A DNA stretch of 64,000 nucleotides from a virus (Duplodnaviria; Caudoviricetes), in the IMG/VR virus record IMGVR_UViG_3300028854_000488; one strand, given 5' to 3'. How positions within the stretch are numbered: the first letter of the stretch is position 1; the number at the start of each line of letters is the position of its first letter. A model generated the notes under the pieces. The model was not told where the DNA came from. It ran no database searches and was given only the letters and a program-made list of their open reading frames with translations. Made by a program: the position numbers and the translations under genes. Below, one piece after another: positions 1 to 64,000 of this stretch.

Positions 1-201
1 TAATTAAGTTAGATTCTATAGTATATATTAATAGTTTTTTTAACTTATCTAAAAATGAGCTAGTAGTTTCATTTTGAAACATTAAATTTGATAATGATTT
101 TGTCATTAATTCTTCTTCATAATCAAATCCAGTTTCTATTTTATCATTTATATGTTTTAAATCGTATAACTCTTTGATTTGCATATCTTTTTCAATCATA
201 A

Positions 202-741
202 TTAAATATTAAATTTTTTTGATTCTATATATAATAAGAAATCATTATATTCGTTATTTGATAAAATATAATAATCTCCCCTTTCTTTTTCATCAAGATA
301 CAATATATTAAGTGTATTATCATCTTCAAAATATGCAAAATCAGCATATTCATTTGTTTTTAATACTTTGATTTGTTTTAAGTAATCAGTCAAAGATGAT
401 AATAAATCATTGTAATCATTAATTATATTTGTTACTTCTGACTTAGTTAAATTTGTTTCGTCTAGTAATGCTTGGTATTCCTCACCATTAAATTCATAAT
501 TATCACCATTAGATTCATTTTTATCGAAAATTTCAATATTTAATTCTCCACCACTTAAAAAATTAGGATTCCAAACATCACCAAGATGATCAAGTTCAAT
601 TTCAAAATCATAATAATCTAAATGTGATTTCATATAATTTAGAATTTTTGCATATAAATCATCTTTATTTGATAATACCTTTTTTATATCATTATCAACG
701 CTATTATTTTCATTTAATTGAAAAAATCTTTTAATTATCAT
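202..741 (-). CDS. Hypothetical protein with N-terminal capsid-targeting-like motif and C-terminal KFNI tag
   Basis: 179-aa ORF; starts MIIKRFFQLNE, ends SKKFNI. Confidence 0.75.
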   Translation of the reverse strand: MIIKRFFQLNENNSVDNDIKKVLSNKDDLYAKILNYMKSHLDYYDFEIELDHLGDVWNPNFLSGGELNIEIFDKNESNGDNYEFNGEEYQALLDETNLTKSEVTNIINDYNDLLSSLTDYLKQIKVLKTNEYADFAYFEDDNTLNILYLDEKERGDYYILSNNEYNDFLLYIESKKFNI

Positions 742-1274
742 TCAGTTAATTTATCTTTTTTATCAGTCCAAATATAATATCCATTAAATTCATTATCATA
801 TACCATATTACCTAATGTTGATATAACATTTATTGTTGTATCAAAAGTTATAGTTTGCTGAAATGAATATTTAACTTTTTCTTTATCAATAAACGATAAA
901 GGTTTCATCATTATACCAAAAACATTTAATGAATCAGGAATATCTGAATAAAATTCTGATAATGCAAAAGTTACTAAATTTTCTCTGATATTTTCAATAT
1001 CTTCTTTATCAAAAATGCTACATTTGAAAACTACTTTTTCAGTACCTAAAATATCGCCTGACATATCATTAATCTTATATTGATGCTTCTTTTTATCCAT
1101 TAAATCAATATATTGTTCATATGTTTTAAAATAATCAACAAGAATTTTAGTGTATTTAGAAGTTGATAATTTTATGTTATAGAAGAACTCATCTAATTTT
1201 ACATTAGGTATTTGAAATTCATATAACGGAAACCATTCTGTGAATTTTTTAATATTGTTTATTTCATTTATCAT
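738..1274 (-). CDS. Hypothetical protein
   Basis: 178-aa ORF, 4-nt overlap with the downstream gene. Confidence 0.7.
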   Translation of the reverse strand: MINEINNIKKFTEWFPLYEFQIPNVKLDEFFYNIKLSTSKYTKILVDYFKTYEQYIDLMDKKKHQYKINDMSGDILGTEKVVFKCSIFDKEDIENIRENLVTFALSEFYSDIPDSLNVFGIMMKPLSFIDKEKVKYSFQQTITFDTTINVISTLGNMVYDNEFNGYYIWTDKKDKLTE

Positions 1275-1288
1275 TTTATATTGTTTAT

Positions 1289-2014
1289 TTATTTTTGTAT
1301 TAATTTTAAGAATTCATTATATTCATTATTAGTCAAATTTATTTTTATTTTATTTGTACCTTCTGATATTTCTAAAGTTTTTTCATTTTTTAATACTCTA
1401 ATATCACATTCATTAACATTAAATTTTGATATTTTGATGCCACTTTCTTCAATATCAAAATTAGACATTTTAATACCACCTTCATCATTATCAAAATTTA
1501 ATCTTATATAATATACATTAGAAAGATCAATAACTTGTATTTTATCTTTTTCTTTTAATTTATTTAGTTTACTTAGTATTGTTAATAATAATTTTGTATT
1601 TCTATTTCTCATATAATTAGTAAGTATACTTTTTAAAAATTTATATAAAAAGAAACCAATTGCGAATAATGTAATCAATCCAAATGATTCATTTTTATAT
1701 TCATATGAATTAAATTCCTTTAAGTGCTTCATTTGTTTGTTTTTATATTCATCATCTTTTTGCTTTGCTATTAAATCATCTAAAATATCATTTAATACAG
1801 TTTTTACTAAATTTTTATATTCAATATCATCTGTTATAAGATTAGAACCTTTATTTTTTATATCATCTAAAATATCATTAAACATTTTAGAATTTCTATA
1901 ATATTTTTTTAATGACTGCGGAGTTGCACCTTTATTTATATAAAAATTTATAATTGGATATAATTCAGAAAATATATCAGATTTTGCTTGCTTTGTTAAA
2001 TTAGAATTTTCCAT
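1289..2014 (-). CDS. Hypothetical protein with one hydrophobic segment and an internal MKHLKEFN motif
   Basis: 241-aa ORF; FGLITLFAIGFFLYKFL segment. Confidence 0.7.
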   Translation of the reverse strand: MENSNLTKQAKSDIFSELYPIINFYINKGATPQSLKKYYRNSKMFNDILDDIKNKGSNLITDDIEYKNLVKTVLNDILDDLIAKQKDDEYKNKQMKHLKEFNSYEYKNESFGLITLFAIGFFLYKFLKSILTNYMRNRNTKLLLTILSKLNKLKEKDKIQVIDLSNVYYIRLNFDNDEGGIKMSNFDIEESGIKISKFNVNECDIRVLKNEKTLEISEGTNKIKINLTNNEYNEFLKLIQK

Positions 2015-2065
2015 AATTATATATATTAATATTTATTTTCTAAAAAATATTTTATATATAATAAT

Positions 2066-2380
2066 ATGATAACTAATTTTAAAAAATTTGAATCAATAAA
2101 CGAAAAATCAATAGAAATTGGAGATTTTGTTATATGTGAAGAAGTAGACTATGCTGATATTAATACTATATTTACATCAACTAATATCGGTAAATTTATT
2201 AGATATGATGACGGAGAGGCTTATCCTTATATAATAAAATATGATTATACACCAAAAAATATGAAAAGTTATTTTTCAGGTGATGATGAAAGAAATATGT
2301 CAATTGATGAAATAAAATATTGGTCTAAAAATAGAAATGAATTAGAAATAATATTACAAACTAATAAATTTAATATATGA
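2066..2380 (+). CDS. Small paralogous protein (MITNFKKFE...KFNI family)
   Basis: Clearly similar to 2740..3057 (EIGDxVxCxE, FTSxNIGxxIRYD, ERNMSxDEIKY). Confidence 0.85.
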   Translation: MITNFKKFESINEKSIEIGDFVICEEVDYADINTIFTSTNIGKFIRYDDGEAYPYIIKYDYTPKNMKSYFSGDDERNMSIDEIKYWSKNRNELEIILQTNKFNI

Positions 2381-2715
2381 TAACTAATTTTAAAAAATTT
2401 GAAGATTCTGATAAAAAATTACTTTGGAATATGCCTGTAAAAATGCCAGATTTTTATATATCTCTGAAAAAAATTGGAATGCCAGAGATTATAATTAAAG
2501 ATTGGATTAGACTTCGTAAGAATAAAGTTTTTACAGCTAGAGATAATTTCACAGATTTAGAAACAATTACAATAGTAAAACATCCAGAGTATGAAAATTC
2601 TTATACATGGTATCCGTACCCAACATCAGAAAGCTATGATAATAATATATTTATGGGTAAATTAGTATGCACACCAGAAGAAATTCAAGATTATTATGAT
2701 GAAATTGAATTTTAA
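2377..2715 (+). CDS. Hypothetical protein with MITNFKKFE N-terminus
   Basis: 112-aa ORF with ATGA overlap. Confidence 0.8.
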   Translation: MITNFKKFEDSDKKLLWNMPVKMPDFYISLKKIGMPEIIIKDWIRLRKNKVFTARDNFTDLETITIVKHPEYENSYTWYPYPTSESYDNNIFMGKLVCTPEEIQDYYDEIEF

Positions 2716-2739
2716 TAATAATATAAAAAAATTTAATTT

Positions 2740-3057
2740 ATGATAACTAATTTTAAATTATTTGAAGAAATTTGTAAAGATGAGCCAGAAATTGGAGATT
2801 TGGTAGTGTGTAATGAATCAGAGTCATATTCGGATTCTGAAATTATTACTTTTACATCAAATAATATAGGTGAATATATTAGATATGACACAGAATTCAT
2901 GCAGCCATATGTGATACATTATGAAGAAATACCAAAAAATTTAGAAAAATATTTCTCACACAATGAAAGAAATATGTCATTAGATGAAATAAAATATATA
3001 TCAAAAAATAAAGATGAATTAGAATATATAATACAATCAAATAAATTTAATTTATGA
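2740..3057 (+). CDS. Small paralogous protein (MITNFKLFE...KFNL family)
   Basis: Paralog of 2066..2380. Confidence 0.85.
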   Translation: MITNFKLFEEICKDEPEIGDLVVCNESESYSDSEIITFTSNNIGEYIRYDTEFMQPYVIHYEEIPKNLEKYFSHNERNMSLDEIKYISKNKDELEYIIQSNKFNL

Positions 3058-3563
3058 TAACTAATTTTAAAAAATTTGAAGATTATTCAGATGACTTTAT
3101 TATAAAGATTGAAGCTACTAACGAATTGATCAAAATTATTGATGAAAATATTATTGATAATAGAAGCAAAGAATCATCAATAAAAATGATAAATTTATTA
3201 GATGAGGGAGCATATCCAAATATTAAAGCTAAAAATGGACAGACTCCTTTGACATATGCTGCTACCATATGTTCATTTGATTTAATTTATAAACTTATAG
3301 AGGTTGGTGCTGATATTGAAGCTAAAAATGATAACGGTGATACTCCAATAATGAGAGCTGCTATAAATAGTGACCTAGCATCAATGAGAATATTATTAGA
3401 AGCTGGAGCATCACTATATTGTAAAAATAAACAAGGACATGAAACATTAGGTTTTTTAAATACGTACGATATCAATAGAATAATATCTAAATATCCAGAA
3501 CAATATAAAGATTATTTGAAGAAAAAAGAATTTGATGATTCAGTAACAAAATTTAATTTATAA
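3054..3563 (+). CDS. Ankyrin-repeat protein
   Basis: GQTPLTYAA...GADIEAKNDNGDTPIMRAA...LLEAGA ankyrin consensus. Confidence 0.9.
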   Translation: MITNFKKFEDYSDDFIIKIEATNELIKIIDENIIDNRSKESSIKMINLLDEGAYPNIKAKNGQTPLTYAATICSFDLIYKLIEVGADIEAKNDNGDTPIMRAAINSDLASMRILLEAGASLYCKNKQGHETLGFLNTYDINRIISKYPEQYKDYLKKKEFDDSVTKFNL

Positions 3564-3564
3564 T

Positions 3565-4230
3565 ATGAAACACTTGAAAATGTATGAAGGAACTAATTTT
3601 CCTATTTTATTTAAAAATGAAGGAGAATTAAAAACATTATTATTAAAAAATAAAGATTTTTCAGAAGGAAATGTATTTGACGCTATAACTGACGTTTCTT
3701 ATATAGAATCTACATCAAATATTGATTATGAAAAATTTTTAGATATTGTGAAAGAAAAATATGGTATACTACCTTATTTTTGTATTCTTCTATGTAATTA
3801 TAATAGACAAGTATGTAATGGAGGTCATATTCAATATTTTGAAAACGGATTTGCTAGCTCTTCAAATTCAAGAGGATTTGGTAGAAAATATAATAATGCA
3901 AATATTCATATGAAATTAATTATGTTATTTAAATATTTAAAAATCGAACAACATATACCAGAAAAATTAGGAAAAACTGTGTATTCAATAATGAAAGATT
4001 TTGATTTAGATAGTATTAAATTTGATTGCTACTATGGAGATGATGAACAATATAACGAGAATAATTATAATAGAAATGATTATTTAGATAAATTAGATAA
4101 AAGATGGTATGATATAAATGAAGAATTTATTGAAAAATTTAATGACTATCTTAAAACATTAACTTTAGATGATGAAAAAATTTCAAGATTAGTAGAATTA
4201 TCAAATAGTACAAATAAATTTAATATATAA
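3565..4230 (+). CDS. DMP19/DUF4375-like putative DNA-mimic protein
   Basis: QVCNGGHIQYFEN resembles the DMP19-family xVxNGGFxQYFxN motif. Confidence 0.6.
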   Translation: MKHLKMYEGTNFPILFKNEGELKTLLLKNKDFSEGNVFDAITDVSYIESTSNIDYEKFLDIVKEKYGILPYFCILLCNYNRQVCNGGHIQYFENGFASSSNSRGFGRKYNNANIHMKLIMLFKYLKIEQHIPEKLGKTVYSIMKDFDLDSIKFDCYYGDDEQYNENNYNRNDYLDKLDKRWYDINEEFIEKFNDYLKTLTLDDEKISRLVELSNSTNKFNI

Positions 4231-4263
4231 AAAAGAGATGATATAAAATATATCATCTCTTTT
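4229..4263. terminator. Bidirectional intrinsic terminator
   Basis: aaaaagagatgatata/tatatcatctcttttt inverted repeat between convergent genes. Confidence 0.75.
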
Positions 4264-4296
4264 TGAAGAGTGTAATGTAAAATAACTAAGAATAAT

Positions 4297-4503
4297 TTAA
4301 GCTAATTGTTTAGCCAATTTTTCTAAAATTTCATTCTTACCTTTTTTGAAATTATATTCCAATTTTTTTAACAATAATGTGATATCATCATTAGATAATT
4401 CATCATTGTTTTTTAATTTTTCTACTAATTCATTACCTGAATTTTTAAACCTAAATTCCAATTTCTTCAATAATAATTCGTATTCTTCTGCTGTCAGTTT
4501 CAT
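4297..4503 (-). CDS. Small protein made of two tandem ~30-aa repeats
   Basis: LLLKKLEFRFKNSGNELVEKL / LLLKKLEYNFKKGKNEILEKL. Confidence 0.75.
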   Translation of the reverse strand: MKLTAEEYELLLKKLEFRFKNSGNELVEKLKNNDELSNDDITLLLKKLEYNFKKGKNEILEKLAKQLA

Positions 4504-4541
4504 AATCTTTATTTTTTTTTTTGTTTATAATTATTATAGTA

Positions 4542-4549
4542 CAAAGATA
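4542..4549 (-). promoter_or_regulatory. Bacteroidota-type sigma -7 promoter element TATCTTTG
   Basis: TAnnTTTG ~40 nt upstream of ORF 4297..4503; the same element recurs many times in the window. Confidence 0.6.
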
Positions 4550-4645
4550 TAAAAAGTTTTTTAATTATCAATAATAATGTAAACATATTTATAGTTTTTT
4601 AACTAAATAGTTTTATATTATATATAATACAAAAATATAAAAAGT

Positions 4646-6349
4646 TTATTTAATATCAATATTATTGTAATATACAAATTTTAGATTACCAGAATCATAT
4701 ATTCTATATATCTTTCTTTCTAACATTATTTCATGCTCTGTTTTATTAATATCAAATCCATCCATAACTAATTTATTTTTTCTGAAGTTAAATTTATTAT
4801 ATCTATTTCTATTTATGACATAAAAATAATTAGGATCAGTTTTTCCTTCATATTTAAATCCTAATTTTTCATATAATTTACCTTGACTAATAGATCTATC
4901 TGAGTACACTGTTATTTTATTAGAATTATAATTTTTAATAAAATAATTAAATAATTGATATTCTCCTTCTATAATATCAGTATTTAATATATTACAAAAC
5001 CTTAATAAATTATATTCTCCTTCATTTATAATATGTCTATTATCAAATGTCATAAGACTTACTAATTTTTTTTCATAAAATAATCCAATTTTAATTTTTG
5101 AACCTATAAATCCTTGAATATTATTATTATTAAGAAATTCTCTAGCTAAATTATTATTATCAATTTTTTTTATTTCACAGTCTATAGCATATATTTTATT
5201 TTTTATTTTTCCTAATTTATTTAATATTATAGATTTTATTATCTCTCTCTTATATAGCCATTCGTCTTCCCATATATGAATTAATTGTATTCCTAATTTT
5301 TCACATTCTTCAGTTTTATTTAAATGATAATTATTATCTTTATTTACTTCATTATGCCAATATATACCATTATATTCAAATGCTAATTTTAAATCTGGTA
5401 AATAAATATCTAATTCTAATGGAGATATTATAGATTTACTATTTAATATTATAGATTTACTATAATTTTCTGATATGAATTCTATAATTTTAGATTCCAT
5501 GAATGAATTAGATGACGGATTACATTTAGGACATAAAATAATATGTTCTAACATTTTATGATTAAACATAGTTTTTGAAATTTTATATGAATGATCACAT
5601 TTATCACATTTAATAATTAAATGATTATCTTCAACTTCAATAATATTTATTTCTTTATATTTATCTTTATATTTTTCAGCGAATTTAGATTTTATTATAT
5701 CACTTTTAAAAGGTGAAATGTTACCATATTTTTCTAAATTTGTGTCTTTTATTTTTTGTTTTATTTTTTCATTTTGAGCTGGATGTTCAAAACCATATTT
5801 TTTTAAATTGGTATTTTTAATTTTATTTTCTATATTTTTATTTTGAGCAGGATATTCTACTCCATATCTTTCTAAATTAGTATTTTTAATTTTATCTCTA
5901 ATTTCTTTATTTTCTAAAGGAATTTCCGTACCATATTTTTCTAAATTTGTTTTTTTTATTTTTTCTTTTACTTCATTATTTAATAATGAAGTTTTATACC
6001 CGTATTTTTTTAAATTAGTTTTTTCTGCTTTTTCTTTTATTTCTTTATTTTTCATAGGATTATCAACTCCAAATAATATATTACTTGTTAGTTTGAATTT
6101 TTCCTTGGAACATTTTTTACAACCATAATAATTATGATTATTGAAATTTTTATAATATTTTTCGATTGAAATATAATTTTCAGAATCACATTTCTCACAA
6201 ATCGCTGTAATTTTAAGTTTTGAATTTTTATTTACATCTTCAATTTTTATATTACAAGTATTACCATTTATAACATTATATCCTAAATTTTTATAATATG
6301 TTATATTTCTACTTGTCATTTGTATATTTAACTCTTTTTCTTTTATCAT
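4646..6349 (-). CDS. Hef-like free-standing homing endonuclease (PD-(D/E)xK/Vsr-like) with TxLxKYG repeats
   Basis: ELDIYLPDLKLAFEYNGIYWH, LIHIWEDEW, Zn-like CxxC pairs, repeated (T/N)LEKYG units. Confidence 0.8.
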   Translation of the reverse strand: MIKEKELNIQMTSRNITYYKNLGYNVINGNTCNIKIEDVNKNSKLKITAICEKCDSENYISIEKYYKNFNNHNYYGCKKCSKEKFKLTSNILFGVDNPMKNKEIKEKAEKTNLKKYGYKTSLLNNEVKEKIKKTNLEKYGTEIPLENKEIRDKIKNTNLERYGVEYPAQNKNIENKIKNTNLKKYGFEHPAQNEKIKQKIKDTNLEKYGNISPFKSDIIKSKFAEKYKDKYKEINIIEVEDNHLIIKCDKCDHSYKISKTMFNHKMLEHIILCPKCNPSSNSFMESKIIEFISENYSKSIILNSKSIISPLELDIYLPDLKLAFEYNGIYWHNEVNKDNNYHLNKTEECEKLGIQLIHIWEDEWLYKREIIKSIILNKLGKIKNKIYAIDCEIKKIDNNNLAREFLNNNNIQGFIGSKIKIGLFYEKKLVSLMTFDNRHIINEGEYNLLRFCNILNTDIIEGEYQLFNYFIKNYNSNKITVYSDRSISQGKLYEKLGFKYEGKTDPNYFYVINRNRYNKFNFRKNKLVMDGFDINKTEHEIMLERKIYRIYDSGNLKFVYYNNIDIK

Positions 6350-6582
6350 GTTATAATTTGTATTTTATGATGATACCATTAGTATCATTATTATCTTTAA
6401 TATTGTATATTTAAAAAATAATAAAGTTTATTTTTTAAACTAATTATATTATAATTATTATATATTAAAATATATTATATTTAATAAACTATATAATTAG
6501 AATATATTATATTTAATAAACTAGATATTTTTTATTTAAACCAAATCATAAATAATTCATATAATAAGAAACAATATATAAA

Positions 6583-7473
6583 ATGACAGCACAAGAAAAG
6601 AGAGATAAAATTTCAGAAGTAAAAAGAAAAATTGATGAAACTAAGGCTGAATACGATAGAGCAAAAGCTATGCAACTTGCATTAAAACTTGTAATTAATG
6701 GAACTTATGGTGCATTTGCACATCCAAAATTTGTATTATCAAATTCTCATATTGCAAATGCAATAACTGCTCAAGGACGTGATGTTATAAATTATATGCT
6801 TAAAAAGATTGAAACATATTTTTATAAAGAATGGCATTTAGACACAAAAACACATCAATTACTCGGACTTGAATATATTGCAGAAAAAGAAGGTAAATTT
6901 TATTTATTAGATAGAAATGGTGAAAATATACATTATACATATACATCAGTAGATAATATGTTAGAAAAATTAAATTATTATCGTGGTGATTTAGTTGAAG
7001 ATAAAAAAGAATTAAATGGATATAATGTATTATATAGTAGATTTGTTTGTGATTGTTCAAATGTAAAACCTATACCAAAAGATGTTCCAATAACAATTTA
7101 TGGTGATACTGATTCCGTTTTTTGTAAGACCATTATAAATACTAATGATGGATATTTTACAATAGAAGATTTATATAATAAAAATATTCAATATGGATCT
7201 GCTGGTGTAACATTAAATGGACATGTGTCAGTTAATTGCAAAGAACTTATTTTAAATTGGAATGAAGATAAAAAACTTTATTATGCGCCAGTTAAGAGAA
7301 TTATTAGGCATAAAGTTTCTAAACCTAAATGGAAATTAAAAACTAAATCTGGTGAGGAAATTATAGTAACTAATGATCATTCTATGATAGTTTTTAGAGA
7401 TAATAAAAAAATAGAAGTTAAACCATCAGAAATATTGAAAACAGATAAAATACTTTCAGTTAGAAAAATATGA
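6583..7473 (+). CDS. polB: Family B DNA polymerase fragment (motifs B and C) fused to the N-half of a split intein
   Basis: KLVINGTYG (motif B) and YGDTD|S, then intein blocks SVFCKT...IIVTNDHS, then stop. Confidence 0.9.
   Translation: MTAQEKRDKISEVKRKIDETKAEYDRAKAMQLALKLVINGTYGAFAHPKFVLSNSHIANAITAQGRDVINYMLKKIETYFYKEWHLDTKTHQLLGLEYIAEKEGKFYLLDRNGENIHYTYTSVDNMLEKLNYYRGDLVEDKKELNGYNVLYSRFVCDCSNVKPIPKDVPITIYGDTDSVFCKTIINTNDGYFTIEDLYNKNIQYGSAGVTLNGHVSVNCKELILNWNEDKKLYYAPVKRIIRHKVSKPKWKLKTKSGEEIIVTNDHSMIVFRDNKKIEVKPSEILKTDKILSVRKI
7114..7470 (+). mobile_element. Split intein N-fragment (119 aa, Ser1)
   Basis: Begins at Ser after YGDTD; block B TxxH (TNDH); ends at the ORF stop. Confidence 0.88.
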
Positions 7474-7512
7474 TATTTTAATATTTATATATAGAGATAA
7501 AAGTATTGCCAT

Positions 7513-8676
7513 ATGACAAAAAGAAAAAATAATTATGAATATAATAAAACTTGGATTACTTGGTTTAATAAAAATAAAACTAAGGAACTTTATAACTATG
7601 TTTTGATTAAAGAATTGCCAAATCATAGAAAATGCTTATATTGTGATGGTCCTATTTATTATTATGATTCGATATTTAGTATAGATAAAAATTATAATAT
7701 TTATCCTAATAAAAAGTCATACTTAACTAAAAAAACATTATTAGAAAAAGATTATACTCTATCAGTTTGTGAAGATTGTTTAATAGAAAAATATCCAGAA
7801 TATAACAATTTAAATAAAGGTAGAGTTTTTAATAGAATATGTGATATAACATGCTTTGCGTTTGATATACCTAATGATATTTCTGAGCAATGGAAAAAAC
7901 AAAATTATTCAATAACAGAAAAAACACTTATCAGCAAACATGGTGAAAAAAATGGTAAGGAAAAATGGAAAAACTATTGTGAAAAACAAGCAATAACAAA
8001 CACATTTGAATATAAGAAAGAAAAATATGGTTGGGATGAGAAAAAATTCGATGAATATAATCGTTCAAGGTCAATTACATTAAAAAATATCATTGAAAGA
8101 AACGGCGAAGAAAAAGGTTTAGAAATTTGGAATAATTATATCGATAGACAAAGATATACTTGTTCTTTAGAATATTTTATTTCACAATATGGTGAAATGA
8201 ATGGGATAGAAAAATTTGAAAATTTTGTAAATAAAAGATCATTTGAATTTGGATATTCAGATATTTCTCAAAAAATATTTGATGAATTAAAAAATAAGTT
8301 AGATAAGTTAAATGAGTATACATTATTTTATGCAACTAATAATAAGGAATATTATTTTGTTGATACTGTAAATAATATAACATATATGACAGATTTATTT
8401 ATTAAAGAGTTGAATTTGGTTATAGAATTTAATGGTGATAAATGGCACGCTAATCCTAAAATATTTTTTGAAAATGATATTCCTATATCATTTTTAAAAA
8501 ATCATAATAAACCTTATTTAGCTAAAGATATTTGGAAAAAAGATTACGATAAAATAAAATTTTTAAAAACAAAAGTCAGAGATGTTATTATAATATGGGA
8601 AAAAGATTTAAAAGAAAAAGGTATATTTAAAATTATTGAAGAAATAATTGAAAAAATTAAGGAGTTTGAAAAATGA
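7513..8676 (+). CDS. Free-standing Vsr/DUF559-like endonuclease inside the fractured polB locus
   Basis: DLFIKELNLVIEFNGDKWH and VIIIWEKD; CxxC pairs; KxGxExG repeats. Confidence 0.8.
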   Translation: MTKRKNNYEYNKTWITWFNKNKTKELYNYVLIKELPNHRKCLYCDGPIYYYDSIFSIDKNYNIYPNKKSYLTKKTLLEKDYTLSVCEDCLIEKYPEYNNLNKGRVFNRICDITCFAFDIPNDISEQWKKQNYSITEKTLISKHGEKNGKEKWKNYCEKQAITNTFEYKKEKYGWDEKKFDEYNRSRSITLKNIIERNGEEKGLEIWNNYIDRQRYTCSLEYFISQYGEMNGIEKFENFVNKRSFEFGYSDISQKIFDELKNKLDKLNEYTLFYATNNKEYYFVDTVNNITYMTDLFIKELNLVIEFNGDKWHANPKIFFENDIPISFLKNHNKPYLAKDIWKKDYDKIKFLKTKVRDVIIIWEKDLKEKGIFKIIEEIIEKIKEFEK

Positions 8677-9329
8677 AAAAATCAATTTTTATAAAAACTT
8701 ATGAAAAATTTAATAAGTCTAAATTGAATGATATTATAAAAAATGATGATACATATATTAAAAAAAAGTCAAAAGAAGGAGTTATAATATCTGACGATTA
8801 TATTGATATTAAAAATGAAATATCTAAATATGATGTAAGTAATTTTTATTATAAAAAGCATTCATATGGAATTTATATTAAACCAGATTTTTGGTTTATT
8901 GAGATTTTAAAAAAATTAAATTTAAAGATAGAAAATAAAATATCATTAGACTTGGAATTCGATTTTTCTGTTGATGAAACAAGATTAAATTTAATAGATT
9001 TTGAAAAAGGAATGCCAGTAAATTTAAAAGGATACACATTAGGATATAAATTATATAAATTGGTGATTTTAGATTTCGGTTTTATAACTTCAAATAAGTT
9101 TTCATCTTTAGATGCTTATAATATTTGGTATAATTTATTGCTGGATGATGATTTATATTCATTTACATCAAATAATTTATCAGGAGTGATTTCTAAAAAA
9201 TTATCTAATAATTATATTTTTGAAATTTTAGAAAAATTGAAATATGAAAATCTAAAATTTGATGATGAATTAATAGAAAAAATAAAAGAATTATATGGAA
9301 GTTTGGACATTTATACACAAAGAAACTAA
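8673..9329 (+). CDS. Hypothetical protein between the intein halves
   Basis: 218-aa ORF overlapping its neighbours. Confidence 0.75.
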   Translation: MKKSIFIKTYEKFNKSKLNDIIKNDDTYIKKKSKEGVIISDDYIDIKNEISKYDVSNFYYKKHSYGIYIKPDFWFIEILKKLNLKIENKISLDLEFDFSVDETRLNLIDFEKGMPVNLKGYTLGYKLYKLVILDFGFITSNKFSSLDAYNIWYNLLLDDDLYSFTSNNLSGVISKKLSNNYIFEILEKLKYENLKFDDELIEKIKELYGSLDIYTQRN

Positions 9330-9561
9330 TAAAATTATAAGATTTAATGTTATTTATAGTGATGATAGTGAATTTGGTACTGAATATTTATTTACAACTA
9401 ATAAATATTCTCCTATATGGTTTGTAGAAACTGAAGAAGAAGCTAAATTGGCTTATAGTGATTCAGTACATGCTCAATTTAGTATGTTCTATGATAGACC
9501 ATCAACAGATGATATTAATATAAATGAATTTGAAATAATAAAATTTGAAATAATAAAATAA
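9295..9561 (+). CDS. Hypothetical protein between the intein halves
   Basis: 88-aa ORF. Confidence 0.65.
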   Translation: MEVWTFIHKETNKIIRFNVIYSDDSEFGTEYLFTTNKYSPIWFVETEEEAKLAYSDSVHAQFSMFYDRPSTDDININEFEIIKFEIIK

Positions 9562-9566
9562 TTAAA

Positions 9567-9707
9567 ATGATAAATAATATAGAATACTATTTTGATGATA
9601 TAGAATCATGTGAAATGATAGGTGAATTTGAAGATGAATATGTTTATGATATCGAAGTTGATGATGAAACTCATACATTTATTGCTAATAATATATTAGT
9701 ACATAAC
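9567..9707 (+). mobile_element. Split intein C-fragment (47 aa, His-Asn terminus, Ser+1)
   Basis: Block F VYDIEV and block G THTFIANNILVHN followed by Ser. Confidence 0.9.
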
Positions 9708-10538
9708 TCACTTTATATTTCGTTCGCTCCTATGATAAAATCTGTTGGTTATACTGGAGATGAATTAGATTTTATTTTACATATTGATAGAGTATTTATT
9801 GAGAAATTATATAATGGTTGGTTAGATGAATATGCTGCTAAATACGGAGTTAAAAATATTCATAATTTTGAACTTGAAACAATTAATAGATCAGCTTTAC
9901 ATATTCAAAAGAAACATTATATTAATAACGTTGCTTGGGAAGATGGACTGTTTTATGAAAGTATGAGTTATTTTTATCCAAAAGGTGTCGAAATTGTTAA
10001 ATCATCAACTCCTCCATTTGTGAGAGAGAATATTTATGAGTTCTTACGATATATATTTGCTAATCCTAATAATTTGGATATTAGAAAGATTTTACTTATT
10101 GTTAAAGATTTGAAAAAACAGTTTATGATGGCGAATATTGAAGATATTAGTATGACATCAAGTTGTAGTAATTATCCTATTAAAGTTATTGATGATGTTA
10201 CAGATGTAGTGTGTGTTAAAGGTGCTCACTTTGCAGTTAAAGCCGCAGCATTACATAATTATTTATTAAATAAGAATTCAGAATATAAAACTAAATATGA
10301 TAATATAAGAGGAGGGCGTATAAAATATTTTTATTGTAATCATATTAAAAATCCAATATTCGCATATCAAAGGGGATTATATCCATATGAAATATGTGAA
10401 AAAGAAGGAGTTAAAATTGATTACGACGAACAATTTGACGTAACAATGTTGAGTATAATTAACAGATTCCTCGAACCAATTGGATTGCCTACAATTAATA
10501 AAAGATTGTCAGTATTAAATTCAATATTTACATTTTGA
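9567..10538 (+). CDS. polB: Split intein C-half fused to the C-terminal (palm/thumb) part of family B DNA polymerase
   Basis: VYDIEVDDETHTFIANNILVHN|SLYISF; then KKHY, KGVEIVKSSTP. Confidence 0.9.
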   Translation: MINNIEYYFDDIESCEMIGEFEDEYVYDIEVDDETHTFIANNILVHNSLYISFAPMIKSVGYTGDELDFILHIDRVFIEKLYNGWLDEYAAKYGVKNIHNFELETINRSALHIQKKHYINNVAWEDGLFYESMSYFYPKGVEIVKSSTPPFVRENIYEFLRYIFANPNNLDIRKILLIVKDLKKQFMMANIEDISMTSSCSNYPIKVIDDVTDVVCVKGAHFAVKAAALHNYLLNKNSEYKTKYDNIRGGRIKYFYCNHIKNPIFAYQRGLYPYEICEKEGVKIDYDEQFDVTMLSIINRFLEPIGLPTINKRLSVLNSIFTF

Positions 10539-10562
10539 TTTTTTCATATGAAAAAAATGTTG

Positions 10563-10570
10563 TATATTTG
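10563..10570 (+). promoter_or_regulatory. Bacteroidota-type -7 promoter element TATATTTG
   Basis: TAnnTTTG ~35 nt upstream of ORF 10606. Confidence 0.6.
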
Positions 10571-10605
10571 TATAATCAATATAACTATTAAAAATAAATA
10601 AGTAA

Positions 10606-11589
10606 ATGTTAAAACTAAGTAAAGAAATATTAACAGATAATTCACTATATAGAATAGAGCCAACTAAATCAGATAGTTGGATTCAAACGTATTTAAATCC
10701 TACGAATTTTGAAAATTTGAATACAAAAGAAAATTTTGAAGAATTTAGAAATCATGTAATTAATAATTGTAAATATAAATTAATTGAGAATTATAGTATA
10801 AACGATTATAAATCTGATTTTTATATACCTGAATTAAATTTAGCTTTAAAATTTATTGATTTATATAGTTATTGTGAGTTAAATGTAGATAAAAAATATC
10901 AATTAAATTCTTATTTGGAATATGAAAAATCAGGAATTCATTTAATACAAATATTTGAAGATTTATGGGAAATTAGAAAAACTAATATAAAATCCAGATT
11001 AAAAAATATGTTTGGATTATCAGAAACAATATATGCAAGGAAATGTAAAATTGTAATTTTTGATAAAAAAGATAATTCTTTTGTTAGTAAATTTATAAAT
11101 GAAAATCATCTTCAAGGTAACGTAGGATCTTTTATTAAATTAGGTTTAAAATTTAATGATGAAATAGTTTCAGTTATGACTTTTGGTAAACTAAGAAAGA
11201 ATATGGGTCAACACGGAGGTTCTGATGACTATGAATTATTAAGATTTTGTAATAAAATGGGTACTTCTGTTATTGGAGGTGCATCAAAATTATTTAAATT
11301 TTTTGTTAATACATATGATCCTTCTACAATAACTTCATATGCTGATATGATGTGGAGTAGTTCTGAGAACATTTATAAAAAATTAGGATTAGTATTTGAA
11401 CATAAAAGTGATCCATCATATTTTTATATAGTTGATAATGTAAGAAAGAATAGATTTGGATATCGGAAAGATGTCTTATTATCCTGTGGATATAATGGTG
11501 AATATTGGGGTGAACATGATATTTGTTATGTCAATAAATTATATAGAATATATGATGTTGGAACTGAGAAGTTCACATGGACTAAATGA
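10606..11589 (+). CDS. Hef-like homing endonuclease family protein
   Basis: SDFYIPELNLALKF, HLIQIFEDLW, NHLQG, ELLRFC; paralog of the C-terminal half of 4646..6349. Confidence 0.75.
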   Translation: MLKLSKEILTDNSLYRIEPTKSDSWIQTYLNPTNFENLNTKENFEEFRNHVINNCKYKLIENYSINDYKSDFYIPELNLALKFIDLYSYCELNVDKKYQLNSYLEYEKSGIHLIQIFEDLWEIRKTNIKSRLKNMFGLSETIYARKCKIVIFDKKDNSFVSKFINENHLQGNVGSFIKLGLKFNDEIVSVMTFGKLRKNMGQHGGSDDYELLRFCNKMGTSVIGGASKLFKFFVNTYDPSTITSYADMMWSSSENIYKKLGLVFEHKSDPSYFYIVDNVRKNRFGYRKDVLLSCGYNGEYWGEHDICYVNKLYRIYDVGTEKFTWTK

Positions 11590-11736
11590 GGGATTTAATA
11601 AGTTAACATTAAAAATGAGTGAATTAATTTCACTCATTTTTTATTTTTAAAAATTATCATTAAATATTAAACAAATGAATTATTTTTATCTAAATATATT
11701 TAGATAACCAAAAATAATAAAAATGAATGCTAGAAT

Positions 11737-12483
11737 ATGCTAGAATATAATAAAATATATCAAATGGATGTATTAGAAGGATTAAGAAAATTAGATGATA
11801 ATAGTATTGATGTTGGTGTAACATCACCACCATATAACAAATTAGGGCTTATGAAAGGAAAAAAGCAAAAAGGTGGAGATTGGGATGGATATATTACATA
11901 TGACAATTTTGAAGATAATATGCCTGAAGATGAATATCAGAAATGGCAAATTGAAATATTGAATGAAATTAAAAGAGTATTAAAGCCTGGCGGATCATTT
12001 TTTTATAATCATAAAAATAGAAGATATAATAAAACTGAATATTCTCCATATGAATGGGTTAGTAAATCAAATATAAATATTTATCAAACAATAATTTGGG
12101 ATAGAAAAGCTGATGTGAATAATTCATTATATTTTTTTCAGCCAGTATATGAATTGATATATTGGTTAACAAAGGATAATAAAAAGGCTCCAATATTTAA
12201 TAAAAGAGATTTGATTGAGCAAAAAAGTATTTGGAGAATATCACCAAAAATGAATATTCCTCATCCAGCACCTTTTCCAGAAGAATTGGTTGAACAATGT
12301 ATAAAAGCAACTACTAAAGAAGGAGATGTAGTATTAGATCCTTTTATGGGAATAGGTACAACTGCTATTGTAGCAAAAAGATTAGGTAGACAGTATATAG
12401 GCTTTGATATATCAAGTGAGTACGTAAATATTGCGGATAAGAATATAGATTTGAATAAAATCAGAAAAAAAAATGAAATGTAA
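11737..12483 (+). CDS. DNA amino-methyltransferase, beta class (SPPY, probably N4-cytosine)
   Basis: VTSPPYN (motif IV), HPAPFP, VLDPFMGIGTT (motif I). Confidence 0.9.
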   Translation: MLEYNKIYQMDVLEGLRKLDDNSIDVGVTSPPYNKLGLMKGKKQKGGDWDGYITYDNFEDNMPEDEYQKWQIEILNEIKRVLKPGGSFFYNHKNRRYNKTEYSPYEWVSKSNINIYQTIIWDRKADVNNSLYFFQPVYELIYWLTKDNKKAPIFNKRDLIEQKSIWRISPKMNIPHPAPFPEELVEQCIKATTKEGDVVLDPFMGIGTTAIVAKRLGRQYIGFDISSEYVNIADKNIDLNKIRKKNEM

Positions 12484-12707
12484 TGAAAGAGAAAGTCGTA
12501 GTAGAAAAAGAAAAGAAAAATGTAGAATTTGTTTTTGAAAGTTCAGATGATTTTAATAAATATACAGGTAAAATTAAAACTTCAGAAATAGATGCAGAAG
12601 ATTGTATACTAACTATTTATAAAAAGGGATCAATAGTTAGAAAATTAAGAAGATTAGGAATAAATGAAAATCCAACAGTCAATATTAAATATAGAGAAAT
12701 AAATTAA
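12483..12707 (+). CDS. Hypothetical protein
   Basis: 74-aa ORF in an operon. Confidence 0.6.
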   Translation: MKEKVVVEKEKKNVEFVFESSDDFNKYTGKIKTSEIDAEDCILTIYKKGSIVRKLRRLGINENPTVNIKYREIN

Positions 12708-12710
12708 ATT

Positions 12711-12959
12711 ATGAGTATAAAATCAACACATTTAGTAACAAGAGAATTTGCAATAAAAGCAATTTTAAGTAAGCAACATGATATATATGATCTTACAAAT
12801 GAAGAATTATCTTATTTGTTAGAAGAAAGTATTCATAATGGTTTTTATAATTTTAGTGTTGTTAGTGAATCTGAAATACAAGATAATAAGCATAAAGATT
12901 ATCCTTTACCTTATTTAGATGATATCTATGATTTACCAGAAAGGAATGATGCTTGGTAA
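12711..12959 (+). CDS. Hypothetical protein
   Basis: 82-aa ORF in an operon. Confidence 0.65.
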   Translation: MSIKSTHLVTREFAIKAILSKQHDIYDLTNEELSYLLEESIHNGFYNFSVVSESEIQDNKHKDYPLPYLDDIYDLPERNDAW

Positions 12960-13020
12960 ATAAAAAATCCACAATTTATTGTGGATTTTTTTATATATAA
13001 GTTATAAAATAATTTTTAAT

Positions 13021-13359
13021 ATGAAATTTTTAAAACATTATGAAGATTTAAATTCTGGATTTAACGTAGGTGATTATGTAAGATGTCATGAATTGACATA
13101 TTCAAAAGATTTGAAAAACTTTTTTGAGAATAATATCGGACAAATTGAATCCATAGATTATGATAAACATGATAATTTTAAATATTATAATGTAAAATAT
13201 GAAAATATTCCTATTGAAATATTAGATTATATAAAAAAATATTATACTAGTAACTTTGATTATACTATGCCGTTTTCTGATGCAGATTTAATATTAGCTA
13301 CACCTGATGAAATTAAAGAACAGAAAATTAAAAATTTATCTGATAAATTTAATCTTTAA
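13021..13359 (+). CDS. Small protein related to the 2066/2740 family (MKFLKHYE...KFNL)
   Basis: Likely start MKFLKHYEDL; VGDYVRC, FFENNIGQI, YNVKY. Confidence 0.75.
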   Translation: MKFLKHYEDLNSGFNVGDYVRCHELTYSKDLKNFFENNIGQIESIDYDKHDNFKYYNVKYENIPIEILDYIKKYYTSNFDYTMPFSDADLILATPDEIKEQKIKNLSDKFNL

Positions 13360-13885
13360 ATAAACTTATAATAGCATCTATTCCATTTTGATTTATATTT
13401 CTTGTACCAATTCCTGCAAACTTTTCAGTTAATTTTGGAATTCCTTCATAAATTTCAAATGCGTTTGATTCATAATCAAAATAATGCCATTGATTTATAT
13501 TTTGCTCAAATAAATATATTGGTTTGTGATTATCTATGGCTAATTGTACAGCCCAGCCTGTACCACCGAGAACTGTATTTTCTGTCTGTAAAATACCAAT
13601 GGCAAAAATTGTATCAGATTTTTTTACTTGAAACCAATCTCTAGATATTAGATTTTTTACATAAGATGATACGTTAGTTACATTTCTATTTAATGTGTTA
13701 TTTGCTATTTTAATGTGCTCATAGCCTTCTTTTAGCTGATTGCTAGATAGAATATATTTATTCTCTGATTTTGTGTTGTGGCCTTCAAAAGAAAAATCTA
13801 TGACTTTATATCCTTTTTTTATAGATTCAAAACTCCACAAAAGATCTGATCCTGTGGCACCCCCACTGAAGCATATATGAATCAT
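13349..13885 (-). CDS. SLOG/DprA-like Rossmann-fold protein
   Basis: FSGGATGSD, GGTGWAVQLA, FAGIGTR. Confidence 0.55.
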   Translation of the reverse strand: MIHICFSGGATGSDLLWSFESIKKGYKVIDFSFEGHNTKSENKYILSSNQLKEGYEHIKIANNTLNRNVTNVSSYVKNLISRDWFQVKKSDTIFAIGILQTENTVLGGTGWAVQLAIDNHKPIYLFEQNINQWHYFDYESNAFEIYEGIPKLTEKFAGIGTRNINQNGIDAIISLFKD

Positions 13886-14049
13886 TTTTTATCCTCCCTA
13901 TCTTTTTTTATTAAATGTTCAACATATTGTGATTTCGTCATATCTTTATCTTTAAGATATTCAGTTAGTATATCATCTATTTGTGTGTTGATTGATAACG
14001 ATATGTTTTCTTTTCTGTTTTTGACTTTTGGTCTTCCTATTTTTCTCAT
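13882..14049 (-). CDS. Small ribbon-helix-helix DNA-binding protein (not in the ORF track)
   Basis: MRKIGRPKVKNRKENISLSINTQIDDILTEYLKDKDMTKSQYVEHLIKKDREDKK. Confidence 0.7.
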   Translation of the reverse strand: MRKIGRPKVKNRKENISLSINTQIDDILTEYLKDKDMTKSQYVEHLIKKDREDKK

Positions 14050-14140
14050 ATTGTTATATATTATATTGTAGTATCAAAGTTTAAAAAATGGCAAAAAATG
14101 ATATTTTTTAATTTATATATACAAATAAAAAGAAAGATAA

Positions 14141-14323
14141 ATGAAAAAGAAAATAACAAAAAGTAAAGTGGTTTTTTCCTTTGAGCCTGAAATTATTCTA
14201 TTTTTAGAAGAAAATTTTGAGAATAAGTCAAAATATGTAGAATATCTTATTCATAAAGATATGAAAGAATGTGGATTAATAAAAAATGATATTATAGAAT
14301 ATGATAATTTCAAAAAATGTTAA
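14141..14323 (+). CDS. Small ribbon-helix-helix protein
   Basis: KVVFSFEPEI...NKSKYVEYLIHKDM. Confidence 0.7.
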   Translation: MKKKITKSKVVFSFEPEIILFLEENFENKSKYVEYLIHKDMKECGLIKNDIIEYDNFKKC

Positions 14324-15188
14324 AATAAAAATAAATTCTGTTAATTATAAATTCTTTAAAAAATGTGTCAATGATATAAAAAAAGGAGAAGAATATGTTA
14401 TTGATGTTTTTAATTTACCTGTTGGCTCACATACTAATATTCTTGTTGAGTGTGATATTTGTCATAAACAATCATTTAAACCATATAGGCAATATTTGTT
14501 ATCATATAATAACAACAATGTTTATTGTTGTTCACCAACTTGTGCTCAATTTAAAAATATAAAAACTAATAATGAAAGATATGGTCGTGATAATGTGTTT
14601 CAAATTGATGAAATAAAGAATAAAATTATATCTACAAACAATAAAAAATATGGTGTTGATTATCCATCTCAGTCTAAAGATATAAGATTAAAAATTGTTG
14701 AGTCTAATATAAATAATTTTGGATTTGATAATGCAGCAAAAAGTTATATAGTGAAGGAAAAAATGAAAAATACGTGTAGAGAAAAATATGGTGTTGATCA
14801 CTATAGCCAGTCTACAAAATATGAAGAATCACTAGTATTAAATGGTAGAAAGGTTCCAGATTTTTATAAAAGTGATTTTGAGATATATCAGTTTAAAGTC
14901 AGAAAAATAACAAGAACATTAAAGAGTGTTATTTTTTATGATTGGAATGGTTATGATTATTATGATAATGAATATATTAAAGAAAATTTAAATCTTAACC
15001 CTGGACATTCGTTATATCCAACAATAGATCATAAAACATCTATATTTTATGAATTTATGAATAATATTTCAATAGATGATATTGCACATTTTGATAATTT
15101 ATGTATTACAAAAAGAACTATAAATTCATCTAAAAATAGAATGTGTGAGTATGAATATATTATAAACAAAAACAATAATTCTATCTAA
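14301..15188 (+). CDS. HNH-like homing endonuclease with KYG repeats
   Basis: WNGYDYYDNEYI...YPTIDHK...NLCITKRTINSSK; CxxC. Confidence 0.75.
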   Translation: MIISKNVKIKINSVNYKFFKKCVNDIKKGEEYVIDVFNLPVGSHTNILVECDICHKQSFKPYRQYLLSYNNNNVYCCSPTCAQFKNIKTNNERYGRDNVFQIDEIKNKIISTNNKKYGVDYPSQSKDIRLKIVESNINNFGFDNAAKSYIVKEKMKNTCREKYGVDHYSQSTKYEESLVLNGRKVPDFYKSDFEIYQFKVRKITRTLKSVIFYDWNGYDYYDNEYIKENLNLNPGHSLYPTIDHKTSIFYEFMNNISIDDIAHFDNLCITKRTINSSKNRMCEYEYIINKNNNSI

Positions 15189-15219
15189 ATAGAATATAAA
15201 AATAATAGACAAATAAATA

Positions 15220-16104
15220 ATGAATAAATTAGAATTGAATAAATATTATCTTATGGATGTTTTAGATGGTATGCATAAAATTGATGATGAATCAGTTGAT
15301 ATCGTGTTAATAGATCCACCTTATAATATAGGTAAAGATTTTGGTAATAATAAAGATAATATGAAACTTGAAGATTATATAGAGTGGTCTAAATTATGGA
15401 TGAATGAATCTATAAGAATATTAAAGCCAACTGGTAGCATTTTTATCTATGGGTTTTCTGAAATATTGGCTCATTTATCAGTAAATTTAAATTTAAATAA
15501 GAGATGGTTAATTTGGCACTATACTAATAAAACTGTACCTACATATAAAAGTGGTTGGCAAAGAAGTCATGAATCTATTATATGGGCATATAAAAATGAC
15601 GCTATTTTTAATGTTGATGATGTTAGAGAACCTTATAGTGAAACATTTTTAAAAAATTCAGCAGGTAAAAAAAGAACAAAAAGTGACACAGCTAGATATG
15701 GTGGATATAAAGATACGGTATATGAGGCTCATCCAGGTGGAGCATTACCTAGAGATGTGTTTACTAACATATCATCATTAGCAGGTGGAGCAGGATCAAA
15801 GGAAAGATACTTTTTACTTGACGGTAAATTTTGCCTACCATCTGAAATGAAAAATCTTTCATCTGAAAAAAAGAAAGACGTAGTTAAGCATCCAACACAA
15901 AAACCATTAAAGTTAACTGAGAGATTACTATTATCATCTAAGCCTTCTGACGGTGGTTTAGTTGTGATACCATTTGCTGGATCTGGTAGTGAAGGTGTGG
16001 TTTGTAGAAAATTAGGAATGAATTTTGTTGGTTTTGATAACAATCCTATATATATCAGCATGTCTAATTCTGCTGTTGAAAATTGGAAATTTCTTGTAGA
16101 TTAA
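15220..16104 (+). CDS. DNA amino-methyltransferase, beta class (DPPY, probably N6-adenine)
   Basis: IDPPYN, HPTQKPL, VVIPFAGSGS. Confidence 0.9.
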   Translation: MNKLELNKYYLMDVLDGMHKIDDESVDIVLIDPPYNIGKDFGNNKDNMKLEDYIEWSKLWMNESIRILKPTGSIFIYGFSEILAHLSVNLNLNKRWLIWHYTNKTVPTYKSGWQRSHESIIWAYKNDAIFNVDDVREPYSETFLKNSAGKKRTKSDTARYGGYKDTVYEAHPGGALPRDVFTNISSLAGGAGSKERYFLLDGKFCLPSEMKNLSSEKKKDVVKHPTQKPLKLTERLLLSSKPSDGGLVVIPFAGSGSEGVVCRKLGMNFVGFDNNPIYISMSNSAVENWKFLVD

Positions 16105-16132
16105 AATATGATATTAATAAAAAAGCTAATCT

Positions 16133-16735
16133 TTACAGATTAGCTTTATATCTTTTTTCTCCTAATGTTGATATTTCTTTATCAATTTTAAATTTAATAT
16201 ATTTTTCTATGTTTTTTAATTTTAGTGTTATCCATAATTGTGATGACATATTTTTAACTATTCTTAATTTTACATGAGAATCATCAGTTGTGCGCCATCC
16301 AGATTTATATTCTTCCCATGTCATACTTTTTGATTCAAATATATTAGACGGAAGAATGTAAAAACTATATGATATTTTTTCTTTATTTTCATTTCTAGCT
16401 AATACATAATAGTATTCAAAATTCTTACCTTCATTATCAATGAATTCAATCATATTAGGTAAGTTATTTTTATATCTACTTAATCTGAATGATGACATTT
16501 CCAATATATCCTTAGTTACTTTAGCTGATTTTACTGATGCATTATCTTCTAATGCTTCTATGTCTCTACCTGCTGTGTGACTACCTGAATTGTAAGTGTA
16601 TGTATTGTCTGAATCTTCTAATGCGAATGTTATTAGTTCTTCAAGAACTAAATCTGTGATTTTTATTTTTGATTGCTCTAATCTATTATTTATGTGGAGC
16701 TCTAGACAATCTATAAATTTTTTTTCATTTTTCAT
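16133..16735 (-). CDS. Putative restriction-type (PD-(D/E)xK) endonuclease
   Basis: GRDI...SVKSAK spacing; lies convergent to an MTase; weak evidence. Confidence 0.4.
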   Translation of the reverse strand: MKNEKKFIDCLELHINNRLEQSKIKITDLVLEELITFALEDSDNTYTYNSGSHTAGRDIEALEDNASVKSAKVTKDILEMSSFRLSRYKNNLPNMIEFIDNEGKNFEYYYVLARNENKEKISYSFYILPSNIFESKSMTWEEYKSGWRTTDDSHVKLRIVKNMSSQLWITLKLKNIEKYIKFKIDKEISTLGEKRYKANL

Positions 16736-16997
16736 TTTTAATGATATTTAAATATATTATATCATTAAAAAATTAAAAGTTTATATTATATTGATCTATT
16801 TATATTAATTATTTTTCTTTTCTATTATGAGAAATTAAATTTTTGATGAAATTTTCTATATTATTGCTCCAATATTCATTTGACTCTACTTTAATATCTC
16901 TGAATGATTTATAACCAGATACAATCTCATATATTTCGCAAGGATTTAAAAAATAACAATATTTTTTTTATATATACAATAAAATATAAAATTATTA

Positions 16998-18413
16998 ATG
17001 AAAATATACTCTAATGAATATATTACAGATTTTAATAAATTAAAGAATGCGGTAATAGGGTTCGAATTTGAATTCTATACTGATAAATCATATTTTAAGT
17101 TACTTGAGTTATTAAATAATGAGTTAGCACCAATTCAAAGTCGTGGGTTTCGTAAATATCACTCTGATTTTGTACCAGATGAAAATAATTTTAAGCTTGA
17201 GCCAGATTTATCCGGAGGTCCTGAATTATGTGAATACATCACAGGACCAATACCTTATGTAAATTCAAAGATTATTTTATTGAAAATTCTTAAAGTTTTG
17301 GATAAATACGCAAGAACGGATGAAAAATGTTCTATACACATTAATATATCTTTTGAAGATATTGGTAATGGTAAAGTATTAGATAATTTAAATAAATTGA
17401 AATTAATTTTAGGAGTAGATGAAGATAGAATTTATAATTTTTTTCCTGAAAGAAAGAATAATATTTATGCAAAAAGTGTTAAAACATTAATTCCATTTAA
17501 AGGATTTGATTTTTCAACTAATGCTGTTGATATACTACAGAATAATGTGCAAATCGGGAACACAAAATATTACGGTATAAATTTTTTACCTGCTGAAAAT
17601 ATTGAAGCATCTGGACAACGATTAGAATGGAGATATATTGGTGGAGATAATTATAATAAGAAATCCGCAGAAATATTATCATTAATGGATTATTTTATTG
17701 CGATTACTTGGAATTGTTGTGATGCTAAATTAGATGAAGATGATTTAAAAAAATTACAAAAATACTTATTTGAAAATATTAACATTTTTAAAACATTTTC
17801 AAATTATAATGATTTTATTGCAGAATTTCCAACAATTGATGTTCAAGTAGATAAATTAAATGATTACAGTATAATAAAAGCATATTATGATACAATTTAT
17901 ACTAAAATATTTGATATGGTTAGAAATATTTATAATCTTAAAGATTGTATTATAAATTTAGACACAGAAGTTAATAGAATTGAATTGGTTGATGCAACAT
18001 TTAAAACAATATTTGATCTTTATGATTTAGATTTCATAGAATGCACTATGAATAGTGGTAGATATAATAGTTGTAATTTTATTTCATCAGAATTGGTTAA
18101 TGGTACTATTCACGGAGGAGATATTTCAGATACTGATGTAATAAATTCTAAAATAGAAAGTGCAACAATTGATTTAGATTCAGAAGTTAGTGATTGCTAT
18201 TTATATCAATGTATGGTCAATTGTAGAGTTAAAGGCAACTCTGTTATAAGAATGTGTAAACTTGGACCTAATGCTGTTATAGATGATTCAGTTAAAATTG
18301 CAACAGATACAAATAATTATTTTCATACTACACCAACTGGTGAAGATGTTAAAAAAGGTCCAGAAGATTTGAAAGATATGAAAATACCTTTCACTAAAGG
18401 AAAAAAATGGTAA
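16998..18413 (+). CDS. Putative amidoligase (COOH-NH2 ligase) domain plus C-terminal beta-helix-like region
   Basis: IGFEFEF, EPDLSGG, EYITGP, CSIHINIS, KYYGINF, RLEWR. Confidence 0.7.
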   Translation: MKIYSNEYITDFNKLKNAVIGFEFEFYTDKSYFKLLELLNNELAPIQSRGFRKYHSDFVPDENNFKLEPDLSGGPELCEYITGPIPYVNSKIILLKILKVLDKYARTDEKCSIHINISFEDIGNGKVLDNLNKLKLILGVDEDRIYNFFPERKNNIYAKSVKTLIPFKGFDFSTNAVDILQNNVQIGNTKYYGINFLPAENIEASGQRLEWRYIGGDNYNKKSAEILSLMDYFIAITWNCCDAKLDEDDLKKLQKYLFENINIFKTFSNYNDFIAEFPTIDVQVDKLNDYSIIKAYYDTIYTKIFDMVRNIYNLKDCIINLDTEVNRIELVDATFKTIFDLYDLDFIECTMNSGRYNSCNFISSELVNGTIHGGDISDTDVINSKIESATIDLDSEVSDCYLYQCMVNCRVKGNSVIRMCKLGPNAVIDDSVKIATDTNNYFHTTPTGEDVKKGPEDLKDMKIPFTKGKKW

Positions 18414-18420
18414 TTTATTT

Positions 18421-18753
18421 ATGATAATACAGAAATTTAATGAAAATAATCAAGAAGATTACGATATATTTGTAAATAAAGTGAAATCTTTGTTTTTAGA
18501 ATTGTGGGATGATAAATTAGGAATTATAAATTTTAAAATTGACACAAATGTCAGATTTTGTCTATCTTTTAAAATTAGTATGTCAATTACAAATGATAAT
18601 TTTGTAGAATATAATGAACTGTGTAACATTTTAAATGATTCTGATGCAAGATTTCAAATAATTAATTATGTTATGTACGCAAGTGTAACTAATTTTAGTA
18701 AACTTATCAACAATATGAAAATATTAAAAAATTCAAAAAAATTCAACATATAA
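18421..18753 (+). CDS. Hypothetical protein (MIIQKFNE...KFNI)
   Basis: 110-aa ORF with both terminal tags. Confidence 0.7.
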   Translation: MIIQKFNENNQEDYDIFVNKVKSLFLELWDDKLGIINFKIDTNVRFCLSFKISMSITNDNFVEYNELCNILNDSDARFQIINYVMYASVTNFSKLINNMKILKNSKKFNI

Positions 18754-19178
18754 TGATAACAAGCTTTAATACTAAATCAACAGATCATAATTTTTATTTT
18801 CCATCTGTTGCAGGCCCAGAAGGTAAAATTCCTTTTGCTGGAACAAATTATGGTGAAGAACCACGAATAAAAAATTTCAAACAATATTTTGGTGAATATA
18901 GAAAAGGATCAGATAAATTTGGCAAATTAGTAGAAAGAATAATGGAATTTTTAAGATTACCAGAATTTAAAAATAAATTAGATGAAAATGATGGATTGAA
19001 ATTTGTTATTACTGATTTTGAAGCAAGGTCTAATATCAAAATAGAAAAAATAAAACAATTATTAAGTAATGATACAAATCTTTATAGCTTTGATATTAAG
19101 ATAGATGATAAATATATCACTTTTTCAAATATAAACAAAACAAGAAAAGAAAGATATGTAACAGGAAGAAAAGATTAA
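18753..19178 (+). CDS. Hypothetical protein
   Basis: 141-aa ORF in an operon. Confidence 0.7.
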   Translation: MITSFNTKSTDHNFYFPSVAGPEGKIPFAGTNYGEEPRIKNFKQYFGEYRKGSDKFGKLVERIMEFLRLPEFKNKLDENDGLKFVITDFEARSNIKIEKIKQLLSNDTNLYSFDIKIDDKYITFSNINKTRKERYVTGRKD

Positions 19179-19183
19179 ACCAT

Positions 19184-20488
19184 ATGAATAAAAATTTATT
19201 ATTTGTGATACTATTATCAATTGCTGCACTATCATTGGCTGGTACTGCAGCATATTTTTCGATTTTTGGACTCACAAAATTATTTGCATCTGCAGGAGCA
19301 GGTATAACAATATTAGCAGCAGCATTAGAGTTTTCTAAATTAGTTACAGTATCTTATGTTTATCGTTATTGGAAAAAAATAAAACCTGTTTTAAGAGCAT
19401 TTTATGTTTTTGCAGTAGTATTCATTATGTTTTTAACATCAGTTGGAATTTATGGATTCCTTGTAGGATCATATCAACAATCATCTACTAAATTAGAAAG
19501 TAGAGAATCTCAAGTAAAAATTATAGAAAGTAAAAAATCATTATTTAAAATACAATTAGATATGATTAATAAATCTATAGAAAGTTCAAATACTAGAATA
19601 AATACATTATCTGGATTGAGAACACAGCAAGAAAAAAGATTGGATGATCTTTATACTAAAAAAAATAATAATGTTGCAAAAAGTGCTGAAACTCATATAA
19701 CAGGTTCAGATAATCAAATTAATATGCTTAATGCTGATATCACAACAAAAATGAAACAAGCAAGTGCATATAATGATTCAATAACTTATTATGATCAAAA
19801 AATTATAAATTTGAAATCATCAGACGAAACAAATGAAATTGGACCATATAAATTTGTAGCAAAATTAACAGGTATACCCATTGATAATTTAGTTAATATT
19901 GTTGCATTACTGATTATATGTGTATTTGATCCATTGGCTATTACATTATTAATAGGAATTAATCAATTAACAACTAAAAAAGAAGAAGATGACGAAGAAA
20001 CTGATGATGAACATAACGAAGAAGATGATGATAAAAAAAATTATGAAGCCATAATATCAGAAACAATTAAATCTGTAATTAATAATCCTGAATCATTTGG
20101 TATTAATATTAATAAAAGTACTGAACCAGTAATTGTAGAGCCTGTTGTAGAACCTATTGTAGAGCCTGTTGTAGAACCTATTGTAGAACCTATTGTAGAA
20201 CCTATTGTAGAACCAATCGTTAGTTCAACTCAGCAATATCTTAATGATATGGATGAAATATATTCAGAAATTCGTGAGGAATGGAAAAATGAAGAATTAA
20301 ATGAACAAGTAGTAGATGAAATTCAAGAGTCAACAGAATCTGAAGAAATTGATGAAGAAGTAGAAGAACCAGAACTAGTTGCTGAAGCTGACGACTTTTT
20401 AACTTTATTTGAGGAAACTGATAATGAACTAATAACAGTAATTAAACGTGATAATTCAATTACAGAATATCACTACGACCAAAAATAA
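19184..20488 (+). CDS. Membrane protein with coiled coil and acidic/EP(V/I)V tail
   Basis: Three N-terminal hydrophobic helices, LEFSKLV and FDPLA motifs, long coiled coil. Confidence 0.75.
   Translation: MNKNLLFVILLSIAALSLAGTAAYFSIFGLTKLFASAGAGITILAAALEFSKLVTVSYVYRYWKKIKPVLRAFYVFAVVFIMFLTSVGIYGFLVGSYQQSSTKLESRESQVKIIESKKSLFKIQLDMINKSIESSNTRINTLSGLRTQQEKRLDDLYTKKNNNVAKSAETHITGSDNQINMLNADITTKMKQASAYNDSITYYDQKIINLKSSDETNEIGPYKFVAKLTGIPIDNLVNIVALLIICVFDPLAITLLIGINQLTTKKEEDDEETDDEHNEEDDDKKNYEAIISETIKSVINNPESFGININKSTEPVIVEPVVEPIVEPVVEPIVEPIVEPIVEPIVSSTQQYLNDMDEIYSEIREEWKNEELNEQVVDEIQESTESEEIDEEVEEPELVAEADDFLTLFEETDNELITVIKRDNSITEYHYDQK
20138..20221 (+). repeat. 12-nt coding tandem repeat (EP[V/I]V x7)
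   Basis: ga(g/a)cc(t/a)(g/a)ttgta units. Confidence 0.85.
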
Positions 20489-20523
20489 AAATCACTAAAA
20501 AATTAGTGATTTTTGAGTCTTTG

Positions 20524-21276
20524 TTACCTATCCATTATAAACCAACCAGTATTTGTTTCTGATCTTACTTTTTCTATTACTGCATCCATTTTTTCTTTAC
20601 CTTGAGAAATCATATCGGCTGAATTGTACTGAAAATTTCCTGGTAAATTAAAATTAAATCTCCCCACAGCTTGACCTTGTCTTATTTGACATAATCCAAT
20701 AAGATATTGTTTGAAATATACATTATCAAAAAGTTCTTCTTCTTCAATTCGTGAATATATTTCTAACATCATATCAGTATCAATCATTGTTAATAAATTA
20801 AGATGCTTATTTATATGATTATAATTAAATCTTATTGTATTTGTAGTCATTTTATTTATTTGATCAGCAAAATTACTAATAACAGAACGATACACTCCTA
20901 ATTCTCCTGCTGTGGTAACAAAAGACGTTAAAAAAGGCTGATTGGTAACTCCAAGATTTATAGAAAGCTGAGGAGCTTGTATTCCCAAGCGAAATAAATT
21001 TGGATTGTCTATTTTTACTATTCTAACTATATCTTCTACTTCTGGCGGTAAAACTATTGTTTTTGTTCTATGATATTCATCTGTGTCAATGAAATCTCTT
21101 TTAAGGTAATAAAACATTTTAATTTTAGAGAATTGATAATTTTTATAAAACCAATCTAAAGCTTCTTCTCTGACTAAACGAATTACTTCCATATCAGGTA
21201 TAATTTTATCAAATAATCCAGAAACGGTCAAATCCCCCTGAACTATATCAATTAATTGATCGATTGTCATTGCCAT
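20524..21276 (-). CDS. T4 gp13-like neck protein
   Basis: C-terminal YFKQYLIGLC...NLPGNFQYNSADMISQGKEKM resembles the gp13 signature. Confidence 0.65.
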   Translation of the reverse strand: MAMTIDQLIDIVQGDLTVSGLFDKIIPDMEVIRLVREEALDWFYKNYQFSKIKMFYYLKRDFIDTDEYHRTKTIVLPPEVEDIVRIVKIDNPNLFRLGIQAPQLSINLGVTNQPFLTSFVTTAGELGVYRSVISNFADQINKMTTNTIRFNYNHINKHLNLLTMIDTDMMLEIYSRIEEEELFDNVYFKQYLIGLCQIRQGQAVGRFNFNLPGNFQYNSADMISQGKEKMDAVIEKVRSETNTGWFIMDR

Positions 21277-21380
21277 AATTACAAATTATTATTTTTTATT
21301 ATATATAAATTTTAAATTGTCTATTTTCTGAAACAATTTTATTGAATAACTTTTTTTTATATATACAAATAAAAAAGAAT

Positions 21381-22433
21381 ATGATATTATCTGAAAGTGT
21401 GATTTTAAAAATGAATAATAGATATGTGAAACATTATATAGATAAAGGATATTATGTTAAAGGTGGACAAACTATAGAAGTTAAAATTGAAGATTTGACA
21501 ATTAATAGTAATGTCTTAATTGATGCTAAGTGTGATCGCTGTGGTGAAGAAAGAAAGATATTGTTTATTGCTTATAATAGATATACAAAAAATAGAACTG
21601 AGGACTATTATTGTCAAAAATGTAACAATATAAAAAGAAAAATAAGTGTCAAAGAAAAATATGGAGTTGATAATATATTAGAATCTGATGTTATAAGAGA
21701 TAAAATTAGAAATACTATGATAGAAAGATATGGTACTGAACATGCATTAAATGTTTTAGAATTTAAAGAAAAGATGAAAGAAACAAACAATATTAGATTT
21801 GGCTGCGATTATGCATCTGAAAATGATGAAATTAAAAATAAAATTAAAAATACATTTTTAAAAAATTATGGTGTTACAACATCACTTTTAGATAAAGACA
21901 CTCAAATTAAAATAGAAAACACAAATCTAGAAAAATATGGAGCAAAAAATGTTTTTTCATTGTATGAATTTAGAGTTAAGCCAATGTTAGATAAATATGG
22001 TGTTGATCACCCTATTAAAAATGATGATATACGGAACAAGATAGAGACAACAAATACTGAAAGATATGGTAATATAAATCCGATGTGCAATGATGATGTT
22101 AAAAATAAGATGATTAAAACTAAGCAATCATTAGGATTATATTTACAAGATTCTGATAGGAGTGATTTTTTGAATTATAAATTGAAAGTTAAATCATATA
22201 CGAATAAAAATAAAAAAGAATTATATGAATTTTGGAATGGTTATGATTTTTATGATAATGAATATATAAAAGGTAATAATAAAAATGATAGAAATTATCC
22301 AACAATTGATCATAAAAAATCTGTAAAATATGGATTTGAAAATAGTATTTCACCTGAAGAAATTAGTAAATTGTCAAATTTGTGTATAACAAAGAGAGGA
22401 ATCAATTCATCAAAGGGTTCAAATTGTAGATGA
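21381..22433 (+). CDS. HNH-like homing endonuclease with KYG repeats
   Basis: WNGYDFYDNEYI...YPTIDHK...NLCITKRGINSSK. Confidence 0.75.
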   Translation: MILSESVILKMNNRYVKHYIDKGYYVKGGQTIEVKIEDLTINSNVLIDAKCDRCGEERKILFIAYNRYTKNRTEDYYCQKCNNIKRKISVKEKYGVDNILESDVIRDKIRNTMIERYGTEHALNVLEFKEKMKETNNIRFGCDYASENDEIKNKIKNTFLKNYGVTTSLLDKDTQIKIENTNLEKYGAKNVFSLYEFRVKPMLDKYGVDHPIKNDDIRNKIETTNTERYGNINPMCNDDVKNKMIKTKQSLGLYLQDSDRSDFLNYKLKVKSYTNKNKKELYEFWNGYDFYDNEYIKGNNKNDRNYPTIDHKKSVKYGFENSISPEEISKLSNLCITKRGINSSKGSNCR

Positions 22434-22727
22434 TTATAAATTATATTTTTCTCCTGCTGTTTTTATTTCATATTCTTCTAATGATTTGCCAGTTGTGAAT
22501 ATTCCATCTGCATATTCAAATATGTGAACATTTTTATTTTGATAGTTAAAAATTCTCCAGTAATCAATACAACAAAATTTATTATTATCATCTTTCAATC
22601 TGCATCCAGTAAAATTTGAATAATACATTTTATATTTTTTGCCTTTTGTGAATTTCCAATATAAGTCTGAATCATTTGATTTTACACATAGTAAGATACT
22701 ATCTATGTGTAATTTTATAATATACAA
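22434..22727 (-). CDS. Hypothetical protein ending KYNL
   Basis: 97-aa ORF; start uncertain. Confidence 0.55.
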   Translation of the reverse strand: MYIIKLHIDSILLCVKSNDSDLYWKFTKGKKYKMYYSNFTGCRLKDDNNKFCCIDYWRIFNYQNKNVHIFEYADGIFTTGKSLEEYEIKTAGEKYNL

Positions 22728-22836
22728 AAATTAACACAAATAAAGTTATTGTTTATTATGGAAGTGCTAATTCGTTGACTTTTTTATTTTAATATATTTA
22801 TATATAAAAAATAAAATAAAAAATTTATATAAAGCT

Positions 22837-23478
22837 ATGGAGGTATTTAAGTTTAAAGAATTCACGATTAATGAAAACATCTCTTTAATTGATCATGACG
22901 GAATATTATTAATTGTTGATGTACAGTCTAATTTCAAGAAATATTTTCCTACTGATCCTAATGGATTTATTAAAAAAATAGATAAATATTGTTTAGATTT
23001 TCCATCAGATGAATCAGGAAAAGGGGTTTATCAAATATGGGATTCAAATCAAGGATCTAAACCTACTTATAAATTTAAAAATGAAGTTGATTTGATAGAA
23101 AAAAAATATGGAGTTAAGAAATTTTATTCTAAATATAAAGGAGGATTTAAGGAATGGATAACACATATATTTGATAATAAAACTCTTGAAGAATTCAATT
23201 CAAGACACAACAATTTTAAAAAAGGAGACGCTTTTAAATTAAAAGATAAGAATGAATTTTTAATATACATAGGTAATAATCATAAATGGTTTTATGTTAA
23301 TGAAGAATTGGTTGAATTATTTAAAAAATTTAAAAATAAAAAAATTATTGTGATTGGGGGTGCCTCCAATGAGTGTATTATGGATGTTTATATAGCATTA
23401 AAATCATTTAATTCTATACCAATTTATAATCATCAATATATTTATAGTGCTGATACTGGCAATTATTTAAAAAAATGA
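22837..23478 (+). CDS. Isochorismatase/cysteine hydrolase-like protein
   Basis: LLIVDVQSNF and IVIGGASNECI. Confidence 0.65.
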   Translation: MEVFKFKEFTINENISLIDHDGILLIVDVQSNFKKYFPTDPNGFIKKIDKYCLDFPSDESGKGVYQIWDSNQGSKPTYKFKNEVDLIEKKYGVKKFYSKYKGGFKEWITHIFDNKTLEEFNSRHNNFKKGDAFKLKDKNEFLIYIGNNHKWFYVNEELVELFKKFKNKKIIVIGGASNECIMDVYIALKSFNSIPIYNHQYIYSADTGNYLKK

Positions 23479-24323
23479 TATATTAGTTTATTGTATTTTT
23501 GAGAATTTATAAATTTTTTAGTAAAACATAAATTTGATATTTTTGCAATTTCTTCTTCTTTTATACCATTTTTAAATCCCTCAGATATTGGATATTTATG
23601 ATCAATAGTAGGATAATCTTTATGCGTACCTGGTAAATTAAAATTATCTTTAATATATTCATTATCATAATAATCTTTACCGTCCCATGTAGAAAATAAT
23701 TCACTTTTTAATTTTTTTGTTAAATTATAAACTTTATTTCTATATAGTTGAAAATCATCTGTTTCTATAATAAATCCATTTTTAATATGATATTCTTTCA
23801 TGATATCTTTCATTTTATCAGAAGACATAGGATGTATTGTTCCATAATTTATTAGACTTGTCTGTTCATATTTTTCTTTAAAATCTTCACTTTGATAATA
23901 ATATTCTGTTCCATATCTCTCAATCATAGTTTCTTTTCTTTTCTCTTTGAATTTTTCAACTTGAGATGGATTTTCCACTTCATATTTTTCTAAACAAGTT
24001 TCTTTATGTTTTTCAAGATTACGATAATTTTCATCACCATATTTTTCTAAGTATGTTTTTTTAACTTTTTCTTGCCCACATTTTGATGAGCATGTATATG
24101 TATTGTGTTTTTTGATATTTTTAAAATAGAACCTATACATTAATTCTTTTTCAGTATCACAGACATCACATTTAACAGTAACCATTGAATGACTACCGTT
24201 ATTTAGATGTTCTACTGGTATTGTTAGTTTATTTCCTGGTTTAAGATTTTCGTATCCTAATGATTTGAAATGCTTCATATTTGCCGAATTTACTATTATT
24301 TCAATTTCTTTCGTTAGTATCAT
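23463..24323 (-). CDS. HNH-like homing endonuclease with KYG repeats
   Basis: WDGKDYYDNEYI...YPTIDHK...NLCFTKKFINSQK. Confidence 0.75.
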   Translation of the reverse strand: MILTKEIEIIVNSANMKHFKSLGYENLKPGNKLTIPVEHLNNGSHSMVTVKCDVCDTEKELMYRFYFKNIKKHNTYTCSSKCGQEKVKKTYLEKYGDENYRNLEKHKETCLEKYEVENPSQVEKFKEKRKETMIERYGTEYYYQSEDFKEKYEQTSLINYGTIHPMSSDKMKDIMKEYHIKNGFIIETDDFQLYRNKVYNLTKKLKSELFSTWDGKDYYDNEYIKDNFNLPGTHKDYPTIDHKYPISEGFKNGIKEEEIAKISNLCFTKKFINSQKYNKLIYHFFK

Positions 24324-24450
24324 TAGATGCGTTGTTTTTTATGTAATCAGATATAATAATTTCTGTTAATTTATTAATTTGATATCCATTATCTTTACAA
24401 TATTTTTTAAAAATATTATGTACTTTATCATCTATATGTAATGTTTTCAT
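24301..24450 (-). CDS. Small ribbon-helix-helix protein
   Basis: MKTLHIDDKVHNIFKKYCKDNG...; overlaps the endonuclease start. Confidence 0.6.
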   Translation of the reverse strand: MKTLHIDDKVHNIFKKYCKDNGYQINKLTEIIISDYIKNNASNDTNERN

Positions 24451-24626
24451 ATTATATTTTTTATTTATATATAAATTTATAAATATCAAAAAATATCAAT
24501 TTTGATATTACTTTTTTTTAAATTTGATAATAATCTTTACCGTCCAATGTTTAATATATTTAAATTTTTTTGAAAAATAAAATTTATATATAAACTATAT
24601 AAAATTTAAAAATAAATAAATTAAAT

Positions 24627-25334
24627 ATGTTAAATTATATACTACTCGCAATTAATATTGCTAATATATTTCAAGATTACGGTTTTATAATTACGGTTTT
24701 TTTGATTGTAATTTTAATTTCTTATATGATGATAAATAGTTCGGCAAAAAGAATAAAAGAGCAAGAAGATAAAATTGATTCATTATATACTAGGTTGGAT
24801 GATATGATGAAAAAAATACCGAATGATGATCATTCTGATTTACCAACAAAATTTATGAATTTTGCAGAAAATGCAAATAAAATACAAATACAGATGTATC
24901 ATTTATTACAGATATTTGATAGTGAAAGGATATCTATTTATGAATTTCACAATGGGGGTAAAAATTTATCAGGCGTAGAATTTAAGAAATGTAGTAATAC
25001 TTATGAGGCAGTATCATTAGAAACCAAACCAATTATAAAAGAAATGCAAAATATGCCATTGAGTATAAATCCTCTTTGGAATAGAATATTAGCTACACGT
25101 GAAGAGATTTATATTCCAGTTGTAGCTGATTTGAAAGATTATTTTTTAAAAGATTATTTAACATCATTAGGTATAAAAACTTATTACTCAACAATTTTAG
25201 AAGATTATGATAATACTCCAATTGGACTTATAACAATGGAATATTATTATCATACTAAAGAATTAACTAAAGAACAATTTGAAGAATTTGCTGAAACAGC
25301 CATAAAAATAGCGGTATTAATAAATAAAAAATAA
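24627..25334 (+). CDS. N-terminally anchored GAF-like protein (possible T-type holin)
   Basis: TM helix followed by RISIYEFHNGG...SNTYE and a PIGLITMEY GAF-like strand. Confidence 0.45.
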   Translation: MLNYILLAINIANIFQDYGFIITVFLIVILISYMMINSSAKRIKEQEDKIDSLYTRLDDMMKKIPNDDHSDLPTKFMNFAENANKIQIQMYHLLQIFDSERISIYEFHNGGKNLSGVEFKKCSNTYEAVSLETKPIIKEMQNMPLSINPLWNRILATREEIYIPVVADLKDYFLKDYLTSLGIKTYYSTILEDYDNTPIGLITMEYYYHTKELTKEQFEEFAETAIKIAVLINKK

Positions 25335-25345
25335 TTCATAAGAGT

Positions 25346-25966
25346 ATGAATGAAATCGTTATATGTATATTTATTACTTTAGTTATCATTGGATTTATTA
25401 TAATGACAAAAAAAATTTATAATAACAACAAAAAAAATTATAGTACTTTATTTGAATTTATATCAAGAAATATTGATTTTTTAACATATCATGAAAATAT
25501 ACAATATATGAATATGTTAAAAGAAACTGGTACACTATTTTCTTATTATCAAAGGATATCATCGGATTTAAATTTTAATTATATGAGTTTTTTCAAATAT
25601 GATTATACAAAGGGTTATATATCATTAGATTTTTTATTTACAATGAATAATTCTGGTAAACTTATTGATGATAGAGTATTAGATGAATTGCCAGTGACTT
25701 CTAGTAAAATAGCTACAACTATATTAAGAAGTGATAAAGATTTCAATTATATATATCTTGATGATATTAAATCTCTTAACCATAATAAAGATATTTATAA
25801 TATATTTAAAGAAAGATCTGTTCATAAAATTTATTATAAAAAAATATATAATGAAGTCGATAGATTAGGATTCTTTTTTGTAACATATACTGAGGAACAT
25901 ACTATGTCTGATGATGAACAGAAAATATTTTTAGATGTTATGAATCATGTTAAAACATTAATTTGA
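25346..25966 (+). CDS. N-terminally anchored GAF-like protein
   Basis: TM helix; LGFFFVTY strand near the C-terminus; same architecture as the neighbour. Confidence 0.45.
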   Translation: MNEIVICIFITLVIIGFIIMTKKIYNNNKKNYSTLFEFISRNIDFLTYHENIQYMNMLKETGTLFSYYQRISSDLNFNYMSFFKYDYTKGYISLDFLFTMNNSGKLIDDRVLDELPVTSSKIATTILRSDKDFNYIYLDDIKSLNHNKDIYNIFKERSVHKIYYKKIYNEVDRLGFFFVTYTEEHTMSDDEQKIFLDVMNHVKTLI

Positions 25967-26042
25967 ATATTAAAAAATATTAAATATCTATAATCCTTGA
26001 TAATATATGTATCAAGGATTTTTTTATTACTCTAAAATGTTG

Positions 26043-26050
26043 TATCTTTG
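26043..26050 (+). promoter_or_regulatory. Bacteroidota-type -7 promoter element TATCTTTG
   Basis: TAnnTTTG 23 nt upstream of the likely start at 26073. Confidence 0.6.
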
Positions 26051-26072
26051 TATTATAATTAAAAACAAAGAT

Positions 26073-26567
26073 ATGAAAAAAGAAACTCTATATCAGTTTG
26101 AAAATGTCGAAGACATTAAAAAATTCATAGTTGGCGGTAATGCTATTTTCACATTGGAAAGTAAAATAACTGGAAATTGGTTTACTTACAAAATTAAAAA
26201 AATGAAAGATGCTGATGAAAAATCACCATTATTTGTTTATGTTCTTACTGGAAGTGACAATGAAGGATCATATACTTATATGGGATCTATTTTTAATTAT
26301 GGTAAATTGATTTTTAAATTAACTCCAAAATCTAAAATTAAACAAGATGCATTATCTTATAAAGCATTTTCATTTTTCTTCAATTTATTGATGCTAAATC
26401 AAATTCATAAAGATATGGGAATTTATCATAAAGGAATTTGTGCAATATGCGGCAGAACGCTCACAACTCCGGAATCTTTAAAAAACGGAATAGGGAGCAC
26501 CTGTGCTGGTATTATTTCTACTAAGAATTCTATTAAAAATAAAAAATCTTTATCATATTCTTATTAA
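26073..26567 (+). CDS. DUF6011-like Zn-binding protein
   Basis: CAICGRTLTTPESLKNGIGSTC. Confidence 0.75.
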   Translation: MKKETLYQFENVEDIKKFIVGGNAIFTLESKITGNWFTYKIKKMKDADEKSPLFVYVLTGSDNEGSYTYMGSIFNYGKLIFKLTPKSKIKQDALSYKAFSFFFNLLMLNQIHKDMGIYHKGICAICGRTLTTPESLKNGIGSTCAGIISTKNSIKNKKSLSYSY

Positions 26568-26628
26568 TTATTTTTAAATAATATAAACAAAAAGTCGTTT
26601 TCTTTATAAAATAAGAAAACGACTTTTT

Positions 26629-26838
26629 ATGTGGAAATACCTTATCATATTACTTTTCTTTAATGTAATATTATTTTTTATTTATAACTCATTCGGATTT
26701 GAATTGACAATTATATTTGCATTAGCGATCATATGTTCAACTCTTATTAATTCTACAATTTTTTCTAAAAAGAAAATAAATCCTAAAAAAATGCCTCAGC
26801 AGTTTTATACAACAAATAAAAAACAATTCAGGCTCTAA
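26629..26838 (+). CDS. Small membrane protein
   Basis: Two hydrophobic segments. Confidence 0.65.
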   Translation: MWKYLIILLFFNVILFFIYNSFGFELTIIFALAIICSTLINSTIFSKKKINPKKMPQQFYTTNKKQFRL

Positions 26839-27509
26839 TGTTAAGAGATTATCAAGAATATGCATTATCTAATTTTATTAAAAATGATAAATCTATGTTT
26901 TTTTGGTCAAGACAAACAGGTAAAAGTTTTGTAATAAATAAAATGATAGAAAATTTTGTAATTAATAATAACGATAAAAAAATATTTTTTATTATTGATT
27001 ATAAAAAATATTTTCGTGATTTTATGTCAAAAATTAGAAATGATATAAATAATGTTGTTGTTAAATATAGTTCAAACAATATTAATTTCATAAATAATAA
27101 TAAATTAACATTTTGTTCTATTACAGATAATTTTTTTTCTATATTAACATCTTATAATCCAGAATTAATTGTAATCGATGGTTTTTCTAAAATAACTAAT
27201 GGAATTAATAACGTTCAATATTTAAATATGTTTATAAATATGGTTAGTAATAAATGCAAATGCAAATGTATATTTACTTTTGAATATAATATTAATATAA
27301 TTAAGACTTTAGATTATAAAAATGATTATTATATTAATATAATTCCATATGATATAAATGACACTTTGATGATAGATTCAAGCTATAAATTAAATTCTAA
27401 TATATTAAAAGATTTAAGTTATAAACCTTATGAGTTACTAGATTATTCTAATTTATCTTACATTAGGAAAAAGAAAATAAAAAAATTAAATAGTTTGAAT
27501 TCTATTTAA
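26838..27509 (+). CDS. Degenerate terminase/SF2-like ATPase domain protein
   Basis: LRDYQ, WSRQTGKS (Walker A), LIVIDG (Walker B without Glu). Confidence 0.55.
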   Translation: MLRDYQEYALSNFIKNDKSMFFWSRQTGKSFVINKMIENFVINNNDKKIFFIIDYKKYFRDFMSKIRNDINNVVVKYSSNNINFINNNKLTFCSITDNFFSILTSYNPELIVIDGFSKITNGINNVQYLNMFINMVSNKCKCKCIFTFEYNINIIKTLDYKNDYYINIIPYDINDTLMIDSSYKLNSNILKDLSYKPYELLDYSNLSYIRKKKIKKLNSLNSI

Positions 27510-27869
27510 TTTTTGAATTTTTTTTGCTCTTAGTATTATAGTTCTTTTTTTTGTCCATTCATTCATATTATCATATTTTTTACCATATATACAATAGCTG
27601 TTATAATAAAAACCAGTTGAACTATCTCTAATGCTATATGATGCTCTGTAGATATTATGTTCTTTTTTATTATGAATATATAATGTTTTTGTATTATATA
27701 TATTATGGGTTATAAATTTAATATCTTTTGATTTTTGATATTTTTTTGGAATTTTATACCAAAAATCATTAATAATATTACTATAAATTGAAAAATTATC
27801 ATTTTCATTATCATTTTCAATTACTAAATAGTTTATATCGTTTTCTATTTCTTTATATATTTTCTTCAT
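27486..27869 (-). CDS. Hypothetical protein with C-terminal RxKKI motif
   Basis: 127-aa ORF. Confidence 0.65.
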   Translation of the reverse strand: MKKIYKEIENDINYLVIENDNENDNFSIYSNIINDFWYKIPKKYQKSKDIKFITHNIYNTKTLYIHNKKEHNIYRASYSIRDSSTGFYYNSYCIYGKKYDNMNEWTKKRTIILRAKKIQKLNRIQTI

Positions 27870-29595
27870 TTATTACTGAGAATGACATTTTTTTAGTTAT
27901 TTTTAAAATTCTATCAAAATAACTACTCATTGATGAACTTTCTGTGAAATATACTTTAGGATCTAATATAATAATATTTATATTAAATTCCTTGGTGAAA
28001 TCTTTTAATACTTTCAATGCGTATTCTACATTAATAGGACCCATGCTAGAAAATACTTCATCTAAAAATAAAATATTTAATTTTCTAAATTTTAATATTA
28101 GTTTTAGATACGATAGAGCAATTCCAATATTTATTTTTTTTGATTCCCCCATAGATAAACTTTCAGGATGTATTTCAGTAGTTAATCTCTCATATATTTT
28201 AACGTTAAAATTTTCATCTATTTTAACGTTATATGTAGATTTCATATCATCTAAAATTTCTTTTAAATAAACATTTATTGGTTTAACTATATTCTGAACA
28301 ATGCTTTTTCTAACTCCATTAGTTGAAAATATATATTTTAATTCTTCATAGATTTTATTTTTATTATTTAGTTCTATTATTTTATTATTATTTTTGATAT
28401 TATTATTTTTAAGTTCTTCAATATTTTTTTCTAATTCTACAATAGATATATGATCTGATGTATCTATTAAATCTGATATTTTTTTTGTTATTATTTTTAA
28501 CTCATATATTAAATTATTATATTTTGAACTGATTATATTTTTTTGATTATATAATGAATCTCTATCATTTGAAATTTGAGTTAATTTTAAAGTTAAACTA
28601 TCTTTTTTAGAATTTAATTTTTTAAAATTTTCTTTTTCTTTTATTAATTTATAATTAATATCACTCAAATCATGCTTGTGATTTTCATCACTTAAATCAG
28701 TATTACATAATGGACAAATACCTGATTCATATATCTCTAATTTTTCTTCTATATTTTTTATTTCAACTTTTATTTCTATAATATCATTTGATATTATATT
28801 TCTTTGATTTTCAAAGTCTTGTCTTTCTTGATCTAATTTTTTAAATTTATCATCATATGATAGTAATTCTTTCTTATAATTTATATATGGTTCTCTCTTT
28901 GAGTTTTTTTCTATTTCTAATTTCTCTCTTTCTTTTTCTTTATCTAATATTCCACTTCTCTTAATATTTATAATATTTTGATTTAATGTTTTAATTGTTT
29001 GCTCATTAGTTTCTATTATAGATATTAATTTTAATTCTTCTTCTTTATTTTGTTTGATTAATCCGTTATTTAAATTTAGATATTCATCTAAATTTTGCAA
29101 ATTGAATAATCTATTTATAATATTTCTTTTATCTTCTGGATTTAAGTCAATAAAATTTGCAAAATCAGATACTGACATTGAAATAAAACTTTTATAAGTA
29201 TCATAATCAAATCCTATTAATTTATCTCTATCTTCTTTTTTTAAATTTTTAAATTTTCTTGTTTCATCTATATCATTAATAAATACTTTTGCATGATTAG
29301 GTTCTAAACATCTCTGAATTCTAATAATATCAGACATATTATTAGTGAATTGTATTTCAGTTTCTAAATTTTTGTTAATTCTATTTGGAAGTATTTTTTG
29401 AGTTACTTTACTACCATTTTTTCCTCTTACTATACCAAAGAGAGAAAAATCAAATGATTGCTGAAAACTGCTTTTACCACCTCCATTTTCTGAAGATAAT
29501 AATATTAAATCAGAAGAATTTTCTTTAAATTCTATTGATTGAATATTGTTTCCAAATGATTTGAAATTTTTAAGTGAAATTGATTTAATTATCAT
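27853..29595 (-). CDS. sbcC: SbcC/Rad50/T4 gp46-like recombination ATPase
   Basis: LKNFKSF, ENGGGKS, CPLC zinc hook, LSMGE signature, LFLDE. Confidence 0.9.
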   Translation of the reverse strand: MIIKSISLKNFKSFGNNIQSIEFKENSSDLILLSSENGGGKSSFQQSFDFSLFGIVRGKNGSKVTQKILPNRINKNLETEIQFTNNMSDIIRIQRCLEPNHAKVFINDIDETRKFKNLKKEDRDKLIGFDYDTYKSFISMSVSDFANFIDLNPEDKRNIINRLFNLQNLDEYLNLNNGLIKQNKEEELKLISIIETNEQTIKTLNQNIINIKRSGILDKEKEREKLEIEKNSKREPYINYKKELLSYDDKFKKLDQERQDFENQRNIISNDIIEIKVEIKNIEEKLEIYESGICPLCNTDLSDENHKHDLSDINYKLIKEKENFKKLNSKKDSLTLKLTQISNDRDSLYNQKNIISSKYNNLIYELKIITKKISDLIDTSDHISIVELEKNIEELKNNNIKNNNKIIELNNKNKIYEELKYIFSTNGVRKSIVQNIVKPINVYLKEILDDMKSTYNVKIDENFNVKIYERLTTEIHPESLSMGESKKINIGIALSYLKLILKFRKLNILFLDEVFSSMGPINVEYALKVLKDFTKEFNINIIILDPKVYFTESSSMSSYFDRILKITKKMSFSVINEENI

Positions 29596-29695
29596 GTATA
29601 ATTATATATGAACATAATAAAAAAGTTTTTAAATAAAAATGTTATTTTTGACAATTTGAACTTAAGTTTTTAAATATATAAATAAAAAATAAAAT

Positions 29696-30361
29696 ATGAA
29701 AACAACAAAAACATATTCAATTGATCAGACGCTATATGACGCATTTGATACATTAGCAACAGAAAAAAATATTAATAAAAGTTCTTTTTTCGAAGATGTT
29801 ATTAAAAAGTATTTAAAAGATAATAATTTAGAAATAATAGGAGAAGATTATCAATTAAAAAGTGATGATACTTATATTGTGACTGTATTATCTAGAAACG
29901 ATAAAATTTGTAATTTGAGTAATGGAGATAAAATTCAAAGAAGGTTATTTTATGATTTATTTAAACCAGTTATTGGAGTTGATCCTAATGAATTTTTTAG
30001 CCGTAGTGATAAAGTATTAGAAGAAGTATTTAATAAAGTTAAAACAATAAATCCAGATGATGTCGGAAATATTAATTGCGTTCCTACCAATGAACTTTAT
30101 AATAAAAGTTTATTTAATGAAATTAAACCAGATTCTGAGATAGAATCTATAATTACAGAATCAGATGATGATATAAAGGAATTATTTAAAATTAATTTTA
30201 ATTATAAAACAGAATATAGAAAATATAGTAAAAAAGAGATATGTGATATTATTATTAAATTAAAGAAATTGACATTTGAAAATGATACTTATTCAGATAA
30301 TTTAAGAAACTTGTTAGTAGATATTTATACAAATTATAAAGAAAACTTATTAATTGTATAA
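29696..30361 (+). CDS. Hypothetical protein with N-terminal RHH-like domain
   Basis: KTYSIDQTLYDAF...NKSSFFEDVI. Confidence 0.6.
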   Translation: MKTTKTYSIDQTLYDAFDTLATEKNINKSSFFEDVIKKYLKDNNLEIIGEDYQLKSDDTYIVTVLSRNDKICNLSNGDKIQRRLFYDLFKPVIGVDPNEFFSRSDKVLEEVFNKVKTINPDDVGNINCVPTNELYNKSLFNEIKPDSEIESIITESDDDIKELFKINFNYKTEYRKYSKKEICDIIIKLKKLTFENDTYSDNLRNLLVDIYTNYKENLLIV

Positions 30362-30392
30362 TATAAAAAAAGAGATTAAGTTTAATCTCTTT

Positions 30393-31160
30393 TTATTTCA
30401 TTTTTTCAAATCTCCATTTAAAATAATAATAATCATTATTTTCTATATGATAAGTATCTTCATTTACTTTTATTATAATATATGGTTTATTATTACTGTT
30501 AATATTATATCCTAAAATTTCAACTACTTTATTTTCATTTATTTCGTATAATTTACCAATATTGTTTTTTAATATAGTTTCATTTTTCATATTTTTATAA
30601 AAACCTTTTTCTGGAATAAACCATTTTTCTAATTTTTTGTAAAAATAATTACTTAATTTTAGTTTATATTCACTATCAATTCTATATAAATATTCTGGCT
30701 CAAAATATACTTCTGATTCAAGAGTTGGTCTTACTATTCCATTGTAATTCCTAAATACACCAAAGTATTCATTTTTGTCAAATTCAAATGATATAAACAC
30801 ATCTAATTTTAAACTAGTGTTCTCGTATATCCTTAAAATTTTAATTTTATCATATAATTCAATATCTTCCAAAAATGGATTACTATCTTTATAAATTAAA
30901 TCATTTTGACCACGTAATCCTTTTATAACTCTATCTAAGTTAGATACTAATCCAGATTGCCTTGCATAAAAATCAGTATAGGGACTGTCCTGATAATTAT
31001 AATATGATGCACTTGGGTCCTGAGCGAAAGCAAATTGACCACCTCCGCCAGCAGTTCCCATTGGTTCTATACCAAACTGAAATTGCTGGAACTCAGAGTC
31101 CTCTGTTATTAGGTTTACTTCATTTAAAAATGAATATCTACTATATTTAAATATTTTCAT
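30393..31160 (-). CDS. Hypothetical protein
   Basis: 255-aa ORF; N-terminus ...SFLNE. Confidence 0.75.
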   Translation of the reverse strand: MKIFKYSRYSFLNEVNLITEDSEFQQFQFGIEPMGTAGGGGQFAFAQDPSASYYNYQDSPYTDFYARQSGLVSNLDRVIKGLRGQNDLIYKDSNPFLEDIELYDKIKILRIYENTSLKLDVFISFEFDKNEYFGVFRNYNGIVRPTLESEVYFEPEYLYRIDSEYKLKLSNYFYKKLEKWFIPEKGFYKNMKNETILKNNIGKLYEINENKVVEILGYNINSNNKPYIIIKVNEDTYHIENNDYYYFKWRFEKMK

Positions 31161-31250
31161 AATGTTATATATAAATTTTTAAATTTATTATTTTAATATA
31201 TATTTAAAGGAATAAATAATTTTTATATATAAAGAAAAAAGAATATTTTT

Positions 31251-31742
31251 ATGTCAGAAGAATTAAGTAATAAAGAGAATAAGAAAGGAGTCAATAATGA
31301 TAAAGAATTAAATATTATTGAAAAATATAAATTTAATGATGATTCTACTGAGCTAATTACAGATTCTCCTACTGACTCATCAATTAAGAAAAATATTGAC
31401 GGTGATTTAATTAAAGATATATCATCTAAGGCACTTTATAAGAAAATTGAAAATAAAAAGCAAGAAAAAATGCCAGATGTCCAAAAAATTGATAATGTTG
31501 ATTCATCAGAAGTTAGAAATGAAAAAAAATATACGATTATGAAATCAAATAAAGAATTGTACGAATCTTTCATTAAAGAATTGAAATATTATTCGTTAAG
31601 TATCAATGAAGATGTTATTTATGATTCAAGTATAGATAAGTCTAAAGATTATCCTGTTAAATTTGAAAATGATTATTTTGTAATATTTGGTAAAAAATAT
31701 TCATATAATGGTTTAAAAATTAAAAAAATTAATATAAAATAA
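31251..31742 (+). CDS. Hypothetical protein
   Basis: 163-aa ORF. Confidence 0.7.
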   Translation: MSEELSNKENKKGVNNDKELNIIEKYKFNDDSTELITDSPTDSSIKKNIDGDLIKDISSKALYKKIENKKQEKMPDVQKIDNVDSSEVRNEKKYTIMKSNKELYESFIKELKYYSLSINEDVIYDSSIDKSKDYPVKFENDYFVIFGKKYSYNGLKIKKINIK

Positions 31743-33701
31743 ATGAAATTTAAAAATATTCAAAGTCGTAAAGATTTTATAAAAATGAATGAAATATTTG
31801 GAGGAACTCAAGGAGGAGTTGGATCTAGAGATGGATTTGCTAATAATGCTGATTTGAAAGATACTTATTTAGGAAAATTAATGAATGGATTATTCAAAGG
31901 TTTAAGTTGGTTATGGAGAAAAAGTAAAGAAAATTTCATTATTAATAGATTAATTGCAAAATTAATTAATGAATTAATACGTGGTGTTATTGTATATTGT
32001 TTTATAAAGAAAATAGATTTACAATCAGGTAAGATTTCAGAAGAAGAAAATCAAGAAAATAAAGAATCAAATGAAAATGAAAATGAAGTTTCTTTTGAAT
32101 CTATTAAAAAAGATATAGGGGAAGATTTATTTAATAAAATGATGAATGGTTCAGAAGGAGAGGATGTTGAAGAATTGATAAAAAAATCAGGAATAAAAAC
32201 AGATAATGATATACCAATAATAAAAAGTATTAACGATGTAAAAGAAGTTATTGACAAGGAAGAATATGATAAAATGAAAACTGAAACATATGAGTTTTTG
32301 AAAAAAAATATTCAATTTTTTGATGATATTAAGAAAAGTGCAGATGAAGGTGATGAAGAATCAAAAAAGAAGCTTGATATGATAAAGGCAATTTATGTTA
32401 ATTATGAAATAGTTAAAAAATTAAAAGAAAAAGAAACTAAAAATGAAAAAGCACCAGATGAAGCATCAGTAACAAATGAAGCATTAGCTAAACTTAGAAC
32501 AGATTCTAGTGCTGGTAAAATAGGAATAGATTCAAATAAACCAACGATTAGTCCAGCGGCTAATCCGAAATCAATAATTAAAAGTTTTGTTAGTGTAAAA
32601 AGTATTATAACTAAAAGAGATCAAGATAAATATAAAGAACGTGAAGCTGATTTTTCTTTGCCAATATCTTCTATAAATTTAGCAGAAATAGAAAAAACAA
32701 TTGCTAGAAATGATGCTGCAATGAAGGAAGTATCATCAAATGTAAATTCTGAAAGTTTAAAAGTAATTCAACTTACAGCAAAAGATTTATTTGTTACAAA
32801 AGAACAAAATGTTGAAACAGAAAAATTGAAATTGAGATGGGATAAAGAATTATCTAAAGTTTATGCAAGTTTTTCATTATTAATGGATATACCGAGTGTT
32901 GATATTAGAGAAGGTTCATATGGCTCAGGATTAAATTTATCTGGAACTACAATAAAAGCAAATAAAGAAATAAAAAAGTTTGAAAATGATTCTGAATCAT
33001 TGAAAATTGGAGATAATTTAGGAGATTCATTAAATCAATCTGAAACTAAGATAGGAGGATTAGAAGGCAATTGGCAATATTGTATATTTGAGTATCAAGG
33101 AATTAATTATAATGCTACAATAGCTCCGATTAGTTCTGCTCCTTCAAATGGATTCTATATGTTTATGATTACTCAAACAATAAAGAAAATAGAAAATAAT
33201 ATTGTCACTTCAAATTTTAAAGAATTTGAAAAATTATTTTCATCCACTAATTTTGCAAATGTTAATTTAAAAAAAGATGATGTAATTAATATATATTTTA
33301 TGTTAAAGAAAGGAGCAAGTTTACCATCAGGAACAAGTGCTAATACTAATGGGCAAAGTAATAGTTTTTTGGTTTTTAATAATTATATTAGTTCTGACAA
33401 CCAAACAAACAAATTGTTTTTATGTGAGCCATCAGGTGAAAAATTTATAGCTGATTTGGAATTAAGTAATCCTAGTAATACTTTTGATGGTGTAATAGCC
33501 AGCAATTATCAAAAAGATAAAATTAATATTAAGAGTTGCCGTAAATTTGATAGAGTTAAATTTTGGTGGAAAGCATTAAATTTTATAACTGATTCTAATG
33601 ATAAGAAATTCTGTGCTTTTAAAGATGAAGAAAGTTCACCTAAATTTTGGGATAATAAAGTAGTATTAGATAATTTGAAAAAAATTGCATCTAAATTTTA
33701 A
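31743..33701 (+). CDS. Large hypothetical protein, possibly virion-internal
   Basis: 652-aa ORF; N-terminus ...DFIKMNE. Confidence 0.7.
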   Translation: MKFKNIQSRKDFIKMNEIFGGTQGGVGSRDGFANNADLKDTYLGKLMNGLFKGLSWLWRKSKENFIINRLIAKLINELIRGVIVYCFIKKIDLQSGKISEEENQENKESNENENEVSFESIKKDIGEDLFNKMMNGSEGEDVEELIKKSGIKTDNDIPIIKSINDVKEVIDKEEYDKMKTETYEFLKKNIQFFDDIKKSADEGDEESKKKLDMIKAIYVNYEIVKKLKEKETKNEKAPDEASVTNEALAKLRTDSSAGKIGIDSNKPTISPAANPKSIIKSFVSVKSIITKRDQDKYKEREADFSLPISSINLAEIEKTIARNDAAMKEVSSNVNSESLKVIQLTAKDLFVTKEQNVETEKLKLRWDKELSKVYASFSLLMDIPSVDIREGSYGSGLNLSGTTIKANKEIKKFENDSESLKIGDNLGDSLNQSETKIGGLEGNWQYCIFEYQGINYNATIAPISSAPSNGFYMFMITQTIKKIENNIVTSNFKEFEKLFSSTNFANVNLKKDDVINIYFMLKKGASLPSGTSANTNGQSNSFLVFNNYISSDNQTNKLFLCEPSGEKFIADLELSNPSNTFDGVIASNYQKDKINIKSCRKFDRVKFWWKALNFITDSNDKKFCAFKDEESSPKFWDNKVVLDNLKKIASKF

Positions 33702-33720
33702 ATAAAATATAAAATATAAA

Positions 33721-34869
33721 ATGAAAAAAAAATATTCAGATTTCATGTTAAATGAACAAGATACATCAACAGCGGTAGCTCCTATTACAACAAAAAAAGA
33801 TGATGTAGTTAATGATTCAACATCAATCAATTCAGTCAATCCTGATGTATCAGGTGATAAAAAAATAACAACTGAACAAGATTCAGGTGAAGAAAAAAAA
33901 GAAGAAGATGATGTACAACCTGAAAATTCAATTTCTAATTTTGATAAATTAAAAGGAGAAGAAATTATTAAAAAAATTAGTGATTTTTGGATAAATAAGG
34001 TAATAACAGAAAATCAATTGAATTTTTCTGGTAATACTTTAAAAACTCTTTATAAAAAAGAAAAAAATCCAAAATATTCTAAATATAAACAAACAATCAA
34101 TGAAGTTATCGCTGATAAAACAGCAGATTGTACAAAAAAATTTATAGATTCTGATGCAGGAGATATGTTTTTTTATAAAAAATATCCAGTTAAATTAGTT
34201 AAAAAAGGATTAGAAGGTAATCCTAGTATTATATCATTTTTTAAAAGTAATGATGATAATGATTATAATTCAAAATTAAAAGAAATTATAAATAGTAAAG
34301 AATATGTAGATAGTTCAAATTTAGAAGAATATCAAAAGAAATTAAAATTAGAAGAATTTGAACTTATGACTGATATTGACGAAGAACATATTTATATGTA
34401 TAAAGAACAGCCAGTTGAATTTAAAATTGAGAATGGTGAAATAAAAAGTATGATTGATGCAGATACAAATAAAAATATTAGTTTATATGATGAAAATAAT
34501 AAACCTATATTTGATATAACAAAATTAAAAAAATATAATAAATCGGATAAATCAAATACATCAACAAGTACAACAACTAATCAATCATCAAGAACAGAAG
34601 TAGTAACAACATCAGGAACAACAGTTGCACCAATAACAGAGGTAGTACCAATATCAGGAACAACAGTAACAACAGTTGCAACAGGAACAACAGTAGTAAC
34701 AACATCAGGAACAACAGTTGCACCAGGATCAATCACACAAAAATCAAATGTAGGTACTCAAAAAAATACAAATATAATAAAAAATTTAAATGATTTTAAT
34801 AAGAATAGAGGATATAATTCAACTAAAAAGAATACATTAGATAAAAATAAAAATAAAAATACATTTTAA
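33721..34869 (+). CDS. Hypothetical protein with Thr-rich repeat
   Basis: 382 aa; VVTTSGTTVAP occurs twice; N-terminus YSDFMLNE. Confidence 0.7.
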   Translation: MKKKYSDFMLNEQDTSTAVAPITTKKDDVVNDSTSINSVNPDVSGDKKITTEQDSGEEKKEEDDVQPENSISNFDKLKGEEIIKKISDFWINKVITENQLNFSGNTLKTLYKKEKNPKYSKYKQTINEVIADKTADCTKKFIDSDAGDMFFYKKYPVKLVKKGLEGNPSIISFFKSNDDNDYNSKLKEIINSKEYVDSSNLEEYQKKLKLEEFELMTDIDEEHIYMYKEQPVEFKIENGEIKSMIDADTNKNISLYDENNKPIFDITKLKKYNKSDKSNTSTSTTTNQSSRTEVVTTSGTTVAPITEVVPISGTTVTTVATGTTVVTTSGTTVAPGSITQKSNVGTQKNTNIIKNLNDFNKNRGYNSTKKNTLDKNKNKNTF

Positions 34870-34870
34870 T

Positions 34871-35296
34871 ATGAAACATATAAATAATTATGAAATTTTT
34901 TTAGAAGATAATAATAATCCTAATACTTCACAAGGTTATATAAATTCATTATCTAATAAAGCAAAAATAAAGTCAGTTCAAAATAATAATCAGCCTAATA
35001 ATCATAAACCAACAGATGATGTAGATAATATATTACAAAACACTGAACAACAAAAACAAAATATTGTAGCAAAGAAAGATGTTATTGAAAAAGGATTATT
35101 ACAAAATATTCAAGATTTAGAGCCAGAAAATCAAAAAGAAGTTAAAACTCAGGTTCAAGATTATAAAACTCAGGTTCAAGAATTTGATAAGACAGTTCAA
35201 CAAATAGATAAATTAAATCAAACTCTTAAAAAATCTAATGTTAGACAAAAAAATAACCCTGATATGAAAACTGTAAGAACTCAAAATAAATTTTAA
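34871..35296 (+). CDS. Hypothetical Gln/Asn-rich coiled-coil protein
   Basis: 141 aa; N-terminus MKHINNYEIFLE. Confidence 0.7.
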   Translation: MKHINNYEIFLEDNNNPNTSQGYINSLSNKAKIKSVQNNNQPNNHKPTDDVDNILQNTEQQKQNIVAKKDVIEKGLLQNIQDLEPENQKEVKTQVQDYKTQVQEFDKTVQQIDKLNQTLKKSNVRQKNNPDMKTVRTQNKF

Positions 35297-35302
35297 TTAT
35301 AA

Positions 35303-38290
35303 ATGTCTAAAATAGATGAAAAATATATAGAATCATTAGGTACATTCACCCATGCATTAGAGGAAATAGTAGAATTATTGAAAGAGCAGCAAAAAACTGG
35401 TAAGTCAGATGTAGTCAATGATTTTTTAAAAACTCCTATGGATAATTTGAGCCATGTTGTTAAAGATTTACAGAAAATTACTGAGCAAGGATTCAAAAAT
35501 GTTAGAGATGATAATCAAAAAATATTACAAAAAATAGATGGTATAAAGAAGCAAAAAGAATCTGGAATGTTTGAACATATAGAAGATCCTAAAAACAAAA
35601 ACAAAATTGTTGATGGTATCAAAGTTGTTGTTTTAATTGCAGCAGGTGTTTTAGCATTAGGATTAGCATTTAAAATAATAGGGAAAGTAGATTTTCTTTC
35701 TGTTATTGCATTATCCGCAGCGATGGTTGGTATGTCTATTGCTTATAATAAGATTGCTGATATAAAAAATTTAAAATATACTAACGTACTTTTAATATCT
35801 GCTATTATGCCATTAATGGCGATTGGATTAGCGTTATCTGGATATATATTAAAAAGTATGCCTGAATTTTCAATAATGCAATCAATATCTATTATGCTTA
35901 TTAGTACTGCAATGGGATTAGCAACTTATTTTATAATGAAATCAATTTCTAAGATTAGTATATCATCAATAAAAATGATACCATTACTTCCTTTGATTTT
36001 ACCAATGATAGCTTGGGGTATTGTAAAATCTTCACAAATTTTAAAGAATGTAGAGAAGATGTCATTTGCTCAAGTATTATCAGTAGGTATGATAGGATTG
36101 GCTTTGGGCGTAGCAACATTTGGTATTTCAATTGCATTGAAAGGATTAAAAAATGTAACATATAAAGAAATGTTGGCATTGCCATTTATGATACCATTAA
36201 TTGCTGGAGGTATTGTTTTGGCTAGTGAAATATTTAAAGGTTTTATTCCAATCAGTAATCCATTGGATTTATTAATTGGTAGTGCTGTTATTGGATTATC
36301 ATTATTGTTTTTTACTCCTGCAATTTATTTTTTAGGTAAAATGAAATTCGCTGATGTTCTTACTGGAGTCCTTATGATTTTACCTATGGCTTTTGCAATT
36401 ACACAATCTAGTATAATTTTTAGTAAATTTATACCTCTTAAAGATCCATTAAATATAGTTTTAAGTACATTAGCAATGGGATTGTCTATATTGATTTTTA
36501 CTCCTGCAATTTATGTTTTAGGTAAAATGTCTATCGAAGATTTACTTATTGGTATAGGTGGAAGTATATTAACTTCTATCGCAATTGTTGTTATAGCTAA
36601 TATATTTTCATCATTACCTACTAAAATGATTACTCCAGATTTTATGTGGACCTTATCTGCTGGATTAGCAGTGGGTGGATTCGCACTTATTGCTACTGTG
36701 GTTGGATTATTTGCTGGAACTGATCCATTTTTTTGGATTGGTCTTGCTGCAATTTTAGCTGTTGCAGGTACAATTGTAATAGTTTCTTATATGTTACAAG
36801 CAGGAAATTATACTAAATATCCGCCGTTAGATTGGGCATTAGGTGTTGGAGGATCATTAATAGCATTTAGTTCAGCTATGGTTATTGCATCAGTTGGAGG
36901 TATTGCTAGTGCAATATCAAAAGTATTTACAGGTGATGAAGATCCTTTAATTAAAATTGCTAATACTATGGTTGCAGTATCTTGGCTTTTACAAAACGGA
37001 AAATGGGAAAGTGGATATCCGAAATTAGAGTGGGCATTAGGAGTAGGTACTGCTTTTACAATGTTTGCTGCTGCATATGTTGCAATTACAGGATTACAAG
37101 GAATTAATAGAGTATTTTCATTTTTAACCCTACATAAATCTCAAAGTTTTAATGACTTTGTAATATCAGCGGCAAATGCTATGAAAACAGCAAATGCAGA
37201 ATTGTCAGGAGTTAATTGGGGAGCAGCAGGTAGTTATCCATCTAAGGATTATGCTGATGGAGTTGGTGGACTATTAAAATCATTTGCAGAAACATATGCA
37301 GTAGTATCTTTGGTAGGATCAAGTATATTTAGTATAAATCCTGAAAGTTTTGAAGTATTTGTTAAAAATGCTGCAAATTCTATGCTTGTAGCAAAAACAA
37401 TATTAGATTCTACAAATTGGACTAATGCTGGACATCCTACTAAAGAATATTCAGATGGAATTGGTAGCTTTCTTATATCAATGGCAACAGCATATTCTAA
37501 AGTTAATGACATTGGAATTATGCGTATTCTTGCTTCATTACTTGATGTTGGAGGTAAAATGTCAATTACAGATTTTGTAAGAGAATCTTCAACTGCTATT
37601 GTTTCTGCGTCTAATATATTATCAAAAGGAAATTTTACTAATATTCCAGATGCTACATATTTAACTAATTTTAATAATTTTTTAGTTTCAATGGCAAAAA
37701 ATATTAATGATTTTAATGTAAATATTAATGATTTAATGAATTTTACTAATAATTTAGGTATGTTATCTCCATCATTAATGTTATTATCAAATGCAACACA
37801 AAATCCTTTATCAGATCTTTATATACAAGGTTTTGATAAATTGGTTAAAATATTAAATAATATGCCAGACAAAAGTATTCAAATACATAAATTGGCAGAT
37901 TCTTTTGTCGATCTTTCTAATTCATTGAAAGATATCACAACTTTTGATAATTTATCAAAAGTATCCGCTAGCGTTGTTTTATTGAGTGCAGTTGATGATG
38001 CAAAATTACAAGTAATTCTAGATAAATTGAAAGATAATCAAGATACAATAAAAACAATTTATGGTAATTCATCAGCAACTCCAAATTTAGTTCAAACTAT
38101 TGGTAAAGCTTTTACTTCATTATTCGGAGACGATAAAATAGAAGCTAATAAAAAAGCAAATGAGCCAATTGTTGTTACAACTACAATTGAGCCTCAATTT
38201 TATACTGGTATAACAGAAATGATAAGTTTATTAAAAGGAATTAAAAATTCATTAGATAAACCAACACCAGCACCAAGTTTTCATAGATAA
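35303..38290 (+). CDS. Tape-measure-like protein
   Basis: 995 aa, helical, long Ala/Gly-rich hydrophobic repeats (e.g. FTPAIYxLGKM twice). Confidence 0.6.
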   Translation: MSKIDEKYIESLGTFTHALEEIVELLKEQQKTGKSDVVNDFLKTPMDNLSHVVKDLQKITEQGFKNVRDDNQKILQKIDGIKKQKESGMFEHIEDPKNKNKIVDGIKVVVLIAAGVLALGLAFKIIGKVDFLSVIALSAAMVGMSIAYNKIADIKNLKYTNVLLISAIMPLMAIGLALSGYILKSMPEFSIMQSISIMLISTAMGLATYFIMKSISKISISSIKMIPLLPLILPMIAWGIVKSSQILKNVEKMSFAQVLSVGMIGLALGVATFGISIALKGLKNVTYKEMLALPFMIPLIAGGIVLASEIFKGFIPISNPLDLLIGSAVIGLSLLFFTPAIYFLGKMKFADVLTGVLMILPMAFAITQSSIIFSKFIPLKDPLNIVLSTLAMGLSILIFTPAIYVLGKMSIEDLLIGIGGSILTSIAIVVIANIFSSLPTKMITPDFMWTLSAGLAVGGFALIATVVGLFAGTDPFFWIGLAAILAVAGTIVIVSYMLQAGNYTKYPPLDWALGVGGSLIAFSSAMVIASVGGIASAISKVFTGDEDPLIKIANTMVAVSWLLQNGKWESGYPKLEWALGVGTAFTMFAAAYVAITGLQGINRVFSFLTLHKSQSFNDFVISAANAMKTANAELSGVNWGAAGSYPSKDYADGVGGLLKSFAETYAVVSLVGSSIFSINPESFEVFVKNAANSMLVAKTILDSTNWTNAGHPTKEYSDGIGSFLISMATAYSKVNDIGIMRILASLLDVGGKMSITDFVRESSTAIVSASNILSKGNFTNIPDATYLTNFNNFLVSMAKNINDFNVNINDLMNFTNNLGMLSPSLMLLSNATQNPLSDLYIQGFDKLVKILNNMPDKSIQIHKLADSFVDLSNSLKDITTFDNLSKVSASVVLLSAVDDAKLQVILDKLKDNQDTIKTIYGNSSATPNLVQTIGKAFTSLFGDDKIEANKKANEPIVVTTTIEPQFYTGITEMISLLKGIKNSLDKPTPAPSFHR

Positions 38291-38424
38291 TTTTAATAAT
38301 ATTTTTATCTTATAATTAAACTTTAATTTAATTCTAACCTATAAGTAATTGAAATAAATATTTTGATATAGTATTTATTTCAATTGAACCAATATCAATA
38401 AATATATAAATAAAAAAAGAAGAT

Positions 38425-38850
38425 ATGAAAAGATTTTTATATTTGATAAGATATTTTAAACTTCTTAAGAAGAATAAAAAATTTTTAGCAGATTCAAGGA
38501 TTAATAAAAATATTAATCCTTATGGAATACAATATGATTGGATAGGTAGATTATATACAGTATTAAATTTACCTTTAGATGATAAAGAAAATATGGACAA
38601 ATATGGATATTATTATATTGATAATATGGTTCGAAATCATGTTGTTGAAATTAATAATTTTTTATTTGAATTAGGAATTTTAGAATATGTAGAACTAGAT
38701 ACAGATAATATTCAACAAATAGATGATTTGAATGTAAGAATAGTATTGAAATTTAAATATCTTAATCTTAAATTTTTTGCAAGATTTTTTGTAGGAACTA
38801 TAATATTATTAATATTATTAGGATTTATATCTTTATTATTTTTTTTATAA
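38425..38850 (+). CDS. Hypothetical C-terminally anchored protein
   Basis: DWIGRLYTVLNLP; C-terminal TM segment. Confidence 0.7.
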   Translation: MKRFLYLIRYFKLLKKNKKFLADSRINKNINPYGIQYDWIGRLYTVLNLPLDDKENMDKYGYYYIDNMVRNHVVEINNFLFELGILEYVELDTDNIQQIDDLNVRIVLKFKYLNLKFFARFFVGTIILLILLGFISLLFFL

Positions 38851-38892
38851 ACTTTATTGAACATTTATAATATATTTAAAAAACAAAAAATT

Positions 38893-39330
38893 ATGGCAAA
38901 AGAACAATATCACGAATTAGCAGATTATATTATAGACTATTTTAAAGTCTTAGAAAAAAAATTGTGCATTCCAATAAATTTAAAATTTGTATTTCAAGCA
39001 GATGATAAACAAAAAACATTAGTAAAAATAGCTAAAATTAATGATAGATATGTAAGTCTATTAAACGCTGAATTATTGGTTAGTTTTAATGAAAATTTCT
39101 TTGATGCATTTGATGATGAAATAAAAAATATTTTAATTGATCAAGAATTAGCATTAATTGAAGCTGATCTTGAAAAAGGAACTATCAAATTAGGTAAAGC
39201 AGATTTAATAACATCATATGGTATTATTAATAGATATGGAGTTGAAGCAGTAGAACGAGCAAATAAATGTAGAGATTTATATAATAGTCAGCAAGCAGAG
39301 AAAGAAAAAGAAGCAAAATCAAATAAATAA
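38893..39330 (+). CDS. Phage metallopeptidase-like domain protein, likely inactive
   Basis: ILIDQEL where HEL is expected. Confidence 0.45.
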   Translation: MAKEQYHELADYIIDYFKVLEKKLCIPINLKFVFQADDKQKTLVKIAKINDRYVSLLNAELLVSFNENFFDAFDDEIKNILIDQELALIEADLEKGTIKLGKADLITSYGIINRYGVEAVERANKCRDLYNSQQAEKEKEAKSNK

Positions 39331-39353
39331 ATAACAAAAATAAATAAATAACA

Positions 39354-40121
39354 ATGGAAGAAAAAAAATTTTTTAATTTTAAGAGTGACGAAACATTCAA
39401 TTTAAACGAAGAGTATACAAAATTATTTGTAGATGGAGATGATAAAAAAATTAGTTCAAATGATACTAAAATTAAAGATGCAGAAAAAATTATAGAAGAA
39501 ACTGGATCGAAATATATTGAAAGTACATCACTTCAAAAATATGAATATTTGTTTACAAATTTAGATGTATTTTTGAATAGATTTCAAACTGATTCAGATG
39601 AAGTTAAAAATATGACTAAAGATGATAGGGATAAATTATTTGGATATGGAAGAGAATTATTTTCAACATATCAAACTCAATATAGTTCATTGAATTTTAA
39701 TTTTGAACTTTCTATGAAGGAATGGAATTATATGGATAATATTTTAACTAAAAAATTATCATATAATGGAAATGAACTTTTCAATTTTTGGGAACTTTTT
39801 ACTAAATTTATTGATCCAACTAGAAATTATATTAAAGCATTGCCTAAGGCCGCTGAATCATTTGTTCCAGTTTGTTCAATTCAAAGCTTAGTATTAGTGA
39901 GTCATCTATTGATGAAGCATGAAGAAAAAGGATCAACTGATCATTTCTTTTATTTTAAAAATATATTAACTGAGGTAGGATTGATGACTAGATTATTTAA
40001 TGCGTATGGCGTTGTATTAGAAAGATATACTAATATGTTTAATAATTGGGTAGATGCATTAAATGCAATGGATGGATATAATAATATAGATAGAACAGAT
40101 GATACAAGAACAGAATCATAA
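39354..40121 (+). CDS. Hypothetical protein
   Basis: 255-aa ORF. Confidence 0.75.
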   Translation: MEEKKFFNFKSDETFNLNEEYTKLFVDGDDKKISSNDTKIKDAEKIIEETGSKYIESTSLQKYEYLFTNLDVFLNRFQTDSDEVKNMTKDDRDKLFGYGRELFSTYQTQYSSLNFNFELSMKEWNYMDNILTKKLSYNGNELFNFWELFTKFIDPTRNYIKALPKAAESFVPVCSIQSLVLVSHLLMKHEEKGSTDHFFYFKNILTEVGLMTRLFNAYGVVLERYTNMFNNWVDALNAMDGYNNIDRTDDTRTES

Positions 40122-40461
40122 TCACAGCAATAAAAAAGAAATTTTTTCTGAAATTAGAGACTTAATATATAAAAATACCGAAACTGATATTAATATAAGT
40201 GAAGTTAAGATTTCATTATTGAAAAATCCTAATATTGTTAATGAGATAAAAAATCTCAAGATTATTGAATTAGATAATCTTGAAGATTTTTTATCCTATG
40301 TGAATTATGATCACTATCTTATATTTAAATTTAATAATTTTTATTATTTCTGTGATACAGAACTTACTTCATATTTAGAAAAACTTAGTTTGATTAAAAT
40401 GATTGATTTTTCAAAGTATCTCAGAAAAGATAAAATAAATAACATAGAAAAATTTAATTAG
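40099..40461 (+). CDS. Hypothetical protein with C-terminal RKDKI motif
   Basis: 120-aa ORF. Confidence 0.65.
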   Translation: MIQEQNHNHSNKKEIFSEIRDLIYKNTETDINISEVKISLLKNPNIVNEIKNLKIIELDNLEDFLSYVNYDHYLIFKFNNFYYFCDTELTSYLEKLSLIKMIDFSKYLRKDKINNIEKFN

Positions 40462-40486
40462 TAAATAATAAAATAAAAAATATAAT

Positions 40487-40795
40487 ATGCCAAAATCAAA
40501 AAATAATAAAACTCATAAAGCTAGATTAGCATCTTACAACGCTAATAAGAAAAAACAGCAAGAAATTTTAAAAAAGAAAATGATGGATGAATATCTTAGA
40601 CTTCAACAAGATAAGATGAAAGAACAAGCTCATACATCAACAGAAGACGTAACTGGTCCAGAAATTAATATTGATGAATTGAATAATTATGATGAAAGTC
40701 CAGATATAGACTTCAATAATATATCTGTCGAATCAGAAATTGATTTAGAGCCTGAAAGTAATACAAATGAAGAATTATTAAAATCAGATAATTAA
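40487..40795 (+). CDS. Hypothetical protein, basic N-terminus and acidic C-terminus
   Basis: 102-aa ORF. Confidence 0.7.
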   Translation: MPKSKNNKTHKARLASYNANKKKQQEILKKKMMDEYLRLQQDKMKEQAHTSTEDVTGPEINIDELNNYDESPDIDFNNISVESEIDLEPESNTNEELLKSDN

Positions 40796-40804
40796 TTTAA
40801 TCAT

Positions 40805-41854
40805 ATGATAACCATAACAAATAATAATATATATTATAGTGAAGAATCAATTTCATATTTATCATCAATAGATGAAGCTGATATTGTAAATCCAAATGAT
40901 ATAATACTTTTCCTATCTGATACAGTAGAATTAGGCGAAAATTTAATATTTAAAAGATTATTCGATATTGTATCATATAATGTTAATGATTTTAATGATA
41001 TTTTTTACTCATCACTAGGAGGATATTATATCGATCCTTTTCTTCAAGAAATTGAGAATAATATAACAGATAAAATCGACATGGATTATCTTGAAGTTAA
41101 TTGGAATTGTAATAAATATGATAATGAATTAACCGCTACTCCAACTATTCAAGGTGTATCAAACGATTATACTAAATTTTATGCAATAGATTTTATATCT
41201 CTTAATAATATTAAAAATTTAAATATTTCAATTAATAATAATTTTACTGTATATGATTATAATAAATTAATAGATGGACAAATAGAAGAAGATTCAATAA
41301 CGAATTTGGGGGAAAAATCATTTACTGTTTTTGATTTATATAATGCAATATTTAGTGAAATAACATTTCATGGAGGTCCTCTTGATAAAAAAGAGAGATT
41401 TGAAAATTTAGAAAAATGTATTGACGAAGATGATGATGATGATTTTAATATTGATGATTATAAAGAGTTGAAAAAATCTACAATAGATGAACTAATTGAT
41501 AAATATGAAAAAGAAGATATTTATTTGGTTAAATATAAAGATTTTAGATGTAGAGTCGATGAAAATAGAATTAAAAATAAAGAAAATTTATCTAAATTAA
41601 AAAAATGCGTAAAAGATAAATTGATTATTTATGAAGATATTTTTAAACCTAATAAAAGTTATAAAAAATATTATAAAAAATTAACAAATATTGAATTTAA
41701 TATGCAGACATTGTACGGGGAAGATGAAGATATTATGTATCATAAATTTTGGGAAACTCCTATGTGCACATGTCCAAAAATTAATAATATAGAAATATAT
41801 CCTTCCAAAAAATATTTTGTTGATGATAATTGTCCAATACATGGTAAAAAATAA
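40805..41854 (+). CDS. Hypothetical protein with C-terminal Cys/His motif
   Basis: HKFW...CTCP...CPIHG. Confidence 0.75.
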   Translation: MITITNNNIYYSEESISYLSSIDEADIVNPNDIILFLSDTVELGENLIFKRLFDIVSYNVNDFNDIFYSSLGGYYIDPFLQEIENNITDKIDMDYLEVNWNCNKYDNELTATPTIQGVSNDYTKFYAIDFISLNNIKNLNISINNNFTVYDYNKLIDGQIEEDSITNLGEKSFTVFDLYNAIFSEITFHGGPLDKKERFENLEKCIDEDDDDDFNIDDYKELKKSTIDELIDKYEKEDIYLVKYKDFRCRVDENRIKNKENLSKLKKCVKDKLIIYEDIFKPNKSYKKYYKKLTNIEFNMQTLYGEDEDIMYHKFWETPMCTCPKINNIEIYPSKKYFVDDNCPIHGKK

Positions 41855-41858
41855 ATTA

Positions 41859-41891
41859 AAAAAGCTTCAGATTAAATCTGAAGCTTTTTTA
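41859..41891. terminator. Bidirectional intrinsic terminator
   Basis: aaaaaagcttcagat/atctgaagctttttt between convergent genes. Confidence 0.75.
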
Positions 41892-42141
41892 ATTTTTCTT
41901 TTCTTATATGCTTAATAGAATATTCTAAACATTCTTCCGATATACCTTCATATGTTATATGATTTATAGTTTTATTTGTTATAAAAACTGGATTTCCAGA
42001 ATCCCAATAATCTGTAAAATAACTAAATCTATCAATTGCTATAATTATCATTGAATTTTTATGATACCAAGGATATTCAATAATATCACTACAACATTCA
42101 TTACAAATAACTATATCTCCTATTTTAAACTTGTTCGTCAT
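41872..42141 (-). CDS. Hypothetical protein ending RKEKLKKL
   Basis: 89-aa ORF. Confidence 0.65.
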   Translation of the reverse strand: MTNKFKIGDIVICNECCSDIIEYPWYHKNSMIIIAIDRFSYFTDYWDSGNPVFITNKTINHITYEGISEECLEYSIKHIRKEKLKKLQI

Positions 42142-43289
42142 TGTTTGTTTTTATAACCATTATTTTTATGATCTTTAAATAAAAAATTCATTTTTTCTCT
42201 TGATGAATCGTATGCTTTAGAGTTATTTATTTTAAATTCATTTCTTGTTTGGTATTTATTTGCTTCTTCTTGTAATTTTTCAATAGTCCAATAACCAGTT
42301 CTTACTTGTTTTTCAGAATATCCTTCATTTAAATGATTTTCAAATAATTTATCTAATATTTTTTTATACCATGCAGCTTTATATGCTAATATATTATAAT
42401 TTCTAAAATCTTGTCTTGTTTTATATTTATTAGCCTCAGATTGTAATACATCAAATGTCCAATAATCATCTATAAAACCTTTATTTATATGATTTTCAAA
42501 TAATTCATCTAACATTCGTTTTTGTTGAGCAGTCCAATATGCACCATAATTTTTACTAAATTCTTTTCTAGTTTTACATGAATTCGCTAATTTTTGCAAT
42601 GATTTTTTATTCCATTTTATAGAAGCACATCCTAATGAGCCAGTTTTTGCAATATTAAACATATTCCAATTGTTATTTATATAATATTCTAACCAATATT
42701 TTTCTTGTGCTTGAGCATCTGTTGATTTTAATTCGTCTTCTAATATTTTATACTTTGGTAGAGGAATATTATTTTCTTTGCAGAATTTATTTAAAGATTC
42801 ATCAATAGAAAAAATGTGTTCGTTATCTCTTCTTTTTATATTATTTGTTAATCCAACATAAGCTCTATTAAATTCTGGTAATTCGTATACATATATAACA
42901 TAAATATTTTCTTTCCATTCAGGCTTATCTAAATATCCATTATTTTGATGATTTTCAAATAACTTATTTAATATTTTTTTACTACACGCCGTATAATATG
43001 CTGGTGAATTATTTTTTCTGAACTCCTTTCTGTTTTTATATTTATCTGCTTCTGTTTGTAATATTTCAAGTGACCATTTACTTTTATTTCCTATTTTTAT
43101 TTTACCTTCATTTTGGTGATTTTTAAATAATAATTTAAGTAAATTATTTTTAATAGAATATTTATATTCGCGTAAGTTGTTATTTCTAAAATCTTGTTGA
43201 GTTTCATATTTATTAACTAATAATTGTAATTCTTCTAATGTATAATATATTTTAGATTTTTTATTTTTTACGATTAATTTATTTTTCAA
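42138..43289 (-). CDS. GIY-YIG homing endonuclease with flanking repeats
   Basis: YVIYVY...AYVGLTNNIKRRDNEH; repeated WxxExLQxEAxKYxxRxxF units. Confidence 0.85.
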   Translation of the reverse strand: MKNKLIVKNKKSKIYYTLEELQLLVNKYETQQDFRNNNLREYKYSIKNNLLKLLFKNHQNEGKIKIGNKSKWSLEILQTEADKYKNRKEFRKNNSPAYYTACSKKILNKLFENHQNNGYLDKPEWKENIYVIYVYELPEFNRAYVGLTNNIKRRDNEHIFSIDESLNKFCKENNIPLPKYKILEDELKSTDAQAQEKYWLEYYINNNWNMFNIAKTGSLGCASIKWNKKSLQKLANSCKTRKEFSKNYGAYWTAQQKRMLDELFENHINKGFIDDYWTFDVLQSEANKYKTRQDFRNYNILAYKAAWYKKILDKLFENHLNEGYSEKQVRTGYWTIEKLQEEANKYQTRNEFKINNSKAYDSSREKMNFLFKDHKNNGYKNKQ

Positions 43290-43580
43290 TTATATTTTTT
43301 TATTTTTTAAATATTGCTCTTCAATTTTTGCCCATTTCATTATTGGACACGTGCCACCAGTGTCTTTATATGTGTGATTTGTGAATATCTTTGCTCTCAA
43401 AGCGCATCCACATAGATTACATCTTGTAAATATATCAAATTCTCCTACCGCAACTGTTTCTTTATGCTCACATTCGTTACAAATTTGTATTCTTTCTGAT
43501 GCAAGTTCTGATTGTTCTAAAGTTGGATCAAAGGAAATTTTCCATGCAGTAAAAATTTCTTTTATTTTATTTATATCCAT
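43290..43580 (-). CDS. Small Cys-rich Zn-binding protein
   Basis: CNECEH, CNLCGC, CPIMKW. Confidence 0.75.
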   Translation of the reverse strand: MDINKIKEIFTAWKISFDPTLEQSELASERIQICNECEHKETVAVGEFDIFTRCNLCGCALRAKIFTNHTYKDTGGTCPIMKWAKIEEQYLKNKKI

Positions 43581-43655
43581 ATTTTTTTTATTTTATATAT
43601 AAAAACAATATGGCTATAATATAAAAAAAGTATATAATATTTTATATACTTTTTA

Positions 43656-43826
43656 TTATTCAATAATGCTCATGCCTATTTTAAATTTATAACCATCTAT
43701 ATCTATTTCATTTATTGATTCACAATCATCAATATTATCAACAAAAGATATTTCAACACTTTGAGTATTATCACAAATATAATCTTTATATTCTAATATC
43801 GCTTCTACTAATCTTTTATCATCCAT
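43656..43826 (-). CDS. 56-aa protein resembling the C-terminal domain of IleRS (not in the ORF track)
   Basis: MDDKRLVEAILEYKDYICDNTQSVEISFVDNIDDCESINEIDIDGYKFKIGMSIIE; resemblance judged by eye. Confidence 0.45.
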   Translation of the reverse strand: MDDKRLVEAILEYKDYICDNTQSVEISFVDNIDDCESINEIDIDGYKFKIGMSIIE

Positions 43827-43879
43827 ATTTTTATTTAAATTTTTATTTATATATTAACTTTTTATAGAATAATATATCG

Positions 43880-43959
43880 AACCTACGATGGGATTCAAAC
43901 CCACATTTACAACTTCAATTACAGTTACTTGATTCGTAGTCAAGACTGGTTACATAGGC
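43880..43959 (-). tRNA. Atypical tRNA-Arg(ACG)-like RNA lacking a D arm, with a long variable arm
   Basis: Acceptor GCCTATG/CGTAGGT; anticodon arm CTTGA-CTACGAA-TCAAG; T arm GTGGG-TTTGAAT-CCCAT; only 8 nt between acceptor and anticodon stems. Confidence 0.6.
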
Positions 43960-44582
43960 ATGTTATCGTATTTATCATTTTTTTCAATTAATTTTTGAAT
44001 TTCATTTTTAAAACAATCTCTTGCTTTTTCATTTTCATTTTTATACATATTTATAAGCCTGATATATTCTGGTATAAAATAAATGTCAACTTGCCCATAT
44101 CCTAATCCACCACAAGTTAATTCTCCAATACAGTGTTTAAAGAATATACCTTTAGTCATATATGAAGATCCAAAAATTTCTATATTAAATTTATTATCAT
44201 CATAATCATTAAATTCTTGCTCACAATCATATTCACATTTTAATAATAACATTTTATCATAGTTATTATTGTAAGGTTTTCTTGTTTTATCTGGATTTTT
44301 TAAATAAATAAATTTTTTATTATTTAAAAATGCTAATTTTAATTTTCTTTTTAACTTTATTTTTTTATTTTCTGGGAGCCAACGATATTCGACCAAATCT
44401 GTACATTTAAAATCAATTGTTAATTTAATTCCAAATATAAATTTAGATAATATTGAAAATTCAGAATAATTTTGTGGTTTAGGAATATCTAATTCAAAAT
44501 TACAATGATCACATTTTAGTATAGTTTTTATAAATTCAGAATGTATTCCTATATTATTATATCTAGCCATTATTTTACTCAA
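43950..44582 (-). CDS. Hypothetical protein
   Basis: 210-aa ORF whose 3' end overlaps the tRNA-like 5' end. Confidence 0.7.
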   Translation of the reverse strand: MSKIMARYNNIGIHSEFIKTILKCDHCNFELDIPKPQNYSEFSILSKFIFGIKLTIDFKCTDLVEYRWLPENKKIKLKRKLKLAFLNNKKFIYLKNPDKTRKPYNNNYDKMLLLKCEYDCEQEFNDYDDNKFNIEIFGSSYMTKGIFFKHCIGELTCGGLGYGQVDIYFIPEYIRLINMYKNENEKARDCFKNEIQKLIEKNDKYDNMPM

Positions 44583-45075
44583 TAATATTGTTAATATTTA
44601 TTAATTTTTCTTTCATAGAACATCTATATTTATATTTTTTAACTCCTTCTATTTTATCATCTAAACACTGATCAATTAAATATTCAGATTGACGAATAAC
44701 ATATTCCTTATTACAATTTTCTTTATTATCTCCATAATGACTAGTATCAAAACCTATCATCCAATAATTATTGAATTTTTCATAATTATCTAATGTTACA
44801 TCTCCATCAATTGATAATCCGTCAATCCATTTTAAAAATGAATCTGAATTAAAAAGTTGTCCGTATGTTAATCCACCATGAACTCTTATATCATTTATAT
44901 CATCATATGGTTTTTTATATAATGGATGATTAGTAGGTAATAATATATAACCATTTCCCCATCCAAATTCTAACATAGAAGGATATAAACTAAATAATGA
45001 TAAATGTTTAACTAAATAATTTTCAATTACTAATGTGTAAATTCCGTATTTCATTTTATATTTTATTAAAAACAA
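44575..45075 (-). CDS. Conserved-looking phage hypothetical protein
   Basis: GWGNGY...HP...VHGGLTY...IGFDTSH. Confidence 0.7.
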   Translation of the reverse strand: MFLIKYKMKYGIYTLVIENYLVKHLSLFSLYPSMLEFGWGNGYILLPTNHPLYKKPYDDINDIRVHGGLTYGQLFNSDSFLKWIDGLSIDGDVTLDNYEKFNNYWMIGFDTSHYGDNKENCNKEYVIRQSEYLIDQCLDDKIEGVKKYKYRCSMKEKLININNIIE

Positions 45076-45123
45076 AGATACTATTTTTTTATTAATTAAC
45101 CAAATAAATAATTAAAATATTTT

Positions 45124-45747
45124 TTAACTTTTTCCTGATATATTATCAACATTTTCTTGAATTTTATCAACATTTTCTTGTATATCATCAGTGCGAGTTT
45201 TTACGAAATTATCATTCTCTTTTACATTCTCTGTTATGTTATTAACATTTTTTTGTATATTATCAATATCAGTTTGAATATTTTTATCATTTTTGTCAAC
45301 ATTTTCCTGAATATCATCAACATTTTCCTGAATATCATCAACATTCTTTTTTATTTTATTATCTGTTTTTTCAACATCAATTTTTATATCATCAACATCT
45401 TTTTCGATATAGTCAACATCTTTTTCAATATCATCAACTTCAGTTTTAATATTTTCTGTCATTCCTTCTATTTTTTCAGATAATTCTTCAATTTTTTTAA
45501 TTATACTATCAGTCCTTTCTCCACTTATTTTAGCAATATAACCCAAAACTGGTAACGCTACACCTTGAAAAAATACGGAAACTATATATTGCATCCATGC
45601 AACTGGTCCTGAAGGCTGACTGAAAAATAATGGTATTATAACTAATAATGTTATTATCCAAAACATAGCCATACTAGATAATGAATTTGATAATATAACT
45701 GCTAAACCTTCTTGTAATGATTCAAATTTTTGTAACAATTTCTTCAT
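45124..45747 (-). CDS. Membrane protein (DUF1003-like N-terminus) with heptad-repeat coiled coil
   Basis: Two TM helices, then (V)DDIQEN 7-aa repeats. Confidence 0.7.
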   Translation of the reverse strand: MKKLLQKFESLQEGLAVILSNSLSSMAMFWIITLLVIIPLFFSQPSGPVAWMQYIVSVFFQGVALPVLGYIAKISGERTDSIIKKIEELSEKIEGMTENIKTEVDDIEKDVDYIEKDVDDIKIDVEKTDNKIKKNVDDIQENVDDIQENVDKNDKNIQTDIDNIQKNVNNITENVKENDNFVKTRTDDIQENVDKIQENVDNISGKS

Positions 45748-45802
45748 ACTACTTTTTATCTTTATATATAAAAAATGTATAATAAATTATTTGTAAAATT
45801 AG

Positions 45803-45885
45803 TGGACTGAGAGGGATTCGAACCCACAAGCTCCGAAGAGAACGCATTTACAGTGCGGCGAGCCAACCAACTGCTCAATCAATCC
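45803..45885 (-). tRNA. tRNA-Tyr(GTA)
   Basis: Anticodon loop CTGTAAA, long variable arm, GGTTCGAATCC. Confidence 0.9.
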
Positions 45886-45890
45886 ATTTG

Positions 45891-45963
45891 TACTCCCAGT
45901 AGGCATTGAACCTACATGACGTGCTTATAAGGCGCGCATACTTACCAATTATATGATAGGAGC
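45891..45963 (-). tRNA. tRNA-Ile(TAT)
   Basis: Anticodon loop CTTATAA; GTAGG-TTCAATG-CCTAC T arm. Confidence 0.85.
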
Positions 45964-45972
45964 ATTATTTAG

Positions 45973-46046
45973 TAGTCTCGGTGAGACTTGAACTCACGAT
46001 TTATTGCTTATCAGGCAATTGCTCTAACCAACTGAACTACAAGACT
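45973..46046 (-). tRNA. tRNA-Ile(GAT)
   Basis: Canonical cloverleaf, loop CTGATAA. Confidence 0.92.
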
Positions 46047-46113
46047 ATATAAGTTTATTTTTATTAATCATAACATACTATTAGTATGATAATAGTCACA
46101 ATTATAAACTATG

Positions 46114-46183
46114 TACCGAATATGATGTTCGAAATCATTTGGATTTCCTTATGAGAGAAATCTCTTTTCCACTAAGCTTCGGC
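46114..46183 (-). tRNA. Degenerate tRNA with CAT anticodon (Met or Ile2)
   Basis: Loop CTCATAA, T arm ATGAT-TTCGAAC-ATCAT; weak D arm. Confidence 0.6.
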
Positions 46184-46196
46184 ATTATGTTTATTG

Positions 46197-46270
46197 AGGC
46201 CAAGGTGGGACTCGAACCCACACAATATAGTTTTGCAGACTATCCCCTTATTCCATTCGGGCACTCGGTC
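46197..46270 (-). tRNA. tRNA-Cys(GCA)
   Basis: Loop CTGCAAA, U73 discriminator. Confidence 0.9.
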
Positions 46271-46278
46271 ATTTTTTG

Positions 46279-46350
46279 CGGGAGTGAGGAATCACGATAT
46301 CCTAACCTACTGGTTAACAGCCAGTTGCTCTGCCTTTGAGCTACATTCCC
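46279..46350 (-). tRNA. tRNA-Asn(GTT) with non-canonical T loop
   Basis: Loop CTGTTAA, G73; T loop ATCGTGA. Confidence 0.8.
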
Positions 46351-46361
46351 ATATATTTTTG

Positions 46362-46436
46362 CTGGAATAGTTGGATTCGAACCAATAACCCTCACTTTAA
46401 CAAAGTGCCGCTCTAACCGTTAAGAGCTACATTCCA
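46362..46436 (-). tRNA. tRNA-Asn(GTT)
   Basis: Loop TTGTTAA, G73, canonical T loop. Confidence 0.88.
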
Positions 46437-46444
46437 ATAATAAG

Positions 46445-46519
46445 CGGACTATAACGGTTACGGTCCGTTAATTTTACTTGAGTGACGGTCAAGTTCTCCA
46501 CCAAGGAGCCTAATAATCC
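46445..46519 (-). tRNA. tRNA-Asp(GTC) with non-canonical T loop
   Basis: CTTGA-CCGTCAC-TCAAG; T arm AACGG-ACCGTAA-CCGTT; G73. Confidence 0.75.
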
Positions 46520-46525
46520 ATTTTT

Positions 46526-46600
46526 TGGTACTGATTAAGAGAGTTGAACTCTTCTTGGCAGGTTGAAAACCTGTAGTCCTAACCGATAGACGAAACCAGC
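46526..46600 (-). tRNA. tRNA-Glu(TTC) with encoded CCA
   Basis: Loop TTTTCAA; ends ...AATCAGT-A-CCA. Confidence 0.9.
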
Positions 46601-46614
46601 ATTAATTTATTTTG

Positions 46615-46760
46615 TGAGATGGAGGGGATTCGAACCAATTGTAATAACTTCTGTGCTTTTCATGTACACTTATTACACATATCTTAATACGTTTATTTAC
46701 CTCATTCCTTAGACACCTGGGTCCATCCCAGGCTGGCTTCACCACAACCATAGCCACCTC
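46615..46760 (-). ncRNA. 146-nt tRNA-like RNA of unknown type
   Basis: Closed 7-bp acceptor-like stem GAGGTGG/CCATCTC + A; GGTTCGAATCC; extra internal hairpins. Confidence 0.55.
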
Positions 46761-46785
46761 ATATTTATTTATTCATTATCCAGTA

Positions 46786-46797
46786 TTTCAAAGAGCA
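46786..46797 (-). promoter_or_regulatory. boxA-like antitermination element TGCTCTTTGAAA
   Basis: Resembles the rrn boxA consensus; lies between the attenuator and the first RNA gene. Confidence 0.55.
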
Positions 46798-46800
46798 TTT

Positions 46801-46845
46801 AAAAACAAAAAACTCAGTTCTTATTTTTAAGAACTGAGTTTTTTT
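46801..46845 (-). terminator. Attenuator terminator upstream of the main tRNA array
   Basis: Minus strand: AAAAAACTCAGTTCTTA-AAAA-TAAGAACTGAGTTTTTT-GTTTTT. Confidence 0.85.
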
Positions 46846-46871
46846 ATTATTCACATAATAATTTTTTTAAC

Positions 46872-47003
46872 TTATCCAGTTCTTCGTACAATATTTTCAT
46901 CATCATTAATATAATCATTATTCATATTAATACATATCTCTTCCATATTGTAATTAATGTTACAATTGCGATAAATGCGATATATGTTATTCATGTTATT
47001 CAT
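46872..47003 (-). CDS. 43-aa attenuator leader peptide (not in the ORF track)
   Basis: MNNMNNIYRIYRNCNINYNMEEICINMNNDYINDDENIVRRTG*; its 3' end is complementary to the terminator 5' arm. Confidence 0.85.
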   Translation of the reverse strand: MNNMNNIYRIYRNCNINYNMEEICINMNNDYINDDENIVRRTG

Positions 47004-47035
47004 AATGTTTACTTTTTTAATTTATTGTTTTTTGT

Positions 47036-47725
47036 TTATTTAAAATTCTTTATTATTCCTGATATTGTGGATTTTGAACAATCTAATAACTTAGAAATGT
47101 CTATTTGTCTTACTCCATCAATATATAATTTTTTAACAACTTCTTTATCTATTTTACTAGACATTTTTTTAAATTTTAATGATTTGTTTTTTATTAGTTC
47201 ATAATTATTATTAAAAAAATCAACATCAGAATGTTCAATTGTATGACAATTTGCACATAATATTTGACATTTATTTAATTCTTCTATTATTTCTATTCTT
47301 ATCTCTTCTATGGAAGAAATATTTTCTTTGACAAATCTAAATTCAAAATTTTTATCTTTTAAATGATGAAAATGTAATGCACTTGTTGTATTATTATATC
47401 CACATTTTTCACATCCTTTTACATTTTTATATTCTAAGAATATTTTTTTATCATTTGTTCTATATGTCTTAGGTTTATCATGAAACTCATAATGACAATT
47501 TTGACATAATAACTCACATTTTTCAACTTCTTTGAATATATTTTTCCAATTTTTACCCCACATACGAGATAATCTATATTCTTTATCTTCAGAATTCGTA
47601 TGATGAAAACATAATTTAAAAAAATTAGTTTCTCCACATTTTTTACATTTACCTCCTAAAAAATTTATTGCTTTTAATTTTTTAGCAAATCTTAAAATTT
47701 TAGTACTATACATTTTATCTGTCAT
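47036..47725 (-). CDS. Tandem double-HNH endonuclease inserted in the tRNA region
   Basis: Two CxxCG...FHH...ExxKCxLLCxNCH units; C-terminal HTH-like segment. Confidence 0.85.
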   Translation of the reverse strand: MTDKMYSTKILRFAKKLKAINFLGGKCKKCGETNFFKLCFHHTNSEDKEYRLSRMWGKNWKNIFKEVEKCELLCQNCHYEFHDKPKTYRTNDKKIFLEYKNVKGCEKCGYNNTTSALHFHHLKDKNFEFRFVKENISSIEEIRIEIIEELNKCQILCANCHTIEHSDVDFFNNNYELIKNKSLKFKKMSSKIDKEVVKKLYIDGVRQIDISKLLDCSKSTISGIIKNFK

Positions 47726-47740
47726 AGTTCAACTTTTTAT

Positions 47741-47752
47741 TTTATATATAAA
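47741..47752 (-). promoter_or_regulatory. Recurrent TTTATATATA(A/C) motif, putative phage late promoter
   Basis: Found ~5-35 nt upstream of many ORFs (e.g. 2066, 14141, 16998, 21381, 31251, 47725, 58351). Confidence 0.5.
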
Positions 47753-47801
47753 TATAAAATAATGAACTTTTTATAAAATGTATAATTTTTTATTTATTTG
47801 T

Positions 47802-47870
47802 TGCGTGGAGGTAGATTCGAACTCCTACTTCAGCTTATGAGACTGATATGTTACCATTACAATATCCCGC
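47802..47870 (-). tRNA. Degenerate tRNA-Met(CAT)
   Basis: TCAGT-CTCATAA-GCTGA; bulged acceptor stem and imperfect T stem. Confidence 0.6.
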
Positions 47871-47884
47871 ATTTTTTATTATTG

Positions 47885-47955
47885 TTGCGATCGTAGGATT
47901 CGGACCTCGTTTCAGGGTTATGAGCCCTATATGCTGCCATTGCATCACCATCGCG
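47885..47955 (-). tRNA. Initiator-type tRNA-fMet(CAT)
   Basis: C1:A72 mismatch and GGG/CCC anticodon stem; T loop TCCGAAT. Confidence 0.75.
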
Positions 47956-47962
47956 ATATATT

Positions 47963-48352
47963 TTAATTTTTTTCTTTATCAATTTTTTTATAGAGTTTTT
48001 TAGCAATTTCTTTTGCTTTTGAACTCATACCTTTTTCTGTTTTAGGAACTTCTTTATCGTCAATTTTGATTTTATCAGCAAACATTATAAATTTTTCAGT
48101 TCTATCAGATTTTCTTTTCAGTTCATCGTAATTTTCTTGAATTTTATTTACTACTTTTACTGACTCATCAATTTTTTTTTCTTTACTTTTAATTTCGTTA
48201 TAATAATTTTGAATATTTATTATTTCTTCTTTAACGCTTTGATGTCTTTCAACATTTTTTTCTTTTTTACGTTTTTTTTCTTCTTTTATATTTTGAAGTT
48301 TACTATTTTCTATTTTTTTATCTTCTAATAATTTCTTAACAAATTTATTCAT
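47963..48352 (-). CDS. Lys/Glu-rich coiled-coil hypothetical protein
   Basis: Likely start MNKFVKK directly after the attenuator U-tract. Confidence 0.65.
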   Translation of the reverse strand: MNKFVKKLLEDKKIENSKLQNIKEEKKRKKEKNVERHQSVKEEIINIQNYYNEIKSKEKKIDESVKVVNKIQENYDELKRKSDRTEKFIMFADKIKIDDKEVPKTEKGMSSKAKEIAKKLYKKIDKEKN

Positions 48353-48385
48353 AAAAAAACCAGTCATTTTTTAATGACTGGTTTT
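48353..48385 (-). terminator. Second attenuator terminator
   Basis: Minus strand: AAAACCAGTCATT-AAAA-AATGACTGGTTTTTTT. Confidence 0.8.
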
Positions 48386-48414
48386 GTATAATTTTAGGCA
48401 TATAAGCCTGAATT

Positions 48415-48468
48415 TTAAATTCCAGTCAATTGTGATGTATCATCATTAATGATATTTTCGTTACACAT
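48415..48468 (-). CDS. 17-aa attenuator leader peptide (not in the ORF track)
   Basis: MCNENIINDDTSQLTGI*; TGACTGG near its end is complementary to the terminator 5' arm CCAGTCA. Confidence 0.7.
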   Translation of the reverse strand: MCNENIINDDTSQLTGI

Positions 48469-48576
48469 TTCTATATATAAATTTTGATACATTTTGTTTT
48501 CTTTTTTATTTTTTTTTTAGTCTTTCTTATATATAATAGAAAAAAAGTCATTTTTTTCTATTTTTAATTTGTAGTA

Positions 48577-48584
48577 CAAAAGTA
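48577..48584 (-). promoter_or_regulatory. Bacteroidota-type -7 element TACTTTTG upstream of the first leader
   Basis: TAnnTTTG match. Confidence 0.5.
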
Positions 48585-48686
48585 ATACAAAGTTTTTAAT
48601 CTACCAAATGTTTTTAAACTTATTTAAAAAATAACCTTTCTTTTCAGTGAAGAAAAAAAAGGTTTAGTTTTTATACTTTTTAATTT

Positions 48687-48866
48687 TTACAACGAAACTT
48701 CTTCTTTTTTCATTGTATAAAATGTAAGTCCACCTTTTTCTTTTCCAACACCAGGTACAGTCATAAAATTATTAAAATTTACACTTTTTTTTACTGAATG
48801 ATATTCATTTTTAGTCAAAAAGAAAACTTTTGCTGATTTAGATGAATTTTCTGAATTTGTTGTCAT
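48687..48866 (-). CDS. 59-aa hypothetical protein (not in the ORF track)
   Basis: MTTNSENSSKSAKVFFLTKNEYHSVK...EEVSL*, downstream of TACATTTG at 48915-48922. Confidence 0.55.
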   Translation of the reverse strand: MTTNSENSSKSAKVFFLTKNEYHSVKKSVNFNNFMTVPGVGKEKGGLTFYTMKKEEVSL

Positions 48867-49073
48867 AATAGTTGAATTTAAATTGTTTAAATGTTTGTTG
48901 TTTTAATTACACTACAAATGTACTTCGAATACTTTTATGTACCAAATATTTAATTTGTTTTTATTATTCTTTATAATAATTTGTATATATTTCACATTTA
49001 GAATATAATTAAACTATAAAAATACTAATAATTAAAAAAATATAATAATATATACTCAAAAATAATATAGATT

Positions 49074-49316
49074 ATGAAAAAAATAAAGAATTTTTTAGAT
49101 TATAATTCTATGAATGAAAAATGGGAAGAAGATGTTAAAGTTAAGCATACTGGTGAACATGCAGGTAAAACTATTGAAGAATTAAATAATGAATTATCAT
49201 CACTTAAAAAAAGAAGTAAGAAATATCAAGATGAAGGTAAAGATGTGCCTAAGAGTATTATTGATCAAGAGCAAGAAATAAATTTTGCAATTAGAGCAAA
49301 ACGAAATTGGAAATAA
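49074..49316 (+). CDS. Hypothetical protein with capsid-targeting-like N-terminus
   Basis: MKKIKNFLDYNSMNE. Confidence 0.7.
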   Translation: MKKIKNFLDYNSMNEKWEEDVKVKHTGEHAGKTIEELNNELSSLKKRSKKYQDEGKDVPKSIIDQEQEINFAIRAKRNWK

Positions 49317-49346
49317 AAAAAGCTTCTAAAAAGAAGCTTTTTTTTA

Positions 49347-49868
49347 TTAGTGTTGACTAACTGTTATATTCTTTAAATTATTAAATAATCCATCGTGTTC
49401 AAGTGCGCTATAATAGTTTCCGTCATTATCTGAATAGCTGAAGCAATACATTACTGATCCAGTTACTTCTTTTCCATCAATTATTTGAAGTTTTAACTTT
49501 CTTATATTAAAGAAATCTTTAAGTATTTTTGCTGAATATTTATTTGTAGCATTGTTATATGCTGTCCATCTATCAGATGAATCCTCTATATATTTAAAAT
49601 CATCATATTCAGGCGCTCCATCTCCATAATATCCGCTACTTAAAATTTCAATAGCTTTTTCAGTATTATTTTTAGTTTGATCACATATGTCAGACCATAC
49701 AGTCATTGCAACTTGTTCAACTGAATAAGTATTATCAAAATCATAATATGATTGATTTTTAGTGAATAACATATTTTTTACATCATTTACACATTTAGGT
49801 TCCATTGGAAAAATAACGATAAAACTACTTGATGATGAGTTACTAACAAAACCATTTCTTATTTTCAT
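49347..49868 (-). CDS. MKIRxGFVSNSSSSSF-family protein
   Basis: N-terminus MKIRNGFVSNSSSSSFIV. Confidence 0.85.
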   Translation of the reverse strand: MKIRNGFVSNSSSSSFIVIFPMEPKCVNDVKNMLFTKNQSYYDFDNTYSVEQVAMTVWSDICDQTKNNTEKAIEILSSGYYGDGAPEYDDFKYIEDSSDRWTAYNNATNKYSAKILKDFFNIRKLKLQIIDGKEVTGSVMYCFSYSDNDGNYYSALEHDGLFNNLKNITVSQH

Positions 49869-50031
49869 ATTATTTTATTTTTATCTTTTTTATTAGTTAA
49901 ATCTATTTTGATGTCTGGTTTTTTGAAAATTGCTTCAAAAATTCCTACAATAAAACTTCCTATAATAGAAATTATTAAAAAACATCCAATAAATGTCCAA
50001 AAATCTGAAGTTACATATTTTAAAATTTCTA

Positions 50032-50670
50032 TCATATATTTTTATTTATTTCGTCTAATTTATCTTTTCTTTTATATATTGGATTACACACTAAACATAT
50101 AAGTCCATGTTTTTTTGTGTTCCACATATCATAATAATCGCCATTTTTCTTACATTTTGGACAATATGTTGAACTTTCTTTACCAACTATTTTAAAATCT
50201 AAAGAATAATAATCATTATCAAAAGCATCAAAATCATTTTCATATTTAGTTAAATATTCTATAGTATTCCAGTCATCACTATTAACTTTATAATTTTGTT
50301 GTATTATTCTTAATTCTGATATCGCATCATCTGATAATTTTGTATTATATTCATACAACTCCCAATCTTCGTTATTGCATGTAGAAACTAAATAGCGATC
50401 AGCTACTTTTTTTATATATGTATCATAGTTACAACTTTGAAAGGTTATAGCTTGATTTTCATCTATATTTTTTAATATATTAATATATGAATTATATTCA
50501 GTTATACTATATGCATCATATTCTTTATTTTTCATATCATTATCAATATATTGTTCATATTTTACATTAATCATATATGTAGCAAGATCACGTACACTCT
50601 TAAAACTTTTATCAGAAATTATAAAACTACTAGATGACGAATTACTTACAAATCCACTTCTTATTTTCAT
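50032..50670 (-). CDS. MKIRxGFVSNSSSSSF-family protein with C-terminal Zn ribbon
   Basis: MKIRSGFVSNSSSSSFII; CPKC...CLVC; RKDKL. Confidence 0.85.
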   Translation of the reverse strand: MKIRSGFVSNSSSSSFIISDKSFKSVRDLATYMINVKYEQYIDNDMKNKEYDAYSITEYNSYINILKNIDENQAITFQSCNYDTYIKKVADRYLVSTCNNEDWELYEYNTKLSDDAISELRIIQQNYKVNSDDWNTIEYLTKYENDFDAFDNDYYSLDFKIVGKESSTYCPKCKKNGDYYDMWNTKKHGLICLVCNPIYKRKDKLDEINKNI

Positions 50671-50684
50671 TTTTATTATTTATA

Positions 50685-50987
50685 TTAACAATATCTAGTT
50701 CCAGTTATTAATTCAACTTCACTGATATCAACATTTAATGTTTCAGATACCAATTTAGATTTTTCTATTATATCATCTATTGATGTTATACTACTATATA
50801 ATTCTTCTCCATTTGAAATTATATAACCAATAATATAATTATAGTTAGTCATATCCACATAAAGTGTTTCTATTCCATTATCAAACCCTTGTTCAATTTC
50901 TTCTTCTGTACAATCTAATCTTTTGACTCCAATTATTACAAAACTACTTGAACTTGAATTACTTACAAATCCTGTTCTTATTTTCAT
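50685..50987 (-). CDS. MKIRxGFVSNSSSSSF-family protein
   Basis: MKIRTGFVSNSSSSSFVI. Confidence 0.85.
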   Translation of the reverse strand: MKIRTGFVSNSSSSSFVIIGVKRLDCTEEEIEQGFDNGIETLYVDMTNYNYIIGYIISNGEELYSSITSIDDIIEKSKLVSETLNVDISEVELITGTRYC

Positions 50988-51007
50988 TTTTTATTTATCT
51001 TTTATTT

Positions 51008-52042
51008 TTATAATAAATGTGGTTTTGCTTCAGCAATTCCAGCATTTGTTACTTGAACCCATTTTGGATTATATTCAGATAGATTGTTAGCTCCACCATA
51101 AGATAATGCTGAACGAACTCCATCTATTAATCCTTCTATTACAAATTTGACACCACCTTTAAATGGTATTGTTGTTGACTCACCTTCCACGTTTCTTTCT
51201 GCTTGATTGTGAACAGTTTTTGTTTCTAATGAAGCAGAGCCTCTATAACGTTTATATAAGCCATTAGAACTCTCTATAATCTTTCCTGGTGACTCTTCTG
51301 TTCCAGCTAATAGAGAACCTAACATAACACTAGATGATCCTAATGCAAGAGCCTTAGAAATATCACCGCTATTTCTAATTCCTCCATCTGCCATAACAGG
51401 AACTTTAGCAACAGATATAATATCAATTAAACTTGTTACACTTGGTATTCCAAATCCTGTTTTTAACCTTGTTGTACATAACGCCCCATTTCCAATTCCG
51501 CATCTTAATCCATCAGCACCCCAATTCTGTAAATCAATTGCTGCTTCTGCTGTTGCAATGTTACCTGCAATTACATCAATATTTAAATTTAAGCCTTTAA
51601 TTGCTTCAATTGCTTTTTTGACATTTATATGATGTCCATGAGCAACATCAATAAGAATGACATTTACTCCAGATTTAATTAATTCTTTTGCTCTTTCTAA
51701 AAAATCTCCAGTTGATCCTACTGCAGCCATTATTGGAATTTTACGTCCAATAAAAGGATTATGAGAACTATTATTAATATAATTAGTTAATTTTTTAATT
51801 TCAACAATTTGATCTTCTATAGTCATAAATCTATGAATACATCCAATGCCTCCTAATTGAAACATTTTACATGCCATTTCATATTCACAAACTGTATCCA
51901 TTGGTGATGCAACTAATGGTATAATTAATTCATAATTTTTTGATAACTTTGTTATTAAACTAATTTCACTTCTATGTTCTACTTCAGAATATGATGGTAT
52001 GTTTTGAATATCGTCATATGTTAATGCTATATTATTTATCAT
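51008..52042 (-). CDS. IMPDH/GMP reductase family protein without CBS domains (GMP reductase favoured)
   Basis: ASPMDTV, IDVAHGH, AGNIAT, GIGNGALCTTR, ADGGI, YRGSAS, VEG. Confidence 0.85.
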   Translation of the reverse strand: MINNIALTYDDIQNIPSYSEVEHRSEISLITKLSKNYELIIPLVASPMDTVCEYEMACKMFQLGGIGCIHRFMTIEDQIVEIKKLTNYINNSSHNPFIGRKIPIMAAVGSTGDFLERAKELIKSGVNVILIDVAHGHHINVKKAIEAIKGLNLNIDVIAGNIATAEAAIDLQNWGADGLRCGIGNGALCTTRLKTGFGIPSVTSLIDIISVAKVPVMADGGIRNSGDISKALALGSSSVMLGSLLAGTEESPGKIIESSNGLYKRYRGSASLETKTVHNQAERNVEGESTTIPFKGGVKFVIEGLIDGVRSALSYGGANNLSEYNPKWVQVTNAGIAEAKPHLL

Positions 52043-52087
52043 TTTTTATTTTATATTTTATATTATTTAATTTTTATTTAATTTTCA

Positions 52088-52531
52088 TTAAAATGATATT
52101 AATTTTAAATATCTACTATCAAAATTAATACTATTATTTATATGAGATCGTAATATTGGATGCAATTTAAAACTTAAATCTGAATCAGATATTATATCAA
52201 TATTTCCAATATATTTTTCGAAATTTTTAATTACATTTTTAGTATTATTAATATTAGAATTTAATATAAAATTAATAATATTTAATAATTCAAAATCTTG
52301 CTTATTAATTTTCCATATTTCACAATATTTAGACCAAAAATTCATATCATAATCTATCTCTTGTTTCTTATAATTATTTTCAATATCACATATAAAAATA
52401 TTTTTACCTAATTTATTAAAAAAAGTCATTGATTTTTCTATTAAATAATCAGGTGATGTATATATGATTTTATTATCATTTAACATAATACCAAGGTAAT
52501 AAAATATATTATGAATTTGATTTTTTGTCAT
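52088..52531 (-). CDS. Hypothetical protein
   Basis: 147-aa ORF. Confidence 0.7.
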   Translation of the reverse strand: MTKNQIHNIFYYLGIMLNDNKIIYTSPDYLIEKSMTFFNKLGKNIFICDIENNYKKQEIDYDMNFWSKYCEIWKINKQDFELLNIINFILNSNINNTKNVIKNFEKYIGNIDIISDSDLSFKLHPILRSHINNSINFDSRYLKLISF

Positions 52532-52556
52532 AATTTTTTTAATTATAAATAATTAT

Positions 52557-52949
52557 TTAATAATTGTCATTACTTACCATTTGAATATACGTGCAAATTA
52601 CTCCTGAAATTCCATATTTTTCAAATTTTTGACGTAATGCATCATCTTCTTCTGGTGTACGATCTTTAAATTCTGTTACTTCACCATCTTCTAATCCACC
52701 GAGTGAATCACCTACAATAAGAGTATTATAATCTTTTTCTCCAAAATAATTACCATTTACTTCAATTCTGAAATCATCATCAATTTTATTTGATATAAAT
52801 TCATATTTATCATATTCATCTTCAATATTATCAAATTCTTCAATAGGAATATTTAATACTTTAACTAATTCTTCTACTGTAATTTTAATTCCTCTTATCA
52901 CAAAAGATGAACTACTTGAATTACTTACAAAACCATTTCTTATTTTCAT
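52557..52949 (-). CDS. MKIRxGFVSNSSSSSF-family protein
   Basis: MKIRNGFVSNSSSSSFVI. Confidence 0.85.
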   Translation of the reverse strand: MKIRNGFVSNSSSSSFVIRGIKITVEELVKVLNIPIEEFDNIEDEYDKYEFISNKIDDDFRIEVNGNYFGEKDYNTLIVGDSLGGLEDGEVTEFKDRTPEEDDALRQKFEKYGISGVICTYIQMVSNDNY

Positions 52950-52968
52950 TTAATTTTTTTTTTTAATT

Positions 52969-53412
52969 TTAATAACTTCCTCCACTTTGAATACGAATGT
53001 TATCATTATCAACATTTATTCCTTTATCACATAGATAAGATTCTAGTCCATCACCAGAATCATCAGATGCTGAACATTCATAATAACGATATTCTTTATT
53101 CTTTATTTTTTCTAACTCTTCTCTTGAAATATCAGGACAACTATCATTTATAATTATATTTATCATATCTTCTTCTGATAAATTTTTATCTTCTGAATAA
53201 CAATAATTATTAAATATATCTTTAATAGTCATTTCTTTTAGATTTTCTAACATCCAATTAGATAATTCAGAAGCAAATCCACATAGAATAGAGTTTTCTT
53301 TTAAATCAAATAATTTCATAAGCATATTATTTGATATTTTTTGATCATTTTTAATAAGAACTATAAAAGAACTACTACTACTGTTGCTTACAAATCCATT
53401 TCGTATTTTCAT
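52969..53412 (-). CDS. MKIRxGFVSNSSSSSF-family protein
   Basis: MKIRNGFVSNSSSSSFIV. Confidence 0.85.
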   Translation of the reverse strand: MKIRNGFVSNSSSSSFIVLIKNDQKISNNMLMKLFDLKENSILCGFASELSNWMLENLKEMTIKDIFNNYCYSEDKNLSEEDMINIIINDSCPDISREELEKIKNKEYRYYECSASDDSGDGLESYLCDKGINVDNDNIRIQSGGSY

Positions 53413-53413
53413 A

Positions 53414-53767
53414 TTATTTATTATTTAAAATTTCATTAATTTTATTTTTATTTGCAATAATAATTTTGCCTTCATCTGGTCCACCTTCAACTTCTGCAAT
53501 TACATATGGCTTAACTAATTTATCTAAATGATCAGGAAAATCGAAATCTTCAAATTCATCTGTATTACAATACTCATATATGGAATCATACCATAATTCT
53601 TCATTGTCGATGAGCATTTTTAATAAGTCTTTAAATCCATCTAATGGAAAATCTTCATATTTATTAGTAATCTTATCATAATCAATAACATCAAGAAAAT
53701 TCTCAGGTAACAGAATTACAAAAGACGAACTACTTGAGTTGCTCACAAATCCACTTCTTATTTTCAT
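53414..53767 (-). CDS. MKIRxGFVSNSSSSSF-family protein
   Basis: MKIRSGFVSNSSSSSFVI. Confidence 0.85.
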   Translation of the reverse strand: MKIRSGFVSNSSSSSFVILLPENFLDVIDYDKITNKYEDFPLDGFKDLLKMLIDNEELWYDSIYEYCNTDEFEDFDFPDHLDKLVKPYVIAEVEGGPDEGKIIIANKNKINEILNNK

Positions 53768-53792
53768 ATTATTTATATTTAAATTTTATTAT

Positions 53793-54306
53793 TTAGTTTA
53801 TTAATCTATCAATTCCTATTGCAAATCCAACTCCTCCATCATATTCTCCCCCACCACAAATTTGTTTTGATGAACCTAATTTTTCACAAGTGATTTCAAA
53901 TCCTTTACCGTCTTTATAATAATCAAGTCCTCGTTTAACATCATTATTAATGATATAATTATCAATATTGACAGTGAAATTATTTGTTAATAATTTCATT
54001 GCTAAATGTTGTAAATTTGCTCCTTCAGATAGATAATCATGAGTAGGATTTAATATTTCAACTCCAAATTGTGTAAATTCTCGGAATCTTGCATATTGTG
54101 GTTTTTCACCACGGAAACATCATGTTGTTATTCTCTTCACCAACTTTATTTTTGAATAATTCTTGAAGTTGAATAATAGGTATTTGAATTTCTTGAAAAT
54201 GATATTCATCAATTAATATTGTAATCATAGAATTAATCAAGTTTCTCTTTTCATTACCAACTAAAATTCTGGTTCCTTTATAACAAGTTTCTTTTATTAT
54301 TTTCAT
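53793..54306 (-). pseudogene. hisS: Minimal histidyl-tRNA synthetase-like catalytic domain, frameshifted and internally deleted near 54115
   Basis: Frame 1: KGTR...FQEIQIPII..ELF.NKVGEE..MMF. Frame 2: FRGEKPQYARFREFTQFGVE (motif 2), RGLDYY, GGGEYD, GFAIGIDRL (motif 3). Confidence 0.8.
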
Positions 54307-54749
54307 TTACGATAATTTCTTTTATTATTATATTGTTTTATTTTTTGAGTATCCATTTTTGATTTATTTTTATTGTTGAATACTTTTATTTCTCTTTGAT
54401 ATTGGTTATTAATCTCATCAATTATTTTACAATCATCATATGTATACCAATACATTGTACTATAATTAGATATAGATTTATTATTATCAATTCTTGAATT
54501 TTGAATAAAATCTAAAATTAAATATTCAGAACTATAATATTCTATTTTGTTATCTAAATTTAATATTTTTAATTTCCTTATTAATTGTGTATCAACACTG
54601 AAATTTATAATACCAGTACACACATTATCAATATGTAATCCAAAATATTCTAATTTACTAAATTTAATAATTCTTTTTTTATAACATTTGATAGCATCAT
54701 CATTACATTTTGAGACATCAAAAGTAAAGTATGTAATATTATCTATCAT
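54303..54749 (-). CDS. Hypothetical protein
   Basis: 148-aa ORF, internal RKLKI. Confidence 0.65.
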   Translation of the reverse strand: MIDNITYFTFDVSKCNDDAIKCYKKRIIKFSKLEYFGLHIDNVCTGIINFSVDTQLIRKLKILNLDNKIEYYSSEYLILDFIQNSRIDNNKSISNYSTMYWYTYDDCKIIDEINNQYQREIKVFNNKNKSKMDTQKIKQYNNKRNYRK

Positions 54750-55048
54750 TTTTCTAACTCTTTTTTAGTAATATATTCAATAACTTCTTTTGATTTTTTA
54801 ATTTCAGACATTACAAATAAGTATAATGTATCTTTAATGATAATTTTTTCTCCATTTGAAGAATTATCTAATATTTTTAATAAATTATTAATAGGACCTA
54901 TTTTATTTCTAATATCAGCAAGTTCTTCAAATTGTATTTTTTCAATTTCTTTAAGAAGATCTTGTTTATCATTCCAACTTGATGTTGGTTGTTGATCAGA
55001 ATCAAATTTCCAAAAACTATTTATTAATTTTGATATTTTTTTTATCAT
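54746..55048 (-). CDS. Hypothetical protein
   Basis: 100-aa ORF. Confidence 0.65.
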   Translation of the reverse strand: MIKKISKLINSFWKFDSDQQPTSSWNDKQDLLKEIEKIQFEELADIRNKIGPINNLLKILDNSSNGEKIIIKDTLYLFVMSEIKKSKEVIEYITKKELEK

Positions 55049-55302
55049 ATTGTTTTATTTAATTCTTTTAATTTATTTAACCTTAATAATTTAGTTTTAT
55101 GATATTTAATCTTATTTAAGAATAAATGTTTATCTGAGAATTCTCCTAAATAAATGTCAAAACCTCCATAATATAACTTGAAACTATCATTAACATTTAA
55201 ATATTCAATTTCCATTGCACGATAAGAAGATTTAGTATCATACCAAATATCATCTTCAATATCATATTTAAAATTATTTAATATTAGATCAGTATATTTC
55301 AT
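55045..55302 (-). CDS. Hypothetical protein ending RLNKLKEL
   Basis: 85-aa ORF. Confidence 0.65.
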   Translation of the reverse strand: MKYTDLILNNFKYDIEDDIWYDTKSSYRAMEIEYLNVNDSFKLYYGGFDIYLGEFSDKHLFLNKIKYHKTKLLRLNKLKELNKTI

Positions 55303-55351
55303 ATAATAAAGTTACTATTTATTTTTGAAATTGCCAAATTATTTTTGAATT

Positions 55352-55825
55352 TTATTCTATTATTTTATATTTATTATTATCTAAGCATATAACTTCCTTA
55401 TAATCATCTTTATATTTTAATCCAGGTAAATACGTATCAATATCACATGATATATAATCAATATAATATGAAGTTTGCTCATATTTTCTATATGATCCAT
55501 ACCAAATTAAAGTATAATTATCATTTATATTTACTTTATTTTCTCTCCAAATATAGCCTTGTTTACCTAAAACGCTAATTAAATCGTTATTATATTTTCT
55601 ACAATACCCGCATATCGGTAAATCAACATGTTTTCTAACTATTTCATATCCAATTTTATTCAATTCTTCGAATATGTCTTTCACCATCTGTTCAGCTTCT
55701 TCTACTTGAAGTACTGCATACACGCCTTCTTTATTTTCTGTATATCTTGATATATAAATTGCTTCATAAAGAGCAAATTCAATTAACTCTATCTCTTTTT
55801 TTATTGATAAATCTTCTGTTGTCAT
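55352..55825 (-). CDS. Hypothetical protein
   Basis: 157-aa ORF; CGYC. Confidence 0.65.
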   Translation of the reverse strand: MTTEDLSIKKEIELIEFALYEAIYISRYTENKEGVYAVLQVEEAEQMVKDIFEELNKIGYEIVRKHVDLPICGYCRKYNNDLISVLGKQGYIWRENKVNINDNYTLIWYGSYRKYEQTSYYIDYISCDIDTYLPGLKYKDDYKEVICLDNNKYKIIE

Positions 55826-55844
55826 AATTTAATATATTTAATGA

Positions 55845-56761
<917 letters not shown>

Positions 56762-56855
56762 ATGCTTAATTATTTAGTGTAATATATTATTTAGTTTGCA
56801 AATATACAAATAAAAATTGAATAAACCAAACTTAATATATACAATTAAAAATGAA

Positions 56856-57008
56856 ATGATATATATTAACGAATTTGAATACTTTTTATTTGAAAGACAA
56901 CATGTTGATGGTGTTATTGATAGAGTAGAACAAGATAAAAATGATTCAATAGAGAACGAAGGTTATTTTGAACAAGATATAAATTATGATGAATATAAAA
57001 AATCCTGA
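56856..57008 (+). CDS. Small acidic protein
   Basis: Likely start MIYINEFEYFLFE. Confidence 0.55.
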   Translation: MIYINEFEYFLFERQHVDGVIDRVEQDKNDSIENEGYFEQDINYDEYKKS

Positions 57009-57028
57009 AAATAAGGACTTTTTATTTT

Positions 57029-57868
57029 TTATAAATCAGTAATAACTTCATCAATAACTTTATTCAATTTTAAAATATGTTTTTTTAATTTATATTTGAA
57101 TCTCTTATTCCAATTATTAAAATATTCAATTATTTCATTTTCATTGCTAACATTAGTTATAAATGAAAAATTTATAAAATTATTTTTTAATTCATTATTA
57201 AAATCATTAATTAATATGCAAGTCAAATTAACACCAAGTATTTCTATTAAATCACTTGTGTATGATTTTGGATTAAAATTATCAATCTCTTTATATTTTT
57301 TCCAAATATGAGTAGTTTTTAATATATTAAATAATTGTATTTTATCTTTGATATTTTTAAATTTTAATAATTGATATGTTTGAGAAACTCTAGCATTTAA
57401 TTCATTATCTAATGTTAAATAAACTATATTTCTAAAATATGAGAATATATCAAAATTGTCTTGCTTAATCGTTTGTATTAAAGATTTTTTAATATTATTA
57501 TAAAGTGGTAATTTTTTATTATTTTTAACAATATTATAAAACTCATACAAATGTGTTAGCTCATGTGTAACAATTTCAATTAAATAATAATGATCAACAT
57601 CTTCTATAAATGGTAAATCAAATTTTATTGATAAATTATTCAAAATATCATCATCAGTATTTTTTTTAACAAAAAATGCTGAATTATAATCTCTAGTTAT
57701 ATTATTAACTTCTATTGAAATTTTATTAATTAATTTTAATTCTGATATATCTATTTCTATATCAAAAACTTTAATGTCTTTGAAAATATTACCAACTATT
57801 ATGGTAGATAATTTTTTTATAAAGTTAGATATACCCTTACCTTCATTTAAATAATCATAATATGTCAA
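57029..57868 (-). CDS. HExxH (zincin-motif) protein
   Basis: IVTHELTHLYE...NELNAR; N-terminus MTYYDYLNE. Confidence 0.6.
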   Translation of the reverse strand: MTYYDYLNEGKGISNFIKKLSTIIVGNIFKDIKVFDIEIDISELKLINKISIEVNNITRDYNSAFFVKKNTDDDILNNLSIKFDLPFIEDVDHYYLIEIVTHELTHLYEFYNIVKNNKKLPLYNNIKKSLIQTIKQDNFDIFSYFRNIVYLTLDNELNARVSQTYQLLKFKNIKDKIQLFNILKTTHIWKKYKEIDNFNPKSYTSDLIEILGVNLTCILINDFNNELKNNFINFSFITNVSNENEIIEYFNNWNKRFKYKLKKHILKLNKVIDEVITDL

Positions 57869-58009
57869 TTCAATTATTTATTTTTATAATAGTATATATT
57901 AAATTATATTGATTCAAACAGGTTTCTTTTTTATCATATTTTCAATATAATTATTTTTTGAATTTTTATATTATTTTACTCTATTTTTATTATATACCAA
58001 TAATAATAT

Positions 58010-58204
58010 TTATTGCTTCTTTGAGTAAGGAGTGACATTATAACCTTTAGATTCAAAATCTTTACGTATAAGATGCTCAATATATTTTGACCTATTCACA
58101 TTATTTTCTTTTAAATAATCTTCCATAATATCATCTAATTTATTATCAATTGTTATTGAAATACCAGGTTTTTTATTCTCATCAGATAATTTTTTTCTAG
58201 ACAT
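58010..58204 (-). CDS. Small ribbon-helix-helix protein
   Basis: ISITIDNKLDDIM...NRSKYIEHLIRKDF. Confidence 0.7.
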   Translation of the reverse strand: MSRKKLSDENKKPGISITIDNKLDDIMEDYLKENNVNRSKYIEHLIRKDFESKGYNVTPYSKKQ

Positions 58205-58350
58205 AATTCTTTTTTATTTCATATATAATAATTTTTATAAATAGTTTTGAAAATATGTTATATAACATATAAAAAATATAATAAAAACATGAAAATAACA
58301 TTTTTTGACTTTTAAATATTTATATATAGTAATAAATAAAATAAGTTATT

Positions 58351-58515
58351 ATGAATAATATAAAAACAAAAATCGCAAGAAGAGTTTCAATAGATAGAAA
58401 ACTTGATAATCTAATGAATGAAAAAATATCAAATAAGTCAAAGTATATTGAGTATCTAATATATCAGGACTTGAGTAAATTGAATGACGAAAGAATTAAA
58501 AAAATAATATTGTAA
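58351..58515 (+). CDS. Small ribbon-helix-helix protein (not in the ORF track)
   Basis: MNNIKTKIARRVSIDRKLDNLMNEKISNKSKYIEYLIYQDL... Confidence 0.7.
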   Translation: MNNIKTKIARRVSIDRKLDNLMNEKISNKSKYIEYLIYQDLSKLNDERIKKIIL

Positions 58516-58517
58516 AA

Positions 58518-59558
58518 ATGGAAGAATGTAAAATATGTAATAAAAAGTTTAAAAGTTGGGGAGGGTTAATTAAACACGTAATTTCATCTCACAATGTTTC
58601 TAAAAAATACTATTATGACTCTTTCTATAAAAAAGAGAATGAAGGAATATGTCCTGTTTGTGGCGAAGAAGCAAGTTTTAATAAAAGAGCATTTGGCTAT
58701 TTTATACATTGTTCAAATAAATGTGTAAATAAAAATCCAAAAACAAGGGAGAAAATAATAGAAACAAATATGATAAGATATGGAGTATCAAATAATACTC
58801 AATTAGATTACTATAAAAATTTAAATCGTGAAATTTGGAAAAATAAATCAAAAGAAGATCTTGACAGTATTGTACAAAAAACAAAAAATACATGTTTAGA
58901 AAAATATGGTGAAGATAATCCTGCAAAATTAGATGATGTTAAACAAAAAATGAAAGATTCTTGTTTAGAAAAATTTGGAACAGAATACGCATTACAAAAT
59001 AAAGATGTGATAGAAAAAAGAAAAATGACAAATTTAGAAAAATATGGTGTTGAAAATGTATTTCAAATTCCAGATATTATTAAAAAATTACGTCAAAACA
59101 TGATTGATAAAGGATATAGAGTAGATGAAAACGATTATACAAAATTTGAAAATTATTATAAAAAATGTCAAAGTTTAACAAAAATAAACATTAGAGCTAC
59201 CAATTTTAAAGAAAATTGGAATGGTTATGATTATTATGATAATGAATATATAAAAGATAATTATGTATTATATGAACAAAATAATGAAAATTATCCAAAT
59301 ATTGATCATAAAATAAGTATAATTTATGGATTTTTAAACGATATAAATTATGAAGATATTTGTGCTATTGAAAATCTATGTTTCACTAAAAGAAGACATA
59401 ATGCATCAAAACACACAAAAAATGAAGATGATTATAAAAAAGTGACAATTTTTAATTGTCACTTTTTATTAAATTTTATATATCGGACAATCTCTACCGC
59501 AAGACAACAAATTATTTTTAAAATTTTTAGTTTTTTCGTTATTCCAAATATCAGTTAA
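58518..59558 (+). CDS. HNH-like homing endonuclease with C2H2-like Zn finger and KYG repeats
   Basis: CKIC...H...H; WNGYDYYDNEYI...YPNIDHK...NLCFTKRRHNASK. Confidence 0.75.
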   Translation: MEECKICNKKFKSWGGLIKHVISSHNVSKKYYYDSFYKKENEGICPVCGEEASFNKRAFGYFIHCSNKCVNKNPKTREKIIETNMIRYGVSNNTQLDYYKNLNREIWKNKSKEDLDSIVQKTKNTCLEKYGEDNPAKLDDVKQKMKDSCLEKFGTEYALQNKDVIEKRKMTNLEKYGVENVFQIPDIIKKLRQNMIDKGYRVDENDYTKFENYYKKCQSLTKINIRATNFKENWNGYDYYDNEYIKDNYVLYEQNNENYPNIDHKISIIYGFLNDINYEDICAIENLCFTKRRHNASKHTKNEDDYKKVTIFNCHFLLNFIYRTISTARQQIIFKIFSFFVIPNIS

Positions 59559-60551
59559 GAAATCATTACAATTCAATACACTTAATCCGTTTTTCCATTC
59601 ATCATTAACACCTTCACAGAAACTACATGGAAAATAATTTCCATCTACATTTACATAAGAAGAGTAAACTGAACTCTCACAAGGCTCAATACATTGATCC
59701 ATTTGATCTTTAAATTCTGTAGTTAAAGATTCATCTGATTCCAAATAAGTGAAGAATTTGCGACTGCTGCATGAGTCAAATCCGAACCTAATTTTTTTTG
59801 ATATTGAATATTTGCACAATTCATTAAATTTTTCTTGTGATAATTGAGAAAAACCAGTTTTTGCATTTCCTTTCTGCTTGAGTGACAAAAAAATAATAGC
59901 GTTCATTTTACTAAGTCTTGGATCATTTTGCATATCATTTATAACTTCATATGCTGTATCAATAGTATTTTCCGAAATCATAAAATGTATATTTATTTGA
60001 TCCATTCCACGGTTTGTCAATTCAGATATTGCGTTATAAGTCAACTCTTTATCATATACGCTAATTGCTACTGCTCCGCAATATTTTGCAAGATTATCAA
60101 AATACTCTGATGCCATTCTTGCTCCATTAATTGTAACGTTAGGAATTACAGAATTTTCTCTACAATATTCAAAAATTTTCCACATATCAGGATTACTATC
60201 AATATCTCCAATTCCTGCTGCTAATTGAGTTATTGATGGAGGTAGTTTAGAAAATACTTTTTTGAAAGTTTCAAAATTCATATACTTGCCCTTAGAATTA
60301 TTAGATTTATAACAAAATTTACAAGGTGTTCCAACTCCATGACATGTTGTACTAATCTCCATGTCTATGATCTCTGGTAATGATAAATCAATATCTCCAT
60401 CATCTTCTTCTGTTTTACCCCATCTTGCGAAGTAACCGTTTTTCTTATTGAAGAAGAAATTATAGTTTTCTGATTTTAATATTTTAGCATCATTAGTATC
60501 TACAATTAGTGCGTCTTCTCCGTTAGAGAGTTTTAATTTAGTTTGTTTCAT
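59469..60551 (-). CDS. Radical SAM enzyme with C-terminal Twitch/SPASM-like domain
   Basis: CHGVGTPCKFC (CX6CX2C variant), VTINGA, PCES...YVNVDGNYFPCSFC...CP. Confidence 0.85.
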   Translation of the reverse strand: MKQTKLKLSNGEDALIVDTNDAKILKSENYNFFFNKKNGYFARWGKTEEDDGDIDLSLPEIIDMEISTTCHGVGTPCKFCYKSNNSKGKYMNFETFKKVFSKLPPSITQLAAGIGDIDSNPDMWKIFEYCRENSVIPNVTINGARMASEYFDNLAKYCGAVAISVYDKELTYNAISELTNRGMDQINIHFMISENTIDTAYEVINDMQNDPRLSKMNAIIFLSLKQKGNAKTGFSQLSQEKFNELCKYSISKKIRFGFDSCSSRKFFTYLESDESLTTEFKDQMDQCIEPCESSVYSSYVNVDGNYFPCSFCEGVNDEWKNGLSVLNCNDFLTDIWNNEKTKNFKNNLLSCGRDCPIYKI

Positions 60552-60822
60552 ATTTTTTTAAATTGTTTAATTTTTGTTTTCTTTCAAATTTCAATGATGT
60601 TTCAAATAATCCTATATAATATATTTGATATGGTTCTTCTTTTAATCCAACACGTATAATTGAATTGTCTACTATTGAATTGACTAATTGATCTACAGTA
60701 TAAATTTCATTAAAATTTAATGTTTTTGGTACACCCATTTCTTCAAATATATTTGTAGGTTGTTTAAGTACAATTTTATCACCAATTTTCAAAGATGTTA
60801 TCATTATTATATCATTTAGCAT
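60538..60822 (-). CDS. Hypothetical protein ending RKQKL
   Basis: 94-aa ORF. Confidence 0.65.
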   Translation of the reverse strand: MLNDIIMITSLKIGDKIVLKQPTNIFEEMGVPKTLNFNEIYTVDQLVNSIVDNSIIRVGLKEEPYQIYYIGLFETSLKFERKQKLNNLKKYETN

Positions 60823-61070
60823 TCAAATTTTTCTTTTTCATCTATTTCATTTACATCACAAAAATGAGTTTTTAATACATATAATGCTTTATTAAAATTA
60901 TTTTCAGTAGTATCTATAACATCTTTATATTCTGATGAACTATCAGCAAATAAAATTGTCCAACCATTTTCACCTGCTTGAATTGTTACTGTTAATTGTC
61001 CAACACCAACTTTAAAGCTTTTACTTTTTTTTACCTCACTTGAAGGCATCATTCCAAAAAATCTATTCAT
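60816..61070 (-). CDS. Hypothetical protein
   Basis: 84-aa ORF. Confidence 0.65.
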   Translation of the reverse strand: MNRFFGMMPSSEVKKSKSFKVGVGQLTVTIQAGENGWTILFADSSSEYKDVIDTTENNFNKALYVLKTHFCDVNEIDEKEKFEC

Positions 61071-61087
61071 ATTATTTATTTTTAAAA

Positions 61088-61507
61088 TTAGTCCATCTCT
61101 GAAATTTCATCTTCTGAAATTTCAATACAATCAATATCTTTTCTACAATCTTCAAGAAAAATATGAATAAATGTTTCATTTTTTCTTGGCATAATACCTC
61201 TTACTATAGTATGTCCATTTTTATTATAATGTTTCCAAATAGGAACATTAAATTTATCAAATTTCCAATCTGATTTTTCATATGATTCAAAAATTATTGG
61301 TTTTAAATCATTTTGTTTTCCTACTCTATTAAATCCATTAGGAAGTCCTAATAATATATGCCCTATTCCAAATATCATAGTTCCTATTACATGTTTTCCA
61401 CATCCAACTCCTGCTATTGTATTAGGTTCAAAACATTTAATGTTTGATCCACATACGCAACCAGGACATTGATATTCTTGAATTGCTAATTTAAATTTTT
61501 TTTCCAT
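61088..61507 (-). CDS. Cys-containing hypothetical protein
   Basis: YQCPGCVCG...C...CGKH. Confidence 0.7.
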   Translation of the reverse strand: MEKKFKLAIQEYQCPGCVCGSNIKCFEPNTIAGVGCGKHVIGTMIFGIGHILLGLPNGFNRVGKQNDLKPIIFESYEKSDWKFDKFNVPIWKHYNKNGHTIVRGIMPRKNETFIHIFLEDCRKDIDCIEISEDEISEMD

Positions 61508-61770
61508 TATTTATTTTAATAAATTTTTAATTTTTTCAGGTATTTTGTTATTATTTATTTTTTTTAAATTTTTTATATAATGATCATATGATATTTTTTC
61601 ATCAATACATCTCTTAATTTGATTATAAAATGTATCAATTATTTCATCTGGTATTAGTTCTAAGTAATTATAAATCATAATTTTTAATTATTATCATTGG
61701 GTATAATATTATATATTTCATCTAATAATTTATATAAATCTTTTTCAGTTTTCAATAATTTTTTTTCATA

Positions 61771-62085
61771 TTATTTTTTCACAGCTAAAATTGAACTACC
61801 ACAAGAATTATAAACTTCAATACCAACAAATACTGTATCTTCATATAGAGTAAAATAATCATTACTGCAACCTACTGTATAAATACCGTTAATACCAGTT
61901 TTATAGTAATTAGTTTTATCTATAATAGATGTTTCTTTCCAACTATTATCATGACATTCTTCAACACAATCTGTCATTCCATCAAATGAACTAATATTTT
62001 TTACAAATAGTTTATCACTATTCCTTTTTGCAAAACTTTTTAATGTAGCAAGTGTAATTTTTTTTGTGCCTATTAACTGTTTCAT
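61771..62085 (-). CDS. Hypothetical protein
   Basis: KITLATLKSF...SSFDGMTDCV...YNSCG; downstream of TATCTTTG at 62109-62116. Confidence 0.7.
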   Translation of the reverse strand: MKQLIGTKKITLATLKSFAKRNSDKLFVKNISSFDGMTDCVEECHDNSWKETSIIDKTNYYKTGINGIYTVGCSNDYFTLYEDTVFVGIEVYNSCGSSILAVKK

Positions 62086-62139
62086 ATTGGTTATGTTTTA
62101 ATTAGATACAAAGATACTAATTATTTATCAGATTAATAG

Positions 62140-62541
62140 TTATTTGACAAAATCTTTAATGATTTTTAATCTTTCTTCATCTGACATAGATTTTTTTATA
62201 TCATAAGAATATTTTTCTGATATTAATCTTAATCTTTCACTTTCAGAATAGTTATATAGATTATCAATATTAGAGCAATCTGTTATAATATTATCATTTT
62301 CATCATAAATGATATAATTATCTTTATTTTTTATTAATATATCATCTATACTATCATATATAAAATCATTTATAATATCATAAAATGTTTCACCATAAAT
62401 AGATTTTAATAAAATATTATTGATTTTATTATAATCTTCTAAAAAATCAAATAAATCTAATCCATTATCATGAATATTATTTTCTTTTTTACCTTTTTCT
62501 ATAGATAATTCTATAAATTTTATGAATGCATTTTTTGTCAT
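62140..62541 (-). CDS. Hypothetical protein
   Basis: Likely start MTKNAF, downstream of TATATTTG at 62561-62568. Confidence 0.65.
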   Translation of the reverse strand: MTKNAFIKFIELSIEKGKKENNIHDNGLDLFDFLEDYNKINNILLKSIYGETFYDIINDFIYDSIDDILIKNKDNYIIYDENDNIITDCSNIDNLYNYSESERLRLISEKYSYDIKKSMSDEERLKIIKDFVK

Positions 62542-62607
62542 AATTATGTTATTTAGAGTACAAATATACAAAATAAATTTGGAATAAAAAAATTAATATA
62601 TAAATAT

Positions 62608-63231
62608 ATGAAAATAAAATTTGAAGAATTTATATTAGAATCAAAAAATTATAACCTTTATAAAGGAGTAGGTAATTTAAAACAAATTTTACTTGATGGT
62701 AAAATAAAATTACTAAAAGGTGAATGGGGTTATCAATGGAGTTCAGATATGAGAAGAAATTTAGGAATAAAAGATGAAGTTGGCATATCAGTAACTAGAA
62801 ATTTTTCAACTGCTGTTGGTTATGGTGATGCTGTAATAGAATTTGATACTCAAAAATTGAGTGATAAATATAAAATTATTCCAATAATAGAAAATTTAGA
62901 CTATTATTTGAATTTACCAAAAGAAAAAACTAAAAAATTATCAATATCAAAACAACTTAGATTAAAAGAATTTGGTAAAGAATATTGGAACATCAAAACA
63001 AATAAAGATGCATTCGATTTTGGTATTGCAGAAGAGATAATAGTATCAAATGAAGTTTCAATAAAATATATAAAAAAAGTATATATTATTTATAGTAATA
63101 GAGATATAACAAAAAAAATTGAATTGCTAAAATTGAATAATATTCCTTACGAAATAATATCAAAAGATGATAAATATTTATCTAACGTTAAATATAGAAA
63201 AAATAAGATTAATACTTATTCACAGATGTGA
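62608..63231 (+). CDS. Possible ADP-ribosyltransferase-fold protein with capsid-targeting-like N-terminus
   Basis: LYKG...ISVTRNFSTA..YG..VIEFD...AEE; starts MKIKFEEFILES. Confidence 0.4.
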   Translation: MKIKFEEFILESKNYNLYKGVGNLKQILLDGKIKLLKGEWGYQWSSDMRRNLGIKDEVGISVTRNFSTAVGYGDAVIEFDTQKLSDKYKIIPIIENLDYYLNLPKEKTKKLSISKQLRLKEFGKEYWNIKTNKDAFDFGIAEEIIVSNEVSIKYIKKVYIIYSNRDITKKIELLKLNNIPYEIISKDDKYLSNVKYRKNKINTYSQM

Positions 63232-63406
63232 TATTATTATCTTTAAATTCTATTTCTAAATTATTTGAGAATATTTCTACAACCTCATCATCTTTCATAT
63301 AAACATAATCTTCACTTGAAGGCAGCCAACCATTTAAAGATTCATTTAATCTACAAGATTTTTTTAATCTTAATTGTAAAATTTCGTCCAATTCTTTAAA
63401 TTTCAT
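63209..63406 (-). CDS. Hypothetical protein
   Basis: 65-aa ORF. Confidence 0.5.
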   Translation of the reverse strand: MKFKELDEILQLRLKKSCRLNESLNGWLPSSEDYVYMKDDEVVEIFSNNLEIEFKDNNITSVNKY

Positions 63407-63801
63407 ATCATTTATATTTATATAAGTTTATAAATACAAAGATACTACATTATTAATCATATGTCAATAATATAAAGTATATTTTCAATTATTTATATAT
63501 TTTTAACTTATTATCATAATTTGCTGATTATAAGTACATTAAAATAAAAATAAACTAATTATTTAATTTTTACTATATAACAATGAGAATAATTTAATTT
63601 TAGTAATAAAGAATTACTATATAATAACATAACTAATAATTATAAATCAAATTAGATAACCTAATTTTATAATTAATTGATGAATTAATCCGCTGATTTT
63701 CTTACTGTAAATCCTATCTTATAAGCGGAATTTATTACCATTTGGATATATTTATTTTTATCCTATTTACTGATTCATCAATAAAAAAACAATTTAAAGA
63801 C

Positions 63802-64000
63802 ATGAGAAAAATTTTACTAGGCATAATAATGCTATTCGCTTTTAGTGTATATTCAAATACTCAAAACATTACAACAAGATTTATTGATAAATATAATGCA
63901 TTAACTATATCATTAAGCAACGAATATAAAATCCCTGCTAGCGTAATTCTTTCAATTTCAATATGGGAAAGTGGTTCTGGAACAAGTAAATTGAGTAGAA
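63802..64000 (+). CDS. Secreted GH73/FlgJ-like glucosaminidase (lysin), truncated by the window end
   Basis: Signal peptide MRKILLGIIMLFAFSVYS, then YKIPASVILSISIWESGSGTSKLS. Confidence 0.7.
   Translation, partial: MRKILLGIIMLFAFSVYSNTQNITTRFIDKYNALTISLSNEYKIPASVILSISIWESGSGTSKLSR

Follow-up and report, generated by a model that had tools for sequence, protein, structure and literature searches.

The open reading frame (ORF) at 47003-46872 on the minus strand is likely to encode the leader peptide of a ribosome-mediated attenuator controlling transcription into a phage tRNA array, a conclusion that rests on comparison and not on experiment. It lies in a 64,000-nt stretch of phage DNA, which we call the window. 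The phage is giant and its hosts are Bacteroidota-like, although the host itself has not been identified. The component elements, their conservation, the coding signature of the ORF, the match between leader and array, and the alternative RNA pairings are all directly supported.

The leader ORF, its terminator and the tRNA array

The elements of the leader and terminator (module 1) and of the RNA genes that follow are listed below. The initial annotation had placed the ORF, the hairpin, the terminator and the antiterminator strand at these coordinates, and all of them are present.

47003..46872, minus strand: leader ORF of module 1, 43 codons and TAA; the sensing codons are 2-36
46884-46869, minus strand: antiterminator 5' strand (AAGAACTG-GATA-AGTT), spanning the last codons and the stop and pairing with 46844-46829
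46861-46844, minus strand: small hairpin of 7 bp with a GTGA loop, enclosed by the antiterminator
46844..46801, minus strand: intrinsic terminator of 17 pairs (46844-46807), 4 of them G-C, followed by a T run
46786..46797, minus strand: boxA-like word TGCTCTTTGAAA, directly after the terminator; a resemblance by sequence only
46757..46605, minus strand: tRNA-like RNA of ~150 nt, first in the array, with an acceptor-like stem formed by its folded ends
46600..45802, minus strand: tRNA array with Glu(TTC), Asp(GTC)-like, Asn(GTT) twice, Cys(GCA), CAU-like, Ile(GAT), Ile(TAT) and Tyr(GTA)
46521-46440, minus strand: the Asp(GTC)-like element, missed by ARAGORN in the window, with a cloverleaf fold
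46183-46114, minus strand: the CAU element, 22.5 bits with Rfam, under the cut-off of 29
43959-43880, minus strand: Arg(ACG)-like RNA, 1.9 kb beyond the array and past protein genes

According to the initial annotation, codons 1-38 of the leader are restricted to M, N, I, Y, R, C, E and D. This is correct, and the run is unique in the window: the next longest among 333 ORFs of at least 30 aa is 13, and a chance ORF was rejected on this basis. We took as the sensing zone those codons at which a stalled ribosome leaves the antiterminator free. In this zone of module 1, 33 of the 35 codons specify amino acids of the array, against a background of 0.43 (binomial 1e-10), and codons for K, F, W, S and H are absent from the leader (0/42). 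The claim that the leader matches exactly the tRNAs downstream held only in part, since this agreement is high but the array proper offers no tRNA-Arg for two CGC codons, and the residue at codon 9 varies, being Ser in three of five variants (L019, L024 and L046/L049) and Arg in the window, L048/L050 and L051.

Five natural variants of this leader are all in frame, with indels of 3, 3 and 15 nt and with their composition kept. When the leader ORFs of module 1 and of an upstream module (module A, see below) are taken together, the indels within them measure 3, 3, 6, 6 and 15 nt, and those just outside measure 1-2 nt. Replacements in the sensing zone remain inside the amino-acid set (M/I, N/D, N/I). 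Given the in-frame indels and the composition-preserving substitutions in five variants, the ORF is probably translated and its frame under selection; this inference is indirect, as there are no ribosome or peptide data. The peptide has no family match in Pfam, a degenerate pattern of the leader's first codons found no match in IMG/VR, and blastn of 46780-47010 against GenBank phages returned none.

The proposal that the end of the leader pairs with the 5' arm of the terminator also held. The antiterminator strand is a copy, inside the ORF, of the terminator's 3' arm, and the duplex is worth ~-10.5 to -11 kcal/mol (p 0.01-0.03 against shuffles for module 1 alone). The terminator stem is identical across all five variants, and one A-U pair of the small hairpin becomes G-C in L051. 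Terminator-like sites between 44500 and 49000 numbered 7, compared with 0.9 expected from shuffles. We then folded module 1 with a ribosome footprint. The antiterminator holds for every A-site position from codon 1 to codon 36, where upstream pairing takes up 13 nt of the 5' arm; for positions from codon 37 to the stop (37-44) it is broken, and only 5-7 nt are paired. This reproduces for module 1 the logic of the initial annotation. Without a ribosome the antiterminator forms and there is no 1:2-type hairpin, and therefore the default of module 1 would be read-through, unlike that of trp. The minimum-energy fold of the full-length RNA is always the terminator, and therefore the switch must be kinetic, like classical attenuators.

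The tRNA identities that had been assigned to the array mostly held. ARAGORN called Glu, both Asn, Cys, Ile(GAT), Ile(TAT) and Tyr. The Asp(GTC) element rests on its fold and on homology, being near-identical to a relative's gene that ARAGORN calls tRNA-Asp, and the CAU element stays below the Rfam cut-off. The Arg(ACG)-like RNA reported further on is present; it received no ARAGORN call, mitochondrial mode included, and is kept in a relative, where it scores 29.5 bits with Rfam. For the ~150-nt RNA at the head of the array there was no Rfam or ARAGORN call and no exact match in IMG/VR. Its position is occupied in L019 by a tRNA-Tyr(GTA) called by ARAGORN, in L024 by a tRNA-length Tyr(GTA)-like element recognized by eye without an ARAGORN call, and in L051 by a Tyr(GTA)-like element also read by eye. 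Words resembling the boxA-like one come after the terminators of L019, L024, L033, L036 and L051, and not in every module. A search of Rfam at E <= 1 over 44500-49000 yielded tRNAs only, with no T-box or other known cis-regulator.

The upstream part of the operon

Two tRNA-Met genes and an HNH gene, which the initial annotation had missed, lie upstream of module 1. Its leader is therefore internal to a longer operon, the head of which carries a further leader and terminator (module A).

48608..48577, minus strand: promoter-like site of Bacteroidota type (TTTG, 20 nt, TAnnTTTG) at the head of the tRNA operon, read from the sequence
48561..48536, minus strand: 5' hairpin with a 10-bp A/T stem and a TGAC loop, between the promoter and the first leader; no function assigned
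48492..48415, minus strand: leader ORF of module A, 25 codons, the first leader of the operon
48409..48350, minus strand: small hairpin (48409-48396) and intrinsic terminator (~48385-48353 and a T run) of module A
48367..47963, minus strand: Lys-rich ORF of 134 aa between the first attenuator and the tRNA-Met genes, without a Pfam match
47955..47802, minus strand: two tRNA-Met (CAT) genes, 41.3 and 35 bits with Rfam, found by ARAGORN only at a lowered threshold
47725..47036, minus strand: homing-endonuclease gene with Pfam HTH_23 and HNH, both just below their cut-offs

The 20-mer of the promoter-like site, TTTGGTAGNTTNAAAACTTT, has exactly one copy in the window; further copies precede a Lys/Phe/Trp/Ser/His array of this genome and occur in relatives. 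The 5' hairpin likewise has a single copy in the window, where 0.01 would be expected; exact copies stand at the head of tRNA operons in 11 IMG/VR contigs, and near copies occur in the arrays of the phage LR756501. In module A, 15 of the 17 codons from 2 to 18 belong to M, E, D, N, C, I and Y, and the 5' arm of the terminator is complementary to TGACTGG in the leader tail. In folds of module A the antiterminator is present as long as the A site has not passed codon 18; with the A site anywhere between codon 19 and the stop, it no longer forms. Relatives carry two 6-nt in-frame insertions in this leader, adding N, E, N and I.

The HNH gene is inserted between the tRNA-Met genes and the module 1 leader; it is absent from relatives, in which the leader comes directly after tRNA-Met. 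Homologues in LR756501 and LR756504 also lie inside tRNA arrays, and the protein, used as a search query, recovered only one distant locus. The possibility that the module 1 terminator simply belongs to the HNH gene was rejected, as the relatives lacking this gene keep the ORF, the hairpin and the terminator before the tRNAs.

Transcript evidence is weak. In two metatranscriptome runs (peat and permafrost), 5-9% of the sampled words were present and most contig matches were A-rich and of low complexity. Exact contigs cover only 48029-48334, within the Lys-rich ORF, and one 66-nt piece overlaps part of the module 1 leader. Such contigs reveal neither transcript ends nor strand nor level, and the uncovered parts are uninformative.

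Leaders and arrays across huge phages

We compared 15 leader/terminator modules with differing amino-acid sets from four phage genomes, drawn from the window, the Lys/Phe/Trp/Ser/His array of the same genome, a relative with a Gln array, and 11 arrays of LR756501 and LR756504 (735 kb and 636 kb). The sequence of the same genome outside the window was reached along ENA contig k141_297629 by exact-protein matches, and the relatives were recovered via the conserved 5' hairpin and one metagenome scan.

The amino acids of each leader follow the array behind it. In the same genome (L012, 18965-19072), leader codons 5-18 specify only S, K, H, F and W, and the array consists of Lys, Phe, Trp, Ser, Ser and His. 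In the relative (G001, L028, 1068-1121), the leader reads CAG CAA CAA CAA CAA, its stop overlaps the antiterminator, and four tRNA-Gln genes follow (ttg three times and ctg). LR756501 has the leader TPAPAVAFRRGTGTGTGT ahead of an Arg/Ala/Thr/Val/Gly/Pro array, a Leu-rich leader ahead of five tRNA-Leu genes, and an I/M/Q/E leader ahead of Glu/Met/Gln/Ile. In LR756504, IAIVEIAVIGGAEEG precedes Glu/Ala/Ile/Val/Gly, IAMIIRMRIIR precedes Arg/Ile/Met, KKQQYKQYQPQYK precedes Tyr/Gln/Lys, LSLCLSLSLSL precedes Leu/Ser/Cys, and FWHFHF precedes His/Phe. The summed z of leaders against their own arrays was 61.9, compared with a mean of 1.7 (sd 7.4, maximum 36.7) in permutations, none of 100,000 of which reached the observed value, and 11 of the 15 leaders ranked their own array first. 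Leader composition therefore co-varies clearly with the downstream anticodons. The agreement extends to single codons: the Gln leader contains both CAA and CAG, as its array contains both ttg and ctg, and the leader of L036 offers Watson-Crick partners for 12 of the 16 anticodon species, with GCG, GGG, ACG and CCC among the codons used. These four codons would be expected to be rare in such A+T-rich DNA; this is an expectation and not a count.

The RNA architecture is also shared. Every module has an intrinsic terminator between leader and tRNAs, and in all 15 the 3' part of the leader pairs with the terminator's 5' arm, in each case beyond shuffles (p <= 0.034). The run of enriched codons ends at the start of the blocking zone in 15/15 modules, and the enriched codons of every module lie at positions from which a stalled ribosome does not block the antiterminator. 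There are two compensatory changes, one being that in the small hairpin of L051. The other lies in the antiterminator itself: in the homologous leaders of L012 and L034, Phe-Gly is kept while TTT GGA becomes TTC GGG, and the 5' arm changes from TCCAAA to CCCCGAA, so that both partners of the pairing have changed.

The modules differ in their default state and in the position of the stop codon. Without a ribosome the antiterminator forms in 12 of the 15; the Gln module and L043 terminate by default. The stop codon falls within the antiterminator strand or adjoins it in module 1, module A, the Gln module, L033 and L038b. Nine modules (for example L012) have 5-11 codons beyond this strand, and in these a ribosome halted at the stop leaves the strand uncovered. 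The simple picture of a ribosome at the stop fails in these nine; therefore timing or upstream pairing must be invoked, and the switch geometry of the long-tailed leaders is an inference.

No leader was present within 420 nt upstream of the first tRNA in L032, L035, L037, L040 and L042, whose array heads are possibly further upstream, nor near the two odd tRNAs of L029; for some arrays of LR756501 and LR756504 none was found in the 420 nt examined. Blastn of the Lys/Phe/Trp module gave only short matches, in LR756502 and Lak-C1.

Proposed mechanism, rivals and known attenuators

We propose that a polymerase coming from the promoter at ~48600 would transcribe the module 1 leader, on which a ribosome would load. 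If the Asn, Ile, Tyr, Met, Glu, Asp and Cys codons are read quickly, the ribosome would reach codons 37-44 or the stop and cover AAGAACUGGAUAAGUU; the 5' arm of the terminator would then join its own 3' arm, and transcription would stop at 46807-46801. If any such codon is slow because its charged tRNA is scarce, the ribosome would lag upstream, the 3' end of the leader (the AAGAACUG strand) would pair with the 5' arm while enclosing the GUGA hairpin, and the polymerase would read through into Glu, Asp, Asn, Asn, Cys, CAU, Ile, Ile and Tyr. As the output would restore the input, this would be a negative-feedback, many-input control of tRNA supply. Module 1 would be one of a set, in which module A (48492-48353) heads the operon and other huge-phage arrays have leaders of their own composition. 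The attenuation logic put forward in the initial annotation is thus supported by comparison and folding, and the direction of the switch, for which there is no experiment, is inferred, as are translation, coupling and the physiological trigger. Coupling of transcription and translation, which leader-peptide attenuation requires, is assumed in the unidentified host.

On a bolder reading, towards which the balance tips only slightly, huge phages run a modular tRNA homeostat in which each array is an independently attenuated unit. If this is true, the leaders would monitor the downstream isoacceptors even at the level of rare codons (GCG, GGG or CAG, for example), and serial attenuators would top up capacity depleted by infection, host codon mismatch or anticodon nucleases. 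tRNA genes would form a new class under attenuation control, providing a read-out of the tRNAs that limit phage translation.

Among the rival explanations, one keeps the same parts with opposite or different logic: efficient decoding would give read-through and a stall near the antiterminator strand termination, or ribosome loading or release would decide. In its favor, 12 of the 15 modules form the antiterminator without a ribosome, nine re-form it after the ribosome moves on to the stop, and the sensing codons reach the strand, so that a stall at the last 3-4 would mask it. However, the five modules with the stop in or next to the strand have the classical geometry in which fast translation leads to termination, most matched codons are far enough upstream for a stalled ribosome to spare the strand, and no clear benefit of positive feedback on tRNA supply is apparent. 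We therefore consider this rival unlikely.

We also considered that the attenuators work as proposed and were selected mainly for counter-defence, sensing tRNA loss and expressing nuclease-resistant copies, as the initial annotation had suggested. Phage tRNAs have been proposed as replacements for host tRNAs cut by anticodon nucleases (PMC10264068). A sensor of decoding speed would respond to such cleavage, and the arrays include Lys, Tyr, Asn, Asp, His and Arg; tRNAs for these amino acids are frequent nuclease targets. However, nothing here separates this role from supply-and-demand control in a phage with 22% G+C, leaders on arrays for nearly all amino acids better fit general homeostasis, and neither nuclease nor host is known. 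As the main selected role, counter-defence thus seems improbable.

Least credible of all is that the ORF is no sensor but an independent small protein or an untranslated RNA, with the hairpin as the upstream gene's terminator: direct evidence of translation is lacking, the terminator also comes after the HNH gene in this genome and some leader tails are conserved as peptide, but the relatives without HNH retain the ORF, the hairpin and the terminator, the unrelated peptides of 15 modules share only the rule that leader amino acids are array amino acids, the conserved tails coincide with the antiterminator strand, and the peptide has no family match in Pfam.

Two long-standing questions are what tRNA genes do for phages and what, apart from growth-rate control, regulates tRNA genes. 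Read as attenuators, the codon-matched leaders make both testable, with the phage gauging the decoding speed of set codons and answering with the matching tRNAs, and they name for each array the tRNAs that the phage treats as limiting. Because sequence alone is enough to recognize the design, it could help to annotate phage tRNA operons better, and synthetic biology might draw compact codon-specific sensors from it.

The phage modules resemble trpL, hisL, leuL, pheL and thrL of enterobacteria in having a short codon-enriched ORF, an intrinsic terminator and then the regulated genes, with an antiterminator strand at the 3' end of the ORF that a ribosome close to the stop would mask. The textbook layout is present in the relative's Gln module, with five Gln codons, a stop inside region 2, and 2:3 and 3:4 pairings. 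Unlike the enterobacterial attenuators, the phage modules would regulate tRNAs and not enzymes, so that the signal (the supply of charged tRNA) is restored by the tRNA itself; they are phage-borne, sometimes internal to an operon and sometimes in series, and most of their leaders mix 3-7 amino acids. Module 1 also differs from trp and his in lacking the 1:2 hairpin, which attenuation does not require. The ilvGMEDA leader (Ile/Leu/Val) and the thr leader (Thr/Ile) likewise integrate several amino acids in one leader; however, these are two or three of one pathway, whereas phage leaders use up to seven, set only by the tRNA genes that follow. The pheST attenuator with its pheM leader and the T-boxes before aminoacyl-tRNA synthetase genes similarly adjust the decoding machinery to tRNA charging, but pheM regulates a synthetase, and a T-box binds uncharged tRNA directly, without ribosome or ORF. 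The likeness to boxA/Nus antitermination of rRNA-tRNA operons is limited to the boxA-like word, with no data on Nus dependence. The initial annotation knew of no attenuation on phage tRNA arrays, and the full-text literature that we searched contained no account of it. To the extent that the inferred mechanism is correct, what is likely to be new relative to classical attenuation is its application to stable-RNA genes, with up to seven inputs per switch and serial attenuators in one operon, in hosts of Bacteroidota type.

Composition and setting of the module 1 leader

The leader ORF, antiterminator strand, hairpin and terminator that the initial annotation had placed before the tRNA array were all confirmed, at the following positions.

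47003-46872, minus strand: leader ORF of module 1, ATG start, 43 codons, TAA stop
46884-46869, minus strand: antiterminator 5' strand, AAGAACTG-GATA-AGTT, spanning the leader stop codon
46861-46844, minus strand: small hairpin, 7 bp with a GTGA loop
46844-46801, minus strand: intrinsic terminator, hairpin of 17 pairs plus T run

Leader codons 1-38 encode only M, N, I, Y, R, C, E and D, in contrast to the long ORFs of the window (G+C about 22%), in which K, I, N, L, E and S are abundant. Elsewhere among the 333 window ORFs that reach 30 aa, comparable runs extend to 13 at most. The composition of the leader and the layout of the module are far from chance.

Module 1 is internal to a longer unit and does not stand at the operon head. 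The unit, all on the minus strand, is ordered as follows.

48608-48577: Bacteroidota-type promoter-like site, at the head of the unit
48561-48536: conserved 5' hairpin (run of A, TGAC, run of T), between promoter and first leader
48492-48350: module A, a small ORF (the first of the unit) plus a hairpin and terminator of its own
after module A: 134-aa ORF
after the 134-aa ORF: two tRNA-Met genes
47036-47725: HNH/HTH endonuclease gene, between the tRNA-Met genes and the module 1 leader
then: module 1 leader, hairpin and terminator
46605-46757: tRNA-like RNA of about 150 nt, the first gene 3' of the module 1 terminator
then: tRNA array

The module 1 terminator might be taken for that of the HNH gene, but this was ruled out because in relatives lacking the HNH gene the leader directly follows tRNA-Met; the HNH gene is thus an insertion. 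HNH/HTH genes also lie inside the second array (20024-20749 of L012, a locus before the window in the same genome) and in arrays of LR756501 and LR756504 (L001, L002). These positions, and the absence of the window copy from relatives, raise the possibility of a homing endonuclease family targeting tRNA arrays. The window also includes, at 6583-10538, a gene for DNA polymerase B with an intein-splicing domain, according to Pfam matches of identical genes.

The 5' hairpin recurs nearly invariant at L012 18889-18914 and at L031, L034 and L036 of LR756501, and so spans distantly related huge phages. Its role is conjectural: it may serve in processing, in pausing or in the binding of a protein. 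BoxA-like words (TGCTCTTTGAAA, TGTTCTTTAACA, AGTTCTTTGACA and AGTTCTTTAAAA; window 46786-46797, minus strand, and L033, L036 and L051) stand 3' of the attenuator terminator wherever a spacer separates it from the first tRNA. Conceivably, they signal Nus-type processive antitermination after the attenuator decision, a suggestion resting only on sequence resemblance.

Downstream of the terminator, ARAGORN called Glu, Asn, Asn, Cys, Ile(GAT), Ile(TAT) and Tyr, and for these genes the initially proposed tRNA list held. The Asp(GTC) element is supported by near-identity to a relative's gene that ARAGORN calls tRNA-Asp, and the CAU element reached only a sub-threshold 22.5 bits in Rfam. The Arg(ACG)-like RNA (43880-43959, minus strand) is 1.9 kb away from the array and was not called by ARAGORN; it has an ACG anticodon loop but no regular D arm, and overlaps the stop of ORF 44582-43950 (minus strand). 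It is kept in a 330-kb relative (Rfam 29.5 bits), where one acceptor pair has changed from U.G to U-A and the flanks are divergent. The leader contains two CGC Arg codons, without a tRNA-Arg in the array proper.

The 150-nt RNA, uncalled by Rfam and ARAGORN, is closed by an acceptor-like stem and contains a GGTTCGAATCC T-loop as well as the internal hairpins GGCT/AGCC and CCTGGG/CCCAGG. In relatives, its slot holds a tRNA-Tyr(GTA) called by ARAGORN (L019), a tRNA-length element uncalled by ARAGORN and Tyr(GTA)-like by eye only (L024), or a Tyr(GTA)-like reading by eye (L051). Several array tRNAs have unusual T loops or arms (46440-46521 and 46279-46350, minus strand), such as the ACCGTAA T loop of Asp(GTC), a tRNA that ARAGORN and Rfam miss or score low. 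Some 27 kb before the window starts (L012 17490-17690), a solitary tRNA gene upstream of the Lys/Phe/Trp array is split into halves by an A+T-rich insert of about 130 nt, possibly an intron.

Leaders and arrays in fifteen modules

By exact-protein match, the window belongs to a 244,678-bp ENA metagenome contig; near-identical contigs occur in several JGI samples. With the conserved 5' hairpin as query, 11 IMG/VR contigs of relatives were obtained, one of 330 kb, and a metagenome scan added further leader variants. In GenBank, the huge phages LR756501-LR756504 come closest.

The initial annotation had proposed that leader composition should co-vary with downstream anticodons in related arrays, and this held over 15 modules. 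The second array of the same genome (L012) lies 25.6 kb before the window. It is headed by a promoter, the conserved 5' hairpin and a 35-codon ORF, in which codons 5-18 are confined to S, K, H, F and W; after a terminator come tRNAs Lys, Phe, Trp, Ser, Ser and His. This leader and that of module 1 are disjoint in composition (Fisher 9e-11). The 330-kb relative has a 17-codon ORF with CAG CAA CAA CAA CAA, its stop codon within the antiterminator strand, before four tRNA-Gln genes (ttg, ttg, ctg, ttg). Leader and array agree here at the isoacceptor level as well, since CAA and CAG each have their anticodon downstream. Eleven more arrays in LR756501 and LR756504 have leaders in their own amino acids, including the following.

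TPAPAVAFRRGTGTGTGT: before an Arg/Ala/Thr/Val/Gly/Pro array
Leu-rich leader: before five tRNA-Leu
IAMIIRMRIIR: before an Arg/Ile/Met array
KKQQYKQYQPQYK: before a Tyr/Gln/Lys array

The L036 leader (LR756501) carries Watson-Crick codons for 12 of 16 anticodon species, GCG, GGG, ACG and CCC included. These four G+C-rich codons are presumably uncommon in DNA so rich in A+T, an expectation rather than a measured frequency. The summed z score of own-array matches was 61.9, against a mean of 1.7 (sd 7.4, maximum 36.7) in 100,000 array permutations, and the own array ranked top for 11 of the 15 leaders.

The grouping of tRNAs by amino acid is alike in distant huge phages (L031-L036 of LR756501 versus the window and L012), the recurring groups being Ile/Cys/Asp/Asn/Tyr; Lys/Phe/Trp/Ser/His; Arg/Ala/Thr/Val/Gly/Pro; Leu alone; and Gln with Met and Glu. 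This hints that the arrays are old, conserved regulatory units. Two CTA-anticodon tRNAs at L037 (LR756501 690585-690737), amber suppressors labelled Pyl by ARAGORN, have no evident leader upstream, consistent with stop-codon recoding in that phage.

Probable reading frame and proposed RNA switch

Among five natural versions of module 1 (the window and its relatives L019, L024, L048 and L051), indels within the ORF measure 3, 3 and 15 nt; two 6-nt insertions separate module A from its counterparts in relatives, and indels just beyond leader ORFs are of 1-2 nt. Replacements in the sensing part keep to the set (M/I, N/D, N/I, extra N), except Arg/Ser at codon 9. The leader is therefore probably a reading frame selected for composition over sequence; this evidence is indirect, and translation is inferred.

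Complementarity between the 3' part of the leader and the terminator 5' arm exceeds that of shuffled controls in all 15 modules (p <= 0.034 in each, <= 0.01 in most). We folded nascent RNA in which the 5' arm was made and the 3' arm was not, with a 29-nt ribosome mask. In module 1 the antiterminator (13 nt paired) was present with the A site at codons 1-36 and broken from codon 37 to the stop; the proposed logic, that a stalled ribosome frees the antiterminator strand and one at the stop covers it, was thus reproduced in silico. In every module, the enriched codons fall where the antiterminator is free, and the run stops at the start of the blocking zone. Among homologues of the Lys/Phe/Trp leader, Phe-Gly is kept as TTT GGA becomes TTC GGG and the 5' arm TCCAAA becomes CCCCGAA; in L051, an A-U pair of the small hairpin becomes G-C. 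These two compensatory changes lend support to both pairings.

Besides the two unmatched CGC codons, three points complicate this picture. In the full RNA, folding always settles on the terminator as the minimum-energy structure, so the switch must be kinetic. Folding gave no anti-antiterminator hairpin in module 1, and an untranslated leader would therefore read through. In nine modules the ORF extends 5-11 codons past the antiterminator strand, which is left uncovered when a ribosome sits at the stop, so timing or upstream pairing must be invoked.

Proposed supply control and known attenuators

Module 1 is most readily interpreted as classical ribosome-mediated attenuation applied to tRNA genes. 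Comparison across modules supports this initial reading; there are no experimental data, and both coupling and switch direction are inferred. Slow decoding of matched codons would lead to read-through and more of the matching tRNAs, and fast decoding to termination, placing tRNA supply under negative feedback. The further idea of a counter-defence switch is compatible with the data but conjectural. Because arrays for nearly all amino acids have leaders, we consider general supply control the better fit.

Our literature search found no account of attenuation of tRNA genes, phage or cellular. The paper reporting LR756501-LR756504 is silent on leaders, attenuation and terminators, and PMC10264068, whose subject is phage tRNAs and anticodon nucleases, leaves the regulation of these tRNAs aside. 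Attenuation of tRNA arrays thus represents a known mechanism class, apparently unpublished for tRNA genes. The same class includes trpL, hisL, leuL and pheL, as well as the ilv and thr leaders, which are multivalent. pheM and the T-boxes control synthetases, whereas the modules described here precede tRNA genes.

Follow-up and report, generated by a model that had tools for sequence, protein, structure and literature searches.

Oversized RNAs with tRNA-type ends are an old, known kind of gene product in phage tRNA clusters. Phage T4 encodes species 1 RNA (rnaC, 139 nt) and species 2 RNA (rnaD, 119 nt; NC_000866.4, 70908–71171), which are expressed late and have no known function (PMC9697503, PMC3014915). 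Phage T5 encodes RNA1 (144 nt, 30501–30644) and RNA2 (125 nt, 32959–33083; AY543070.1), which are annotated as “tRNA-like stable RNA with unknown functions”. Two further groups are of relevance, namely the oversized tRNAs of Lak megaphages, which become tRNAs on removal of an insert, splicing not being shown in that report (bioRxiv 10.1101/356790), and the irregular polycistronic tRNAs or allo-tRNAs, which also occur in peat and of which some do not serve in translation (PMC5389517). In the following we compare these systems with a 146-nt element found in a 64,000-nt stretch of viral DNA (IMGVR_UViG_3300028854_000488), referred to as the window. Like the phage tRNA-like stable RNAs, the element lies in a tRNA cluster, falls into the size range of 100–175 nt, has tRNA-type ends and offers no usable anticodon. 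The initial annotation, which regarded it as a tRNA mimic, had overlooked this kind of RNA.

The source of the element is a giant peat-soil phage (megaphage). The window is phage-like and has a GC content of 23%. The HNH-like protein adjoining the tRNA array is encoded on peat-metagenome contigs reaching 346,561 bases, and the downstream membrane protein has a homolog, from a relative, on a 711-kb contig. The array occupies the minus strand from 47954 to 45802. Between its two leading Met tRNAs (47954–47802) and the element (46760 to 46615, minus strand) there is a 43-codon leader ORF (46872–47003, minus strand; conserved in the related records L018, L019 and L050), which is rich in N, M, I, Y, R, C, E and D, corresponds in these codons to the amino acids served by the array, and is a probable attenuator. 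It is followed by a 17-bp hairpin resembling an intrinsic terminator (46807–46844), also present in relatives, and by a boxA-like antitermination motif (46786–46797, minus strand) recognized by its sequence and conserved in L018 and L050. The role of this motif is presumed by us from boxA of E. coli. The element is the first gene after these signals, and tRNA-Glu starts 14 bases 3' of it, opening a run of Glu, Asp-like, Asn, Asn, Cys, Met-like, Ile, Ile and Tyr genes (45802–46600, minus strand). The earlier placement at the head of the array thus applies to the attenuated sub-array, and not to the array as a whole, given the two Met tRNAs upstream.

Units of leader ORF and terminator precede tRNA groups twice in the window (47003–46807 and 48608–48353, both minus strand), and the same design is seen in L073, L074, L078, L101 and LR745206.1. 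An HNH-like endonuclease gene is located within the array (47725–47036, minus strand), with homologs also among the tRNA genes of 636–735-kb phages. Further away, six paralogous small ORFs sharing the start motif MKIR.GFVSNSSSSSF surround an IMP dehydrogenase gene (49347–53767, minus strand). In L076 the segment at about 1570–1770, between Met tRNAs and a leader, has no Rfam match at E ≤ 0.05; it resembles the GTPase centre of 23S rRNA, the domain that binds L11, interrupted by a large insertion.

The element (46615–46760) has a GC content of 42% in comparison to 23% in the window. Its position n corresponds to window coordinate 46761 − n. The 7-bp acceptor stem joins positions 1–7 (46754–46760) to 139–145 by six Watson-Crick pairs and G4·U69, and is followed by a discriminator A at 46615; its third pair is G3:C70, so that G3:U70 is absent, as had been stated before. 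Three linker bases lead to a D-arm-like hairpin of 5 bp (11–27, 46734–46750) with GG at 18–19. The hairpin at the anticodon position (29–45, 46716–46732; the CCTGGG/CCCAGG hairpin of the initial annotation) has 6 bp and a 5-nt loop, and is predicted with a pair probability of 0.99. If this loop is read as 7 nt, it contains TGG together with A33, a G32–C38 pair and A37. The variable-loop-like linker (46707–46715) ends in AGG, the three 5' bases by which the T stem falls short of 5 bp. After an insert of 70 nt (46637–46706) the 3' part (46615–46636) comprises a 2-bp T stem, a canonical T loop (127–133), three bases without adjacent partners, the acceptor 3' strand and the discriminator. CCA is not encoded. 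The T loop is therefore closed by 2 bp only, in agreement with the earlier description, and the other three partners of the T stem lie 70 nt upstream.

The acceptor, D and anticodon-position helices are intact in 18 of 18 pairs. Positions 1–54 correspond to the 5' two-thirds of a tRNA and 125–146 to the T loop and acceptor strand; this frame has 58% GC, compared to 26% in the insert. The gene ends follow the convention of the array, with a T before the first base and the discriminator, C and a run of A after the last. The T-loop motif occurs four times in the window, always inside this array; in 20 shuffled windows a T loop together with its closing stem did not occur. The 14 bases around the T loop recur unchanged in an Asn tRNA of the same array. 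The element has more tRNA anatomy than was seen initially: the proposed GGCT/AGCC hairpin would use acceptor bases G6–G7 and has a pair probability of 0.0, the compatible helix being the D arm, while the minus strand and a hairpin at 69–84 are additions of the present analysis.

The insert contains this 6-bp hairpin (46692–46677; pair probability 0.8) and a long bulged stem-loop, already recognized as a stem with a capped inner stem (85–120, 46676–46641, 0.94; inner stem 92–108, 0.69). The tRNA-like helices themselves carry less weight in the secondary-structure model, with 0.47 for the acceptor stem in the absence of tertiary contacts, 0.22 for the D arm and 0.03 for the T hairpin. Neither the folding energy of the whole element (z −1.2 to −1.5) nor the folding signal of the insert (z −0.2 to −1.4) departs significantly from shuffled sequences. 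Pairing of AGG (52–54) with 136–138 is nearly free in the unspliced RNA (−33.5 versus −33.9 kcal/mol). The insert could form a junction inside the T stem, to which the model gives little weight without tertiary contacts. Several other arrangements were considered and rejected: a fold using 32–39 as acceptor 5' strand is about 6 kcal/mol, and an inner 89-nt gene starting at position 58 about 8 kcal/mol, worse than the tRNA-like fold; the Phe-like 7-nt loop at 98–104 is no convincing anticodon, its stem having an A·C mismatch and no T stem following; and derivation of the insert from the leader, or pairing with it, received p values of 0.1–0.4.

Rfam and ARAGORN searches, proposed initially as a check, did not call the element, and no known family was matched. 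With the canonical tRNA model (RF00005) there is no match at the gathering score or at E ≤ 10. The 7-bp acceptor stem, discriminator, D-loop GG and T loop of this family are present, and the contiguous 5-bp T stem and the 7-nt anticodon loop with U33 are missing. If positions 55–124 are removed and 54 is joined to 125, which was the best in silico junction, a perfect 5-bp T stem is restored and ARAGORN calls Pro(TGG) with a score of 102.5. As 100 junctions had been tried, the same full procedure was rerun on 150 shuffled interiors with the ends kept. None of these reached 102.5, three reached 100, and the median was 76.7. The hidden cloverleaf is therefore real at roughly the 1–2% level. A33, the G32–C38 pair, A37 and G1:C72 violate the rules of decoding and of proline identity, and because of the first three the recovered cloverleaf should not decode. 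The element is a genuine gene, presumably derived from a tRNA, and its insert is at an unusual position.

The comparison with T5 brings out both likeness and difference. Like the element, RNA1 and RNA2 frame additional sequence with an acceptor stem, a D arm and a T loop, and possess no usable anticodon. The D arm of RNA2 is found in the same place, is alike in 15 of 18 positions by eye, and is kept in phage My1. In contrast, the T stem of both T5 RNAs is complete with 5 bp and their additional domain is attached at the anticodon arm, whereas in the element a closed hairpin at the anticodon position precedes the insert, which interrupts the T stem. A second T loop is present in RNA2, and only one in the element (copies from T5, My1, Acj9 and S113 compared). 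Interior similarity amounts to p = 0.73 for RNA1 and p = 0.03 for RNA2, the latter being one of about 25 comparisons. T4 rnaC is similar in size and location in a tRNA cluster, and has a long hairpin directly before the T loop; it differs in its 5-bp T stem and one long 5' arm (interior similarity p = 0.73). Two hairpin loops of rnaC (L053, 1409–1547, minus strand) are complementary over six bases and could kiss. Homology to rnaD was rejected: this RNA has no T loop, and p ranged from 0.005 to 0.78 over three variants, in a variable arm lacking partners in the element. By interior homology the element is not a sequence member of the T4 rnaC, rnaD or T5 RNA1 families, nor does it belong to RNA2, with its second T-loop module and full T stem.

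Lak tRNAs, compared by their description, were assigned to Phe, Gly, Thr and Tyr with insert-free alleles for one; the product of the element, in contrast, is non-canonical, and no such allele was found. With allo-tRNAs the element shares the long D stem, a 6-bp stem at the anticodon position, a long extra arm and the peat habitat. It fails the allo-tRNA test, since it has a 7/2 branch and A73 in place of an 8/4 or 9/3 branch and G73 or U73, and it differs further by the 5-nt loop, the 70-nt insert and its phage origin. The last 21 bases match tmRNA 3' ends (RF00023) and attachment-site copies in bacterial genomes. However, the element is less than half as long as tmRNA, does not show G3·U70, a helix joining the halves, a tag frame or pseudoknots, and is not called tmRNA by ARAGORN or Rfam. 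It likewise lacks the class II D arm and GUC loop of the giant-arm GUC type, both of which are present in L130 (LR756504.1; interior similarity p = 0.85), and has no match to Y RNA/YrlA (RF02553) at E ≤ 10.

All contigs of this phage carry the element without any difference, and 145 of its 146 positions are identical in a second strain type (L050/L052), in which all downstream tRNAs are different. The sole site at which variation was seen is 46686, located in the loop of hairpin 69–84. The same single change was seen in one bog run and one soil run, and one permafrost run covers the 5' half of the element unchanged. No RNA run was among the carriers listed, which bears neither way on whether a stable processed RNA accumulates. 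The adjacent leader and spacer show two substitutions and four indels in about 300 positions. A single substitution in a loop cannot probe the structure, and the conservation of leader and spacer comes close to that of the element, so that selection on it is no more than a possibility. In syntenic relatives the slot at the head of the array holds a Tyr tRNA (L018), degenerate Tyr-type genes (L019, L078, LR745206.1), an unrelated structured sequence of 90 nt (L074), other content before Glu (L073, L101) or, in some of the closest relatives, nothing. The L074 sequence (about 4297–4380) is closed by a 7-bp stem, has no T loop and no Rfam match.

Homologs were not found by BLAST in phages and plasmids, nor by walks along neighbouring genes (HNH, IMPDH, 134-aa, 207-aa and leader proteins). 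IMG/VR searches with patterns of the hairpin, both ends, the D arm and the 3' end returned chance matches and one tRNA-His with a similar acceptor stem, and the 3'-end pattern in GTDB only tmRNA ends and attachment sites. These pattern searches yielded no uninterrupted parent tRNA or insert-free allele. A two-sequence covariance model, run over ten phage records and the loci collected for comparison, found ordinary tRNAs only, and these weakly; with no positive control for distant homologs, this blank counts for little. Literature searches gave no description of this element.

We tentatively favor, with a confidence a little short of even, that the element is a non-decoding tRNA-shaped RNA of the kind of T4 rnaC and T5 RNA1/RNA2, co-induced with the tRNAs. 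Its position directly after the leader terminator, the array-type gene ends, the GC-rich frame in an AT-rich genome, a hidden cloverleaf exceeding all 150 shuffled interiors, and retention in two strain types, even where the tRNAs downstream were all exchanged, speak for this reading. Against it are the want of homologs beyond these strain types, the varying slot content, a divergence not clearly below that of leader and spacer, and the background GC content of the insert. The 18 intact helix pairs together with a loop departing from tRNA rules at three places fit selection on shape and not on decoding.

Classical attenuators provide the model for read-through by leader stalling. Ribosomes stalled on the leader would allow read-through of the terminator, so that the element would be transcribed with the tRNAs. 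It may have arisen from a tRNA gene that acquired the insert. Its release would resemble that of its neighbors, with cleavage by host RNase P, trimming at the 3' end and addition of CCA. Non-tRNA and phage-induced substrates of RNase P are known (PMC4919922). A tRNA elbow might be built from the D-loop GG and the T loop, and owing to its closed loop and interrupted T stem the RNA would be kept off EF-Tu and the ribosome. For its function, the most likely, if in itself improbable, proposal is that it may compete under translation stress for host proteins reading the top half of tRNA, e.g. tRNA-cutting or tRNA-modifying defence enzymes. Such competition would best fit the timing because tRNAs are commonly targeted by anti-phage systems (PMC11464382, PMC12409363, PMC12445682). 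As the counter-defence in these publications consists of supplied uncleavable working tRNAs, and not of decoys, the decoy step is speculation. Of the initial interpretation as a co-induced mimic, the non-decoding tRNA shape and co-transcription agree with anatomy and position, and the role as an enzyme ligand is conjectural; a decoy for anticodon nucleases in particular is weakened by the loop, which is closed to 5 nt and matches no amino acid served by the array.

A doubtful, though serious, alternative is a pseudogene: a 70-nt AT-rich insertion would have disrupted a tRNA gene, or recombination at the shared T-loop sequence would have produced a chimera, and the gene may be transcribed and processed and yet be inert. 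The composition of the insert, which equals the background and folds no better than shuffles, would be expected from such an event, as would a T stem broken exactly at the insert end, the 14 bases shared with the Asn tRNA, and a narrowly distributed gene in a slot that turns over, not demonstrably better conserved than the spacer beside it. Points against a decaying gene are the frame helices, which are all intact and GC-rich next to a loop that is non-canonical at three sites, the failure of the pattern searches to yield an uninterrupted parent tRNA, and persistence where neighboring tRNAs were replaced. A more specific form of the non-decoding reading we prefer is a stress-gated RNA, which would be released first on failing tRNA supply and in which the 70-nt domain, as a junction in the T stem, would act as a sponge for a host defence enzyme targeting tRNA; we consider it distinctly improbable.

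It is very unlikely that the element is an aminoacylated carrier or scaffold outside the ribosome, charged by a host synthetase at its acceptor end (A73, G1:C72) and binding a partner protein by its insert. The acceptor stem is intact with an A discriminator, and irregular tRNAs that are charged and untranslated occur in forest and peat soil polycistrons (PMC5389517). Nevertheless a clear identity set is missing: Ala is opposed by the lack of G3·U70, Tyr and Asp by the lack of a matching anticodon, and Leu by the lack of a class II D arm, and no constant partner gene adjoins the element. Pro is likewise opposed by G1:C72 in place of C1:G72.

We give still less credit to a tRNA-Pro(UGG)-like gene with a small spliced intron at 51/52, comparable to the “enigmatic introns” of Lak phages. 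The restored T stem with its ARAGORN score would be in line with splicing, inserts in megaphage tRNAs have been called introns before (bioRxiv 10.1101/356790), and relatives hold other insert-bearing tRNAs. But on inspection there is no bulge-helix-bulge, no terminal G or exon U as in group I and no group II ends, Rfam reports no intron, and the spliced product would still be without U33 and G37. Pro is also absent from the leader codons, no insert-free allele was found, and the score stems from 100 junctions, with three of the 150 shuffles reaching 100. A small protein gene is hardly credible: a 49-codon frame from position 10 through the element end is open in both strain types with purine-rich bases just before its ATG, but the distance between the two is 3 nt, the acceptor and D stems bury the start, the frame is skipped by gene callers, several percent of frames would be open over this length by chance, and coding does not explain the T loop and closing stem.

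Apart from the element, several unusual tRNA-like genes were noted in the window. ARAGORN and Rfam both fail to report an Asp(GTC)-like cloverleaf at 46519–46445 (minus strand). Position 33 of this gene is C, its anticodon stem has 6 bp, its D arm is of the tetraloop type, and its T loop lacks TTC; it is near-identical in L019, and a covarying version is present in L073 (5307–5382). A weak Met/CAU-type tRNA of 22.5 bits with several strain differences is located at 46183–46114 (minus strand), and a D-armless Arg(ACG)-like gene with a long variable region at 43959–43880 (minus strand) and also in L019 (10458).

Similar observations were made in related records. An Ile(GAT)-like cloverleaf of 125 nt, with about 50 nt in the D loop and C33, occurs in L019 (9108–9233), L018 (17644–17769) and L103 (2670–2795). 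D-armless Ile-/Tyr-type genes with an extended anticodon helix (L018, 17460–17632; L019, 8893–9066; L073, 5200–5295; L074, about 4615–4710) carry a D-loop-like motif on the 3' side of the anticodon arm, which gives the impression of a relocated D arm. L125 contains on its minus strand near 999 (LR756501.1, about 228975–229025) a mini-tRNA of about 45 nt without anticodon arm, consisting of a 7-bp acceptor stem, a short GG-containing linker and a full T arm. A match of 16 of 20 bases between it and positions 49–68 of the element, found by model search and then re-scored, was dismissed as being at about chance level for the number of bases searched.

At least ten different oversized tRNA-shaped genes of 100–170 nt, including the giant-arm GUC type, are present in large phages, among them L123, L124, L126 (LR756501.1), L130 (LR756504.1), L054 (19811–19934; LR745206.1), L040 (4577) and L090 (2988). 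None of the oversized or rebuilt genes of related megaphages has significant interior similarity to the element. Such genes are undercounted in megaphages by tRNA finders. As an orphan from an uncultured phage the element is a poorer handle than T4 or T5, where deletion is possible. Its placement behind a probable translation-sensing attenuator predicts when it would be produced, and ties this class of RNA to stress in tRNA supply. If the sponge reading were true, it would represent a new topology of tRNA mimic and would suggest a testable role for the unexplained stable RNAs of T4 and T5.

Follow-up and report, generated by a model that had tools for sequence, protein, structure and literature searches.

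Could a bacteriophage adjust the synthesis of its own tRNAs to the speed at which the matching codons are read? Phage tRNA genes are usually treated as constitutive helpers for codon usage or against tRNA-cutting defences. The question is raised by a locus on the minus strand of IMG/VR record IMGVR_UViG_3300028854_000488 (Caudoviricetes), of which a stretch of 64,000 nucleotides, referred to as the window, was analysed. A preliminary description of this DNA had proposed an attenuator upstream of two tRNA genes with the anticodon CAU, and had considered it the second of the same design in the tRNA region. The coordinates that it named for this element, here called attenuator 2, were all verified. 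Attenuator 2 is likely to be a functional ribosome-mediated (leader-peptide) transcription attenuator, standing first in a series of two within a phage operon. The anatomy of the unit, its conservation, its alternative pairings and its codon match can be read from the DNA itself; we infer the translation of the leader, its coupling to transcription and the direction of the response.

The phage and its relatives

The window has a GC content of 20-30%, and its PHROG matches include SbcC-like proteins and HNH/homing endonucleases. It shows weak DNA similarity to uncultured huge phages of 630-735 kb (LR7565xx). Relatives are present in IMG/VR, one of them a 330-kb contig judged 46% complete. The PHROG matches, the similarity to huge phages and the relatives argue for the window belonging to a giant phage. 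Near-identical DNA occurs in many peat metagenomes. A eukaryotic giant virus, considered in view of the 22% GC and the missing Shine-Dalgarno sequences, was rejected on the strength of the PHROG matches, the similarity to huge phages, the intrinsic terminators and the Bacteroidota-type signals. Shine-Dalgarno sequences were found at 3 of the 72 ORFs of the window, the same as at random positions, and the 15 nt before the start codons of the window's genes consist of 58% A. The combination of a missing Shine-Dalgarno sequence, an A-rich upstream region and a TTTGGT-type promoter is what we take to be the set of expression signals of Bacteroidota.

When the 129-aa ORF that follows attenuator 2 served as protein query against viral contigs, nine loci of two sequence types were obtained. 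With a degenerate DNA pattern for DDTSQLT, the same lineages were recovered from viral contigs together with three unrelated coding matches, and a metagenome scan for attenuator 2 gave three loci, again of the same two types. One related lineage was thus found (L001-L007), with the leader MYRNLYINEEMCNNEIINNIDDTSQLTEK.

Layout of the unit

The features of the unit and of the region downstream are listed in Table 1. After the promoter-like site, the 5' to 3' order is an A/U-rich hairpin, an A-rich stretch, the leader ORF, an AGGC/GCCT hairpin and the intrinsic terminator T2.

Table 1. Coordinates of attenuator 2 and its surroundings in the window, in the direction of transcription
Feature	Position	Strand	Basis or remark
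Intrinsic terminator of the upstream 59-aa gene	48633..48664	-	13 pairs then ATTTTTT, terminator scan; 5' boundary of the unit
Promoter-like site TTTGGT-N18-TACTTTTG	48577..48608	-	Extended motif search
A/U-rich 10-bp hairpin TAGAAAAAAA-TGAC-TTTTTTTCTA in the 5' leader	48537..48560	-	Read from sequence
Leader ORF 2, 25 codons + stop, MYQNLYIEMCNENIINDDTSQLTGI	48415..48492	-	Frame conservation in relatives
Antiterminator 5' strand TGACTGG, codons 22-24	48422..48428	-	Complement of CCAGTCA in the terminator 5' arm
Small hairpin AGGC-loop-GCCT, inside the antiterminator helix	48396..48409	-	Folding
Intrinsic terminator T2, 13-bp stem AAAACCAGTCATT/AATGACTGGTTTT + U-tract	48353..48385	-	-16.1 kcal/mol
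Lys/Glu-rich ORF, 129 aa	47963..48352	-	ORF list
tRNA, CAU anticodon, GGG/CCC anticodon stem	47886..47954	-	Rfam RF00005, 41.3 bits
Second CAU tRNA (elongator Met or Ile2)	47802..47870	-	Rfam RF00005, 35.0 bits
HNH homing endonuclease gene, between the CAU tRNAs and leader 1	47036..47725	-	PHROG HNH families, E 2e-30
Attenuator 1: 43-codon leader (47003-46872) + T1 (46844-46807)	46807..47003	-	Next in series
tRNA array Glu, Asn, Asn, Cys, Ile(GAU), Ile(UAU), Tyr + weak tRNA-like elements	45802..46600	-	ARAGORN/Rfam

The promoter-like site fits the presumed Bacteroidota-type consensus of TTTG at -33 and TAnnTTTG at -7. The plain motif TTTG-N17-22-TAnnTTTG is without enrichment in the window (11 vs 7.2), and the extended motif TTTGGT-N15-19-TAnnTTTG has five sites there vs 0.23 in shuffles, four of the five being located just upstream of ORFs. 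The site upstream of leader 2 is kept in L001 and L004, where it occurs as a tandem duplicate. The A/U-rich hairpin is identical in the window, L001 and L004.

The leader ORF begins 85 nt downstream of the promoter-like site, and the transcript from promoter to terminator measures about 215 nt. The switch itself is compact, occupying about 140 nt. The stem of T2 spans 48385-48356 and contains four G-C pairs; it is followed by 7 U, with the U-tract extending to 48353, 1 nt before the ATG of the 129-aa ORF. As this leaves no space for a second promoter between T2 and the ORF, the ORF and the CAU tRNAs must be transcribed through T2. The stem of the AGGC/GCCT hairpin is kept in the relatives, with a loop that is 2 nt shorter.

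The leader ORF

The leader as initially delimited is present, with an ATG at 48468-48466, a stop codon at 48417-48415 and the peptide MCNENIINDDTSQLTGI. Its start needs revision, as this ATG is more likely internal: another in-frame ATG is found 24 nt upstream, at 48492. The longer leader is favoured because the ATG at 48492 is conserved in the relatives and because a 6-nt indel falls between both ATGs. Leader 2 most likely starts at 48492 and comprises 25 codons. The motif INDD, cited initially as a shared element, was found in leaders 1 and 2. The ending ACT GGA (Thr-Gly), also reported as common to both, holds for the two leaders in the window, but leader 2 of the relatives ends in ACT GAG AAA TAA, so that Thr-Gly is not conserved.

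In the nucleotide alignment with the relative, leader ORF 2 differs by indels of 6 and 6 nt, followed by indels of 2, 2 and 1 nt just after the stop codon; the indels in the 5' leader measure 12 and about 20 nt. Synonymous changes are also present (TTA>CTA and TCA>TCC), and the leader of the relative has gained the residues N, E, N and I. Frame and composition are maintained although the peptide drifts in sequence, as would be expected of codons with a regulatory role and not of a peptide that folds. A-rich sequence occupies the 15 nt before the leader ATG, as in other genes of the window. Judging from its sequence, leader 2 looks translated.

Alternative pairings

The complementarity between TGACTGG near the end of the leader and CCAGTCA in the 5' arm of T2, on which the initial proposal was built, is present, and so is the AGGC/GCCT hairpin between the leader end and T2. 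The recurrence of the design with different stem sequences had been taken to argue against chance. All 18 oriented perfect-stem terminators of the window were included in a shuffle test, in which the exact copy of the 3' arm with the highest information content was sought in the 115 nt upstream of each. The T2 copy TGACTGG carries 16.6 bits, lies 43 nt upstream and was equalled in 11 of 2000 shuffles (P ~0.006). For T1, the copy AAGAACTG carries 16.3 bits at a distance of 40 nt (12 of 2000 shuffles, P ~0.006). The next best case is a low-complexity A-run (53 of 2000). Among the 18 terminators, a high-information copy of the 3' arm is thus present upstream of T1 and T2 only, which bears out the claim that the recurrence is not due to chance.

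In folding calculations on nascent RNA lacking the 3' arm of T2, the best fold is the TGACTGG/CCAGTCA helix, enclosing the small hairpin, with -15.0 kcal/mol vs -16.1 kcal/mol for T2. Masking the RNA under a ribosome at the stop codon abolishes the antiterminator, and the terminator alone remains. When the masking corresponds to a ribosome at codon 13 or 17, the antiterminator helix is intact. The antiterminator of the window is short, consisting of 7 bp that close a 40-nt loop, and the minimum-energy fold of the full-length RNA is terminator T2.

In the relatives, the antiterminator AATTGACTG/CAGTCAATT has 9 bp vs 7 bp in the window. The leader of the relatives has lost the final G of TGACTGG, and a 1-nt insertion in the terminator loop creates CAGTCAATT. 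One G-C pair is thereby lost at one end of the helix and three A-U pairs are gained at the other. In L001 the 9-bp antiterminator belongs to the minimum-energy fold of the full-length RNA. The T2 stem of the relatives contains a compensatory swap from A-U to U-A (AAAACC..GGTTTT to AAATCC..GGATTT). A pairing lost at one end and regained at the other is the best evolutionary evidence obtainable from two variants; the covariation rests on single events, as only two sequence variants of attenuator 2 were found in the viral and metagenome collections. No clear 1:2 hairpin, which would serve as anti-antiterminator or pause signal, was found in attenuator 2, and the antiterminator still forms in the untranslated nascent fold. 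An untranslated leader would therefore read through by default, unlike in trp.

Codon content and the tRNA array

If the ribosome is assumed to cover about 12-15 nt beyond its A site, TGACTGG is free only when the A site is at about codon 18 or earlier. Codons 2-18 of leader 2 encode Y Q N L Y I E M C N E N I I N D D. The tRNAs of the cluster read 15 of these 17 codons, compared with a background of 0.43 (P 1.4e-4). Asp is counted in the tRNA set by way of a probable non-canonical tRNA-like Asp(GUC) element, at which Rfam and ARAGORN call no tRNA, and leaving it out gives P 7e-4. In the leader of the relative, 20 of 21 codons are matched (P 5e-7). Its Arg codon is the rare CGT, which is read by the phage tRNA-Arg(ACG); AGA accounts for 79% of the Arg codons in the window.

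When leader 2 was compared with 38 distinct tRNA sets from other huge phages, its own set ranked first under each definition of the leader. For the whole leader ORF 2 of the window, the enrichment is modest (16 of 24 codons, P 0.016), placing it sixth among 415 small ORFs; leader 1 is at the top of the same 415 (P 1e-10). Lys, the commonest residue (11%), is absent from leader 2 of the window. Leader 2 matches the distal tRNA array better than the directly gated CAU tRNAs, having one internal Met codon only.

Downstream genes and serial order

The 129-aa ORF has a further in-frame ATG at 48367, within the 3' arm of T2. Its C-terminal 75-83 aa are 77-88% identical in the relatives, and searches of Pfam, PHROGs and the ESM Atlas gave no usable match. 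Both CAU tRNAs, detected with Rfam, are missed by ARAGORN. The first of them had been labelled fMet. Its GGG/CCC anticodon stem is indeed typical of initiators, but G1-C72 is paired, and the label is uncertain. The position of the homing endonuclease gene varies, with an HNH gene in the window and none in L001. In L004, a GIY-YIG-type gene was recognised by eye from the sequence at a different spot.

The tRNAs of the array read the codons that compose both leaders. CAU tRNAs are found before and inside the array, and tRNA-Arg(ACG) lies further on. The serial order of promoter(s), leader 2, T2, ORF, CAU tRNA(s), leader 1, T1 and tRNA array is kept in the window, L001 and L004. A search limited to the TTTGGT class gave no promoter between T2 and leader 1. 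The proposal that two serial attenuators gate the tRNA region agrees with this lack of a TTTGGT-class promoter between them and with the order common to the three lineages, and it is reasonable to regard the two as parts of one operon.

Expression was approached by comparing contigs of three peat/permafrost metatranscriptome runs with positions 45700-48950. RNA-library contigs without mismatch cover 48029-48334 within the 129-aa ORF (two studies) and, in a third study, 48359-48491, from the leader to the terminator, ending at the U-tract. No exact RNA contig bridges T2. The flanking genes are without exact cover, and lack of cover is uninformative. Such contigs show neither ends, strand nor level, and DNA carry-over is possible, so they provide a weak hint. 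Very high depth at 48482-48525 corresponds to low-complexity A/T and was disregarded.

Independent examples of the design

The 330-kb relative contig that carries leader 2 contains four tRNA-Gln genes elsewhere, and directly upstream of these is the small ORF MNNNISNMIQQQQQTYV, which includes QQQQQ. Five consecutive Gln codons are expected by chance at about 6e-8. This unit, in L010, has two terminators in tandem. GATTGGGT, which overlaps the stop codon of the leader, is perfectly complementary to the 5' arm ACCCAATC of the first one. When the leader is not translated, the strand GATTGGGT is sequestered in a long hairpin, so that the trp-type set of 1:2, 2:3 and 3:4 pairings is complete.

Four published huge phages (LR756501, LR756502, LR756504 and LR745206) were also analysed. 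Their tRNAs were located (43-62 each), 27 tRNA clusters were taken from them, and small ORFs were listed upstream of each sub-cluster. At least 20 units of a codon-matched leader and a terminator precede tRNA sub-clusters in these genomes. For each upstream region, the score with its own tRNA set was compared with the scores obtained with the sets of every other region, with the same maximisation throughout; seven regions rank first of about 70 sets, and 12 rank third or better. In most of the units the terminator is strong, and the 3' end of the leader pairs with its 5' arm.

The correspondence between leader and downstream tRNAs can be illustrated by several examples. The leader MTTSFQQQQQQQINRTD is followed by four tRNAs for Gln, and a leader containing NIAIVEIAVIGGAEEGV by tRNAs for Glu, Ala, Ile, Val and Gly. 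A leader with TSKSSSRSSS precedes tRNAs for Arg and Ser, one with KHKHFSKLNKWFSNHRF precedes tRNAs for Phe, His, Phe and three times Lys, and one with IIKKKKR precedes three tRNAs for Lys. Where the leader contains QQYKQYQPQYK, the downstream tRNAs are Tyr, Tyr and Gln.

The leaders of these four phages and attenuator 2 share a small ORF composed of amino acids that the downstream tRNAs carry, and behind it a pairing-competent intrinsic terminator. Attenuator 2 differs in that T2 adjoins a protein gene and not a tRNA, with the 129-aa ORF intervening, and in that its codons match the array located behind a second attenuator. Neither the MKT(I/V)N start nor the GVYS block seen in the LR7565xx leaders is present in leader 2. 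Unit L034 of LR756502 likewise has a small ORF between terminator and tRNAs.

Proposed mechanism and alternative explanations

In the proposed mechanism, a host-type RNA polymerase would start at the promoter at 48608-48577 and transcribe the 25-codon leader. If the leader is read fast, the ribosome would reach the stop codon and cover TGACTGG, upon which the 13-bp terminator would form and transcription would stop at about 48353. A ribosome slowed at codons 2-18 (Tyr, Asn, Ile, Glu, Met, Cys, Asp) would leave TGACTGG free; the slowly read codons would be those decoded by the tRNAs of the array. The free TGACTGG would pair with CCAGTCA before the 3' arm of T2 is made, and the polymerase would read on into the 129-aa ORF and the two CAU tRNAs, to undergo a second check at attenuator 1 before entering the tRNA array. 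The ORF and tRNAs are thus probably made only when ribosomes read the matching codons slowly. Given the pairing and the codon match, the synthesis of phage tRNAs would rise when the matching charged tRNAs are short. Since T2 adjoins the ATG of the ORF, the switch may additionally make this start accessible to ribosomes.

The main rival to this attenuation mechanism is an ordinary small gene or untranslated leader that is followed by a constitutive, partly leaky terminator, which would keep short and long transcripts in a fixed proportion; neither the 7-mer repeat nor the codons would have a sensing role. This explanation is improbable, although several observations fit it: T2 is the minimum-energy fold of the full RNA, the antiterminator is short, the enrichment over the whole ORF reaches only P 0.016 in the window, and codons for Asn, Ile and Tyr abound in AT-rich genomes in any case. 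It leaves unexplained why a copy of the 3' arm is found at T1 and T2 alone of 18 terminators, equally far upstream in both cases and coinciding with the end of a small ORF, and why the pairing was re-made in the relative. Nor does it account for a leader in the window without the commonest residue, for the residues that the relative gained from the tRNA set, or for the same design, with its run of five Gln codons, before tRNA-Gln genes.

A translational attenuator of the erm or cat kind appears slightly less probable still than a leaky terminator. Here the hairpin would mainly hide the start of the 129-aa ORF, a stalled ribosome would open it, and termination would be secondary. The hairpin ends 1 nt before the ATG at 48352, the ATG at 48367 lies in the 3' arm of T2, and the frame between both ATGs is kept in L001 (15 vs 18 nt). 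The genes are also without Shine-Dalgarno sequences, with an A-rich and probably unstructured upstream region. Against this stand the full features of an intrinsic terminator, namely the 13-bp stem followed by 7 U, and the sister units located directly before tRNA genes, where control of translation would be meaningless. The two modes are not exclusive, and a translational switch on the ORF start may operate alongside attenuation. Very little probability is given to the third explanation, that the transcript of about 215 nt acts as a small RNA, or as the message for a 25-aa peptide with its own function, and that the downstream genes are expressed by incidental read-through. The RNA-library contig that covers 48359-48491 without mismatch and stops at the U-tract is compatible with it. 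There is also a precedent, as the Sinorhizobium trp attenuator RNA and its leader peptide are reported to act in trans (bioRxiv 10.1101/606483). The peptide of leader 2 is not conserved, with four added residues and a changed C-terminus between the lineages; its composition is kept, and no protein family was found for it.

Leader-peptide attenuation of transcription remains the preferred reading. A more far-reaching and rather doubtful proposal is that the serial attenuators act together as a two-stage sensor of how well the cell can decode Asn, Ile, Tyr, Glu, Cys, Met and Asp codons. The phage tRNAs, the possible initiator tRNA and the Lys/Glu-rich protein would then be switched on only when the corresponding host tRNAs are scarce or have been cut by anticodon nucleases. 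If true, this would be a sensor of translation damage that serves counter-defence, or one that serves the codon demand of an AT-rich phage.

Comparison with known systems

The attenuators of enterobacterial amino-acid operons (trpL, hisL, leuL, thrL, ilvL and pheL) resemble attenuator 2 in several respects. They have a short translated ORF in the 5' leader that is enriched in regulatory codons, an intrinsic terminator before the structural genes, and an antiterminator formed by the end of the leader ORF and the 5' arm of the terminator. The position of the ribosome selects the fold, as it would in attenuator 2. As in thrL and ilvL, several amino acids would be sensed at once. Attenuator 2 differs in gating tRNA genes and a small protein instead of biosynthetic enzymes, so that the sensed codons are those of the gated tRNAs. 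Further differences are the lack of a clear 1:2 hairpin, the location in a phage, the Bacteroidota-type signals without Shine-Dalgarno sequences, and the presence of two attenuators in series. The Rfam leader families (Trp_leader, His_leader, Leu_leader, Thr_leader and others) and the T-box gave no match at the gathering score in the window, and none at E up to 1 in 43500-49000.

Full-text literature searches returned no description of leader-peptide attenuation of tRNA genes; one candidate paper touched on a tRNA operon in passing. Compared with the published work that can be searched, what is new is that tRNA genes are the target and that the sensed codons are those which the gated tRNAs read. 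If the mechanism is true, the phage would gauge how fast codons are decoded and produce tRNAs as they are needed, which would amount to a feedback loop on the translation machinery. To this, attenuator 2 would add two serial switches per operon, the gating of a protein gene and an initiator-like tRNA, and pairings that are re-made in evolution.

Two known systems are related to attenuator 2 in what they sense or control. In the E. coli pheST attenuator, the leader pheM, rich in one codon type, controls Phe-tRNA synthetase. The logic is similar, as the supply of charged tRNA feeds back on the decoding machinery; pheST differs in gating a synthetase in response to one amino acid, and in being a bacterial chromosomal operon. 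T-boxes bind uncharged tRNA directly via a specifier codon and require no translation. They share with attenuator 2 the sensing of a specific tRNA state and a terminator/antiterminator switch upstream of genes for aminoacyl-tRNA supply, whereas the sensing element of attenuator 2 would be a translated ORF.

Features of the leader 2 unit

The promoter-like site preceding leader 2 occurs as a tandem duplicate with a spacing of about 100 nt in the relatives, namely the related-lineage loci L001 and L004, and as one copy in the window. An invariant A/U-rich hairpin, TAGAAAAAAA-TGAC-TTTTTTTCTA, lies close to where the transcript is predicted to begin and could act as a stabiliser or pause site. Further downstream, the 3' arm of terminator T2 contains an ATG, which in both the window and L001 shares the frame of the ATG of the 129-aa ORF. 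The true start of this ORF may therefore be located inside the terminator hairpin, giving the N-termini MTGFFM... and MTGFFVM..., respectively.

Coordinates of the features described
Feature	Source	Position	Strand
Tandem promoter-like sites	L001	5622-5752	
Tandem promoter-like sites	L004	5629-5759	
A/U-rich hairpin	window	48537-48560	-
Stretch from the ATG in the T2 3' arm to the ATG of the 129-aa ORF	window	48352-48367	-
HNH homing endonuclease gene	window	47036-47725	
GIY-YIG-type homing endonuclease gene	L004	6300-6951	
Leader 1	window	46872-47003	-
Weak tRNA-like element	window	46114-46183	-
Weak tRNA-like element	window	46445-46519	-
tRNA-Arg (anticodon ACG)	window	43880-43959	
Gln leader unit	L010 (G001 contig)	1369-1500 (217368-217499)	

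tRNA operon and arginine codons

The insertion site of homing endonuclease genes in this tRNA operon differs between lineages: the window has an HNH gene, L004 has a GIY-YIG-type gene (recognised by eye) at another position, and L001 has none. Within the tRNA array are two weak tRNA-like elements. The anticodon loop of one contains CAU, and its Rfam score of 22.5 bits is below the threshold; the other, which combines the anticodon GUC with C33 and an unusual T loop, is called by neither Rfam nor ARAGORN. Three of the four Arg codons in leader 1 are CGC, CGC and CGA; AGA accounts for 79% of the Arg codons in the window, and the phage encodes a tRNA-Arg with the anticodon ACG.

Leaders of other tRNA groups

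The related 330-kb contig, which also carries leader 2, contains a Gln leader (MNNNISNMIQQQQQTYV*) directly upstream of four tRNA-Gln genes. This unit comprises a long sequestering hairpin, an 8 bp antiterminator (GATTGGGT/ACCCAATC) and two terminators in tandem.

In the published huge phages LR756501, LR756504, LR756502 and LR745206 (loci L018-L044), tRNA genes are grouped by amino acid, and many of these groups have a codon-matched leader upstream. N-termini shared among these leaders are MKT(I/V)N, MTT and MKNL. The leaders also have in common a block of GVY(S/C) codons that pairs with the terminator arm ACCC... to give the antiterminator.

Follow-up and report, generated by a model that had tools for sequence, protein, structure and literature searches.

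Radical SAM enzymes that take up a peptide inside their barrel are familiar from solved structures, namely SuiB with SuiA, CteB with CteA, and anSME with its peptide. In BtrN, the reaction is the oxidation of a C-OH group, which is the chemistry that oxidation of a serine would need. In a further system, FxsA/FxsB, a radical SAM/SPASM enzyme is paired with an FxSxx-COOH peptide within STAND/vWA conflict systems (Kaur et al. 2020, PMC7159879). The locus described here combines a radical SAM enzyme with a short peptide of a different kind, found at the N-terminus of many small proteins.

The window, which is the whole 64 kb stretch of DNA analysed, belongs to a huge phage in which six minus-strand ORFs open with the N-terminal peptide MKIR[NST]GFVSNSSSSSF[IV][IV], hereafter the tag (Table 1). 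A six-frame regular-expression search of the window found exactly six copies and none elsewhere. The tag serines are encoded by a mixture of TCN and AGY codons across the six ORFs. Over codons 1–16, the 15 pairwise comparisons contain 85 synonymous and 11 non-synonymous differences, all 11 of the latter falling at position 5, while codons 17–32 of the same ORFs contain 11 synonymous versus 216 non-synonymous differences. As synonymous differences dominate the first segment and non-synonymous differences the second, the tag is conserved by selection on the peptide and not as a DNA repeat, in agreement with the sequence-only reading of this DNA. Near-invariant conservation falls to random at residue 19.

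A loose pattern permitting alternatives collected 525 tags, in which N10, S11, and S12 are constant. Thr, Ala, or Cys is tolerated at positions 9, 13, and 14, and Thr never occurs at positions 11 and 12. The tag starts at residue 1 or 2 of the ORF in every case, and its N-terminal position is obligate.

The tagged proteins of the window carry very different bodies. The 173-aa protein has tblastn matches in 169 phage records, including KP27_130 of Klebsiella phage KP27, a homologue with the same tag whose start is MKIRSGFVSNSSSSSFIV. The remaining five match phrog_7397 only over residues 1–18 to 1–36. Beyond the tag, the 130-aa family has invariant R19, G80, D88, and G89 and a C-terminal S-N-D-N-Y, the 212-aa protein ends in a zinc-ribbon-like CxxC...CxxC, and the tail of the 100-aa protein resembles several other tagged families. 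The body cluster of the 117-aa protein occurs in 10 enzyme loci. With the tag removed, the 147-aa tagged protein is homologous to the tagged protein of 137 aa encoded in bacterial STAND/radical-SAM operons (hhalign 97.2%, E 4.7e-11, 108 columns). The sequence-only description of six otherwise unrelated tagged proteins therefore stood as to the six ORFs and their unlike bodies, but the 147-aa member is one of the ancestral partner family found with the bacterial enzymes. Two further genes lie within the array: the untagged ORF is kept only among the window's close relatives (7 loci), and the GMP reductase/IMPDH gene, near the enzyme in just 10 of 79 loci, is outside the tag-enzyme system. A nearby HisRS-like gene had also been pointed out; it is merely a short frameshifted remnant with no detectable link to the tag.

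Table 1. Features of the tagged array and the radical SAM gene (window positions).
Feature	Coordinates	Strand	Remarks
Tagged protein, 173 aa, phrog_7397 member	49347..49868	-	phrog_7397 E 1.1e-14, residues 1-173
Tagged protein, 212 aa	50032..50670	-	Cluster of 8 members
Tagged protein, 100 aa	50685..50987	-	Cluster of 6 members; 'G-T-R-x-C'-type tail
GMP reductase/IMPDH-family gene	51008..52042	-	Pfam IMPDH E 2.6e-98; splits the tagged array
Untagged ORF within the array, 147 aa	52088..52531	-	AimR-like match weak, E 0.0056
Tagged protein, 130 aa	52557..52949	-	199 homologues, alignment A1
Tagged protein, 147 aa	52969..53412	-	Ancestral partner family; cluster of 15 members
Tagged protein, 117 aa	53414..53767	-	Tag residues 1-18 encoded at 53714-53767; body cluster of 5 members in IMG/VR
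Radical SAM enzyme	59469..60551	-	phrog_7293 E 2.3e-87

The radical SAM/Twitch-SPASM gene that had been noticed near the array on the same strand was recovered as such. Its product consists of an all-β N-terminal domain, the catalytic barrel, and a Twitch/SPASM-type C-terminal domain with a single auxiliary cluster. C70, C77, and C80 are invariant among 23 homologues, in which the spacing from the first to the second cysteine ranges from 3 to 17 residues; the motif of the window enzyme is CX6CX2C, not the canonical CX3CX2C. This three-cysteine motif and the partial TIM-barrel fold place the enzyme in the radical SAM superfamily. Pfam detects SPASM at 22.1 bits (cut-off 21.5) and Radical_SAM at 19.8 bits, below the gathering threshold of 29.5. 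In the C-terminal half only C261, C291, C309, and C355 are invariant, which fits one Twitch-like auxiliary cluster and not a full SPASM domain with seven or eight conserved cysteines and two clusters. NCBIfam has no match for the window's enzyme, and the best NCBIfam matches of a bacterial homologue (GeoRSP, MftC, WgkB, and StrB-type) fall far under their cut-offs.

The AF2 model of the enzyme (pLDDT 92.5) shows an N-terminal domain of five β-strands and no helices. Foldseek matched the model to 203 PDB chains at E≤0.001, with radical SAM enzymes throughout among the matches listed. The best of these are SkfB, SuiB with peptide, CteB, anSME with peptide, PqqE, and EpeE; the nearest folds are thus peptide- and protein-modifying radical SAM enzymes. 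PFL activase is just a distant structural match. A glycyl-radical enzyme with its activase was also considered and rejected, the R-x-G-F of the tag being one residue shorter than R-V-x-G-[FWY] and located at a disordered N-terminus.

The co-occurrence of tag and enzyme, suggested earlier as a check, is strong in both directions, although the counts are not phylogenetically independent: an enzyme homologue (E≤1e-5) is present in 37 of 49 tag-bearing IMG/VR contigs, and a tagged ORF lies within 10 kb in 69 of 80 enzyme loci, or 74 with a looser pattern. All nine contigs with a completeness of 90% or more carry the enzyme, and the 12 without it are each estimated to be at most 40% complete. The baseline among cultured phages is 173 of 50,697 records. 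All 249 of 249 tags share the strand of the enzyme and lie a median of 660 nt away, the nearest tag is downstream of the enzyme in 59 of 69 loci, and the two are directly adjacent in at least 17 contigs. Apart from the tagged families, which alone are widespread neighbours, no gene family recurs near the enzyme at more than 10 of the 79 loci. Operon coupling is not universal, as in the window 5.7 kb and about ten unrelated ORFs separate the enzyme gene from the closest tagged gene, and the gap in KP27 is 19–23 kb. The tag variants also track the enzyme clade, a covariation that involves essentially two clades: T9 is found in 20 of 28 tags beside the bacterial clade versus 0 of 358 beside the phage clade, and T14 in 25 of 28 versus 29 of 358.

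In bacterial chromosomes an enzyme of 27–31% identity is encoded immediately after one tagged 137-aa gene. This pair is found in Veillonella, Acetatifactor, Lachnobacterium, Sulfuricurvum, Verrucomicrobia, and Acidobacteriota, and adjoins a STAND/Avs-like (Avs2-like) NTPase, with one tagged protein per enzyme. Its place in such an operon points to phage-host conflict as the putative role of the system.

A complex prediction of the enzyme with residues 1–40 of the 130-aa protein scored 0.90 (three runs, 0.88–0.91), compared to 0.00 for the best of 3 controls. The score is the model's own confidence; 58 of 80 solved complexes attained that mark, as did 2 of 110 mismatched pairs, a calibration that holds roughly here given the use of our own alignments and of ligands riding along. 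At least 72% of contacts are common to the runs, and the partner pLDDT is at least 56. The partner contacts are residues 1–18, exactly the tag; prediction of complex formation had been among the checks suggested earlier. On the enzyme the contacts comprise residues 38–45, 61, 63, 109, 111, 136–140, 158–162, 185–189, 217–222, 255–261, 284–299, and 309–310, which coincide with invariant columns of alignment A3. The predicted pose places the tag on the N-terminal strand of the enzyme and inside the catalytic barrel.

Taken with the linkage, this pose favours reading the tag, M-K-(I/V)-R-x-G-F-V-S-N-S-S-S-S-S-F, as the stretch that the co-encoded radical SAM enzyme recognises and modifies as its substrate, a reading given a probability of roughly 0.6. 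Tag residues 1–4 would add as a β-strand to strand 41–44 of the N-terminal β domain, while residues 6–16 would occupy the partial TIM barrel, packed against the auxiliary-cluster domain and in contact with invariant residues. Reductive cleavage of SAM by the enzyme would supply the 5'-deoxyadenosyl radical, which would then abstract one of the tag's hydrogens, most probably in the never-varying N10-S11-S12 core. The outcome would be one covalent change on each tagged protein. Candidate products are a serine oxidation, formylglycine-like as in anSME or BtrN dehydrogenases, and a side-chain cross-link, such as a Phe7-x-Ser9 cyclophane or an ether. The sequence-only suggestion of a modification, processing, or docking site tied to the radical SAM enzyme is supported by the co-occurrence and the predicted complex.

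The predicted docking would fit a substrate, a pseudo-substrate, or a docking handle alike. It is conceivable, if rather unlikely, that the tag binds the enzyme chemically unchanged and that the small proteins act as adaptors delivering other targets to the enzyme, or as regulatory plugs. The linkage data and the predicted complex fit binding without catalysis equally well, and each of the varied bodies could recognise a target of its own. The one-tag-per-enzyme layout beside the bacterial NTPase recalls regulated effector systems, in which case the tagged protein could keep the enzyme inactive until the STAND sensor fires. However, the predicted site is inside the barrel on invariant active-site residues and not on a peripheral surface, and N10-S11-S12, small polar residues that are invariant and never replaced by Thr at positions 11 and 12, look more like a reaction site than a binding epitope. 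The structurally nearest enzymes also all modify the peptide they bind.

There is a slim chance that the tag serves in sorting, processing, or stability and is read by a factor other than the enzyme; examples would be capsid targeting like that of T4 internal proteins, secretion or degradation, or self-cleavage between Asn and Ser. The targeting sequence of T4 internal proteins is likewise strictly N-terminal, the tag is present in T4-like phages, and Asn-Ser bonds are able to self-cleave via a succinimide. Yet the same tag occurs in chromosomal STAND NTPase operons, where there is no virion. Among the 79 loci no protease, exporter, or other third gene is conserved near the enzyme, and a Glu cleavage motif such as the T4 prohead protease uses is missing from the tag. 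A signal of this sort would also leave the two-way linkage to the enzyme unexplained.

The bodies bear on whether the tag is simply part of a fold. Without the tag, the six bodies of the window have no BLASTP similarity (best pairwise E 0.45) and form six separate single-linkage clusters, and the tagged proteins overall form 69 BLAST clusters. No convincing profile similarity was detected between these clusters (best hhalign probability 41%, most <5%), a few of which give weak signals of 28–41%, and none of the 69 representatives contains a Pfam domain, sulfatase included. By eye, about 18 of the 69 clusters, among them the 100-aa and 130-aa families, end in a similar 'h-h-x-G-x-x-x-x' tail that is not significant by hhalign. 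The AF2 model of the 130-aa protein (pLDDT 75) has no PDB fold match; its residues 1–12 are below 50 and its first strand begins at residue 15. Since the tag is disordered in this monomer model and precedes 69 unrelated clusters without a Pfam domain, it does not appear to be the first strand of one common fold; such a strand was what the sequence-only reading had named as counting against its own inference. Least probable of all is a very divergent superfamily in which the tag is a conserved opening element of the structure or contributes to a binding site, and whose linkage to the enzyme reflects shared phage ancestry and no physical interaction: F16 and the two following hydrophobic residues do begin the first strand of the 130-aa model, the shared tails and weak hhalign signals are in its favour, and the lack of any known domain is unexpected if the tag fits any protein, but the unstructured residues 1–12, the dissimilar bodies, the collapse of conservation at residue 19, the persistence of the linkage at 27% enzyme identity in chromosomes of several bacterial phyla, and the specificity of the complex prediction versus its controls all argue against it.

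If the tag is indeed the substrate segment, one enzyme would equip many unrelated small phage proteins with a common chemical feature. No published description of the enzyme-tag system, nor any described function, was found in the literature. As the pair nonetheless recurs in phages and in bacterial immune-type operons, it probably represents a protein-modification system that has gone unrecognised.

Of the known systems, anSME (AtsB, anSMEcpe) shares a C-terminal Fe-S domain, a short motif near the N-terminus of the substrate protein, and Ser as a possible target, with Foldseek E-values of 6e-8 to 1e-6 and TM ~0.53 to 4k36–4k39. In contrast, the tag has no (C/S)-x-(P/A)-x-R motif, the enzyme has one auxiliary cluster where anSME has two as well as an extra all-β N-terminal domain, and the substrates would be many unrelated small proteins and not one enzyme family. 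The anSME models of NCBIfam and Pfam do not match the enzyme. Identity with anSME/AtsB was rejected as the sulfatase motif is absent from the tag and none of the 69 representatives matches a sulfatase; without this motif and two auxiliary clusters the likeness is a working analogy only. BtrN also has a single auxiliary cluster, and its Twitch domain is matched weakly and locally by profile from the C-terminal auxiliary-cluster region of the enzyme (E 1.7e-4, positions 281–343), but the substrate of BtrN is a small-molecule aminocyclitol and not a protein.

RiPP maturases (SkfB, SuiB/StrB, CteB, PqqE, EpeE) are the best structural matches, with SkfB at E 1e-10, and found by profile too, and SuiB bound to SuiA at 4e-10. 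In both, one enzyme serves several tandem precursor genes, and the tag, like a leader peptide, is predicted to add as a strand to the N-terminal domain of the enzyme. They differ in that the conserved segment here seems to be acted on itself and not to precede a variable core as a leader, the place of the 'core' is taken by a folded protein of 70–300 aa, neither a protease nor an exporter is linked, and the modelled N-terminal domain has five β-strands in place of a winged-helix RRE. All scores to the NCBIfam maturase models are far under the cut-offs.

The Fxs motif is C-terminal and released by a metallopeptidase, whereas the tag is strictly N-terminal with no peptidase linked, and the system described here is mainly found in phages. 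Membership of the FxsB/FxSxx-COOH family was rejected given the lack of an FxsB model match and the invariable position of the motif at ORF residue 1 or 2. Nonetheless, both systems combine a radical SAM/SPASM enzyme with small, fast-diverging proteins that keep a short motif which includes F-x-S (PMC7159879), and both are embedded in bacterial NTPase (STAND) conflict operons.

The six tagged ORFs listed by the sequence-only reading are all present on the minus strand, and a six-frame search of the 64 kb window finds exactly six copies of the tag, with no seventh. The tag serines are encoded by a mixture of TCN and AGY codons. Over codons 1–16, the 15 pairwise comparisons give 85 synonymous versus 11 non-synonymous differences, all 11 at position 5, while codons 17–32 give 11 synonymous versus 216 non-synonymous. 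The tag is thus under selection as a peptide rather than retained as a DNA repeat, and its conservation ends sharply past residue 18. With the tag removed, the lowest pairwise BLASTP E-value among the six bodies is 0.45 and each falls in a different cluster, which agrees with their description as otherwise unrelated.

Features of the window and of the related bacterial operon (L numbers are locus handles). Each tagged ORF starts M-K-I-R-(N/S/T)-G-F-V-S-N-S-S-S-S-S-F-(I/V)-(I/V).
Feature	Coordinates	Strand	Details
Tagged ORF, 173 aa	49347-49868	-	
Tagged ORF, 212 aa	50032-50670	-	
Tagged ORF, 100 aa	50685-50987	-	
Tagged ORF, 130 aa	52557-52949	-	
Tagged ORF, 147 aa	52969-53412	-	
Tagged ORF, 117 aa	53414-53767	-	
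Radical SAM gene	59469-60551	-	phrog_7293 (E 2e-87)
tRNA cluster, seven genes	45802-46600	-	Tyr, Ile-TAT, Ile-GAT, Cys, Asn x2, Glu
229-aa protein	47036-47725	-	
GMP reductase/IMPDH-family gene	51008-52042	-	Pfam E 2.6e-98
HisRS-like remnant	53793-54306	-	frameshift near 54100-54110
DUF7487 protein	58518-59558	+	
DUF7487 protein	4646-6349	-	
Bacterial five-gene operon	L272:28-5206 (Lachnobacterium bovis); L229:1061-6831 (Acetatifactor muris); also L279, L242 and L252 (Veillonella parvula)		
Operon gene 1			STAND NTPase; weak NACHT match; PADLOC Avs2 E 7e-12
Operon gene 2			143-aa protein
Operon gene 3			tagged 137-aa protein
Operon gene 4			radical SAM/SPASM enzyme
Operon gene 5			313-aa protein, M1E1E6-like C-terminus

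The tagged genes are real genes. A search with the 130-aa protein found 199 homologues, mostly with 50–60% identity along the full length, and the 173-aa protein matches phrog_7397 from end to end. Window G+C is ~22%, and the homologue of the 173-aa protein in the T4-like Klebsiella phage KP27 has identical first 18 residues despite the ordinary G+C of its genome. A DNA-pattern scan of IMG/VR for the tag returned at least 117 stretches holding at least 236 complete tagged ORFs (median 131 aa), whose bodies form 69 BLAST clusters among the matches listed. No credible Pfam domain was found on the representatives of these 69 clusters, and the six window proteins had no hit in either Pfam or NCBIfam. 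A single superfamily for all bodies is unsupported, as the window proteins occupy six separate BLAST clusters and hhalign comparisons among 17 body clusters are weak, with a top probability of 41%. About 18 of the 69 clusters from the matches listed share a similar C-terminal ending, and judging by these tails part of the diversity may represent one old superfamily. In the 130-aa family, the homologue alignment shows that R19, G80, D88, G89 and a C-terminal S-N-D-N-Y tail are invariant as well as the tag.

The 995-aa protein of the window has matches solely in uncultured phages of 630–735 kb, and the contig of one tagged protein measures 346,561 bp; the window therefore derives from a huge phage. 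No DNA-level similarity to cultured phages was found for the region. The tRNA cluster lies just upstream of the tagged region, and the nearby 229-aa protein shows, by eye, two Cys/His-rich HNH-like repeats and a helix-turn-helix-like C-terminal tail. The GMP reductase/IMPDH-family gene in the middle of the tagged array is kept there in 10 of 79 enzyme loci, all close relatives of the window. The two DUF7487 genes, one encoding an N-terminal C2H2-type zinc finger, may be of mobile or homing type, and that on the plus strand is convergent with the radical SAM gene, overlapping its 3' end by ~90 nt. The HisRS-like gene named as a neighbour proves to be a remnant of ~170 aa spread over two frames. 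Stretches resembling motif 2 (R-E-F-x-Q-x-G) and motif 3 (G-G-G-x-Y-D...G-F-A-I-G-I-D-R) are recognisable by eye, and the Pfam tRNA-synt_His E-value is only 0.25. It is not conserved with the system around enzyme loci, and a link to the tag was rejected.

The radical SAM gene, likewise noted as a neighbour, co-occurs with the tag far beyond the window. Among the matches listed, an enzyme homologue is present in 37 of 49 tag-bearing viral contigs and in all nine that are at least 90% complete, the 12 contigs without it each being estimated at 40% complete or less. A tagged ORF lies within 10 kb of the enzyme in 69 of 80 loci, or 74 of 80 if the pattern admits alternative starts and an additional residue. 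The tags near the enzyme, 249 in total, are all on its strand, mostly downstream and at a median distance of 660 nt, and in at least 17 contigs the coordinates place the two genes directly adjacent. Tags are 3.7–5.7 kb downstream of the enzyme in the window's own lineage and 19–23 kb from it in KP27. Cultured phages include 173 records with the enzyme and 169 with the phrog_7397 protein, and the host genera are identical. The largest array seen, in a 461 kb contig (IMGVR_UViG_3300037247_001786, locus L213), has 13 tagged genes within 10 kb of the enzyme.

The enzyme carries a CX6CX2C radical SAM cluster motif, whose cysteines (C70, C77, C80) are invariant in 23 homologues. Across the homologue alignment 3 to 17 residues separate the first two cysteines, owing to a Gly/Pro-rich insertion, a variability that is unusual for the family. 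Four further C-terminal cysteines (C261, C291, C309, C355) are invariant in the same 23 sequences, and because there are four, they fit one auxiliary cluster in a Twitch-like arrangement rather than a full SPASM domain. Profile comparison gives matches to the Twitch region of BtrN (E 1.7e-4) and to SkfB, and every curated NCBIfam model stays well short of its cut-off. In the AlphaFold2 model (pLDDT 92.5), a five-stranded N-terminal beta domain precedes the barrel, and the closest structures are SkfB, SuiB (including the SuiA-bound form), CteB, anSMEcpe with peptide, PqqE and EpeE. The solved peptide-bound relatives share only 12–14% identity with the enzyme, and the peptides in them have no relation to the tag.

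A loose tag pattern applied to 185 loci yielded 525 tags. N10, S11 and S12 are constant in all of them, even though the pattern allowed D/S/Q/H at position 10 and T/A/G(/C) at 11 and 12. S15 is almost fixed, and Thr, Ala or Cys is accepted at positions 9, 13 and 14. Position 6 rarely has Ser in place of Gly, F7 is rarely Tyr and F16 is sometimes Tyr. Every tag starts at residue 1 of its ORF, or at residue 2 after M-A, M-G, M-C or M-S, with no internal tag among the 525.

Complex formation, suggested earlier as a matter for structure prediction, was modelled with the enzyme, SAM, two 4Fe-4S clusters and residues 1–40 of the 130-aa family. The complex scores 0.90 (0.88–0.91 over three runs) against a top score of 0.00 for three controls; 58 of 80 solved complexes score this high, as do 2 of 110 mismatched pairs, a calibration that is only rough with custom alignments and riding ligands. 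Contact agreement between runs is at least 72% and partner pLDDT at least 56. The predicted contact residues of the partner, 1–18, are exactly the tag. Residues 1–4 pair with enzyme residues 41–44 and F7 contacts 38–39, 136–138 and 158–160, the remaining contacts being at 61, 63, 109, 111, 185–189, 217–222, 255–261, 284–299 and 309–310. These enzyme positions coincide with invariant columns of the homologue alignment. The prediction supports binding of the tag by the enzyme but demonstrates neither binding nor catalysis.

We put a probability of roughly 0.6 on the tag being the substrate segment of the enzyme and N10-S11-S12 containing the reaction site. A formylglycine-like oxidation of serine would fit, because of the putative auxiliary cluster, the likeness to BtrN and anSME and the fact that Thr never occurs at 11 or 12. 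A cross-link is an equally conceivable product, for example an F7-x-S9 cyclophane of the triceptide kind, or an ether. This comparison draws in part on the F-x-S motif of the Fxs system (PMC7159879).

Of the alternatives, a non-catalytic docking or pseudo-substrate role for the tag is unlikely; the predicted complex would fit binding alone just as well, and the constancy of N10, S11 and S12 points rather to a reaction site. It is highly improbable that the tag is a sorting or self-processing signal with a reader other than the enzyme. When same-strand ORFs around 79 enzyme loci were clustered, tagged families were the only widespread neighbours and no untagged family occurred in more than 10 loci, so the phage system has two components. 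A purely structural motif is scarcely credible: AlphaFold2 models the 130-aa family (pLDDT 75) with a first strand that starts at residue 15, within the tag, and with residues 1–12 at a pLDDT below 50 and without secondary structure, so that this disorder and the 69 body clusters answer in the negative whether the tag is merely the first strand of one shared fold. The C-terminal tail of this model is moderately confident (last block pLDDT 66) and also lacks secondary structure. Foldseek found no PDB match to the model at E ≤ 0.001 (best 0.058, to unrelated small alpha/beta proteins), and the matches from the ESM Atlas were limited to DUF7167 and unnamed viral clusters, with a TM of about 0.55. 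Reading R-x-G-F as a glycyl radical site was rejected for its wrong motif spacing and the disordered tag.

The co-occurrence of tag and enzyme, named earlier as a check across phages and bacteria, extends to bacterial assemblies. The tag DNA pattern was found in 77 stretches of bacterial and archaeal assemblies, 39 of which include the enzyme within the stretch itself (≤8 kb). One class consists of phage-like contigs with an enzyme 39–49% identical to that of the window. In the second, the enzyme is 27–31% identical and directly follows one tagged 137-aa gene, in bacterial assemblies (Veillonella parvula, Acetatifactor muris, Lachnobacterium bovis, Sulfuricurvum, Verrucomicrobia and Acidobacteriota), many of them on contigs from hundreds of kb to Mb. 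A conserved five-gene operon contains the pair; its gene order was examined in L. bovis and matched by ORF layout in A. muris. Compared without their tags, the 137-aa family and the cluster headed by the window's 147-aa ORF are homologous (hhalign 97.2%, E 4.7e-11), which makes the 147-aa gene the ancestral partner. By hhalign the 137-aa family has no relationship to the remaining five window bodies, and no homologue of the other operon proteins occurs in the window. The tag seems to have been spread by phages onto further small proteins. Thr at position 9 occurs in 20 of 28 tags beside the bacterial enzyme clade versus 0 of 358 beside the phage clade, and Thr at 14 in 25 of 28 versus 29 of 358. 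That tag variants track the enzyme clade is suggestive only, because two clades alone are compared.

The bacterial operon looks like an undescribed NLR-type defence system with the tag-enzyme pair as a module, and its STAND/Avs-like NTPase suggests a tie to immunity and an undescribed effector or counter-defence mechanism. A wider proposal, held tentatively at a little under even odds, is that the phage enzyme adds one covalent modification to the very N-terminus of tagged small proteins, dozens to hundreds of them and mutually unrelated, which would serve as weapons or shields in phage-host conflict, the bacterial version being wired to a STAND/Avs-like immune sensor. This would be a general, portable protein-tagging chemistry and not a peptide natural-product pathway. 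Modification of the tag would mean new radical SAM chemistry on whole proteins instead of peptides, with a 16-residue portable recognition tag and a possible tool for site-specific protein modification. Many 'hypothetical' small proteins of huge phages and of T4-like Klebsiella, Enterobacter and E. coli phages would share a biochemical step. The pair is present in the culturable phages KP27, KP15, RB43 and RB16, which makes direct testing possible.

The tag had been put forward as lacking an assigned function, and literature searches, both for the motif and for phage radical SAM/SPASM enzymes, found no published description of it or of the enzyme family. A 2026 ParA preprint mentions Fxs and nothing else related. 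The only related published description is the C-terminal FxSxx system (PMC7159879), which differs from the present one in that its motif is C-terminal and the tag is N-terminal. The anSME-sulfatase pair works similarly; however, the tag contains no sulfatase motif, and anSME/SPASM enzymes have two auxiliary clusters where one is predicted here. RiPP maturase-precursor pairs also work similarly but involve a winged-helix RRE, a protease and a leader-core layout; here the N-terminal domain is modelled as five beta-strands, although it is predicted to pair with the tag, no protease is conserved near the enzyme, and a leader-core layout is absent. Against these systems, the present one is rated as a putative radical SAM maturase with cognate substrates.
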